Assembly: GCA_964016885.1 (NCBI GenBank)
Contig: OZ024740.1
Span: forward strand, 166,036,001 to 166,100,000
Length of the DNA: 64,000 nt
Source of the DNA: Eledone cirrhosa
Taxonomy: Eukaryota
Direction: 5' to 3'
The notes below the pieces were generated by a model. It was not told the origin of the DNA. It searched no databases and saw only the letters and a program-made list of their open reading frames with translations. Numbering within the stretch: position 1 is the first letter of the stretch; each line of letters opens with the position of its first letter. The translations under genes were made by a program, and so were the position numbers. Shown here in pieces: positions 1 through 64,000 of this stretch.

Positions 1-1197
1 TGCTCTATAGGCGCTGGCCTGGGTTTAAACAATAGCAAAACCATCTGTATCTGTTCAATTAACCGTTATCTTTTCAGAACCATTTGAACAGTCCAAATCA
101 GAAGAATAGTTTAACTCCCAATGCCTAGTTAAGTGTGTATGCAATTTAGTGGTGACAATACAATAATTGCTGTTCAGAAGAACTTACTTTATATATTTCA
201 ATTGTAGCGTGTCTTCTCTCGGCTGCATGCTACTGGACTATTGATTAGATTATTGCATAACGAAATATGAAAACCTGTAAAGCATTAACAGCTAATCTCA
301 ACATGAGTAATAGATCAGGTATAGCATCATCATTTTCTCCTTGAGTGCCTTTTCCAGAGTTCATTGTGATGGAAGTATTTGAACAGGCGATTCCCTCTCA
401 TTCACGTTAGCCACTGCGTATCTTGCTCTGGGTATAAGATGTATCAATCTAACCAGCCTAGATAGGATTGATATACTGTTTTTCTCTTCTGACTAACATA
501 AAACAAAATATATAGTCGCTGATTTCTATATCATTAACATATCTCGTGACCACTACTGCCTCGTTCACTCCTTGGTCCTCCAACATAATCGCCATCAACA
601 CTTCCCACGGTAGCATTTGTCAACTAGAGAACCCATAGATAGCATTCATCATATTTATCACTACCATAACTACTACCATTACCAATAACTAGCGAAAACT
701 ACTTCTATGTTGTCGTTTAGTTTGCAAACAATAACAAGATCTCATTCAGATCACCCATGCTTACTGTCTTAAGTTAGAAAAGGATACGTTGGATTATGCA
801 GATAAATATGCCTATAAAAAGATGCCATAAACACGACTGGAATGCTTTTGATCGAAGATCTACTCATTTAAGGCTGACCAAAGAACTAACCCATCATAAA
901 AAAAGCATCAACCTCAATACTATTACTATATTTCTGAACTAAGCTGAATTAAATACATAACATATCTGAACTTATCAACTTTTCCCATGGTATGCTTTTA
1001 TTTGTTATGCCAAGTACTTGCCCCCATGTTTTCTTCAACGTACATTTCTACTTTCTTTCAAGTATCAACTTTAGTGGCACCTGGGATGCGATGCTAAGTA
1101 CTCGAAATAATGTAATGCATTCCTTCCATTATTGCTCACTTAACCTCTCTACATCATCAAATAAGACAATGAAAACAATGCTGATGATGAAGGTGTA

Positions 1198-1260
<63 letters not shown>

Positions 1261-1630
1261 TTAATATATTGGGTAGTTGAAATGTATTAGCAGTAGTAGC
1301 ACTAGTTTAAATAAAAAAAAGTTAAACAATAAAGAAAAGTCGATTATATCGATGTGCTATCGACGTGATATTTGACTGGTAGTTTATTTATCAACCACGA
1401 AATGATGAATGGAAGATTTTGACTCATATTGTAACGCATTTTGTCCATCGCTCGGACGATTCTTTCAGTCCGCTGCCAATATAATGAATTGGCAAAAACT
1501 GTAGAATGCCGGACAGAATATATTGCGTTATTTATTTACGTACATTTACGGTCTTCGTTCAAATCTTCCCAATATCGATTTTGCCTTGTATAATGCCGGT
1601 TTCGTTAACATAAAGCAATAATGAATATTA

Positions 1631-1802
1631 CAGACCTGCCAACATGTAAAAACCCACACGGGGCGTACCATGAAAAATGTGCCCCAAATCGAGAGATTTT
1701 ACGTAATGAAAGCTATACCCATTTTCACAAGAGTAAACATCTCCCACCCACTTTGGGGTGGGTGGGAGAATACCCGTCGGACGGAGAGAGTTTACAGATT
1801 TG
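1631..1802 (+). mobile_element. Non-autonomous DNA transposon (MITE, hAT-like termini) with an apparent 6-bp TSD
   Basis: Starts CAGACCTGCCAAC and ends in a degenerate GTTTACAGATTTG. Flanks are ATATTA / ATGTTA. Homologous to 62640-62834. Confidence 0.7.
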
Positions 1803-2612
1803 ATGTTATCAATTATACACCACCCCTGAATTCAATAATTATTTCTTATGCTTGAAATAATTGTCTATTCTAAGCAAAAATAGGGTGGGGGATTAGTATA
1901 ATCAACTCTAGCATTGGTATCTATTTTGTTCATAAAAGACAGACATAAAATGAATCGAATTTATCAAATACTTCATTACATTTAAATACTGGCATTTAGC
2001 CAATATGTTTCAACTAGACACACGTTCGTTGTTTTGGTATGAGTTATAAAACACGAGTTCATTTTAGTACATTTCTAACAAATAAGTTGTCAATTCCTGC
2101 TGGAGGAAAAACAAAATTAGTCAACTCATTAATGAATTCTCTATTAAAAGCTAATATGTTGTATAGATTTTTACTTATTTTATATTGGCGTTATACTAAG
2201 AATATCGGTTTACTATCAATTAATTACATTATAATAGCAACATTTAAAGTAATCCTTTCAAAGTAATATTTATAGACTTGTAAGATAAAATGCTGTCAAT
2301 ATATATATTATATATACACATACAGAAAGAGTGAGACATACATATACATAGATTGAAAAACTAGTAGAGAGAGAGAGAGAGATTTAAGACCGTCCTACAT
2401 CAAACGAAAAAAAAAAAAACGTAGAAAAGTTTTAGTTAGGGAGTGCGGGGGGTGAGTGGAGTGAGAGCTGAAGTAGTATTTCATTTTCTTTCTATAGATA
2501 AGATGAGAAACGAGCAGACAGTATCACTCTTCTAGAAAAAGCGGTTAGTTCTTCGCCAACTCGCCCACTTTTCGTTTTCGGAAAATTATTCGACATCCAG
2601 GTTGGAGGAGGT

Positions 2613-3798
2613 CAGATTACAACGTGTAACATATATTTTGTTCCCCGGTTCTAAGTGGCATTTCCTGGTTTGTTATATCCCATTATTATTAAAAAAACAC
2701 TCTTATTTCATCAGAAGTTTGGGTTTGTGGTCACGAGTTTGATATTTGTGGTCAGGAGTTTGAAAAAACACATTTTTTTAAAAATGTATCAGTTCATGTA
2801 ATTAAATCAACAGAGTATATATTTATTTTATTACACAAGCTTATCAAAAGCAAACAAGTAAAAACAAATAACACTTATAAAGCAACTTATACACATACGA
2901 AATGACTGGATTTCATGGATTTGCGGTTGTAGTCCAGGTCGCATTCCCGCACTAGCCCCCCAGATATAGTCCCCCATCATTTTTTCATTGTAGCGGCCCT
3001 GGTACCTCCGCTCTATATCTTTCACATCTTGGTGGAATCGTTCGCCCTGTTCTTCTGAGTAGGCGCCCATATTGTCCTTGAATTTTTCCAGGTGAGCGTC
3101 CAGCATATGGAGTTTAAGCGATATCCTGCATCCCATGGCGCCAAAAGCCTTTATCAGATCCTGCACCAGTTGCTGGTAGTTTTCAGCTCGGTAGTTGCCC
3201 AGGAAGCCCTTAACAGGAAGCCTTGAAACAGTTGCATGCTGTTCTCTCAATCTTATTGAGCTTATTGGAGATCTCGGTAGACTCAAACACCTTCTTTATC
3301 TGAGGTCCAACACAAATTCCACCTTTGATTTTGGCCTCAGATAACTTGGGGAAGAACTCAAGAAGGTACTTAAAAGAGGTTGATTCTTGGTTGAGAGCCT
3401 GTACAAACTGCTTCATCAACCCAGACTTAATGTGCAGTGGCGGCATGAGCACAATCCTGGGATCAACCAGTGGCTCCCACATGACGTTCCGGGTCCCAAC
3501 TACAAATTTTGTTCGCTGCTCCCAGTTCTTTCTTTTGTAGTGGTCAGAGTTGGCTCTGCTGTCCCAAAGGCAGAGGAAGCATTGGAATTTGATAAAATCA
3601 TTTAACATAAGCAAATTAAACTTACATACAGCGTAAAATCCAAATAATTCTAGTGAATAGCTTAGAATTTTTACAAGCCCAAACTTTTAACTGTTTAATA
3701 GCACTTTTTTTTATTTATTTAGGATCTAAGCAACACAAAAAAGTGATTACAAGCCAAGAACAGAGAAAAACATTTTTTTTTGTTACACGCTGTTAGTG
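2613..3798 (-). mobile_element. Internally deleted Chapaev3-like (CMC) DNA transposon with a frameshifted transposase C-terminus
   Basis: ORFs 3210-3614 and 2831-3286 give CFLCLWDSRA..PPLHIKSGLMKQFV and SLKLHMLDAHL..SEEQGERFHQD..ERRYQG..MMGDY, motifs I recall from Chapaev3-type transposases. Imperfect TIRs: ACAACGTGTAACA (2619) and TGTTACACGCTGTTAGTG (3781-3798). Confidence 0.75.
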
Positions 3799-5016
3799 GA
3801 AAACACACGAAAACCATTAACTATTATGAATTTTATTTAATGTTATTAGTGGTAGCCAAAACCCTTACACACATGCATAGAACAAATGATATTAAAACGT
3901 AAGCGCATACATGTGTGCGCTTTGGACATGCATTGGTTCCAATGATGAGTGTTCTTTATGTTCGATGAACAGAATAGCTTGCTCAAGTTATGTGGCTAAG
4001 TATTCTACAGTCCCGTGCACCCTTAACGTTGTTCACAAGGAGATAGATACATCATAACATTATATGTGAAAAGAAATAAAGATACAACTCATTTCTTCCA
4101 GCTGATCTGACTGAACAGATCCTTGCTCAATGATGCAACATACCATCGGGAATCAACTCACGTTCTTATTATCGTGTGCTGAACATCCTAATCCTCAAGC
4201 CACACACTTTCACATCATATATGCATACTAACATACACGCACATATTGTGTACGTAACATGGAGAAACAATACTCAATACATGGAGTGGAATATATTTAT
4301 TCATACGAATGCAATGATTCCTGATATAACTACGCCGCATTTCCCGTTTCTGTACGGTCAAAGGCGATAAAGTCGGAGTATCAATGGCGTGAATTATTTG
4401 CTTCGGAGATATATATGTATATATGTTGCGTTAGCTCAAGAGCGTAGTCGAGCTGAAGAACAGAGAAACGAATTTTCTTAAACTAAAATTAAAAACTAAA
4501 GTGAACAAAATCAAGTATAAGACGATTTGTTTACTTTATATATATCAATACATTCCACTCTCAAGAGCGTGAAACTAATAAACCTTGGTTCGTACTGCCT
4601 CTCTGTTTTGTTCCCGTTCCATTTTTCACTATATATATATATATAAACGGAAAAAATGAAACGAAATTTCATTTCTCACTCTTGGTACGGCTGTTACTTA
4701 AATATAAGTATGTATACGTACATACATAATTGTATACAGACGTACTGTAGTATGTTTATTTATATACATACATGCACACATATATATATGTACGTATGGA
4801 TTCACCGAACATTTATTATAATGCTCTGTGTCTTTGTAAATAAACATCCCGAATTAAGCCGTACAGTGTCTAGCAACCATGGTTGCTCATTTGTTCAACA
4901 CTGACAAAGGAACGCTGTACTAGTTTCAATCATCTGGCAGGAAGGTATACGTTGCTGACGATAGCTAATAAGGTGGTACGTCTGTATACATATATGTATG
5001 TAAGTATACATACTTA

Positions 5017-5070
<54 letters not shown>

Positions 5071-5376
5071 CCCGTTACACGCAAACATAATTATTCTACA
5101 TTGATATCGGGTCCTTCCTCCTCCTTCTTCTTCTTCTTCTTGTGGCTTAAAAAAATGTCTTTACTGTTTGAGTTGAAAATCAATGGTTACTAGTGAACCA
5201 GAGCCGTGTGACTCTGACCTTGACATTGAAATCAGTGTAGACTAATGTGGCAGAGTCAGAGTGTTAAGTTGTCACTTATTGTTTCGGTGCTTGATTGAAT
5301 AGTTTTATTGAATTACAAGAATTTCAAGAGAGGAGGAAAATTTCGTTTCCTCAGGATAGAACTTGAGATAGGTACA

Positions 5377-5377
5377 T

Positions 5378-5413
<36 letters not shown>

Positions 5414-5561
5414 CAGCAGCAATAGTAGTAGTAGTAGCAGCAGCAATAGTAGTAGTAGTAGCAGCAGCAATAGTAGTAGTAGTAGCAGCAGCAGTAGTAG
5501 TAGTATTAGTAGTAGTAGTAGTAGTAGTAGCATCATCAGCAGCAGCAGTAGTAGTAGTAGT
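5377..5561. repeat. (TAG)n/(CAG)n compound trinucleotide repeat
   Basis: Direct reading. Confidence 0.95.
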
Positions 5562-6045
5562 CCAATTTCACATATAATTAGCATTAATAATCACATCTAT
5601 TAATGTTGACGAAGGCGGTAATGACGTGAAAAACAAAGGTTCCTATGGAGCAGCGTTTTCGACATTAAAACATATTCGGAATGGAATGTAAATTGCGCTG
5701 CGAAAATTGCCCAAGGCAACACAATTTTCATGGCCTAGTTAGTTCTCCGCGGAGTTTAGAAATCCCAAGCCATTGTGCAACTTCAACACGAGCTTCGAAC
5801 GTTTGTTAGGGCAACCCAACAACAACATGAAATAATGATAATGTTATGAGAACTACTATATAGCAAAATTAAAATAAGGTTTCCTAAATTGGGCACAAGG
5901 CCAGGAATTTGTGGAGAGTAGAAAGTCGATTAAATCGATCCATGTACTTCACTGATACATTTTATTAAGTCCGGTAAAATGAAAGCCAAAGGCGATCCCA
6001 ACTGGATGGATTATTAGGAAGCAGTTTAATACTTCAACGCCGCCC

Positions 6046-7033
<988 letters not shown>

Positions 7034-7359
7034 AAACATACATGTAGATGGTTGTGTATATATGTGTACGCTCGCATACATATACCAACATATATATAGA
7101 CACACAAGTAGGTAGACACATAGATTAAGTAAAAGAGAAAAATGTGCGATATTTATGCTAATGGTAATGACTTCACGTAATACATAATTTAAAGACAACG
7201 ATTGATTTAGAGGTGGAGATGAAGCAATACAGCAAACACACACGTGTACATCTATATGTTTAGATACAGAGGAGCGTACGTGTAATAGAGAGGATGTCTG
7301 AGATTGCGGGCATTCGTGTGTGATAGTAAGATAGATAGACAAAGATATATATATATATA

Positions 7360-7825
7360 TAAAATATGTAGAGCTTATATTTAATTTGTTGGGATACAAC
7401 AAGCTAAATATTTTTATAACTGATATAAAGCACTCAACAAATTATTGGAGTAAATATACAATATATTAACAAATGGAAACTATATTGATAAAACCATATT
7501 TATTTCATTATCCATATTTCAAGGGCCACCAAAGCAAACGATGGTGCGCTTTCATCAAATAAAATATCATATAGGTTAGTTTTATAAATAAATATTGACA
7601 TACCCTTTAAAAATGCAACCATTCATGTTGGAATATCCTGGATAGACTATCCAGGAGATTCCAACCAGAATGGTTGCATTTTTTAAGGGTATGTCAATAT
7701 TTATTTATAAAACTAACCTATATGATATTTTATTTGATGAAAGCGCACCATCGTTTGCTTTGGTGGCCCTTGAAATATGGATAATGAAATAAATATGGTT
7801 TTATCAATATAGTTTCCATTTGTTA

Positions 7826-7832
<7 letters not shown>
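7360..7832. mobile_element. Foldback element (family B), ~186-bp inverted arms each with a hammerhead-like motif, flanked by (TA)n
   Basis: 7460-7645 is the near-perfect reverse complement of 7647-7832. The plus-arm motif reads TATTTTAT-TTGATGA-stem II-GAAA-TATGGA-TA-ATGAAATA (7726-7791); its core C3 is T. Confidence 0.85.
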
Positions 7833-7872
<40 letters not shown>

Positions 7873-7897
7873 TTATCTCTCTCCCCGTATATATATA

Positions 7898-7972
<75 letters not shown>

Positions 7973-8274
7973 CATCAAATTTATATAAAGACGCGTGCCG
8001 AAGGTCGATACAAGCTGGTGCAGCCAAAGTTTGTATGTGTTGGAGGTAGGATTAATAGAAGCCGCAGCAGTGTTCGTCAGGATAATTTGTCTCACATCAC
8101 AACACCGGAAAGACGTGTTTAATTGATAGCTTTCAGTCACGAATTCCCACGGAAGATAACAATATGAGATTGGGATGGAGTGCAGCAGATAGAAGCAGGT
8201 AGCGAAATAGACGTTGTGATTGATAGATTATCAGAAAGAAAAAGATAGTTAAAAGAGAGGAGCACATGTGTTTA

Positions 8275-8328
<54 letters not shown>

Positions 8329-8332
8329 TAGT

Positions 8333-8397
<65 letters not shown>

Positions 8398-8524
8398 ATA
8401 TATGTATATATATATATATACATGTATATATATGTATATATATATATAACAAAGGAATTGTGGTAAGGAACCAGATGGACCATAACGCACCAGAGTACTC
8501 AATATTTAGGGTAGTAGAGTGGGA

Positions 8525-8642
8525 AATAGGAAAACGTATGTCACCGACGGCAGAGCTCAAGCCGTTTCGACGGCTATTTCTAGTCCAGAAATAGCCATCA
8601 AAACGGCTTGAGCTCTGCCGTCGGGGTCATACTCTTTCCTAT
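8525..8642. repeat. GC-richer ~56-bp-arm hairpin (foldback) ending in (TA)n
   Basis: CCGACGGCAGAGCTCAAGCCGTTTCGACGGCTATTTCT-AGTCC-AGAAATAGCCATCAAAACGGCTTGAGCTCTGCCGTCGG. Confidence 0.85.
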
Positions 8643-11600
8643 ATATATATATATATATATACACAATTTAAAGATTTAGTATCGAAATGGCATCTACAGG
8701 ACTAGAACTGTTTCATTCGAAGAGAAGCATCATGTATTGAGTACCTTACCACTGTGGTTACCCTCGATTGAACCCGGAATACACATACACTAACACACAC
8801 ACATACACAGATATATGTATGTGTGTGTGTGTGTGTGTATCCAGGGTTCTATATATATATATATATATATAGAAAGAGATAGCGCGAGAGAGAGAGACTG
8901 AGGGTCTCGTGCTAAAAGATAGACCAGAGTAAAAGTAATAAAAAAAAATCCATGTACAACATTATATTAGAAAAGAGAGATGTATGACCAGAGAGTTGTA
9001 ATTTAAAGAATATATGTATGAGGGTGGGATATATTTTAATGTGGGGAAAAGAAAGTAGAAAAGGAGTGGGACAAAAGCAGAACGGATAATTGTATGGGCT
9101 GTATATTAGAATAAAAAGGGAGATAATGTGGAGGAAACTGACAATAGTATATAAATGTGTGTGTGTGTGCGTATATATATTTATATGTGTGTGTGCGTAT
9201 ATATATTTATCTGTGTGTATATATATTTAAATATATTCACATAATACATATATATATATACAAACATACATACAAACATATATATAAATACATACATACA
9301 TACATGCTTAAAAAGAAATTTGTATATTCGGGTATGAAACCCTGAGTAACTATAAAATGAAGCTCAGTATACATTTCCATACATATATAAACTGTAATTC
9401 ATGTATTGAGTCGGCTTTGCTTTCATTTGTACACAAAAATGCTGGCATATATATACATACACAGGTACATATGTTTAGATTGAAATATATGTATGTGTGT
9501 GTGAGTGTGTTTGTCTGTATGAGAGAGAGAGAGTGTGTGTGTGTGTGTGTGTATTATCGTTGAGCGAAATCAATTTCTATCTGTGACGAAAAGAAATAAA
9601 GAAATACATAAGACAAGGTCGGGTTGGAAAATCATGAAGTGTAATGGAAAATTTAACCTCGGGCTCTTTTGTTGTTCAGCTTACATTACCCTTTAATGAG
9701 ATGATTTCTCCCCCTCTCTCTGATAAAAACGTTGCCAATCTTAACCTATATGATCTTTCTTTTCACTCCATTTTCCAATTGCCTCCCATTTCCGTTGTTC
9801 TTGTTCTTGTTCGATGTTCTATCTCTATCACTCCTTTTACCTTTTCTACATATTGTTTTTCCGCTGGTTGCTTTTAACACCTTCACATACATATAAAGTA
9901 CGCATACATTCTACTAAACAGTCTTTAATATTTCTCACCATTATATCTGCTTCAACTTTAACTTCCCTTTCGGTCACTGTATAATCCGTTTCTCCATATA
10001 GCTTGTTTTCACTCCTTCATTTTCTGCTTCTGTTACTCGCTTATATAACTTTCTCCTTTATGATATTGAAGCACTAATAATCAATTATTCGTGTTATATG
10101 GTGGAATATAATCATTGCAATATCTTTTTTCGCTCAATAACTTAATTTATTCCTTCACGTTATACTGGATCTTTAAGCGACACTCTTAGATAGAAAAGGG
10201 CTCTCGTACCGACCACACCACAATGGAGTAATTACCGAACTATTATTGAAAGAAGTGTGTATATCCTCGTGCTGTAAGATTAATCAGTAGATCTGCGTAA
10301 TGTACAGATACGTACATGTGTACGTGTGTAATCATATAGACGATGCTTTTCTTTTGCTTCAGGCACTGTATCATTGTCCTTGCCAGAGCATGTGATATAG
10401 TGGTTTGAATAAAAGGATCCTAAATATATTGGTAAGATTTCCTGTGGATCGTATTGATCAGACAAACAATGAATAAATTCAATAATTCCAGATTGTCATT
10501 ATTCACAGATCACTTTTTGTCTATCTGTTGAATTTCAAACAGTTGGAATCTTATACATATGATTCAATGATATTTGTTTTATATTATTGACGTCCTTGAC
10601 TGGAAGAATGGTATGATTATTCGAGATTAGCCAGCTTAATATGTACGTTGAATTATTTTAGGAATGGGCGTAGAGCATTATAGGATATCAATCAATAAAA
10701 AGCATTGGGGAAAATACTTTGGAAAGAAATCTCCCATATAAGAGGTTGATAAATCAAGTCACGGATTTGAAATATTGGCTTAAATGGAAATACTTTCAAA
10801 CTGAATTGGAAATTTCAAAACTTACCTGGTGGAGATAATCACTTTTTAAAACATATCTACTGCACTTAAAGATTTTTAGCGATTCTCATTCACAGTCCTA
10901 CGAACAACTTTGTACAAAATCAGTCAAATTTAGACGGACTTAAGATAATCAACATTCCGACATTCTGCCAACAGATTTAAAGTTTGCATTATAGTGTGGA
11001 ACTTCAAAGTTGAGATAATTTTTTTAAAACGAAAAGGAAAAAACAAATTAGAATACCTCATAGAAAATAGCTACATGGTCATGTAATATCTACTTATGTA
11101 TAATCTCTTCAACTTATTTTCAATTATTGTATATCAACCGGGAGAATGAATAATGACTGCATTTTTAATTAATAAAGTGTTGATTCTTCTTTTATAATGG
11201 CATAAATTCACCTTGTTGTAATAAGGTTATAGATTTGCTGTTATTTTATTGAACCTAATCTTTCAATGTATATTCTGTTTGATGAAAGAAATGTCTGCAG
11301 TTTATTGTTATTTTAACCGGATAAAATTACTGTTTTCAATCCATCCTTTTTTTCTCGGTTATATTGTTATTTTTTATTTTAGTTTGTATTTCTATTTTAA
11401 ATTGTTGCTTAAGTAATAAAATTTAACCATTTTGTTGTCAATAATTTTATCGGAAGTTAGAAACATCAAGTGAGGAAGAAAAAAAGTAAAACACGCAGAA
11501 ATAATGTGTGTGAAGAAGTGGGTGAGTGAGAGATAGCGAATGATAGATACAAAGAGGAATTGAGAGAAAGATGTACTGTTAAAAGAGAGAGAGAAGAGTG

Positions 11601-14148
11601 AAAGAAAGGATACGTTAAAAGTAATAAAAGCTAGATTAGTAGATTGATCAGTGAGATAGTGTATAACTAGCGGGAGGAAGAGAGTGAAAGAAGCAATAAA
11701 AGCCAACGATGCAGTCAGAGCTCGACAGTGTGATAAAGGCGGAGAGAAAGAGAGAATTATGGAGAGGATGAGTGTGAGAGATAGATAGAGGGAAGTAGAG
11801 TAAGTTGATAATATCACACTATCAAACAGCTAACATATGTAAAAGGACTCGCGTGATTAACGAAAATTCTGTAACGGACATTCCATTGTTGATGAAAGAT
11901 ATTAGTGAGAGCTGTATAAACCCCACTTACATACACATACACACATAGGCACGACTCTCTCGTATCGTCTCCTCTCCTATCACACTTTCATAATGCCATT
12001 GAAAACGAACACTCCTCAAGAATTCAGCTCCTTTTCAAAAACAATGGCTTGTCATGTTACATTACCTCAACGTAGAGAATTTCTGTTGGTTTAGGAATGG
12101 TTGGAAGTTAATTCTATCATGTTTTTATAATTCTATCTTGCCTTTGATATTCTCGCGAGATTTCAAGACGTAACAGAGAATATTCTATTATACTAATAAA
12201 AAAAAGATCAAACTCTCTCATGAGATATATTATATTAGAGGTCGATGTCTGCCTGAATTGTATAAACTAAATGTAGATTAATAGAAGTATCGTACAATGA
12301 TATTAACTCTATAGAAAACAAGATATAATTGATCATGCCACAGGAGGATAAGAAGAAATTTCGTTAAATATGAGCATGTTTTATGTCTACATTAAATAAT
12401 TGTTTTCGGCGATAATCTTTATTGATACACACACATTGATACCATATAATAAATACAAAGTATTCGCAATTCTTGTTTCCTTATACATTCAAATTCTCTA
12501 CAAACATGTATCTAAACACACACACACTCACACACACATATATATATATATATAAAGAGGGAAAGAGAGAAAGAAAGAGAGAGAGTGAGAGAGCAAGCAC
12601 TACACATGAATGTTTCATTTTTTGTAAATGTATGTACTGTATTTTGACTTACATATTATTAAGTGTTTAATTCTAAAATCTCCTAAAAGCCCCAAGTATT
12701 TCAGGACAGACATAACTCCGTTGCCTGTAGAGCAACAACATTCAAGTACTGATGCGTATTTTGTCCTTCATAAATCACAGGAACAATTATCTTCAGTGAC
12801 CGTTGGTATTTAATTATTTTACAGACAACATATAAGATCGAACTGCCAAACCTTGTCACAAATGTACTACGCACATAAACTATATGCAGGGAATAGTGGG
12901 GTGATCGTAATATCTGTAGGCTCTCGAACAAATTGCCTTGCGGTGTCCTGTAAATTCACATTCATATGCATTTAGAATCAACTTAAAAATCTTATGCGTC
13001 TGAGGTCGATAATATAAAGTACATGTTAAATACTGTAAGTCAATATAGATCACCTTTCTCGTAAAAATATAATTCAGAAATGAATATGATATATGCAATA
13101 AATGGATAGGATGAGCGTTTGTGAAATACTCAACCATTAGCACGTTAATCCCACGAATGGGTGTTCAGTTGGGCGGACAACTGAATGTATTACGTCAAAA
13201 TTGACGGAGGATCCATCATTAACATCTCGACAGGGAAAGGTGATGGAATATTATGCTGACATTGGGTTATGACTTGGACGTTTGCCATTGTCACTTAGCT
13301 TTTAATTTTCTTTTTACTATTAGTGCTAAAACGAGAATTAAAATAAAATCAGAATTAATCCGCTTTAAATATCCGCCAGCGCGATAATTGATAACAAGGT
13401 AATTAATTGATATCCAGGTGAGACACGTTTTTTATGTTGAATTTTAGCACATATAACAGTTACATATCAATTATCTGTATATAAATAATTAATATGTATT
13501 TCTCATCCCTTTTGTCTATCTCCAAGGATACATTAACCGAATTTTCTAAACTATTATTTATAGTGATCGACTATTTTTATGATCATCTGGTTTGGGCGCA
13601 CCCATTTCAAATTTTCTCAATACATCTTAAGTCAACCGCTTCATTTATATATATCCACACGCAGCCACACAGCCACACGTGTGTGTGTTTGTTTGTGTAG
13701 CGCGGTAACTAAAAGGTTCTTTCTTCAGAGATAGTAGAACGTAGTACAAACTAATTTACCCTCGCTCACTCACACTCACAATCTCTCATAAATGTGTGTA
13801 TACTAGACGAAAAATAAACGAACAGGGGAGGGAATAATCAAATTCTCCAAACACACGAAGACCTGCGGTAATATAACAGCTAACACCTATATACATTAGT
13901 CAAGAGTATCAAGGGAACACGCTCTATGAAAAAAATGTCTTAGATGATCATGTTAACATTCAAGACTGCAGCTGATCAAAGGGGCACTGGAGAGAGATTA
14001 AGGGGTGAAAAATCGTTTCTGTTAACAAGCGTCAACTGAAATGTGTTGAATGAAAATCTTTTCATAAATATCTTCAACTTGGACTATGTTTCTTTTGTGA
14101 TGAATGATTTTCTTTTGAGCAAATCTTCTATGTTCATAACTCGCACAC

Positions 14149-14295
14149 ATGTATGTATGTATGTATGTATGTATGTATGTATGTATGTATGTATGTATGT
14201 ATGTATGTATGTATGTATGTATGTATGTATGTATGTATGTATGTATGTATGTATGTATGTATGTATGTATGTATGTATGTATGTATGTATGTATG
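14149..14295. repeat. (ATGT)n tetranucleotide microsatellite
   Basis: Direct reading; others at 53496-53570 and 59775-59910. Confidence 0.95.
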
Positions 14296-14546
14296 CATGC
14301 ATGTACACACATATATTTATATATACATACATATTTCTACACATATACATATGTATATACACATGTGTAGATACATACATATCTACACATATACATGTGT
14401 ATATACATATGTATATACAAACGCGTCTCACCTGTATATACACATATTTCTGTCTACAAAAATCGCGTACAAGAACATTTGTATATGTAATGCACATCGT
14501 CAACATATTAATTATTCAAATCCCCGTTTTTCTTTTTTAATTGTAG

Positions 14547-14677
14547 GTACTACGTGTTCAGCAATGGTTCTCTCTATTTCCCGAGTGTCCAACCAGGAGA
14601 TAAAGGAATTTACCGGTGCGAAGGTATCAGCACTCATCATCCCAAACAAGCTTTCACAGCAGAACTAGAGATGGCAT
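14547..14677 (+). CDS. PTK7: Coding exon, C-terminal half of an Ig domain of a PTK7/off-track-like receptor (approx. Ig3)
   Basis: Pyrimidine tract plus TTGTAG acceptor; GTAAGT donor at 14678. Translates as (x)YYVFSNGSLYFPSVQPGDKGIYRCEGISTHHPKQAFTAELEMA with the Ig D-x-G-x-Y-x-C motif. Resembles human PTK7 VFANGSL...GIYRCIG...ATLHLA (recalled, not aligned by tool). Phase 2 in, phase 1 out. Confidence 0.85.
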
Positions 14678-14703
14678 GTAAGTGAAATTTATGTTTCTCG
14701 ATG

Positions 14704-14860
14704 GGCGGTGGATTGGCAGTATTAGTGTAGTGCCGGACAACGTGCTTGTTGGCATAGAGTTACGGCCCTTTATGAGCTAATTTCAAATCCCCCCGACGTT
14801 AGCTCTGCCTTTCATTCTTACGGGGGTTGATAAAATAAAGTACCTGTCACGCACTGACGG
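14704..14860 (+). mobile_element. Older Nin/Deu-domain SINE 26 bp downstream of the exon donor (further decayed copies near 1330-1620, 5880-6010, 16640-16745, 20100-20360, 20950-21050, 54340-54480, 55900-56040, 57820-57930, 61520-61660, 62400-62500, 63010-63110)
   Basis: GGCGGTGGATTGGCAGTA..TTCAAATCC..GCCTTTCATTCTTACGGGGGTTGATAAAATAAAGTACC. Confidence 0.75.
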
Positions 14861-15489
14861 GTTCTCATCAGCTGGTGTAAATCAGTAATGTCTTTGTTTT
14901 TTATATGCTAATAACGTGATAGTAGTAGTCCACTAATATAGGCATATGATGTACATGACTGTTTTCGTAGGCAGGTAAAGTACTGGAGGTAACACTATTG
15001 CTAAAATTCTTGGGATGGTCATTGACTAAGGCATCAAATTACCAAGAGGGTCAGTAGCACCGTTTCATAGATATTAAATAATTAGTCTGAATAATGTACT
15101 TACATATTTTTACATTTTATCTTCTGGCATCGTATTCATGTTCTAGGACTTGACAGTAGAAAAAGAAAGAGAGGTATGAATAGCTGTACAATGACACACC
15201 GACAGCTTTTAGGTTTAGTGAGTATGTTAAAGTGTCCGTGGAGGTTAATGTCCAAGAAATATGTTTCTTCTTCTTCTTCTTCTTCTTTGTCTTTTTCCTC
15301 TTTGCCCACTTATTCCTGAGAAGGTCATGGGGGCAGAGTCCTCAAACACTCCTAGCTGGTTTTAGATATGTTATGCCTACAGATCTACGGGGTCTCCGCG
15401 TTTGTTAATAACCCGGTGACTCCTATTAATAATGTGTAGAGTTTCTGTGGTTCAAAATCGCAATTACGCAAAAGAGACCATTTCGGTAC

Positions 15490-16008
15490 ACTACGGAATA
15501 GTGCCACTTTTCATTAAAAGTGGCTTACTGACAGCAGGCCCTCAAGAGATAAGTGAGGCACTGAATGAACAATACAAAATTGTTTTCACACCTCCAATGA
15601 GTCACATGCAACTAACTAAGCCAAATGAATTCTTCAACACCACTGCATTACACAGAGAAAGGTGAAAGATGTAATATCAACTATAAACAAAATGAAACCA
15701 AATTCAGCAGCTGGTCCTGAGAGTTTCCTCCCCAAACGTTGCAAGCCAACATTAGCAAAACCGCTGCAGATCCTCTTCCAAAGATCCCTTGCAAGTGGAA
15801 AACTATCCAGAAGACTAAAAGAAGACATAATATGTGCTATGCATAAAGGAGGAAGCAGAGTAGATGCTAAAAACTACAAGAAAATTGTCTTCTAACACCC
15901 AGCATGAAGTTGTCTACCCGGGTAGAAGTTGTCTTACGCACCTCTTACAACATTATGATTGGATACTCAAACAGCTGCTATACCGTTGGAACGTAGATGT
16001 GATATATC
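15490..16008 (+). mobile_element. Decayed CR1-group LINE reverse transcriptase fragment
   Basis: INKMKPNSAAGP..LAKPLQILFQRSLASG..HKGGSRVDAKNY and QH..GRSCLTHLL..VDVIYL motifs, broken by frameshifts and deletion. Confidence 0.8.
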
Positions 16009-18740
16009 TCATGACCATCACATATTTGTTTATATTCAGGGTTACATTTTCCCATGTCTCCTTCTGTTTCTTAAGATATTATAGTATGATTTGAGATAGA
16101 TTTGGCTGTTATTTCCAGCAAGTCGAGCAGCCATGAAGAGGTTCTCTTTTTGGCAGTTGTTTATTTTATTTCAACAAGAAGACATTGCTTTATGCAATGA
16201 AGCAGCGAAGATTCTGCTTTTAGAATTGCATAGGAAAGATTTATGGGATGGACATGTGAATTTAATGACTTGGAACCTAGTCTATTGCGAGAATACATCG
16301 TAGAATTTATTAGTCTAATGGTTCCATGAATTGCATGATATCGGAATAGAGACAGTAAGTAGTGCGACGTTGAGTGGGATATGCAACAGATTGAAGTGGA
16401 GAAAGGGAGAAATGCCTACATCTAAAGAGTAAAATTCATTTAAATACTGAACGATGAGGCAGCAGGCGATACTGATGAGCCAATATATAAATGTTTTCAG
16501 CAACAGAAAGTTCATATATCAAGCATGTTGTAATCTTCTGGGTGGATACAACTTTGGATACTACTGAAAAAAGAAATATGTCATTCCACAGTGGTGAATC
16601 TTACTACAGAGCATGTATTCATAAAATAGGGGTGAATTGGCAAAATTGCAATGACGTCGATAGAATATTTTTTGTGATAATCCTTCCGTAATTCTGAGGT
16701 CCAATTCTGCCGAGGTCAACTTTTCATTCAATACCATTCCGATTTTGAGGTCGATTCTTCTCTTTCGCTTTCTTTCCTTTTTTCTCATACACACGCACAC
16801 ATATTCTCTGTCTTTCTTTCCCTCTTTTTTGTGCACACACATAGTCTCTCTTTTCTCTCCCGCCCTCTCTATCTCTATCTATCCATCCATCTGTCTATTG
16901 CTTTCTCTTCCCCCCTCTCTCTTTCTCTTTCTCACTCCTCTTCTTCTTTGGAAGAAATCGCTTTTATTCAAGCATGGAGAGAATATTCATGACGCGCCAG
17001 ACAATTTAACCAGTATTTGTAGATATAAGCGTTTAACAGTGAATCAAATAAATCTTTTCTGCTGCTGATATTGCACAGACATTCAACAGAGAATAATGTA
17101 TATGAACGACTTAGAACAGTTAAAATAACAAGATTGGTTTAACCAAAGATTAAAAAGTAAACAAAGAATTTTTGAATGAAATGGGATATACAATATTAAA
17201 TGAAGTTTGCTGTCTGGATGAAATGAATCTACCGACTGTAGTTAACCCAGGCCTGGTCTAGTCCAAGGTTAACCACGTTAGAGCAAGGATATGATCAAAT
17301 GAATCATATTCATGGTAATCTCATTATTTAAGGGGTATGTAGGTCTAAATTATTCAATGTGTCCATTCATTCCCTACAGCAGTTGGAGATCGTATGAAGA
17401 AATTTAGCTGCTGTGTACAGCAGGTCCAATGACCAAGACCATATTTGTTGGGGGTGGGCCGGTTCATTTTCTCTTCCTTATTCAAATTTGAAACCAAGTG
17501 CAGCTGAAATTCCTAAAACTCCACAAAAACAGTTCATAGCTAAACACTGAAAAGTTGCATATGTGTAAAATCAACTAAATCATTATTTCTGTCAGCACTA
17601 ATCCCTCCCCACATATACGCAACATAATAAAATTACTCTAGCTTCAGAATTTGTCAATAGGACAGCTAGATATCATAGCACTTTAAATATGTAGAGTTTC
17701 TTCTGTTTTAAAAATTAGTAGATCGATTTAACAACACTGTGGCCTTCCTTTTCCAAGCGTATCTAGAATGATGTGCGGGAGACGTATATTAATTCTAATA
17801 GACCCAGAGATTTTACCACCGTTTTGGGGATATGAAAGACTTAAATAGAAGTTAGAGGTTTCGATTTTAAGAAATGTTACGAGATTGTATTGTCTAATCT
17901 GAAGAATATTGTTAATATACTCTTGTTTTTGTGATTAGTCCGCCTTTCAATCCTGATTTATACGCAGAAACATTCTCGCCATGACCGTAATATGTATAAG
18001 ACTTCATTATCTAATGTGTACTTCCCATTTTAAGATAATACAGTGTGATTCAAGATGTTATTTCTATTAAGTGAAACAAAAACTCAGAGGGTCCAATTTG
18101 GCTCATTAATATCCACTTTGATGAAAAAGGGGTAACTCTAGAGGAAGATATTAGCATGAATGTTTTTAGCGTATGTATTAAAGTGAGTTGGGTTGGATGT
18201 GGTGGTGAATTAGGAATTTGGTTAAGTAGATGTGGAAAAGGAAATTGCGTTGGGTAGATGGTGCTGTTTGCAGACTCCTGGTTTGATGATTAAGCAAACA
18301 AAGAGATCTATATATAATGGAAGACATAGAAGTACAAAAACAAAAAAGCTATAGTTTCTTATTTTGTGATGAAAACCAAAAGGAAGAATTTCAGGCTCTG
18401 TGACTTATAGAAGTTTCACAATTTACTCGTTTCACTGATTACATGTAAAGATTTCATGACGTACACGATGGGGTTGAATATGAGCTCATAAATAATATAT
18501 TTAAAAAAAGGAATGAGGTTCGATGTGCAGTCGTCAAATTTGCTTCATTTAATCATTTAACTTACGTGGAAAAGATTCCAAACCCCGTAATCTACCAATT
18601 AAGAAATTAACTGAGATAACCTCTCGCTCTCTCTCTCTCTCTTGCTTGCACGGAAACACATTCACACATCTTTATTTGTATATATTAGCACACTCAAAAA
18701 CACACACATATACATTGAAACATCTTATAAATATATATAT

Positions 18741-19097
18741 ATATCAATAATATTAATAAATGGAAACTATCTTTATAAAACCATATTTATTTTATTATAT
18801 ATATTTCAAGGGTACCAACATTTTTGGTACGCTCTCCTCAGATAAAATACAAAAGTTGTTTTACATAGTTTTGAATATGTCACTATCTGTAAAACAACTT
18901 TTGTATTGTATCTGATGAGAGCGTACCAAAAGTTTTGGTACCCTTGAAATATATATAATAAAATAAATATGGTGTTATTAAGATAGTTTCCATTTATTAA
19001 TATTATTGATATTATACTCCAGAAGAATACTGTAGAGTGCTTCTAATCTGTTATAAACTAAATTTATTGAATAACCAACAAATTAAATAACTCATTG

Positions 19098-19100
<3 letters not shown>
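18741..19100. mobile_element. Foldback element (family B) with two divergent minimal hammerheads, flanked by (TA)n
   Basis: Arms at ~18741-18868 and ~18884-19012. Minus motif 18788-18849 has core CTGAGGA. Plus motif 18904-18965 reads CTGATGA GAGCGTACCA..TGGTACCCTT GAAA TATATA TA ATAAAATA. Confidence 0.87.
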
Positions 19101-19173
<73 letters not shown>

Positions 19174-20366
19174 TATGAGATAAGGGATTAATTAGTCAAG
19201 TTAAACATTTGGAAGGATTCATACTCAATGTGCACTGGAAATGATGAGATTGAAAAAATCTGGAAACAGCAGTGTAACAGTTGTGAGATGCTTTCTTCTA
19301 GTAAATTCGGATATTTACCCTATTCACTAGACTCATTCCTTAGACTATAGGAAGCTTATTGATCAAACTGCAGTGTTATCATTGATCTATCTGCTGTATG
19401 TGTGTCTACCTGCATATCTGTTTGTTTGTATATGTGTATCTCTGTTTGTTTGTATATATATATAAGGATGATTGTGCGTATGTGCATGTATTTGTTTAGA
19501 TATACATATTTATATACGCATACACACACACACAGATATATAAATATATCTATGTGTGTGTGTGTTCTGGGGCGTATATATTAATTTAATATATAACATA
19601 CTTTTATATCGTTCCTCGTTACTTATTCAAAAATATCGATTTGTTACTTTGGCAGAAGGCCACTTACTTATCCAAGAACAGAAACGTCTCCCCGCCTCAA
19701 ACACACATATATATGTCTGTTTTTCCCATGTATCAGAAATCATGATCTTAAAAAGGACTTACTGTAAGAACGTTCGCTAATTAAATTGCTGATTACATGA
19801 AGAAATTCTTTCCGTTTCCATTAGCTTCTTTTTGCTTTTTTTATTTTTCGATTGTTGTGTTATTTCAATTGTTTTCGTTCCTCTATTCTGGAGATGTTTT
19901 ATGTTTTATTTTCTTTGCAATTCCATTTTCAGTTATTGTGTTTCCAACTTAGTTTTTATTCCTCCGTATATTCCACCCATCCGCAAGAAAATCTTTCCTT
20001 TATGATCCCATCAAGTTCTTAAGCGCTTATTTGGTTATTGTTCTTCAATGTTTTTTTATTAATACTACGACTACTACTACTGCTGTTGCTGTTGCTGATA
20101 GAATCTTTAGAGTGACATGGCAAAATGCCGCATGATCGTTGTTCCGAATATTCCGTTCTAAGTTCAATTTCCGCAGAAGTCAACCTTGTCTTTCATCTTT
20201 GCGTAGTCAATAAAATAATGTACCAGTAACGAACTAAGGTCGATTTAAACGACTTTCCCCTTCCTCAAGAATTGGTGATCTTATCCTTAAATCAAAAAAA
20301 CATTATCTAAGGGAAATGGGTTGGGAGAGTGATTGCCTTGTGCCAATGTTAGAAACAATCATTAAT

Positions 20367-20690
20367 TGTTTCTACTTTTGGCACAAGGCCACAATTATCC
20401 AGTGCATTACTGGTACTTTATTTTATCGACCCCGTAAGGATGAAAGGCAAAGTTAACCTCGGCGGGATTTGAACTGAGAATGGCAAGGGCCGTTAGAAAC
20501 AATCATTAATTGTTTCTACTTTAGGCACAAGGCCAGCAATTACCCAGTGCATTACTGGTACTTTATTTTATCGACCCCGTAAGGATGAAAGGCAAAGTCA
20601 ACCTCGGCGGGATTTGAACTCAGATCATAAAGGAACGTAACTATGCTGGAAAGCATGGCGTCCGACCCTCTACCGATACTGCCAATCCAC
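20367..20690 (-). mobile_element. Same SINE family: full copy (20511-20690) with TSD plus a partial tandem duplicate (20367-20490)
   Basis: CAATCATTAAT flanks the full copy at 20500 and 20691. A 144-bp duplication includes the flank GTTAGAAACAATCATTAAT. Confidence 0.85.
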
Positions 20691-21542
20691 CAATCATTAA
20701 TGATTTCATTTAAGCATTGAGCCTAATTATATCTTTCGATATTTATTAATGTTCATATTCTGCCTGAATTGACTTTTAAGAACTTCATTCCAAGTTTTTC
20801 ATCTATCAAGTCTTTTGCAAATAAAGGAATTATTCGGTATTCGCTCGGGCAATTTGATTTTTAATTTAAAACCCCAGCAATATCAACATTACCTTTCAAC
20901 AATCAATCCGGGTTTATGTAGTGTCAAATGTATCGGCTAAACTCTCTGCCATTACGGGGTCGATAAAATAAAGTACCAGTAGTGGGTAACTGCTGGCCTT
21001 GTGCCAAACGTACTGGGTAATTGCTGGCCTTGTGCCAACAGTAGAAACAATTATATGCATGTTAGGAATTATAATATTTATGACATTTACACTCCGGTTG
21101 TGCGCCCTTATTCTCCCACCCGACTCAAGAATTCTCAGTAGAAGAACATCGCAACATGGAGAGATGGAAACGATATCAAATAAAAATATCCTGATTAATG
21201 CAGGTAGCTGGTTTCCACATATGTTGTGGAAGTCTACTTTCTTAAATGAAATTTTGTTTTTCTTATTGTATATTCTACTATAATATTTTAATTACTATAT
21301 GTAATTATCTGTATGCTATATCTATAAACTTTTATAAAATTGCCCTCAAATTTATTATATATCTTTTTTCGCCCCACCTTTCGAATTTGGTATAATTTGT
21401 TTCATACCACATACCACGTGTTTTAGTAAGTTGATTTACCGTTTCTTGTTTTGCAATGATTCACCTCAGTATCCAATGAAGGAAATCCTTATTGAAAATT
21501 ATAAAAAATTAGAGAACATTTTAGATATAGTGTTGTTGTAGT

Positions 21543-21583
<41 letters not shown>

Positions 21584-22032
21584 TTGTTATTATTATTATT
21601 ATCAATAATATTATTAATATCATTATTGATAATTTTGGCTGTTCTTAATTGAAAATGCATTAGTAAATGGGTTTTAAAAATTAAAGACGTCCAAAGTAAT
21701 TAGATGTAATTTTGTTTGAAAATTATTCCACAAACACGCACACATATACATACACAAACTCATGCATTTGTACGTGTGTGTATGTGCCATCGTGAGTGAC
21801 TGTGTGTGTATTAGAGAATAAGAAAAAAAACAAAGAGAAAATAAACTTGTATAAGATGCTTGTTGTTCTCACCTAAGTTCGCTATATACATTGGGGATAA
21901 TTATATATATGAATACATAGTATGTATGTATATATATAGTAATAATAATAAATTTGAAGACTAAAAACTAAAATCCAAAGAGGGCTCGATAAGAATAAAT
22001 ATATATCAAATATATAAGAACCCTAGAGCAAA

Positions 22033-22081
<49 letters not shown>

Positions 22082-22161
22082 TGTGTGTGTGTGTATGTAT
22101 ATGTATGTATATATATATGTATGTATATATATATATATATGTATGTATAAATGTATGATAT

Positions 22162-23209
22162 ATATATATCCAAAACTAAAATTAAGGGTTGTCATGTCTG
22201 AGAGACATGCGCCATATCTACCGTAGAATAAGCTCAAAGATTAGATTCGAACATTACATATCAACTAGAAATATATATATATATATATATATAAAATAAA
22301 CATATGAAACAATCACAGGGAATAATTTGTAAAGAATGTAAGCACACATAGCTAGGTAGGTAACTAATTACATTTTCTCTTGAACTTCAAATATAGATAC
22401 CTTTTAAAATGATTAACCTCCTTTGTATATATTTCTTTAAGTAAGAAACATATTTCACCTATTAATCCGTAAATCACAGCAGTTAAATTCGTGGATGTTC
22501 AGCAACGGAGAAGAAGATAACCATCTGCGTTTACAAAGCAAATGCAAATCTGTGAATGACTCGAACCACGTGTTGCATTTTTTTAAAATACACACATTAC
22601 CCAACGTCATCCCAGTGGCGTCAATAGGACCATCGACAGCCGCCAGAAATAGCAGCCGAGTCTATTCAAATGAATTAGCTCAACAATCAAGGGGACGTAT
22701 ATATATCCAAAATTAAAATTAAGGGTTGTCATGTGTGACATACATGCGCCATATCTACCGTAGAATAAGCTCAAAGATTAGATCCGAGCATTACATATCA
22801 ACTAGAAATAGATTGACATATATATATATATATATAAAATAAACATATAAAACAATCACAGGGAATAATTTGTAAAGAATGTAAGCACACATAGCTAGTT
22901 AGGTAACTAATTAAAGTTTAACTAGAACCTTTTAAAATGATTAATCTCCTTTGTATATATTTCTTTAAGTAAGAAATATATTTCACCTATTAATCCGTAA
23001 ATCACAGCAGTTAAATATTTGGATGTTCACCAAAGAAGAAGATAACCATCTGCGTTTACAAAGCAAATGCAAATCTGTGAATGACTCGAACCACGTGTTG
23101 CATTTTTTTAAAAATACACACATTGCCCAACGTCATCCCAGTGGCGTGAATAGGACCATATGTTTATTTTATATATATATATATATATATATGTCAATCT
23201 ATTTCTAGT

Positions 23210-23215
<6 letters not shown>
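22162..23215. repeat. ~537-bp unit in ~1.85 direct copies followed by a short inverted segment, flanked by (TA)n
   Basis: CCAAAA(C/T)TAAAATTAAGGGTTGTCATG occurs at 22170 and 22707. 23157-23213 is the reverse complement of TATCAACTAGAAATAGATTGACATATA..TAAAATAAACATA. Confidence 0.85.
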
Positions 23216-23280
<65 letters not shown>

Positions 23281-23553
23281 CAGTAGCATTGCACGACACG
23301 TAAACACGGTTGTTTACCTGATTATATACGAATTGTTTATGTATAAGCTTCACCCTGGAATGTTAATTATCTGTGATAATGTTGCTCCTACTCGTAGCAA
23401 CATAAGAAGAGCACCCGGACGTCACAGATTTTGGATGTTTATCCGTTTTCATTGAGGTTTACTTTCTTGCTCTTAAGACAACAACAGTATTTTTGCTTAC
23501 AAACCTCGGCTGATAATGGTCATCTGTGAGGTTTGAAATATGTTTGTCATATA

Positions 23554-23688
23554 CTAGCTGAGGTACCCGGCTGTGTCCGGGAGAACAGCTAAGAGAAGAA
23601 GGATAATAGAGAAAACGACTGTATTGGATGTGTTGTCTAGTTTACAGTATGAGGTGAGACCGTTATGTGTGCGTGTGTGTGTGTGTGT

Positions 23689-23728
<40 letters not shown>

Positions 23729-24070
23729 AAATAACAATCATAAAATGTCCTTATTAGGCTGGGGGAGTAAACTGCGGAATAAATGGTAGCATTGACCTTG
23801 GATTTTAAATCTGAAATGACCATAGTCAGTATGATCTTTTTCAGCTCCAAAGGACGTTATCTGATACGCAACAATATACCACATAACATTGCTTCTGAAG
23901 AGTTTAGCTTCGTGTTTATGGTCTGTAAGCAGTATAAGGCTAACATCTTGAGGCTCCTCTATCAGTGGAAGTCTGGCCTTTCCGCCTATGCAACGTGTAA
24001 TAATACCCATGCTACCAATCATTTCTATAATTCTTCGATGAAATCCCAACTATTAATCTTGCCTTAAACT
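23554..24070 (-). mobile_element. Helitron remnant: Rep fragment plus canonical 3' end
   Basis: ORF 23738-24049 contains YQITSFGA..FKIQGQCYHLFRSLLP (RepHel motif). On the same strand the end reads CCCGG-ACACAG-CCGGG hairpin, 8 nt, then CTAG|T at 23554. The 5' boundary is uncertain. Confidence 0.8.
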
Positions 24071-24439
24071 TTTTGTTTCCTGTCTCAGATTCTCTACACT
24101 TTCAGAAATTTGCGATCGTCTTTCTTGTTGCCTTACTCTTTTTGTTTCCCGTCTCATATTCTGAATTAGGTCGATAATAACATGACATTATCCTTAAAAA
24201 GCTAGATTAATTTCAAATAGTATCAATTTTATCTGTCTTCTGCAAAATCAAAGACTGGTGTAAAATGACTTTATAAAAGCTAACGTTAAACATTCAACTG
24301 ATACATTGATCTATAGTTTAAGCCGATTCTAGACTTTTGTGGGACGTCACTCCCCACCTCCTCTCTGGATATCTAACACCTTCATTGTATCTCTCTCTGT
24401 ATAACAGCCTGGCTCTTTCCCTCTGTGTCGCTTTCTATT

Positions 24440-24509
<70 letters not shown>

Positions 24510-24737
24510 TTATGTCAGTCGTCACAGAAATGTGTGTATTCTCACCCACACATACACTCTCACATACACTCACAAACATATGTAGGTGTAGATGTGTGTG
24601 TGTTTAATTCTCTGTGTATCTGATTAAATGTTCACATGAAGATAATGTGTATGCAACTTACTGAGGCCTAACGTACGTAACGAACGCGAAAACACACACA
24701 CATTCACAGATACATGCACACTCATATACAAAATGTG

Positions 24738-24806
<69 letters not shown>

Positions 24807-25361
24807 TGTGTGTGAGAGCGAGTCTGTAGAAAAAGAGAGAGGATGAAGGAACACTGGCGAAAACTCAAAGAAGATTATGCTCTATTAGTTCAGCTTGACT
24901 AATTAAAAGGGGCCACAATAGCTAACATAGAAGTAAAGACTATTCATTCATAGAACCTACCCAACCCTCAGACATATTAACGAAGCTATATTATTAATAG
25001 GGTGCATGGCGTGCCTCAACAGAAAACAGGAATGGAATAGCAACAGATGAACTCCGCTACCTATCGACTGAAGACAGAGTAGGACACATATTTAATAAAA
25101 TACATAGGAAGACACAGAGAAATAGATACAAATCCACGAACACAAATGTACATGTCAAATACAAAGTCAAACAAACATGCCATAGTGAGTCAACTTGGAA
25201 AATAAAAAGACGAAGAGACTGCGAGAAGAACAAATAGTCATAGAGGTGAAATATTACTAACAATAAAGCATATGTAGAAATCAGATAGTGCTTATGTTTT
25301 ATATTGGCATTATTCGCAATATGATAATACTAAAATATAGCAATATAACAATATATATATA

Positions 25362-26072
25362 TGCTTTCAGCGTATTTTTGAATAAATAAATTTTTAGACT
25401 GAGAGTGGGGTTTAGAACCCTCAGAGAAATGGAAAAAGATGAGTATTGACGTACATGGGAGTCGAACCCACATCTTTGGTTATCCCGACCTCTGTGCTAC
25501 CATTACACCAACACATCACCCATCTCCTTCCATTCAAATTAGAAGCTACATTCTTAGCAAGTAAATTACAAGTAAGTATGTTTTGAAACAGTGAGCGAGT
25601 TTGAAATTAGAAATATAAGCGTTCACCGTATTTTTGACTAAATAAATTTTTAGCCTGAGAGTGGGGTTTAGAACCCTCAGAGAAATGGAAAAAGATGAAT
25701 ATTGACGTACATGAGAGTCGAACCCACTCTCAGGCTAAACATTTATTTAGTCAAAAATACGGTGAAAGCTTATATTTCTAATTTCAAACTCGCTCACTGT
25801 TTCAAAACATACTTACTCGTCATTTACTTGCTAAGCATGTAGCGTCTAATTTGAATGGAAGGAGATAGGTGATGTGTTGGTGTAATGGTAGTACAATGGT
25901 CTGGATAACCAAAGATGTGGGGTTCACTCCCATGTACGTCAATACTTATCTTTTTCCATTTCTCTGAGGGTTCTAAACCCCACTCTCAGGATAAACATGT
26001 ATTTAGTCAAAGATACGGTGAAAGCTTATATTTTTAATTTCAAACTCGCTCACTGTTTCAAAACATACTTAC
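25362..26072. mobile_element. 256-bp tRNA-like-containing unit in tandem plus inverted (divergent) arrangement, flanked by (TA)n
   Basis: CGTATTTTTG..AGAACCCTCAGAG recurs at 25371 and 25627. Orientation flips at CCCAC (25723-25727). Each arm holds about 1.4 units. Confidence 0.88.
25447..25517 (-). pseudogene. tRNA-like cloverleaf (Pol III A/B boxes) inside the repeat unit; second copy on + at ~25871-25941
   Basis: GATGTGT-TG-GTGT AATGGTA GCAC-..GGT CGGGATA ACC..-GTGGG TTCGACT CCCAT-GTACGTC-A. Many wobbles or mismatches, so unlikely to be a functional tRNA. Confidence 0.7.
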
Positions 26073-26117
<45 letters not shown>

Positions 26118-26396
26118 GGAAACTGTAAGTGGTATATATATGTATGTATGTAAATATATATATATATACTTTTATACAGATATACACATATGCATACATA
26201 AAAAGTAGCATAACAGTGAGCCAATGTTATCATTAACGATTAAGAATTAACCTAATAATTGGAAAAATATATATTTCTGCGTGTATGTAAGTCATTGTAC
26301 TCGCATAATTGCTTACATGTCTATATACTTATACGCGCATAAACATACATACATACATAAATACATATATATTTATCTCCATATACATTGATATGT

Positions 26397-26620
26397 GAAG
26401 ACGTGGCTGATTGGTTAGAGAACTGGATTCGCAATCATGAGGTTGTCAGTTAGATTCCCGGAACAGGCGATGCGTTATGTCTTTGAGGAAGACACTGTAT
26501 TTCACGTTGCTCCTTCTAGCTGCAGTTGCGACCGATAGACAGTATTAGCAATTGGAAAGACCAACGGAAACAATGTTTCCTCGGTCCGATTTGACGAAAG
26601 TCCATCGACTAAAAAAAAAA
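26397..26620 (+). mobile_element. tRNA-derived SINE of a second family (CORE-like domain)
   Basis: GTGGCTGATTGGTTAG A-box, GTTAGATTCC degenerate B-box, and TGTCTTTGAGGAAGACACTGTATTTCAC resembling the CORE consensus. Confidence 0.55.
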
Positions 26621-26674
26621 ATGCATTGATATATATATATATACATATACATATGTATATATATATATATATGT

Positions 26675-26807
<133 letters not shown>

Positions 26808-27104
26808 CGTAGCTGTTCATATGCATAGGCATGATATACATCATATACATGTGTATACTATTTTTGATGGAGATATAGGAAATTAATTTACTTTTAATTC
26901 CTTGTTTATGCTTGAATATGTTTTTCCATATCTACGAGTACCTTTGTGCATATGCTTCCTGAAATGTGCATCATTAGTGAACTAAGCTAAGCTCATGCAC
27001 TATCTGTAAGTTACAAAATTCTTATCGTATAATACGTAACATTCTGTCTCTCTTAAGCCTAATGTTTATTATTTCAGTAACAATAATAATAATAATAATA
27101 ATAA

Positions 27105-27415
27105 TTGTTTCTACTTTTGGCACAAGGCCAGCAATTATCCCAGCACATTACTGGTACTTTATGTTATCGTCCCTGTAAGGATTAAAAGGCAAAGTTAACC
27201 TTGGCGGGATTTGAACTCAGAACGTAAAGGGACGTAACAATAATAATAATAATAATAATAATAATGGTTGCTGATTTAGGCACAATGTCAGCAATTTTCG
27301 AAGGAGGGGAAAATCGATTAGATCGACCCCAGTGCTGTACTGGTGCTTTATTTTATCGACCCCGTAAGGATGAAAGGCACAGCTATCTTCGGCGGGATTT
27401 GAACTCAGAACGTGA
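27105..27415 (-). mobile_element. Two 5'-truncated Nin/Deu-domain SINE copies separated by (AAT)n
   Basis: Two ..TACTGGT(A/G)CTTTAT..ATCG.CCC.GTAAGGAT..AAAGGCA..GGCGGGATTTGAACTCAGAACGT blocks. Confidence 0.8.
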
Positions 27416-27759
27416 TAATAATTATAATGGCTGCCCTATAGTGACACCAGCTGGTTTAAGCTTTTGTTCAATTTTGCACATTTACACCGATCGTGTAAAA
27501 TACTCTCATCTGTTTCCCCAACTGACAAAGCAGTTTCTGCAGCGGTCAAACTTATTTTATCTCGTGGAACGGGCTCTTAAACATGTTCCTAAATTGTTCT
27601 TTTTTCCATCTCTTCGAAAAATTGGCATTCAAAGTGGCTAGTTTAAAATATTGTGGAGAGCGTGGCAGTCACAGAGGCCAAGCTATCCATACCACATACA
27701 GTAGCAGAGCCAACATCCGAACCTTGCCTAATGGTAGTGAACACAATAAACCTACTATA

Positions 27760-29385
27760 TAGAGAGACAAAAACAATATGAACAGCAGAGATTGTTCACT
27801 GCAATCCGAAAATATTCTTTAGAACACTGTCAGGGGAACATATTTTAGAAGTTGCAGCATAACAAAGATGCAAAATGGATAAATGAAGTGGAAGATAATT
27901 TATCTAACGAACCAAAATAGACATTGGAAGGAACTTCAAAGGAAGCCGTTTTAAAGTAAGTTAGGAAAATTCTAAACTGAAAATCAGCTGGAGAGAATAG
28001 AATCAAAGGATTCTGATCGAAACAAATTTGAAGTGTTCATTCAAGGCTACGGTAGCACAAGGAGAATTTTCAAGTTGGATGTCGAAGGAAATACAACTAA
28101 TGAAAGATAAACGGAACGTTCTGTTAGTTCTAAACTACAAACCGATTGCTTGCTTGAATTTGCTTGGAAAGATGTTGACTGGAATGTTTGCTGCAAAAGT
28201 GTGTGATCAGATTCTTCGGGGGACAAAAGAGAATATTGCTGTTGACACGCCGATGATGAATAATTACAGAAAACGTCAAAATAATTTCGACGTGGCTTGG
28301 GTAGACTCCAAGAAAGCATTTGACGTGATCATTCATTGTCCACTGGTGTTGTTGCGATGGAGTTTGGTATCGCAAAGTGGGCAACCCGTACTATGAAGAG
28401 AGGTAGGCATGTTTATATAGGGATGAAATTGAGTTACCAGATGCAGAGTCGATTGGCCACCCCGATAAAAGTGGCTACAAATATCAGGGCATTTTGGAGC
28501 TTGACAAAGTTCTAAATGAGAAGATGAAAGGAAATGTGAAGGAAGTCTGTCTGAATAGGTCTAAATATGTTACAAACACCGAAAGTCAATGGAGAAAACT
28601 GAAATACCGTTATCAATGTCTGGGTTTTACCGGTTATTGGATATAGTGCGGTTATTTTGAGTGGGACTAAAGAAGAAATAGAGAAGTTGGATAGGTGTAA
28701 TAACATATTTAACAATAGTGCATCGTACCCGAAGTAAAATTTGATCAGACTCTGTACATCACGGAATGTAAGGCGTCGAGGACTTGTAAGTTTGAAAAAT
28801 TACATGGCTAACGAATGTAGGTCCTTAGACTCATATTTGGCCAGTAGTAAAAAGAAAAGTTACCAAAAGCAGAGGCCTATGCATTGAACCCATTGAAAGT
28901 AAAGGAAAATGCAAACAGAGCCTTTTGGCTGAGAAACTGACCACACGAGGGAGTTTGGAAGTGCATAGTCAATTTGAAAGAAAAATGAAGGAAATAAAAT
29001 TAGGACCTTCATGGAATTGGTTAAAAAATGATATTAAGATACAGAAAGTATATTAATAGCTGCTCAAGAGCAAGCCCTAAACATAAAATCGATAAGGTAT
29101 ATGACCTAGATGAAAAAAAAGTGGAGGATATGTGGGAAAAATTTGGAAAGTGAGTGCCAGCACATACTTGCGCCGAGGGAATATAAAATGCGCCACGATA
29201 AAGTGTGTTTCTCCCTTCATTAGTCTTTATGCAAGAAATATGGTTTTGCAACAACTGAGAAATAGTTGTAGCACAAACTAGAGAGGGTCCTTGAAAATCA
29301 GACTGAAACTCTTGTGGGACTTTACAATCCTGACAGAGAGAGCACTTGAAAATACAAGGCCAGACATAACTTTGGTGGAGAAATA
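27760..29385 (+). mobile_element. Decayed R4/Dong-clade non-LTR retrotransposon (RT + restriction-like endonuclease)
   Basis: NYKPIACLNLLGKMLT, RGTKE, AWVDSKKAFD, RHDKV and KLLWDFTILT..TRPDITLVEK, with many stops and frameshifts. Confidence 0.78.
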
Positions 29386-29641
29386 TCTGTTGTCGCATTT
29401 AAAACGACTGTCTGGTTCTTTGGTTTTTGGTGCTCTTGCATGGATATATGTTAGGTTTTCAAATGGGAGTAAATTGCTATGGGCACTGAATTTCTTCCTG
29501 TAAATTAAAACAACATAAAAACTCAAATTCGTATTTTTTTAAGTCGTCACTTATCAACGTAACAATTTTCATTGCAAAATTAACAAGAGAAAAACAAAAC
29601 AATAGAATACTATATAATAAGCAAATATTTTTTTCTTGCAG

Positions 29642-29771
29642 ATCTTGGTGATTTTACACCGGACCTCTTCGAGCCACGCCTCATAACAGACTTTCCAATG
29701 GTCATCCCGGTGCATTCTAAATTCGAGGTAAAAGTGTTTCCAGCTACTGGAAAACCGAAGCCCACATACAG
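29642..29771 (+). CDS. PTK7: Coding exon, N-terminal half of the next Ig domain (approx. Ig4) of the PTK7/otk-like gene
   Basis: TTTTCTTGCAG acceptor and CAG|GTAAAT donor. 130 bp, phase 1 in and phase 2 out, compatible with both neighbouring exons. Translates as YLGDFTPDLFEPRLITDFPMVIPVHSKFEVKVFPATGKPKPTYR; LFEPR and GxPxP match PTK7. Confidence 0.85.
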
Positions 29772-30040
29772 GTAAATACATTTTCCGTGATATTCTTTTC
29801 TCTGTATATTTTCAACGTTTAATTTATTTTAAAATGAAATCGTTGATTGTGTGTAGGTATGGGAATGAGATTAAGAGGTTTGCTTCGTAGCTCCAGGATT
29901 TGATGGTTCGTAGCTACAAATGTCTTACTAAATGAAACACCGAAAGAGTATTTACTACCATAAACTCCGGTTGAACAATACCTTGTGTATATGGTTATAT
30001 GTGTGTGTGTGAGTGTGTGGAGAGGTGTCTCTCTCCCTTT

Positions 30041-30082
<42 letters not shown>

Positions 30083-30829
30083 ATCCCCAACTCTCTCCCT
30101 CTGTCTCCCTCTGTGTTTTTGAAACTGTATGCATATGCCTATATTTGTATGTATATGTTGATGTTTGTGTCATTTAAATATCACTGCATCAAACGAAAAA
30201 TACTTTGCTGTTTGAGTGATGCTTCAATTTGCAAGTCATTCCCACTCAACTTCAACTACTGACGTAGATATAGTCGAGTAAGATTCCTTGAAGGCTGTGC
30301 CTCAATTTGGCAGCAGTCCAATAAAAGAATAATTATATTATGCCTTAATTTAATACTGATTCTTTGTGTCTGATTAATTGAGACCGTTTACACTTTTCAT
30401 CTGCAAGGATTCCTGTTATAGTCTGGTTAAAGGGTTTGGTTCTACTGCCACAAGGCTTAATTTTACAGTTAAACGATGACCTCTTGAGAAATAAACGAAT
30501 GTTATTTCCAGCAGTGTGCCACAAATCAATAAAAACATTACGTTTTCGAGGATCTTGAAGTTCTAAATATCAAAGAAATTACTTTTCACCTTGCCATGAA
30601 ACACTTTTAACGTGGGTGAGGTATAATGTATTAGATGGTACAAATCGATCATATTGCATTGCAGTTATTTTATGTAGCTTAACAGAACATTATTCCTTTA
30701 CTATATGATGCTTTAACTCTCTCTTAATTAATTAGAATATTCTATTTATACAACGTGTTGTTCAGAAAAATCTATCGAATCAAAGGTCTTGATTAATGGA
30801 AGAATATATTTGTATTTGACAACTCAAAA

Positions 30830-31830
30830 TCTATCATCGGTGCCACCATCCGGCGCTGTGCAGAACTAATCTGTGATGTCAGTTTCGACATGCCGTCGAA
30901 ACCCCCAGCGAGGTTCGGTGGCCTCGGCCTCCGATTCGCTTCGGATCTGGCACTACCTTTCCTCAATCTTCCCCAGTTGCAACATCATCAGCAGGGTCCT
31001 CAGCAAGACGGCCGTACCTAGCATGACCCGATACCTCGAGCTGGCTTTGGCCGACTGGACAGGCGAAGGGCTCTCTGTCCCCCGTAACCGTGACGACATC
31101 AAATGCAGCTCTTCCTTCCGGCGGATTGAGTCTGGCTCGGACAAACACCACTCCGCCTGCCTCCAATCCGCTTCACAGCCAAACAGCGGTGCGTGGGTCA
31201 ATTCAGTGTCCTCTTAATCAAATGTTACCCTGTTTGATGACGCGTGCTATCGCATTAGAATGTGAGCAACCTAATTGGCGTTGTGGGGCTTTTGTTGACA
31301 AGTTTGACCTGCACCCACTGTCATGCCACCAGAGCGATGGCTGGTTACCCCGACAAGAAGCTCTCAATGACATATTGAAAAGAAGACTGCATGCAGCATG
31401 GTTCCTATCACAACTGGAGCCAGCAGGCCCCGATTGCGGAGATGGCAAGCGCCCTACGGTATTACCCTCTTCCCATTCGAAGGAGTTAAATTCTTCATGT
31501 CGGATGCCACATGTTGTGACACGTTTTCCACCTCGAAAATAGTTGCTTTGTCCACAAACTGCGGTACTGCGGCCTACAATGCAGAGGAAGACAACAAAAT
31601 ATCGGGGTTTGTCAAACCACTTCCTCTTCGAACTGGTCACCGTCGAGACCTCAGGCGAACTCAGACCTCATACTGCGGAGATCCTCTGCAAGATCGGAAC
31701 GTTATCAGCCCGTCTAAGGAAGGAGAACCTGCGAGTTGGAGTGGCTGTTGTAGCGAGTGTCACTGGACACTGTCCGCAAAAAGACTTCTGCAGCTTTGTT
31801 TGGGGCGGCGGCAGCTCTGAAAAATAATAC
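30830..31830 (+). mobile_element. 5'-truncated, decayed CRE-clade non-LTR retrotransposon (zinc knuckle + RLE)
   Basis: GC-rich island. Contains SGAWVNS, CGAFVDKFDLHPLSC, ALNDILKR, LEPAG..GDGKRP(Y)GITLFPF..DATCCDT and VETSG across frameshifts. Confidence 0.8.
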
Positions 31831-31859
31831 TCGTGTATGGATCTGTATATATATATATA

Positions 31860-32304
31860 TAAATAAGTAGAAGGGGTTTTAAATTTGTTTGAAGTCCAAC
31901 GAATATAAATGGTTATAACTGATTTAGAGCACCCAACAGTTTACTCGAGTAAATATTCAATGATATCAAATAAGTGGAAACTATATTTATAAAACCATAT
32001 TTATTTTATTATATATATTTCAAGGGTACCAAGACACATCGATACGCTTTCATCAGATAAAATACAAAGTTTGTTTTATAAATAGAGACATACCCATGAA
32101 AATCATACCTTATCGGTTGGAAATTAACTTGATATCCAGTGAATTTCTAAACGATAAGGTATGATTTTCATGGGTATGTCTCTATTTATAAAACAAACTA
32201 TGTATTTTATCTGATGAAAGCGTATCAATGTGTCTTGGTACCCTTGACATATATATAATAAAATAAATATCGTTTTATAAATATAGTTTCCATTTATTTA
32301 ATAT

Positions 32305-32310
<6 letters not shown>
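31860..32310. mobile_element. Foldback element (family B) with divergent hammerheads, flanked by (TA)n
   Basis: Inverted arms span ~31957-32310, centred near 32134. The minus motif at 32002-32064 has an intact core; the plus-arm copy has GACA instead of GAAA. Confidence 0.87.
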
Positions 32311-32359
<49 letters not shown>

Positions 32360-32437
32360 ATTATATATATATATATATTATATATATATATTATATATAT
32401 ATATATATATATTATATACATATATATTATATATATA

Positions 32438-32595
32438 TGATATTAAATAAATGGAAACTATATTTATAAAACCATATTTATTTCGTTATATATATTTCAG
32501 GGATATCATATTAACAATACGTTATGCCATCTTCAGACAAAATACAATATAAACAGTCTTATAAATAAATAGATACGACATACCTTTCAATAACC
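32438..32595 (-). mobile_element. Single-arm diverged family B copy with a hammerhead motif
   Basis: Homologous to the family B arm. Minus strand 32479-32544 reads TATTTTGT-CTGAAGA-...-GAAA-TATATA-TA-ACGAAATA. Confidence 0.75.
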
Positions 32596-32625
32596 TTGCA
32601 TTTGGCAGGTTGATTTGGCAGGTTG

Positions 32626-32963
<338 letters not shown>

Positions 32964-35586
32964 TTGGAATAAATGCTCTGAAATAGCGATATATATGTGA
33001 ATATAGACACAGAATATTCGAAAATATTCTGTATGTTTATAATAAACATTTTGAAGACCTAATCGCTATAGAATAGAATACGTCACGTATTACAATTAGA
33101 TTCTCGATAAAAGCAAGGGAAGTAAGTCTACGCGTTTCATTCTTGTTAGAATTCATCAGGACTACATATCCAGTGCTTTTATCGAGAATGACACAGCTAG
33201 AGACTTATAGAATACTTAGCTGTGTACAGGAACTGGTTTGAAAGAGCGGTTGCCGGTCCGGCAGAAATTAGAAATTGGAATAAATGCTCTGAAATAGCGA
33301 TATATATGTGAATATAGACACAGAATATTCGAAAATATTCTGTATGTTTATAATAAACATTTTGAAGACCTAATCGCTATAGAATAGAATACGTCACGTA
33401 TTACAATTAGATTCTCGATAAAAGCAAGGGAAGTAAGTCTACGCGTTTCATTCTTGTTAGAATTCATCAGGACTACATATCCAGTGCTTTTATCGAGAAT
33501 GACACAGCTAGAGACTTATAGAATACTTAGCTGTGTACAGGAACTGGTTTGAAAGAGCGGTTGCCGGTCCGGCAGAAATTAGAAATTGGAATAAATGCTC
33601 TGAAATAGCGATATATATGTGAATATAGACACAGAATATTCGAAAATATTCTGTATGTTTATAATAAACATTTTGAAGACCTAATCGCTATAGAATAGAA
33701 TACGTCACGTATTACAATTAGATTCTCGATAAAAGCAAGGGAAGTAAGTCTACGCGTTTCATTCTTGTTAGAATTCATCAGGACTACATATCCAGTGCTT
33801 TTATCGAGAATGACACAGCTAGAGACTTATAGAATACTTAGCTGTGTACAGGAACTGGTTTGAAAGAGCGGTTGCCGGTCCGGCAGAAATTAGAAATTGG
33901 AATAAATGCTCTGAAATAGCGATATATATGTGAATATAGACACAGAATATTCGAAAATATTCTGTATGTTTATAATAAACATTTTGAAGACCTAATCGCT
34001 ATAGAATAGAATACGTCACGTATTACAATTAGATTCTCGATAAAAGCAAGGGAAGTAAGTCTACGCGTTTCATTCTTGTTAGAATTCATCAGGACTACAT
34101 ATCCAGTGCTTTTATCGAGAATGACACAGCTAGAGACTTATAGAATACTTAGCTGTGTACAGGAACTGGTTTGAAAGAGCGGTTGCCGGTCCGGCAGAAA
34201 TTAGAAATTGGAATAAATGCTCTGAAATAGCGATATATATGTGAATATAGACACAGAATATTCGAAAATATTCTGTATGTTTATAATAAACATTTTGAAG
34301 ACCTAATCGCTATAGAATAGAATACGTCACGTATTACAATTAGATTCTCGATAAAAGCAAGGGAAGTAAGTCTACGCGTTTCATTCTTGTTAGAATTCAT
34401 CAGGACTACATATCCAGTGCTTTTATCGAGAATGACACAGCTAGAGACTTATAGAATACTTAGCTGTGTACAGGAACTGGTTTGAAAGAGCGGTTGCCGG
34501 TCCGGCAGAAATTAGAAATTGGAATAAATGCTCTGAAATAGCGATATATATGTGAATATAGACACAGAATATTCGAAAATATTCTGTATGTTTATAATAA
34601 ACATTTTGAAGACCTAATCGCTATAGAATAGAATACGTCACGTATTACAATTAGATTCTCGATAAAAGCAAGGGAAGTAAGTATACGCGTTTCATTCTTG
34701 TTAGAATTCATCAGGACTACATATCCAGTGCTTTTATCGAGAATGACACAGCTAGAGACTTATAGAATACTTAGCTGTGTACAGGAACTGGTTTGAAAGA
34801 GCGGTTGCCGGTCCGGCAGAAATTAGAAATTGGAATAAATGCTCTGAAATAGCGATATATATGTGAATATAGACACAGAATATTCGAAAATATTCTGTAT
34901 GTTTATAATAAACATTTTGAAGACCTAATCGCTATAGAATAGAATACGTCACGTATTACAATTAGATTCTCGATAAAAGCAAGGGAAGTAAGTCTACGCG
35001 TTTCATTCTTGTTAGAATTCATCAGGACTACATATCCAGTGCTTTTATCGAGAATGACACAGCTAGAGACTTATAGAATACTTAGCTGTGTACAGGAACT
35101 GGTTTGAAAGAGCGGTTGCCGGTCCGGCAGAAATTAGAAATTGGAATAAATGCTCTGAAATAGCGATATATATGTGAATATAGACACAGAATATTCGAAA
35201 ATATTCTGTATGTTTATAATAAACATTTTGAAGACCTAATCGCTATAGAATAGAATACGTCACGTATTACAATTAGATTCTCGATAAAAGCAAGGGAAGT
35301 AAGTCTACGCGTTTCATTCTTGTTAGAATTCATCAGGACTACATATCCAGTGCTTTTATCGAGAATGACACAGCTAGAGACTTATAGAATACTTAGCTGT
35401 GTACAGGAACTGGTTTGAAAGAGCGGTTGCCGGTCCGGCAGAAATTAGAAATTGGAATAAATGCTCTGAAATAGCGATATATATGTGAATATAGACACAG
35501 AATATTCGAAAATATTCTGTATGTTTATAATAAACATTTTGAAGACCTAATCGCTATAGAATAGAATACGTCACGTATTACAATTA
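32964..35586 (-). repeat. Left arm of the 311-bp hammerhead-containing tandem array (8 full units + 135 bp)
   Basis: TTGGAATAAATGCTC recurs at 32964, 33275, 33586 ... 35452 (period 311). Hammerheads lie on the minus strand with left ends at 33122, 33433, 33744, 34055, 34366, 34677, 34988 and 35299. Confidence 0.97.
33122..33165 (-). ncRNA. Minimal type I hammerhead ribozyme (representative of 8 minus-strand copies)
   Basis: Reverse complement of GTAAGTCTACGCGTTTCATTCTTGTTAGAATTCATCAGGACTAC; identical to the plus-arm motif. Confidence 0.92.
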
Positions 35587-38500
35587 CACTGGATATGTAG
35601 TCCTGATGAATTCTAACAAGAATGAAACGCGTAGACTTACTTCCCTTGCTTTTATCGAGAATCTAATTGTAATACGTGACGTATTCTATTCTATAGCGAT
35701 TAGGTCTTCAAAATGTTTATTATAAACATACAGAATATTTTCGAATATTCTGTGTCTATATTCACATATATATCGCTATTTCAGAGCATTTATTCCAATT
35801 TCTAATTTCTGCCGGACCGGCAACCGCTCTTTCAAACCAGTTCCTGTACACAGCTAAGTATTCTATAAGTCTCTAGCTGTGTCATTCTCGATAAAAGCAC
35901 TGGATATGTAGTCCTGATGAATTCTAACAAGAATGAAACGCGTAGACTTACTTCCCTTGCTTTTATCGAGAATCTAATTGTAATACGTGACGTATTCTAT
36001 TCTATAGCGATTAGGTCTTCAAAATGTTTATTATAAACATACAGAATATTTTCGAATATTCTGTGTCTATATTCACATATATATCGCTATTTCAGAGCAT
36101 TTATTCCAATTTCTAATTTCTGCCGGACCGGCAACCGCTCTTTCAAACCAGTTCCTGTACACAGCTAAGTATTCTATAAGTCTCTAGCTGTGTCATTCTC
36201 GATAAAAGCACTGGATATGTAGTCCTGATGAATTCTAACAAGAATGAAACGCGTAGACTTACTTCCCTTGCTTTTATCGAGAATCTAATTGTAATACGTG
36301 ACGTATTCTATTCTATAGCGATTAGGTCTTCAAAATGTTTATTATAAACATACAGAATATTTTCGAATATTCTGTGTCTATATTCACATATATATCGCTA
36401 TTTCAGAGCATTTATTCCAATTTCTAATTTCTGCCGGACCGGCAACCGCTCTTTCAAACCAGTTCCTGTACACAGCTAAGTATTCTATAAGTCTCTAGCT
36501 GTGTCATTCTCGATAAAAGCACTGGATATGTAGTCCTGATGAATTCTAACAAGAATGAAACGCGTAGACTTACTTCCCTTGCTTTTATCGAGAATCTAAT
36601 TGTAATACGTGACGTATTCTATTCTATAGCGATTAGGTCTTCAAAATGTTTATTATAAACATACAGAATATTTTCGAATATTCTGTGTCTATATTCACAT
36701 ATATATCGCTATTTCAGAGCATTTATTCCAATTTCTAATTTCTGCCGGACCGGCAACCGCTCTTTCAAACCAGTTCCTGTACACAGCTAAGTATTCTATA
36801 AGTCTCTAGCTGTGTCATTCTCGATAAAAGCACTGGATATGTAGTCCTGATGAATTCTAACAAGAATGAAACGCGTAGACTTACTTCCCTTGCTTTTATC
36901 GAGAATCTAATTGTAATACGTGACGTATTCTATTCTATAGCGATTAGGTCTTCAAAATGTTTATTATAAACATACAGAATATTTTCGAATATTCTGTGTC
37001 TATATTCACATATATATCGCTATTTCAGAGCATTTATTCCAATTTCTAATTTCTGCCGGACCGGCAACCGCTCTTTCAAACCAGTTCCTGTACACAGCTA
37101 AGTATTCTATAAGTCTCTAGCTGTGTCATTCTCGATAAAAGCACTGGATATGTAGTCCTGATGAATTCTAACAAGAATGAAACGCGTAGACTTACTTCCC
37201 TTGCTTTTATCGAGAATCTAATTGTAATACGTGACGTATTCTATTCTATAGCGATTAGGTCTTCAAAATGTTTATTATAAACATACAGAATATTTTCGAA
37301 TATTCTGTGTCTATATTCACATATATATCGCTATTTCAGAGCATTTATTCCAATTTCTAATTTCTGCCGGACCGGCAACCGCTCTTTCAAACCAGTTCCT
37401 GTACACAGCTAAGATTCTATAAGTCTCTAGCTGTGTCATTCTCGATAAAAGCACTGGATATGTAGTCCTGATGAATTCTAACAAGAATGAAACGCGTAGA
37501 CTTACTTCCCTTGCTTTTATCGAGAATCTAATTGTAATACGTGACGTATTCTATTCTATAGCGATTAGGTCTTCAAAATGTTTATTATAAACATACAGAA
37601 TATTTTCGAATATTCTGTGTCTATATTCACATATATATCGCTATTTCAGAGCATTTATTCCAATTTCTAATTTCTGCCGGACCGGCAACCGCTCTTTCAA
37701 ACCAGTTCCTGTACACAGCTAAGTATTCTATAAGTCTCTAGCTGTGTCATTCTCGATAAAAGCACTGGATATGTAGTCCTGATGAATTCTAACAAGAATG
37801 AAACGCGTAGACTTACTTCCCTTGCTTTTATCGAGAATCTAATTGTAATACGTGACGTATTCTATTCTATAGCGATTAGGTCTTCAAAATGTTTATTATA
37901 AACATACAGAATATTTTCGAATATTCTGTGTCTATATTCACATATATATCGCTATTTCAGAGCATTTATTCCAATTTCTAATTTCTGCCGGACCGGCAAC
38001 CGCTCTTTCAAACCAGTTCCTGTACACAGCTAAGTATTCTATAAGTCTCTAGCTGTGTCATTCTCGATAAAAGCACTGGATATGTAGTCCTGATGAATTC
38101 TAACAAGAATGAAACGCGTAGACTTACTTCCCTTGCTTTTATCGAGAATCTAATTGTAATACGTGACGTATTCTATTCTATAGCGATTAGGTCTTCAAAA
38201 TGTTTATTATAAACATACAGAATATTTTCGAATATTCTGTGTCTATATTCACATATATATCGCTATTTCAGAGCATTTATTCCAATTTCTAATTTCTGCC
38301 GGACCGGCAACCGCTCTTTCAAACCAGTTCCTGTACACAGCTAAGTATTCTATAAGTCTCTAGCTGTGTCATTCTCGATAAAAGCACTGGATATGTAGTC
38401 CTGATGAATTCTAACAAGAATGAAACGCGTAGACTTACTTCCCTTGCTTTTATCGAGAATCTAATTGTAATACGTGACGTATTCTATTCTATAGCGATTA

Positions 38501-39804
38501 GGTCTTCAAAATGTTTATTATAAACATACAGAATATTTTCGAATATTCTGTGTCTATATTCACATATATATCGCTATTTCAGAGCATTTATTCCAATTTC
38601 TAATTTCTGCCGGACCGGCAACCGCTCTTTCAAACCAGTTCCTGTACACAGCTAAGTATTCTATAAGTCTCTAGCTGTGTCATTCTCGATAAAAGCACTG
38701 GATATGTAGTCCTGATGAATTCTAACAAGAATGAAACGCGTAGACTTACTTCCCTTGCTTTTATCGAGAATCTAATTGTAATACGTGACGTATTCTATTC
38801 TATAGCGATTAGGTCTTCAAAATGTTTATTATAAACATACAGAATATTTTCGAATATTCTGTGTCTATATTCACATATATATCGCTATTTCAGAGCATTT
38901 ATTCCAATTTCTAATTTCTGCCGGACCGGCAACCGCTCTTTCAAACCAGTTCCTGTACACAGCTAAGTATTCTATAAGTCTCTAGCTGTGTCATTCTCGA
39001 TAAAAGCACTGGATATGTAGTCCTGATGAATTCTAACAAGAATGAAACGCGTAGACTTACTTCCCTTGCTTTTATCGAGAATCTAATTGTAATACGTGAC
39101 GTATTCTATTCTATAGCGATTAGGTCTTCAAAATGTTTATTATAAACATACAGAATATTTTCGAATATTCTGTGTCTATATTCACATATATATCGCTATT
39201 TCAGAGCATTTATTCCAATTTCTAATTTCTGCCGGACCGGCAACCGCTCTTTCAAACCAGTTCCTGTACACAGCTAAGTATTCTATAAGTCTCTAGCTGT
39301 GTCATTCTCGATAAAAGCACTGGATATGTAGTCCTGATGAATTCTAACAAGAATGAAACGCGTAGACTTACTTCCCTTGCTTTTATCGAGAATCTAATTG
39401 TAATACGTGACGTATTCTATTCTATAGCGATTAGGTCTTCAAAATGTTTATTATAAACATACAGAATATTTTCGAATATTCTGTGTCTATATTCACATAT
39501 ATATCGCTATTTCAGAGCATTTATTCCAATTTCTAATTTCTGCCGGACCGGCAACCGCTCTTTCAAACCAGTTCCTGTACACAGCTAAGTATTCTATAAG
39601 TCTCTAGCTGTGTCATTCTCGATAAAAGCACTGGATATGTAGTCCTGATGAATTCTAACAAGAATGAAACGCGTAGACTTACTTCCCTTGCTTTTATCGA
39701 GAATCTAATTGTAATACGTGACGTATTCTATTCTATAGCGATTAGGTCTTCAAAATGTTTATTATAAACATACAGAATATTTTCGAATATTCTGTGTCTA
39801 TATT

Positions 39805-39815
<11 letters not shown>
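35587..39815 (+). repeat. Right arm of the 311-bp hammerhead-containing tandem array (13 full units + partial), inverted relative to the left arm
   Basis: CACTGGATATGTAGTCCTGATG recurs at 35587, 35898 ... 37142, 37452 (one unit is 310 bp) ... 39629. The unit is the reverse complement of the left-arm unit. 14 hammerheads lie on the + strand. Confidence 0.97.
35597..35640 (+). ncRNA. Minimal type I hammerhead ribozyme (representative of 14 plus-strand copies)
   Basis: GTAGTC-CTGATGA-ATTC(TAACAA)GAAT-GAAA-CGCG-TA-GACTTAC: stem I, intact CUGAUGA/GAAA core, 4-bp stem II, palindromic CGCG stem III, and a GUA cleavage triplet (cut after 35633). Confidence 0.92.
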
Positions 39816-45366
<5,551 letters not shown>

Positions 45367-47769
45367 TGGTTGCTTACTGCAAAATGATTTCTGGGAGAAC
45401 ATGTTCCGTGCTGGTACGCGCGTGCACACACACACACTCATACACGCATTGTACGTACTCGAATCTACGAAGAACACTTTTACATGTTTGTTGAACTTCC
45501 TTAAAATTGAAATCAAACGCTTCCATCTTATAAACTGTACCAGCACAATCACCATCACCACCAACAACAACAGCATCACCAACAACAACAATAAAATCAT
45601 ATATACGCTTGAACACCCACATCGGAAGATTATAGGTGTAGTCATTGTAGCAGAAACTAGTGTAACGTTAGTAAAATTAGTACCCTTTTTTTCGCTACAT
45701 CAAACTTTCATAACAATACAATATTTATATATTCAAGCAGAAACCATAGCAGGATTATTGGTGGAACATGAGGAAATGCTGCTAACCTAGATTCTTTTAT
45801 AGTCATATTTAGGGAAGCTACTATCATCAATATAAGGAACGACTAATGTAAATGTGCTCCAAATAGCAATCTTATAGAAATCTGAGTGTAAAAATGATTG
45901 GTAGATAGATTAAATCAAAGGGAAGAACAAAATAAAGAAAAGCCAGCTAGCAAGAGAGTAAATAAATAAACAAAAACTGTATATAATAAGAGATGGGCAG
46001 AGATGGTTTAGAAACTGATAATGAATGAAAGATGTGTAATGTCTCGAAGCTATTCATAATGTTCGATCTTAACTTATTTCTTACTGCGTAGCAACTTATA
46101 ACCGTCTGTCAATATTTACTACCAATATGGCACTCATGTTGATTTTGATTATAACTTCTGCTGCTGGTAATTTGGCATCGTACCAAGACCTTCTTGTCGA
46201 ATCAAGTACTTGCTGTCTGCTTTCCTTCTCTTTTCAATTTAAAGGAAATTATTTTTCTCGAATAAATTCAAAATATATTTTTTTCTTTATTCCAGCATAC
46301 ATAACTTTTAATGAGAAAAGTGTTAGCTTTAGAAAATATATTACATAATGATTGACTGACAGCCATTAATTTAAAGACTGCATTGAAATATTGTTAGAAT
46401 ATTGTTTAGTTCTTTGGTTTTATATTTCTTTTTTTTTTGCTTAGCCACAGTTCAGCCCGCTGTTCCATACATGATAACCTCATCTTTTTGCAGACATAGT
46501 ACAACTCATATTACAATTTTCCATTGTATTTACTCAGCGTTCTATTTCCAACTTTTAGGACAAATTTGTAGGAAATTATAGATTTATCTGCTTAACTATT
46601 TCTAGCTGGTCAAGCAATACAGGAAAATGCCCCTTCGTTGACACGTTCGGTACCATTTTATAAGATTGCTGCTTCATCATTTCTAGTGTGATATATATAT
46701 TTGACTCTGTATGTTATTCTGTAAATGTTAGTGATGATGCTTTGTTTCTTTATTAGAAAGCCGCTCTTTCTTCATGAGAAAGATTCAATGAAAAAAGAAA
46801 GTCTTCTTGCATATGTACATACATACTTATATTAATGTATACACTGATATCTTACACAGATAGCTATATAGACACATGCATACACACATATTTATAGACC
46901 CTAGAGAAATACTTCAAAGTCTTATAGAATATTGTGTTAGGTGTAAGTAGAGGAACACATAATACTAACGTATGTTCTATGCAAAATATAGTATGTACAA
47001 TGAAGAACAATTACAGTGAAAATCACAAATAGAAAGGTAAAAACTAGATACGGTGTCTTGTAACATCAAATGTAAATGAAGCCCACCACGAAAGAAAAAT
47101 ATACACAACTCTTTGTAAGGAGAAAATTAAGAAACGATATTTAGTTTGTAAGTGCTTGGTTGTTCTTATATGAAACTAACCATTGTAAGGAACATCACAG
47201 ACATAATTCCAAGTAGATAACAAAAAGCAAAAGACCAACAAATGAGTCATAGCAAGAAAAATACCACGAAGAAATGTTAAGGAAACAGTAACAGCAGCAG
47301 CACACACAACTAACTTACCCTACCATTTCGCACACAATATAACAAGGGAATTAAACAAGTACATTTTCTCACGCTAACAATAACGCATGAGCTATGATGA
47401 CGACATTATTGACGAAGATGCTGGTTATGGCTGTGATGTTATTGAAGTTTAACAGCAGGTCAGTAATTATTAAAAACATTCCAGCAATCACAGCCGCGTC
47501 GTTTTGGGGATACATCCTTCCTAGGACTAAATTCTCAAAAGGAGTCTTGCATTTTATTGTTACGATAGTAGGGTGTGGTTTGAAAGAAATGTGATAGCTA
47601 TTTCTAGTAAGACGAGCCATTTCGTAAAGGTTTCCGCGTACATTCGAGGGTGATGGCCATAATAGCTATGATAACTGAGATGAAGACAGTGGCGATGGCA
47701 ATGGTGATGATGTTTATAAAGATATTGGGTTGCATTCATAAAAGCTTTTACAACTACAACGTAAAGAAA

Positions 47770-48148
47770 TCTTCTTCTTCTTCTTCTTCTTCTCGCAATT
47801 ATTCCTGGAACGGTCATACGAGCAAAGTCCTCAAATATTCCTTCAAGTGGGTTCTGTCAGAAGTAACCGTCTCCAACTGATCCCACTGGATCCCTAAGCG
47901 AGACCAACCAACCAATCTCATGGATGTCATCCAAACATCTTGCTCGGGATCTACCTCTGAGTTTACTTCTGGTTGGTTTTGCCCATTTAAATCTGTCCAG
48001 CCGTTCTTTCCTGAGACATTCTAACCGCATGTGATCTCTCAATTAGGAGAAGGAGTGGCTCTGCCTGGAACGATTCTCTGATCTCCGAGTTACGCACTCT
48101 ACATCGTAACATTATTCTAGCGACCCTTCGGAGGGACCCCATTTCAGC
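47770..48148 (-). mobile_element. 3' fragment of an RTE-like LINE with a possible (GAA)n tail, truncated at a (TA)n/family B insertion
   Basis: AEMGSLRRVARIMLRCRVRNSEIRESF..LLLIERS..VRM..R and RGRSRARCLDDI are typical of the RTE C-terminus. (TTC)n at 47771-47792. Confidence 0.65.
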
Positions 48149-48162
48149 GATATATATATATA

Positions 48163-48500
48163 TATTCAATGATATTAAATAAATGGAAACTATATTTATA
48201 AAACCATATGTATTCTATTATATATATTTCAAGGGTACCAACACATTGGTACGCCCTCATCAGATAAAATACAAAGTTTCTTTTATAAATATTGGCATAA
48301 CTAGAAAAAAATACCTTAACGGTTCAAGTTTTTCCTGGATAGTCCAGGAAAAACTTGAACCGTTAAGGTATTTTTTTCTGGTTATGTCTCTATTTATTTA
48401 ATATCATTGAATATTATATTCCAGAAAACTGTCGAGTGCTTTGAATCAGTTATAAACATTTATATTTGTTGAATTACCAACAAATTAAATATCCCTTTTG

Positions 48501-48503
<3 letters not shown>
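48163..48503. mobile_element. Family B element: one intact hammerhead arm, central hairpin, rearranged second arm, flanked by (TA)n
   Basis: Minus motif 48211-48271 reads TATTTTAT CTGATGA GGGCGTACCA ATGTGT TGGTACCCTT GAAA TATATA TA ATAGAATA. Hairpin at ~48295-48388. The inverted TATTTATTTAATATCATTGAA tail follows. Confidence 0.85.
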
Positions 48504-48562
<59 letters not shown>

Positions 48563-48986
48563 TATATAAGGTAATGGATTATTTTACAATGGAATTAGCT
48601 CGAAGGAGGAAAATACCCACTGAGCCGTGTATAAACTAATATGTATGTGATGAAACACAGATACCAACACATCTGTATATATATTGCAAAAGAAAATTTA
48701 GCCAGATTGAAGTATACTAATTATTATACTACAGTTTGTCCATATCGATTTAAAATAATAAATCAACAAAGACGAACTGCATTGCCAAGAGGCTATGATG
48801 TTTAGACACATTTAAATTTCAAAATCAAACCTGTTCCGTAGATAAGTTTAAACTTTAAAATCCAAATATGTTTCGAGTTAAATAATATATTTAAGTTTAT
48901 CCTGGGTTCAATCAGGGGTAACCACAGTAAATAAGGTACTCAATACATAGCAGAGTATAAATATTTAATATAGAAATGGCTTTTAC

Positions 48987-49027
48987 AAGCCTACAACTGT
49001 TTCATTCGGGAGAAATCCTCAGGGCTT
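48987..49027 (-). ncRNA. Minimal type I hammerhead ribozyme, third sequence family (C)
   Basis: Minus strand reads AAGCC-CTGAGGA-TTTC(TCCC)GAAT-GAAA-CAGTTG-TA-GGCTT. Stem I is a perfect 5 bp; the first stem II pair is mismatched. Confidence 0.7.
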
Positions 49028-50438
49028 CCTGGTGATTTCCTGTAGAAGTCATTTCTATATTATATATATAAATTTGTGGACTTATAGAGAATATTGCAAG
49101 TATAGAAACAGTAAGGATGTTTGGAAAAGAAGTCGGTATGGTCGGAACTGGAATCTTGTGAACATAGATTTGAATAGTAAAGGCCACAACAACATGTATT
49201 TCAACAAGACAGAAAGACGTAAATCCAAATATATCCCAAAGGAGAAACAGATAGGAGAAAGAAAACAATTAACCAAGAAAACCAAATGAAATGCTACACA
49301 AATAAAGGGCTAAAAGTAACATCTTACAAAAGATGACAAAAGTAAATACAAGAAAATCGTTAAGTCACTATTAGACATTTATACACTGAGAATAATGTTC
49401 GCAGCTATACGCAAACGTTTCGATGTAGAAACATTATACCTTTATATAGCTCTTTAATAAAATTGATTTCTTTTCAACATTAAAGTGCTCGTTGATACCC
49501 ACTGGAATATCAAATCATTTTAGAATGAAGATAGTTGAATATGAACTGAATTTGGAAAGACTACATTGCACATATGAACTGAATTTGGAAAGACTACATT
49601 GCACTCCTGTTGTTTTTGATGCTGTCTAAAATCTTGTATTAACAAGCATACGTAAAGCAATATATTTGGGCTTTCTCAAAACAAATTAACATATGTTCAA
49701 AGCCCAGAAAACAAATATATATAAATCGATGTTCGCATATCTAACGATATTATTCGTGCTAACAATGGTTTCATAACTTAACAAAACATAACTCATGAAA
49801 TTTTTGTTGTACGATTTGAATCAATGTGTACATATAATTATTATCATTGTTATATAATTATCTATATAAATAAATATTATACTTTATATGTATATATAGC
49901 GTTTCTTGTTGACATTTTCGCTATATCTCCACTCACCACACTAGCACACTAGCAGAAGAAAACATCAGAGGATGAAATTTGCCTTTAGCTAATTCGTAAG
50001 TTTCATAAACTTAAATGATACTTGATATGCGAAAGAATTGAAAAACACGGTATTTAAATACCATTTTCGATATGATAAATTACTTCTCATATAAACGTTC
50101 TTATTAGCCAGTTATTAACAAATGCCATTCTAAGTACTGCTGGATTATATCCTACATTCATGTTTACTAAAATCTTCTGGTTTCTAATCATTCCATTCAA
50201 TGATACTCCCTTCTCTCCATAATTAAATGTAGAGGATAAATAACGGGGTAAATTGGCTTCATGGAATTAATAGTACATGCGAAGATTAATTCAGTAAAAG
50301 AAAACACCTATGCTTCTGAGTTCAGCACTTATCCAAGTAGAGACAGTTCTTGATCTTATATTCTCATGTATCAATTTAATTAAATTATATTGGTTCATCC
50401 ACACATATACGAAGACCATAGATACACAAGCCATATAA

Positions 50439-50495
<57 letters not shown>

Positions 50496-50831
50496 CGTTT
50501 CTCCATATTAGAATGGGGTGGATATTTCTTTGAGGTAGATTGCGCAATCGGATATCCTCCCCATTTGCAATCGGATATCCTCCCAATTTAGTCGCACACG
50601 CGCAGTGAGGGAGAGGCAAGAGAAATAAAATTAACTAACGTGTTCTATCGCTGTACTACTCGCTTTTTGTAAATTCTGAGTCTCATACTGCAAAGAATAA
50701 ATTTTTCCTAGACACAGCGGAGCAATGACGAAGAGCTACTGTTCAAAAATGTCAAAATTTAGAAAGAAAACAAAGTAAAATGTCATCAGATTGTGAAACA
50801 TTGCGTTTAAAGTGATTTGAATAAGTTATTA

Positions 50832-50990
50832 ATTGTTTCTACTTTTGGCACAAGGCCAGCAATTACCCCAGTGCATTTCTGGTACTTTATTTTATCGACC
50901 CCGTAAGGATGAAAGGCAAAGTTAACCTCGGCGGGATTTGAACTCAGAATGGCATGTCGTCCGACCCTCTACCGATACTGCCAATCCACC
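50832..50990 (-). mobile_element. Nin/Deu-domain SINE copy with an internal deletion
   Basis: Near-identical to 20511-20690 apart from a ~25 bp deletion. Confidence 0.85.
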
Positions 50991-51561
50991 AATAGCTCGG
51001 TTCTTCCACGTGATTTTCATAAATATTTTCATTTCATTGTAACATATTTAAAAGCCAGTATATTGCATCATTATGAAATGTAGAATGAATCTTTTGTTGA
51101 AAACATCACAGAAAACCATCTTCAACTCAACTTTTCGTTGATGTTATGTTTTTTTTCTTTTTTTTTTTGTCTCTTGTTGAACTCTGATTGAGCCACATAG
51201 CCTCGATATTTCCATAGTTTTATTTTACAGTCATGTTTTGTTTAGACCTGTAGCAGCTATTCTCCCCATTTTCTTTTTTCGGTCGATACTGTGTGAGTGA
51301 TATAAAGAATTTGACTGATGACACTAGTCGGTCTAACGACCACGTTGTTTCCAGTCACGTTTTTCTTTCTAAAATATTTTGAAACAAATGTCAAATTCCC
51401 AAATTGTAATGTTATTGAATAACAGAACTATTTGTAGTATTAATAATTGTAGAGGCGGTGATTGTTGTGATTATATTACTGATGATGATTATTACCATTA
51501 ACGTCATTAAATTCAACATTATTATCACCATTTAATTAATCATCATTATTAACAGCACACC

Positions 51562-51748
51562 GGTGGATTGGCAGTATCGGTAGAGAGTCGAACGCCATGC
51601 TTTCCAATATAGTTACGTCCCTTTACGGTCTGCGTTCAAATCCCGCCGAGGTTCACTTTGCCTTTCATCCTTACGGGGGGTCGATAAAATAAAGTACCTG
51701 TAATGTACTGGGTATTTGATGGCCTTGTGCCAAAAGTGGAAACAATTA
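51562..51748 (+). mobile_element. Near full-length tRNA-derived SINE with a Nin/Deu-type central domain
   Basis: A-box TGGCAGTATCGG, B-box GTTCAAATCC, central GCCTTTCATCCTTACGGGG.TCGATAAAATAAAGTACC, tail GGCCTTGTGCCAAAAGT.GAAACAATT. Many relatives in the window. Confidence 0.85.
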
Positions 51749-53955
51749 TGTAGTATTCAATTATGTTTTGTAAGAAATGACAATATAAACAATAAAATAA
51801 AACCACTCAACGGGACATAATAAAAGCAACAACAATTCGATTAAGTATAGAAACATAAACATCAATAGAATTCATCATCCGACACGACTCATCATACAAT
51901 CTAAGCGAGAACTTATCGTTCCAACCCAAACGAGTCTATATCTCATAGGGGATTTGCGAATGTATTAATTATAAGGGCTCCTCTGATCTTATCATATCAA
52001 CATTTTTCCAATGAAAGGTGGGGCTTTGATATTAGAACCCACAGAACCAAAACGAATACCACAAATTTATCCCACCTAACGTCTCTGACTAATAAATTAT
52101 ATATCGATTCTGGAAGAAAGATAAGTAAAATTATATTTTGTCAAGAGAAGGAATAAAAGCAGTTTATATAAATAAGAACTCGTAACAGCAGTTTCCTTGT
52201 TTAGAATAGCAAGTTGATTTACTAGGAAATATATATTTATAGCTTTCCTTCTAGTGAACAATTCTCTTTGCAGCCTATCAATCTATTAGGTATACCGATG
52301 GAATCTTCTGCAAACTGCACCATATCATCGTAATATGAAGAGGGACATATTGGACTATGTCCTAATAACACGCTGCTGTAAACATACACGATCTTCATGA
52401 CTATAATAATTAATTTGAATTGACATAGGACTAAATAACAACAATAACCATTGTTGTTCCTAAATCATAGTTATGGCAAATAACAAACAATATTATAAAC
52501 AATAACTTGTCTTTTCAAAAACTAATGCATTTACGGTAATGATATGGAACAATAACAATTTCTCCACTATTTCAATTATTCGAAACAGAGCTATGTATAT
52601 AGGGAGGAAACTCGCACTAACGTAGTGTAATGAACCAAGACATTTTGATTACGTTAAAATCGAATCCATAGTGAGAACGCGTAGATAAAATCATTAGATA
52701 AATGTTAAATTCGTGTCAAGAAAGACAAGGGTGGAACCTCCGTAATTAAAGAAATTATGATTAATGAAAAAATAAAATAAATGTAAGCCTGCTGTGATGA
52801 GTGAATCTGATGTAATGCGGCAGTAAGGTGACGTTTCGGTCTTATTAAAGAGCTTCTCGTCGAAGCCTTACAGATTCAGTTTTTTTCACATCCATCCTTC
52901 GTCACTACAAACCTCATCTTATTTCGACACTATGTTTTACATACAGTAAATGTTTTCTTTATTTCCTGGAGTCATTTTGTCTTCTCTTTTATTTTTATTT
53001 TTTCTGAAACGAATATAAAATCAAATTTTGTGATAGATATATCAAGAACATTAAAACATTATTTCAGTAAGCAGGCATGACAAGACGAGTTTCTTGTTGT
53101 CTTCAGCGCAGATTAAAATATACTGTGTTCAAAGAAGAGTTAAATGTACAAAATTTGCCATTTTAGTTTTTACATATTTTTTTTCTCTAAATAACTCGGC
53201 ATTATTTTTCTGTAATTCTCTGAGGGAAATTTCTGTGCTTTTATTATTATTCAAAAAATAGAAGAAATTCACGGAATTAAGCCTACGGTTGTAATCCCCA
53301 TTCGCTCACCTCATGTGATGCAATGTTATTTTCACTTTTCTCTATTTTGCTTTAGTTTTTATTTGCCTTGTAAATATTTTCTTGTTCCACATGAGGATTT
53401 GTGGATTAATATCATTATCCATACATAGTACAAAACCAACAATACGTACATATATGTAAAAAAGTCATTATTTCTTTTTTTGACAGACAAACACACGTAT
53501 GTATGTATGTATGTATGTATGTATGTATGTATGTATGTATGTATGTATGTATGTATGTATGTATGTATGTATATATATATATATATATATATAGTCCCTT
53601 GCTTAGACACAGAAAGAAGTGAAAATAGAAATATTTCTGATGTTTTTCTTTATCATTCCGTTGAATTAGTTTTAAGGTTTACAGAGCGCTTACTTATTTC
53701 TCCTTCTATGTGTGTGTATATATATATATATATATATGTTTGTGTGTGTGTGTGGATGTATTTTTATACATGTATGTATATATAATTCAGATAGTCGGTG
53801 ATACGCTGATTGACGTACAGTGAATAATCTCACCGATTTGAAATTTTCTTTCTTGTAAAAACATATTTCCACACAATTGTTCTTCTTAGTCTTTATTCAT
53901 TTGTTATTTTTTCTTATTTATAAATATTTTCATTTGGCTCCTATCTGTTTTAAAG

Positions 53956-54122
53956 GTGGTTAAATAGAAACAACATGCCAATTAGTGAAACGGGTATGAT
54001 CCGAGTGGAAGGCAGCACTCTTGTTTTCGAAGACCCAGAAGAAATTGATACTGGAAATTATACATGTATAATGAGTAACTCTGCTGGTGAGAAGAAACAA
54101 AATGTCTGGATTATGATTTCAG
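53956..54122 (+). CDS. PTK7: Coding exon, C-terminal half of the Ig domain (approx. Ig4) of the PTK7/otk-like gene
   Basis: TTTTAAAG acceptor and CAG|GTAATT donor. Translates as WLNRNNMPISETGMIRVEGSTLVFEDPEEIDTGNYTCIMSNSAGEKKQNVWIMIS with the I-set W and DTGNYTC. Phase 2 in, phase 1 out. Confidence 0.9.
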
Positions 54123-56152
54123 GTAATTATCGATTCTATATAATATGTGTTGGTGTGAAGCCTTAATGCAAGCAGCATATGTAAACAAAATATGGGAATA
54201 TAATATTTCTTTTCACTTTATTTGTTCCGTTTGTGCGTTGGGTCTCCCTCCATACCGGCGCCAGTGTTCTATACGTTGCTCGTGTAACTTATGTGCGATT
54301 GGCCGTGTCTAACAATGCTGGCCGTTTCCAATTGAAACACAGTCCCATCAATTTGAGAATAGGAGGAAAATCAATTTTATTAACCCAAGCACTTCACTGG
54401 TTCTTTATATTCTTGACATCCGAATGTGTCAGGCAAATTTGACTAAGGCGAAATCTGAAATCAGAACGTAAAACGGCATAACTCTATATCGCTTAGCAAT
54501 ATGTCTGACACTAGCTAATTTCCAACAGCAGCAATCAAAAGAAAATACCAACAGCAACAGTAACAAGGATAACAACAACAGCAACAAGAAAAAAGAAGTG
54601 AAAGAAAAAGAAAGCGGTGTAGGAGAAAGAGATGAAAAAAAAAATAAAATTAGTGTAATTCTGTTACTGTCTTTAATACCGTTACCGTATCTTTATATCA
54701 TAATGCTAATATTTTTCGAAGCGAAATGAAGCTCAAAAAGAAATAAGGTTATTAAAAAATATGTAATCGCTATGGCAAACAATGCTTCCAAATCTCAAAT
54801 AACGACGACAGCTTGTAAAAGAAGAACAGAAGGATGTAGTTACGCATATTAATAGAAATCGCTCCACGAATGCGACACGATTATTGCAATCACTTCTAGC
54901 ATGTTTCAGGAAAAACGTTCTCTCTCACATCTACACATGTTGATCACTTGCTGCTGACGCTGTTGCTGCTTCTTCTACTTCCGGCTTTCTACATTAACGC
55001 TTTACTTATTTCATTAGATTCTTGCTTTTGCCGCCGGCCATTCTACCAATAGTCTAAAAATTTAACTGATCTCTCCTAACACCGGAAGTAACAGAAATTT
55101 GCTGATTAAAACTAATCGCAATTTGAAGCTTAGCAATAAGTTACATCTACTCGGCAGCCCGGCCCTCCGTCGGTTTAGAGAATAAGGATTGCGGCGTTAT
55201 TACTTTTTCAGTTATATTGTGGAAAAAGTAAATTTAAATTCACCATTATGTTGTTTATCAGCAGCTATGATTTTGTATTATACATACAGAGGTTGTAGGT
55301 TTCAGAGCAAGAGAATTGAAACGTTGTGGTGTTGTGGTGTTGTGGTGTTTTACCCAGAGCATGAGTAACATAAGTGACACTTAAATTAACAATTTGGATT
55401 CCAGAATATATCAGGCATAGATCGATCTAGGTGATTTGAACACTTTATGATTATTTGAAATATGTTCATGAGTATTCGCAACATTTCTAAATATCATTTC
55501 CCTAAATTCCATACTATCCGACGTTTAGTTTTCGCCGTAATGCAGTATATTCTAAATTTGCAAATAGATTAAAAAATGTTCTGATGTAAAAGGCAAATCT
55601 CCGATGGGTTTCATAAAAGTTTCCAATAATTACAATTTATAGCTTACAGCGGTCTGTGTGTTACGTAGGTTTCTCATTATTTCTTTTGAGTGGTTGAACG
55701 AAAATTGAAATTTTCAGGGCTTCATGTTATGATAATTTTTTAAATGTTTTGAATAACGGAATTTTTAATGCAAATAAAACAGCAATAATAACGATGCCAA
55801 CAATAAATATGAATGAAAACATCAGATTTCTAAATCATATTATTTCGAAAAACAAGTCGCTAATAAGTCATATTCGGTATTAATAGTGTCTTGTCTAACG
55901 CTGGATTGGCAGACTACTTCAAGCGTAGTTGAAATTGCTTTCCGGCATTTAGTTATGGCTCTTTACATTCAGAGTTCAAATCCGGCCGAAATCAACTTCT
56001 CCTTTCATTGTTCTGTGATCGATAAATAAAGTACCAGGAAAGTGCATGGCTCGTTATTAATTCAAAACTATAAATAGACCAAAGTACAAGTCTGAATTGA
56101 TTAAGCAGTGTGTCATTTTATTAAATTTGATATTATATTTCCTTTACTGCAG

Positions 56153-56292
56153 TTCCACCAATCATCATTAAAGTCCCACAACCACGCACAGTTAGCGAAG
56201 ACATGAGTGTTAGCTTCTCTTGCAAAGTACTCGGAACTCCGTACCCAGTGACCACTATATTTTGGACTCGAAATGACATCCCTATTGATCCG
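56153..56292 (+). CDS. PTK7: Coding exon, N-terminal half of the following Ig domain (approx. Ig5) of the PTK7/otk-like gene
   Basis: CCTTTACTGCAG acceptor and GTAAGT donor. Translates as VPPIIIKVPQPRTVSEDMSVSFSCKVLGTPYPVTTIFWTRNDIPIDP with the canonical B-strand C and C-strand W. Phase 1 in, matching the previous exon. Confidence 0.88.
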
Positions 56293-57375
56293 GTAAGTTG
56301 TAATCACCTTCCTCTCATATACTATATATTAACTTGTAACAGAATGTAGGAAATGTAAGAATAGACATTTGTAATACAGCCACAAGAATTCCTATTTGCA
56401 CGCTGGGAACTGCCAATTGGCAACATCGGATAGATTTGAGTTCAGAAATAGGAAACAACTAAATACATCATAATTATGATAATTCGGCTTTGTGGTCGGA
56501 TACTTTTGATTTCTTCGACTCATCCAGAACATTGTCATTTTCAAGTACAAAATCACTTATCTTTTTTTCGTCTAAATGTTTCGCGTCTGAAATTTTGTTC
56601 GTTGCAAATTACGAAATAGTGCATTCAAAAAAATGTCTATTGTTACATTCTATTGACAAAATGTTCCTCTTTGAAATCACTTGACCCTCTAGAAATAGCA
56701 GACGAATCTCCCTCAAACCAAACTTTAGCGTCTTAAATTAGGAAACGGCACATTACGGGATAGCTTATCGTAAATTTATGCGTTAAGTACGAGCAAATAA
56801 CCATTCAAATGGTAATCAGTTCAACCAGAATTGAGCCGGGGCTAAACATCAACTACAAACATGTCAAATAGTTGTTAACATTTGAAAGAACACAATAGCA
56901 TTTCCTCGGGTACATGGGACAAAAAGCTATGGCATGATATTATTTTAAATTAATTCTATAAGAAAACAATATATTTGGTAATGGTTTCAATTTCAAATCA
57001 ATTATGGCAAAGAGAGTTCATGTTGTAACTCAATTTAAATCTATTCTGAATTCCTATTTATCGTGAGTGCCACAGTGAAAAGTAAAATGTAACTTTCTGC
57101 TTTAGACACGATTAAATAACACGCACCCAGCCCTACCATTGCAAATACATATATTTAAACAGCTTGCTTTGTGAAACATGATTATCGTTTATACATACAT
57201 TTGGTTCAAAATCGTGAAGCATGTGATATAACACATTCCGTAATACGACTAAAATAGATACGGTTGTTATTTAAGTATCGTTTTTAAATTAAAATTTTAT
57301 CATGTATTATAGACTTTTTTGTTTCATGGGAATAGTCTGACAGTTTGCTGCTGTTATTTTAATCGTTATTTATGG

Positions 57376-57456
<81 letters not shown>

Positions 57457-58504
57457 TGTAATGCAGCTAATCAAAGTTCTCTATTTCTGTCAATAAGTCC
57501 ATGTTTGCATAATGGAGATCAGTTTTTATTTCTGCGTGGAATAATACAATTTCTCTTCTAGATATCCCTGGTTACATATCTGGCTCTTATAGTCAATGGT
57601 ATTTAGGTCAAAATAATAGTACCATAATAACAGATGATGATGATGATGATGATGATGATGGTGAGATGGTGATGACGATGGCGATGATGAGGAGGAGGGA
57701 GAGGATTATAGCGAGGACGATGTTTCGGCTAAAGATGACAGCGACGTTGGGGATTGAAGGTAGTGTTATTCTTGGTAGTCATCATAGTCGTGTTAGACAT
57801 ACGATAAGGTTTAGGATTGTTAGGAATGAAGGCAAATGAATTCTTTACGGCTGGTTATTCAGTTCAGTACCTTTCTATCTTGAGTTCGACTCCTGCTGGG
57901 TTAGACTTTATCTTTCATAATCAATAAAAGAACTAACACATGCCGTATTTGTTGGTTTGGGGAATCAATGAAAGCTGTACTAAGCCTTCATGACTTTGGT
58001 GGCGTTTATAATTTTGCTATTTGGCACAGCATTCAAGGGTTTTCGGTGTCGAAAAACATGCAGTAGGACTCCACCTTGAAACATTTATAATCGATTATAC
58101 CGAACCAGTATTAGTTTGCTACGTATTTTGTGAATCATATTAAAACAAAATGGTGATGTCGAGCTGGCGCATAAGAACATAAAAGACGGAGCCAAATACT
58201 ACAATATACTGGATTATATTTATCCTAGAATTTTACTAGTGTTTTTATATATAAATGTTTTAAATGTTAATCTTAAGAATGTGCCAATGTGAAAAAGCCA
58301 TATTTTTCATATATCTAAATCAATACAACTGCCTAAACGAATGACTATACAAAAAGGCCCTCTTCGATATTCACCGAAGATTTCATCTGACCCCCTTAAC
58401 AATGGATGGTATATTCGAAATATAAGTAATATTGTCTCTGGTTCTTTCATTTCCTTTTCTGTTCACCTTTTCCACTCAACCTTACCTGAGGTTGTTGCCT
58501 GAAT

Positions 58505-58509
<5 letters not shown>

Positions 58510-58542
<33 letters not shown>

Positions 58543-58551
58543 ACACACACA

Positions 58552-58600
<49 letters not shown>

Positions 58601-58614
58601 ACCCACCCCCACCC

Positions 58615-58687
<73 letters not shown>
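58510..58687. repeat. (CA)n microsatellite
   Basis: Direct reading; others at 24443-24506, 59234-59310, 60458-60544 and 62239-62306. Confidence 0.95.
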
Positions 58688-58689
<2 letters not shown>

Positions 58690-59232
58690 CAAATAGGAAA
58701 TTAAACAAGAAATTCTGATAATACTGTGTAATGCAAACATGAATATTTCATCTGTGGCTTTATTGCATTCTTTCCCTCCAAGAACGATTATAATAATTAT
58801 TCATAATATGAAATACGTGATAATACACTGAGACGTGAAAAATGTCCTATTTAGTGACACAACATCTATTGCCTGAACACACGACTAGCCAAAGAGGCGC
58901 AAATCCAACTCTTACTCTCTTAAACAGGGATGGAGTATGTATTCAGGTTAATTAAATCGTGAATACATAATTGAAAGAAAGACGAAAGGATCAACGTCGT
59001 TAACCTCTTTGATCATAAGATCAGCTTAGAAAGAGCTGGGGCGAGGCCCTATACGCATATATACGCACGAAGAGCATGCACAGAGACACACATACATAGA
59101 CACAAACACACAGCAGCATACTTAATGTCAGCATTTTGAAGCAAGTGTGAAATGTTAAAAAAAATATAAATGAAAAAGAAATGTGGCGCAACAGAATGAT
59201 AAAGAAAAAACAAACACACACACAGACTGATA

Positions 59233-59304
<72 letters not shown>

Positions 59305-59788
59305 CACACAAAAGACGTGTAAAGAAGTAAGCAATAAGGATAACAAGTGTCTGAATATGTGAAAACGTGCGCGTTTAGGTATAAATTATGATGGGAAGGG
59401 AGAAGGTGTTATAATAAAGAGATAACTGTAACTTTTATTGAAGTCTCTCCACCCATACACATGTACACATACATACACACATACACTTCACACATATAAG
59501 CCTCATAGAAATAATTAAGCTGTACGATGACTACAAAATAAGCATCATAAAACTGTCAAGAAAGGGAAGTGAGATGCTGTTAAATCCTTTTAAAGATTTC
59601 TTACTCATTTCTGTTGTGGATCGGTCCGTTAGGTCTTTCATTAGAAAGGTGGCAATGGGGTGTGGGTAGAGATGAAAGGCAAAGACAGCTTCTTCCTCAC
59701 ACATGAAATGTATTATTATTTGTAAGCTATCATACTACTTTTTATTATATTACTTTTGCTTTAGTCTCTCGTTGTGTATGTATGTATG

Positions 59789-59824
<36 letters not shown>

Positions 59825-59874
59825 TGTATGTGAGTGTGTGCTTGTCTATATACGTATATATGTATGAATGTATG

Positions 59875-59908
<34 letters not shown>

Positions 59909-60454
59909 TGCAAACACATTGATACACACAAATATGCACACATGTGCTTATTAATTCTTATATAAATTAGACACTCATGTGTACATGCACATAGCTACAC
60001 GATCTCAATCACACATATCTATCTATCTATCTATCTATCTCTCTACATATATATATATATTTCAACACAGATATGCACTCATTCAGCTAAACACATACAT
60101 AAATGCATACATACATACATGCATACATACATACATACATACACACATACATATATATATATACGTACATACATATCTACGTACATACATATATACATAC
60201 ATATCTACGTATCTATCTGTCTATATATCTATGTTAGCTTGCCAACTATATTCATACAGACACGCTCACAAGCACACACATACACACATAAACATACACA
60301 CACCCTCATCTTGTGTGTAAATGCAAAGAATAAACGTATGTGTCGGTTGAGTATATATTCGTTTCGCATATAGTTTCTGTAAGGCCGTTTTTATGTATCT
60401 TAAATATGCATACTTTCATTCTCATATTATATGTATTTGTGTGTGTGGGTGTCA

Positions 60455-60545
<91 letters not shown>

Positions 60546-61663
60546 AGTATGTGTGTGTGTCAGTCTGTGTGTCTGTGTGTGTGCGCGGCTGTTTTAGTAC
60601 GTTCACCTAATTCCACGCTTCAGTTAGTTAAAGTGATAGCAACACAAGTTGTGGCGTCAGCTGTGGTAGAAAGGACAGTAGCATATATTACGAGGCGGCC
60701 GTGGTTTCTGGGTATATTGTGTACTGTACTGTAGTCCATCAATTCTTCTTCAGTGATGTAAGAAATTCTCAGAACTCTTGATTTGTTAACAGGAGATATC
60801 AGGATTAATTTCGGCTCGGGAGTAAGTGTTCATTCATTCTCCTAGTTATTTGATCGAAATTAATACATATTCTTATAGGTGTTGTTTATTGGTATTACCT
60901 TGCTTTCGACGTCGTCCTAATTGTTGTTAGCTCCTGGGCACTATTGGTCGAACTTAACTACGTCCACACCATCCCATTCATAACTAGCCCGATTCTTCTC
61001 TTTCTGCAGATATTGTCTATTCTGCAAATATTGTGTATCACATTTTCAAATGTGCGTTTTATCTTTGAGAATAGTAGCGTGTCGCCTTCAATTTGTTGGG
61101 AAGTATAGGTAGCTTTTCTATCACTGGTGGCTGTGGTTATAAGTTTGTATGGGGGACAGAGATAACAAAAATCGAGGACATATTTTCTATCAGCCAAAAC
61201 ATCAATCTTTTAACTACAATTTTGCGTAGGGAAGCTAGTGTGATGAGCGAAATACTACCTCCTAGTAAATTTATAAAATGGTGGTGGGTGAAACTAGAAA
61301 GAAAGGTACTGGATGAATGTGTTTACTCTCAAAGGTAAGCCGGACAAATCAGCGAGATGGGCCAGCTTCCTCTAAGTAGCAAAACTAATCCTGAACTCAT
61401 GTGTTACCTATTGGTGGCATGTGACTGTCTTTCTCATTGAACTTGTTCTAGATAAACCTTCACTACATCCTTTAAATTTGTCCTTGCAATGTCCGCTCAC
61501 CATCTCCAATCAGTATTCTGGTTCTTTACTTTCTGCATTCAAAGCACACCGAAACCAGTTTGTCTCTCATCCTTTCGAAGTCGATAAATTAAAGTACTGG
61601 AGTTGATAAAATCGGCATTCCTTCTCCCAACAAATTGCTGGCCTTATGCTTAAATTAGAAACC

Positions 61664-61683
61664 ATTATTATTATTATTATTAT

Positions 61684-61763
<80 letters not shown>
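61664..61763. repeat. (ATT)n-(AGT)n microsatellite tail of a SINE
   Basis: Follows the SINE tail GGCCTTATGCTTAAATTAGAAACC. Confidence 0.9.
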
Positions 61764-62235
61764 ACAATCAGCAACAAAAGTAACAATAAGTAAAACATAC
61801 ATAGCCCATTTTCTTCAATGGCAGTGTAAAAGAAGACCAATTATCCCCCCCCCCCCCCGTTATGTAAACACCGTTTTATCTTAACCTCTTTAGAAACTAT
61901 TATTTCGTTTGCTGCTAGTCAAAACAGGCGAGACGGCGCCAACAATAGTGTGAAAACATTTCTACATATCTTGGGTCGGCTCTTGCTTCAGGTGAGCTGT
62001 TCTCTTTGCTTCATTGAATATAATTCACTATTGTGTCCATAGACCCTCTTTAATCAGTCGTAAAAATAACGAAAGATTAGAAAATAAAGACATACACACA
62101 CATACATACAATATGTATTCTATTCGTTTTCTGGTTTCAGGTTTCAGGCATTAGACTGTGACCAGCTGAAAATGGACTCTAGTCGGTCATACCGATCCTA
62201 AAACCTATACACGCACATACACATATTGACGTTCA

Positions 62236-62329
<94 letters not shown>

Positions 62330-62639
62330 CATTTATATATATGTGTGTCTGTGTGTATGTGTGTGTGTAATACTTATATATTAACACGTCGTAAACGGAA
62401 AATACGTCTGCTGGGCTGGCACTTTATTTCCTAAACACAAATGATGAAAGGCAAAGTTCAACAAGGTGGGATTTGAATTCAGAGACAGAACAAATACAAC
62501 GAGGCATTCTTAATTGTAAAATACCATTTTGCTAGAATAGAAATTCTATCAGCCAGATGTAAATTCGGGCCCACTAAGCAGTTTTTACGTTGTTGATTAA
62601 CATGCTAGAATTAGAATCCAATCACCCTCTAAATTAACA

Positions 62640-62834
62640 CAGACCTGCCAACGTCTAAAAATCCCCAAATGGAACTACCATGAAGAGAGGTGCCCCAAAA
62701 CAGGGAGAAAGTATGCAAAATGGGGAGATTTTACATAATGAAAACTTTACCCATTTTCACAAGAGAAGACATCTCTCACCCACCCAAAGTGGATGGGAGA
62801 TCTCCCCGACCGACGGGTAAAGCTGACATGCCTG
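62640..62834 (+). mobile_element. Second copy of the same MITE family with a 6-bp TSD
   Basis: Starts CAGACCTGCCAAC and ends GCTGACATGCCTG. TTAACA flanks both sides. Shares internal ACCCATTTTCACAAGAG with the copy at 1631. Confidence 0.72.
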
Positions 62835-64000
62835 TTAACATCCCCTGCATTCTTAAAAGATGAGGTCTTAAATACACAATGTCAGAAATATGGACGGAAT
62901 GTCCAGAGACCTACGACTAAAGAGAAGTAATGAAGTAGACATTTCGGACTGTTCTGGTTATGTAAATCTAATGCTGATGTAAAGGCAGTTAATTAACAGA
63001 ACTCTTAGAAATTCAGTTAGAAGTCTTTGCAGTTCTCTGCACTCTGAATTCAATTCAACTTTGTCTTTCATCCTTTCAAGCTCGATAAATAAAATACCAG
63101 TTGTGTAATGTGATCAAACGTTCCTGTACGTTTCCTTCATACTATATACATATCCCGTCTTTCTCTCTTTCTGTCTCGATCTCCGCTATCTTTTTATTTC
63201 TCTAGAAAATATGGGTTGTGTTAAAACCTGGAGAGGTGCCTCCTACAACTCTACCAGGGGGTCAGGACAGCTTTCACCTTGACATACCGTACATACTATC
63301 TTCCAAAGACATAACAACATTTACAGGGCTAGCCATGATAACTAATAACACTAATGTAAACTATTCGAAAAAAAGCTAAAAACGAAAGCAAAATAATATT
63401 CTGTAATCATTAAACATTCCCAACTAACTTGATAAGAAACGGCAGCTATGACGTGTATATCCCAATCCAACTTCTGGACTGAATCACATTTCAACTAAGA
63501 ATCGTATTTAGTTTGATTACAAACCTCTAGTCAAAGCTCGAACTCTTCGTAGTTGGGTTGTTATTGACGTATGCAAATGGTACAGACACGTACACAACCC
63601 CCCTCCCCCCAACAAGGTACACATACATACGCTCTCTCGCCGTGTGTCTGTATCTCTGTCACTCTCTGTTTCCATCTCAATTTCTCTCTTCGTCACTATA
63701 TCTAGCTCTTATGTTCTCATTCATACAATTTAATTTCACGTAGATCTAGATATGTGCAGTTGTGCAGAGATAGATCCTGTGCTACCGTATCGTTTCAGAT
63801 AAGATATCGAAGATTGTGACGTCTGCTTTGACCATGCTACATGTCTAGCGATTTCGTAAAAAGATTGTCTGTCTCAGTTCCATTCTCACATCTAAACATT
63901 TCCCCAAATATCACTGTCAATTTCAAGTCTTCTTTGAAATAATTCGTCCTTCGACGTCTATCTTACACGCTCTTTATATCTATATTTATTTCTTACTCTG

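What the first reader, a model, noticed from the sequence alone, without database searches (positions are those of the whole stretch)
32964..39815. Retrozyme-like array: 22 near-identical hammerhead ribozymes in 311-nt monomers, in two divergent arms anchored in (TA)n
Seen: a 311-bp unit repeated about 8.4 times on the minus strand and about 13.6 times on the plus strand. Each unit has a complete minimal type I hammerhead (GUAGUC CUGAUGA AUUC-UAACAA-GAAU GAAA CGCG UA|GACUUAC), and there is no coding capacity. Established: tandem monomers of a few hundred nt with one type I hammerhead each define metazoan non-LTR retrozymes, which are processed into circular RNAs. Minimal hammerheads with a palindromic stem III (here CGCG) are typical of Penelope-like element repeats and cleave as dimers. 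Inference: this is a very young, possibly active retrozyme family producing 311-nt linear or circular RNA and mobilised in trans by a Penelope-type RT. I do not know of a described cephalopod example with this giant inverted layout.
Basis: partly seen in the sequence, partly recalled or inferred. Interest (0 to 1): 0.95.

Follow-up and report, generated by a model that had tools for sequence, protein, structure and literature searches.

The report
Two-armed Penelope-type retrozyme arrays
A small non-coding repeat with a self-cutting ribozyme motif has recently spread to well over a thousand places in this animal genome as head-to-head arrays, and the copies look as if two reverse transcriptases ran round one circular RNA, which makes a long-proposed but untested route of retrotransposition directly testable.

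Summary
Confirmed: two divergent arms (8.4 and 13.6 units of 311 nt), 22 hammerhead cores, two differences in all. It is one of roughly 1,500 young insertions (14,554 units). Of 97 mapped, 89 are head-to-head; in 83 of 83 complete ones one arm ends at monomer position 126-140 and the other at 164-173. This is the known Penelope-like-element (PLE) 'tail', here with 8-12 bp target duplications in (TA)n. Arrays are internally uniform, both arms share a haplotype in 71 of 73 (chance 0.11), and 12 insertions carry sample-private variants fixed in every unit. Fixed changes are 11/26 A>G against 7/88 among single-unit changes. Best reading: a non-autonomous PLE (retrozyme) whose circular monomer is copied by rolling-circle reverse transcription from both nicked target strands, sometimes after A-to-I editing. 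Not shown: cleavage, circles, the partner PLE. Retrozymes, PLE inversions and tails, and the circle model are published; I found the strict end pairing and shared-template evidence in none of my ten searches. The scan noted a similar, ribozyme-free layout in another genome (e1-7881736).

The parts
32629..32964 (.). Left (TA)n target microsatellite
   Evidence: 165 of 166 outer ends of complete insertions have (TA)3 within 14 nt
32963..35586 (-). B arm: 8.44 units, starts at monomer position 31 (inner end) and ends at position 166 (outer end, site B). Monomer numbering: position 1 = window 35634
32963..32988 (-). PLE-type 'tail': monomer 141-166, present at the outer end of this arm only
   Evidence: tail described in PMC8557442 and PMC11167929
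35586..35587 (.). Head-to-head junction of the two 5'-truncated arms; no microhomology here, a few bases of overlap or insertion at many other loci
35587..39815 (+). A arm: 13.6 units, starts at monomer position 265 and ends at position 140 (site A)
35597..35640 (+). First type I hammerhead motif of the A arm: stem I, CUGAUGA core, stem II, GAAA, self-complementary ACGCGU stem III, predicted cut after 35633
   Evidence: sequence; Rfam HH9 alignment below cut-off; two copies co-fold through an intermolecular 6-bp stem III
35634..35944 (+). One monomer, cut site to cut site (predicted 311-nt linear or circular RNA; most genomic copies are 310 nt)
35647..35662 (+). 3' strand of the 16-bp stem (monomer 14-29) that pairs with monomer 249-265 (35882-35898) and would hold the cut ends together
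35713..35753 (+). Two hairpins (monomer 80-96 and 97-120) just upstream of site A, kept by compensatory changes in two sister families
   Evidence: 62 of 64 cells paired, 3 pairs changed on both sides; only 4 sequences
35766..35773 (+). Internal (AT)4 tract = priming site A (monomer 133-140), able to pair with the (TA)n target
   Evidence: A ends: 43 at 131, 26 at 140, 15 others between 126 and 139
35815..35830 (+). Motif downstream of site B (monomer 182-197) conserved in sister families; candidate protein-binding or promoter element (inference)
39808..45366 (.). Right (TA)n target microsatellite (5.5 kb); its first 8 bases are shared with the element's site A tract

Best explanation
A non-autonomous parasite of Penelope-like retroelements (a non-LTR retrozyme) in a recent burst. 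SHOWN by sequence: about 1,500 insertions in (TA)n, head-to-head arms, one arm ending at site A and the other about 35 nt further on at site B, 8-12 bp target duplications, both arms of one haplotype. INFERRED: arrays are transcribed; neighbouring hammerheads pair through their palindromes and cut out 310/311-nt monomers; the 16-bp stem holds the ends for ligation into a circle that cannot easily cut itself. A PLE RT/GIY-YIG protein, probably a dimer, nicks both strands of (TA)n 8-12 nt apart. One 3' end pairs with the RNA's (AU)4 tract (site A), the other starts almost without pairing at site B. Each RT runs round the same circle (mean about 5 turns, about 1.5 kb; longest 19.4), the two cDNA ends are joined by end-joining, and second strands are filled in. 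Some circles were A-to-I edited first, so that every unit of the new array reads G. My odds: PLE-driven insertion 0.95; circular monomer as the usual template 0.75; editing as source of the A>G excess 0.65.
For: Architecture: 89 of 97 insertions multi-armed and divergent; 83 of 83 complete ones A+B, including 13 of 13 chosen without regard to ends. Target duplications of 8-12 bp in 9 of 19 insertions with an interrupted flank; 7 of the 10 misses have the interruption in the element's own variant end and 3 have it 9 or more bases out; mismatched control 11 of 342. A purified PLE protein nicks and extends both strands and starts at two internal sites that bound the tail (PMC11167929). An autonomous Poseidon-like element in this genome shows the same layout with a 39-nt tail (L169). 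One monomer as template: 28 haplotypes among 83 well-covered arrays, each array uniform; arms concordant in 71 of 73, chance 0.108; 14 variants in 12 insertions seen nowhere else in the sample yet fixed in all 4-20 units covering them; of 84 single-unit substitutions 4 recur, none at the same arm and offset; 1 of 87 inner junctions is shared, and that one is a fold-back in the long stem on two different haplotypes. Not a cut linear RNA: 8 of 174 inner ends lie at the cut site, 8.4 expected; no single-unit indel at positions 308-5 in about 900 passages over it. RNA-level footprint: A>G at 11 of 26 fixed sites against 7 of 88 single-unit changes (p 1e-4); A>G:T>C 11:3 against 7:16 (p 0.007); A>G:C>T 11:1 against 7:17 (p 0.001), so tolerance of G-U pairs alone does not explain it; 21, 260 and 277 A>G recur on 3-4 backgrounds. 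Ribozyme under selection: 0 fixed changes in the 16 core positions, 9 elsewhere in the 44-nt domain (p 0.01), while 7 of 84 single-unit changes hit the core. Template switches between whole haplotypes inside an arm (L113, L077).
Against: No cleavage or circle was observed. The hammerhead is non-canonical (no G10.1-C11.1 pair; most copies have a U-U mismatch there) and is far below Rfam cut-offs. In vitro, PAc used uncut RNA and did not need its ribozyme (PMC11167929); 8 of 9 Xenopus retrozyme dimers did not cleave (10.64898/2026.07.22.740005). No partner PLE with matching ends was found among the families sampled. 'Private' variants are private only within 97 of about 1,500 insertions. The A>G sites are not significantly more often paired than other As (9 of 11 against 58 of 93). 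Three insertions are mosaic (L077, L113, L120), and four error-rich or mis-segmented ones (L022, L047, L138, L140) were left out of the single-unit and arm-concordance counts. Arm lengths depart from a pure exponential (KS p 0.015). Most loci come from the first 245 Mb of one contig and were picked by their B end.
Confidence: 0.7

Rival explanations
1. Same PLE machinery and double priming, but the usual template is a long uncut multimeric transcript of an existing array; circles are rare or absent and the ribozyme is a passenger.
For: PAc uses unprocessed RNA in vitro; weak-looking hammerhead; source arrays are long enough (arms to 19.4 units); a seamless cut-site junction is also expected of an uncut multimer.
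Against: Needs another way to fix a new variant in all 4-20 units of both arms (12 insertions); single-unit changes are not passed on at matching offsets; editing of a multimer should give scattered, not fixed, A>G; no inherited inner junction among 87; the start of one arm bears no relation to the end of the other, unlike twin priming on one linear RNA; the catalytic core is spared among fixed changes.
Confidence: 0.17
2. Short PLE-type insertions were expanded afterwards at the DNA level (unequal exchange, gene conversion or DNA circles), as proposed for Xenopus retrozyme satellites.
For: Local amplification is the route favoured in 10.64898/2026.07.22.740005; conversion can homogenise arrays; repeated single changes in L063 and L051 may be conversion tracts.
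Against: Strand-asymmetric A>G among fixed changes; oppositely oriented arms share private variants; arms of less than one unit to 19 units with uniform inner phases (chi-square p 0.46); only 88 single-unit substitutions in 282 kb, leaving little time for expansion.
Confidence: 0.09
3. Assembly or library artefact (fold-back reads, collapsed repeats).
For: Perfect inverted tandem arrays beside kilobases of (TA)n are hard to assemble; L022 is error-rich.
Against: Same layout at 89 loci on many contigs with different junctions, flanks and haplotypes; target duplications; asymmetric A and B ends, which a fold-back cannot make; older sister families with the same layout.
Confidence: 0.01

Closest known systems
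Metazoan non-LTR retrozymes (Cervera and de la Pena 2020, PMC7229834; Li, Clavereau and Pollet 2026, 10.64898/2026.07.22.740005)
   Same: 150-450-nt, low-GC, non-coding tandem units with one type I hammerhead each; co-occur with PLEs; proposed to be copied from circular RNA into tandem cDNA by a PLE RT.
   Different: Term searches in those two papers found no treatment of inverted arms or (TA)n targeting, and none of tails in the preprint. Here every insertion is a discrete two-armed event with paired start sites and a target duplication. No sequence match to an autonomous pLTR was found here, whereas 24 of 57 Xenopus families had a match to known elements.
EN+ Penelope-like elements (Poseidon/Penelope, Neptune, Hydra, Naiad; PMC8557442, PMC3846280, PMC11167929)
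   Same: 5' truncation, partial tandems, head-to-head inverted copy, 30-40-bp tail at one end, 8-10-bp target duplications, (TA)n targeting, hammerhead upstream of the start sites.
   Different: No ORF; the unit is ten times shorter, so each arm holds many units; the tail is obligatory on exactly one arm (83 of 83) instead of 'optional'; site A can pair with the target, whereas the PAc start sites were reported as not homologous to it.
Non-autonomous Chlamys elements such as MRC1 (PMC8557442, passage)
   Same: [quoted passage not shown]
   Different: Most Chlamys lack hammerheads, and their parasites share 3' sequence with an autonomous family; green algae, not animals.
L1 twin priming (recalled, no call)
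   Same: Both target strands prime cDNA, giving an inverted 5' arm joined by microhomology inside a target duplication.
   Different: In L1 the two arms copy adjacent, non-overlapping parts of one linear RNA; here each arm repeats the whole unit many times and the phases are unrelated.

Membership tests
Metazoan non-LTR retrozyme | Tandem units of 150-450 bp, GC below 50% | tested here: met
   311 nt, 108 of 311 G+C
Metazoan non-LTR retrozyme | One type I hammerhead motif per unit | tested here: met
   22 cores in the window, 21 with intact stem I; core spared among fixed variants; below Rfam cut-off
Metazoan non-LTR retrozyme | No coding capacity, no LTR structure | tested here: met
   longest frame 59 aa within the tandem; ends mapped
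Metazoan non-LTR retrozyme | Target duplications longer than 4 bp when visible | tested here: met
   8-12 bp in 9 insertions, control 11 of 342; not readable at the window locus (pure TA flanks)
Metazoan non-LTR retrozyme | Self-cleavage of monomer or dimer transcripts | not testable with these tools
   needs in vitro transcription
Metazoan non-LTR retrozyme | Accumulates as circular RNA | not testable with these tools
   needs northern blot or RNase R RT-PCR; only indirect genomic footprints here
PLE-mobilised non-autonomous element | 5'-truncated partial tandems with an adjacent inverted 5'-truncated copy | tested here: met
   89 of 97 insertions; of the 8 single arms 2 stop at assembly gaps
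PLE-mobilised non-autonomous element | 30-40-bp tail at one end | tested here: met
   ends at 126-140 and 164-173, modes 131/140 and 166; 83 of 83
PLE-mobilised non-autonomous element | Microsatellite or AT-rich target | tested here: met
   165 of 166 ends
PLE-mobilised non-autonomous element | End sequence shared with an autonomous PLE in the same genome | tested here: inconclusive
   no match in one Hydra-like, about five Neptune-like and two Poseidon-like families sampled; these are a small part of the 10,596-36,184 first-look candidates; clade names rest on recalled motifs
Autonomous PLE | ORF with RT and GIY-YIG endonuclease | tested here: not met
PLE-type minimal hammerhead (PMC4209133) | Palindromic helix III able to form a dimer | tested here: met
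   6-bp intermolecular helix in co-fold, -70.5 against 2 x -31.3 kcal/mol
PLE-type minimal hammerhead (PMC4209133) | Conserved G10.1-C11.1 pair | tested here: not met
   A-U in the window, U-U in 54 of 97 insertions with the variant called fixed
Rfam hammerhead clan CL00010 | Score at or above the gathering threshold | tested here: not met
   17.8 bits against 52; none at threshold

The most novel reading that the evidence does not exclude
Each of about 1,500 arrays is a written record of one reaction: a PLE protein dimer primes from both strands of a staggered cut, one subunit at each of two fixed sites on a single circular RNA, and both roll round it; ADAR edits made on that circle are written into the germ-line genome in every unit, so RNA editing drives the evolution of a ribozyme-bearing replicon with a genomic phase. 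This would account for PLE pseudo-LTRs, inversions and tails in one mechanism. A further, much less likely extension (about 0.07) is recent spread of the same circle to other species.
Probability: 0.5. Interest if true: 0.87.

Novelty: new variant of a known kind. Interest (0 to 1): 0.74.

Why it matters
How PLEs make their tandem, inverted and tailed insertions is called unresolved in PMC8557442, and copying of retrozyme circles into tandem cDNA has been a proposal since 2014-2020 (PMC4209133, PMC7229834). Because this unit is short and the burst is recent, every insertion shows many turns of the template, which lets the genome itself test the models: strict use of one start site per strand, one template for both arms, and a strand-asymmetric A>G footprint. 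It supplies a 311-nt substrate, defined start sites, a defined target and intact candidate PLE proteins for reconstitution. It has also added about 4.5 Mb of long inverted repeats to this genome.

Tried and rejected
Rfam at gathering score: no hammerhead; E-value mode only HH9 at 17.8 bits. Partner search failed: the Hydra-like element of L040/L152 (821-aa frames, own hammerhead, different ends), Neptune-like families from 30 GIY-YIG loci plus three long-ORF loci and two Poseidon-like families share no end sequence with the unit. A pattern on the conserved downstream motif gave 45 hits; the 12 fetched were all sister-family repeats, not a coding element. L080 and L168 place sister-family units next to one Neptune-like 3' UTR; chance co-targeting of (TA)n explains this as well as partnership. 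Pfam did not recognise the L040 protein. Sequencing runs: no RNA holder listed; this says nothing on expression. A ligation scar at the cut site: only two G>T at position 1 among 88 single-unit changes, too few. Clustering of inner ends at stem bases, suspected from the first loci, was not borne out (p 0.46). A and B arm lengths do not differ (p 0.47) or correlate (rho 0.18, p 0.11). The bacterial promoter scan is irrelevant to this host. Rejected: classical linear twin priming (phases unrelated), repeated jumping between cut monomers (no junction indels, no ends at the cut site), MITE or DNA transposon (ends asymmetric), protein-coding repeat. Supplements not seen: Fig. S9 of PMC7229834, Fig. 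S2 of PMC11167929, and all supplements of the bioRxiv preprint, which may show inverted or tailed retrozyme insertions.
Full report
OBSERVATION. The window holds two arrays of a 311-nt unit: 32963-35586 on the minus strand (8.44 units) and 35587-39815 on the plus strand (13.6 units), head to head, between (TA)n tracts. There are 22 hammerhead cores; the units differ at two places only. I number the unit from the predicted cut (position 1 = window 35634). The hammerhead is type I with a self-complementary six-base stem III; two copies co-fold through it. A 16-bp stem closes the domain (z -6.0). It is below all Rfam cut-offs and lacks the G-C pair at the base of stem II, so activity is not assured. 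No frame exceeds 60 codons.

THE FAMILY. A DNA search of the own genome gave 394 matches from 39 of 116 candidates, many 100% identical and in the same inverted layout. An exact pattern for the commonest outer junction has 995 hits; a pattern in the hammerhead has 14,554. At 9.8 units per complete insertion that is about 1,500 insertions and 4.5 Mb. I fetched 98 stretches; two held no array, three pairs were merged, some held two insertions. With the window this gave 97 insertions: 16 from the top DNA hits, 4 from A-end patterns, the rest from B-end patterns on the first 245 Mb of contig C1.

ARCHITECTURE. 89 of 97 are multi-armed with both 3' ends facing out; 8 are single (2 at gaps). In the 83 with both outer ends in view, one arm ends at 126-140 (site A, at the unit's own (AT)4 tract) and the other at 164-173 (site B); none is AA or BB, also in the 13 chosen without regard to ends. 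165 of 166 ends run into (TA)n. Where flanks are interrupted, 9 of 19 show an 8-12-bp duplication; in 7 of the others the interruption belongs to the element's variant end and in 3 it lies 9 or more bases out; mismatched pairs give 11 of 342. Inner ends are spread evenly round the unit (p 0.46), mostly with 0-6 bases of overlap or a short insertion. Arms average about 5 units; the longest is 19.4. This is the PLE signature: partial tandems, an inverted 5'-truncated copy and a 30-40-bp tail at one end (PMC8557442, passages; PMC3846280, passages, with 8-10-bp duplications; PMC8969392, passage). A purified PLE protein nicks and extends both strands, is predicted to be a dimer, and starts at two internal sites that bound the tail (PMC11167929, parts 1-2 of 4); that study saw no difference in start site between strands. 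The strict one-of-each rule here says the two starts belong to one event. An autonomous Poseidon-like element of this genome has the same layout.

WHAT WAS THE TEMPLATE. Arrays differ from each other but are uniform inside: 28 haplotypes among 83 well-covered arrays. Both arms agree in 71 of 73 (chance 0.108); 14 variants in 12 insertions occur nowhere else in the sample yet fill every unit that covers them. Single-unit changes (88 substitutions in 282 kb; L022, L047, L138, L140 left out as error-rich or mis-segmented) are not inherited at matching offsets. One inner junction of 87 is shared, a fold-back in the long stem on two haplotypes. So the template passes through a one-unit bottleneck and is then repeated. 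It is not a cut linear RNA: inner ends are not enriched at the cut site (8 of 174, 8.4 expected) and the junction shows no single-unit indel. A covalent circle fits. Three insertions are mosaic: in L113 the B arm switches haplotype after two turns, in L077 after four, and in L120 the arms differ; template switching, or editing during copying, would explain them.

RNA-LEVEL FOOTPRINT. Among 26 fixed substitution sites (polarised to the majority, position 3 left out) 11 are A>G on the ribozyme strand, against 7 of 88 single-unit changes (p 1e-4). A>G outnumbers T>C 11:3 and C>T 11:1, the reverse of the single-unit ratios (p 0.007 and 0.001). Three of the sites recur on 3-4 backgrounds. DNA mutation is strand-symmetric, and selection for pairing would favour C>T as much as A>G, so A-to-I editing of the template is the best reading (inference). 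None of the 11 has a 5' G (15 of 93 As do) and 9 are paired (58 of 93 As are); neither is significant. That editing is widespread in animals and heavy in cephalopods I take from search listings only (PMC5625713, PMC9068888) and recall; the host was not identified here.

SELECTION ON THE RNA. Fixed changes in the hammerhead fall at the free core position, loop II, the first pair of stem II and stem I (with a bulge removal and a compensated variant), never on the 16 core positions (p 0.01). Two older sister families keep the two hairpins before site A by compensatory changes (four sequences only, 6 of 500 shuffles as high) and keep the tail and a motif behind it.

PARTNER. Not found. The genome has young Hydra-like, Neptune-like and Poseidon-like PLEs with long intact frames that also end in (TA)n, but none sampled shares end sequence with the unit. 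Clade labels rest on recalled motifs.

COMPARISON AND NOVELTY. Unit size, composition and hammerhead make it a non-LTR retrozyme (PMC7229834, passages and Discussion), and a 2026 preprint already argues that these are non-autonomous PLEs (10.64898/2026.07.22.740005, parts 1-3 of 5 and term search), though it favours local amplification for the tandems. Copying of circles into tandem cDNA was proposed in PMC4209133 (passages) and PMC7229834. Cleavage and circles, two defining features, are untested here, so membership rests on sequence features. In ten searches I found no report of two-armed retrozyme insertions with obligatory paired start sites, of arm-shared private variants, or of editing footprints in them; subscription papers, repeat databases and the supplements named above were not seen. 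The scan's own notes hold nothing on this genome or sequence and one similar ribozyme-free layout elsewhere (unchecked, no support).

VERDICT. Real, ordinary in kind, unusual in what it lets one test. New variant of a known kind; interest 0.74; best mechanism 0.7.

Noticed in passing
window about 31850-32310 and 32440-32600: Directly left of the array lie short two-armed insertions of a different hammerhead-bearing PLE-type family (stem III palindrome of TA repeats); further copies at about 18841 (-), 18912 (+) and 48263 (-).
   Followed up: partly
L080:2436-2870, L153-L156; L120:2440-3260, L067, L157-L168: Two older sister families (about 315 and 321 nt; 2,755 first-look candidates for the first) share the long stem, two hairpins, AT tract, tail and two-armed layout, but have different hammerheads; one has a longer palindromic stem III and a U3-A8 core pair in place of C3-G8.
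   Followed up: partly
L040:1100-6401, L152, L059: Young Hydra-like PLE with intact 821-aa frames (150 of 150 scored hits 97-100% identical), its own hammerhead and staggered ends in (TA)n.
   Followed up: partly
L169: Very young Poseidon-like PLE, 887-aa frame, head-to-head arms; one arm is just over one full unit and carries a 39-nt tail that overlaps the ORF start; no hammerhead found by my pattern.
   Followed up: partly
L079-L108, L149-L151: About five Neptune-like families ending in (TA)n; several carry hammerhead-like motifs with a U3-A8 core.
   Followed up: partly
L168:1-600: A sister-family unit is fused in the same orientation to the middle of a Neptune-like 3' UTR through a short inverted piece: a template switch between the two RNAs, or a later deletion.
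   Followed up: no
runs X4, X5 laid on window 35587-35897: Two runs labelled with other organisms, from two studies, each hold one closed 310-nt circular contig of a single haplotype at depth 26 and 34; 20 listed rows from 16 studies hold half the words or more. Cross-contamination from a high-copy source is the simplest reading; transfer is not excluded.
   Followed up: partly
L077, L113, L120: Mosaic insertions: the haplotype changes once within an arm or differs between arms, as expected of a template switch or of editing during copying.
   Followed up: partly
L023, L031: Single-armed insertions of almost exactly 6 units that begin at the internal AT tract and end at site A, as if the second target strand paired with the cDNA's own AT tract instead of priming a second arm.
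   Followed up: no
monomer position 119 (window 35752): Most copies have A here, opposite a C in hairpin 2; the window's subfamily has G. An A opposite C is a favoured ADAR site (recalled).
   Followed up: no
window 25447-25517 (-) and 25871-25941 (+): Two tRNA-like matches in inverted orientation, probably SINE heads.
   Followed up: no
window about 27750-29400 and 30840-31830: Decayed stretches that look like non-LTR retrotransposon fragments (by eye; the second is GC-rich).
   Followed up: no
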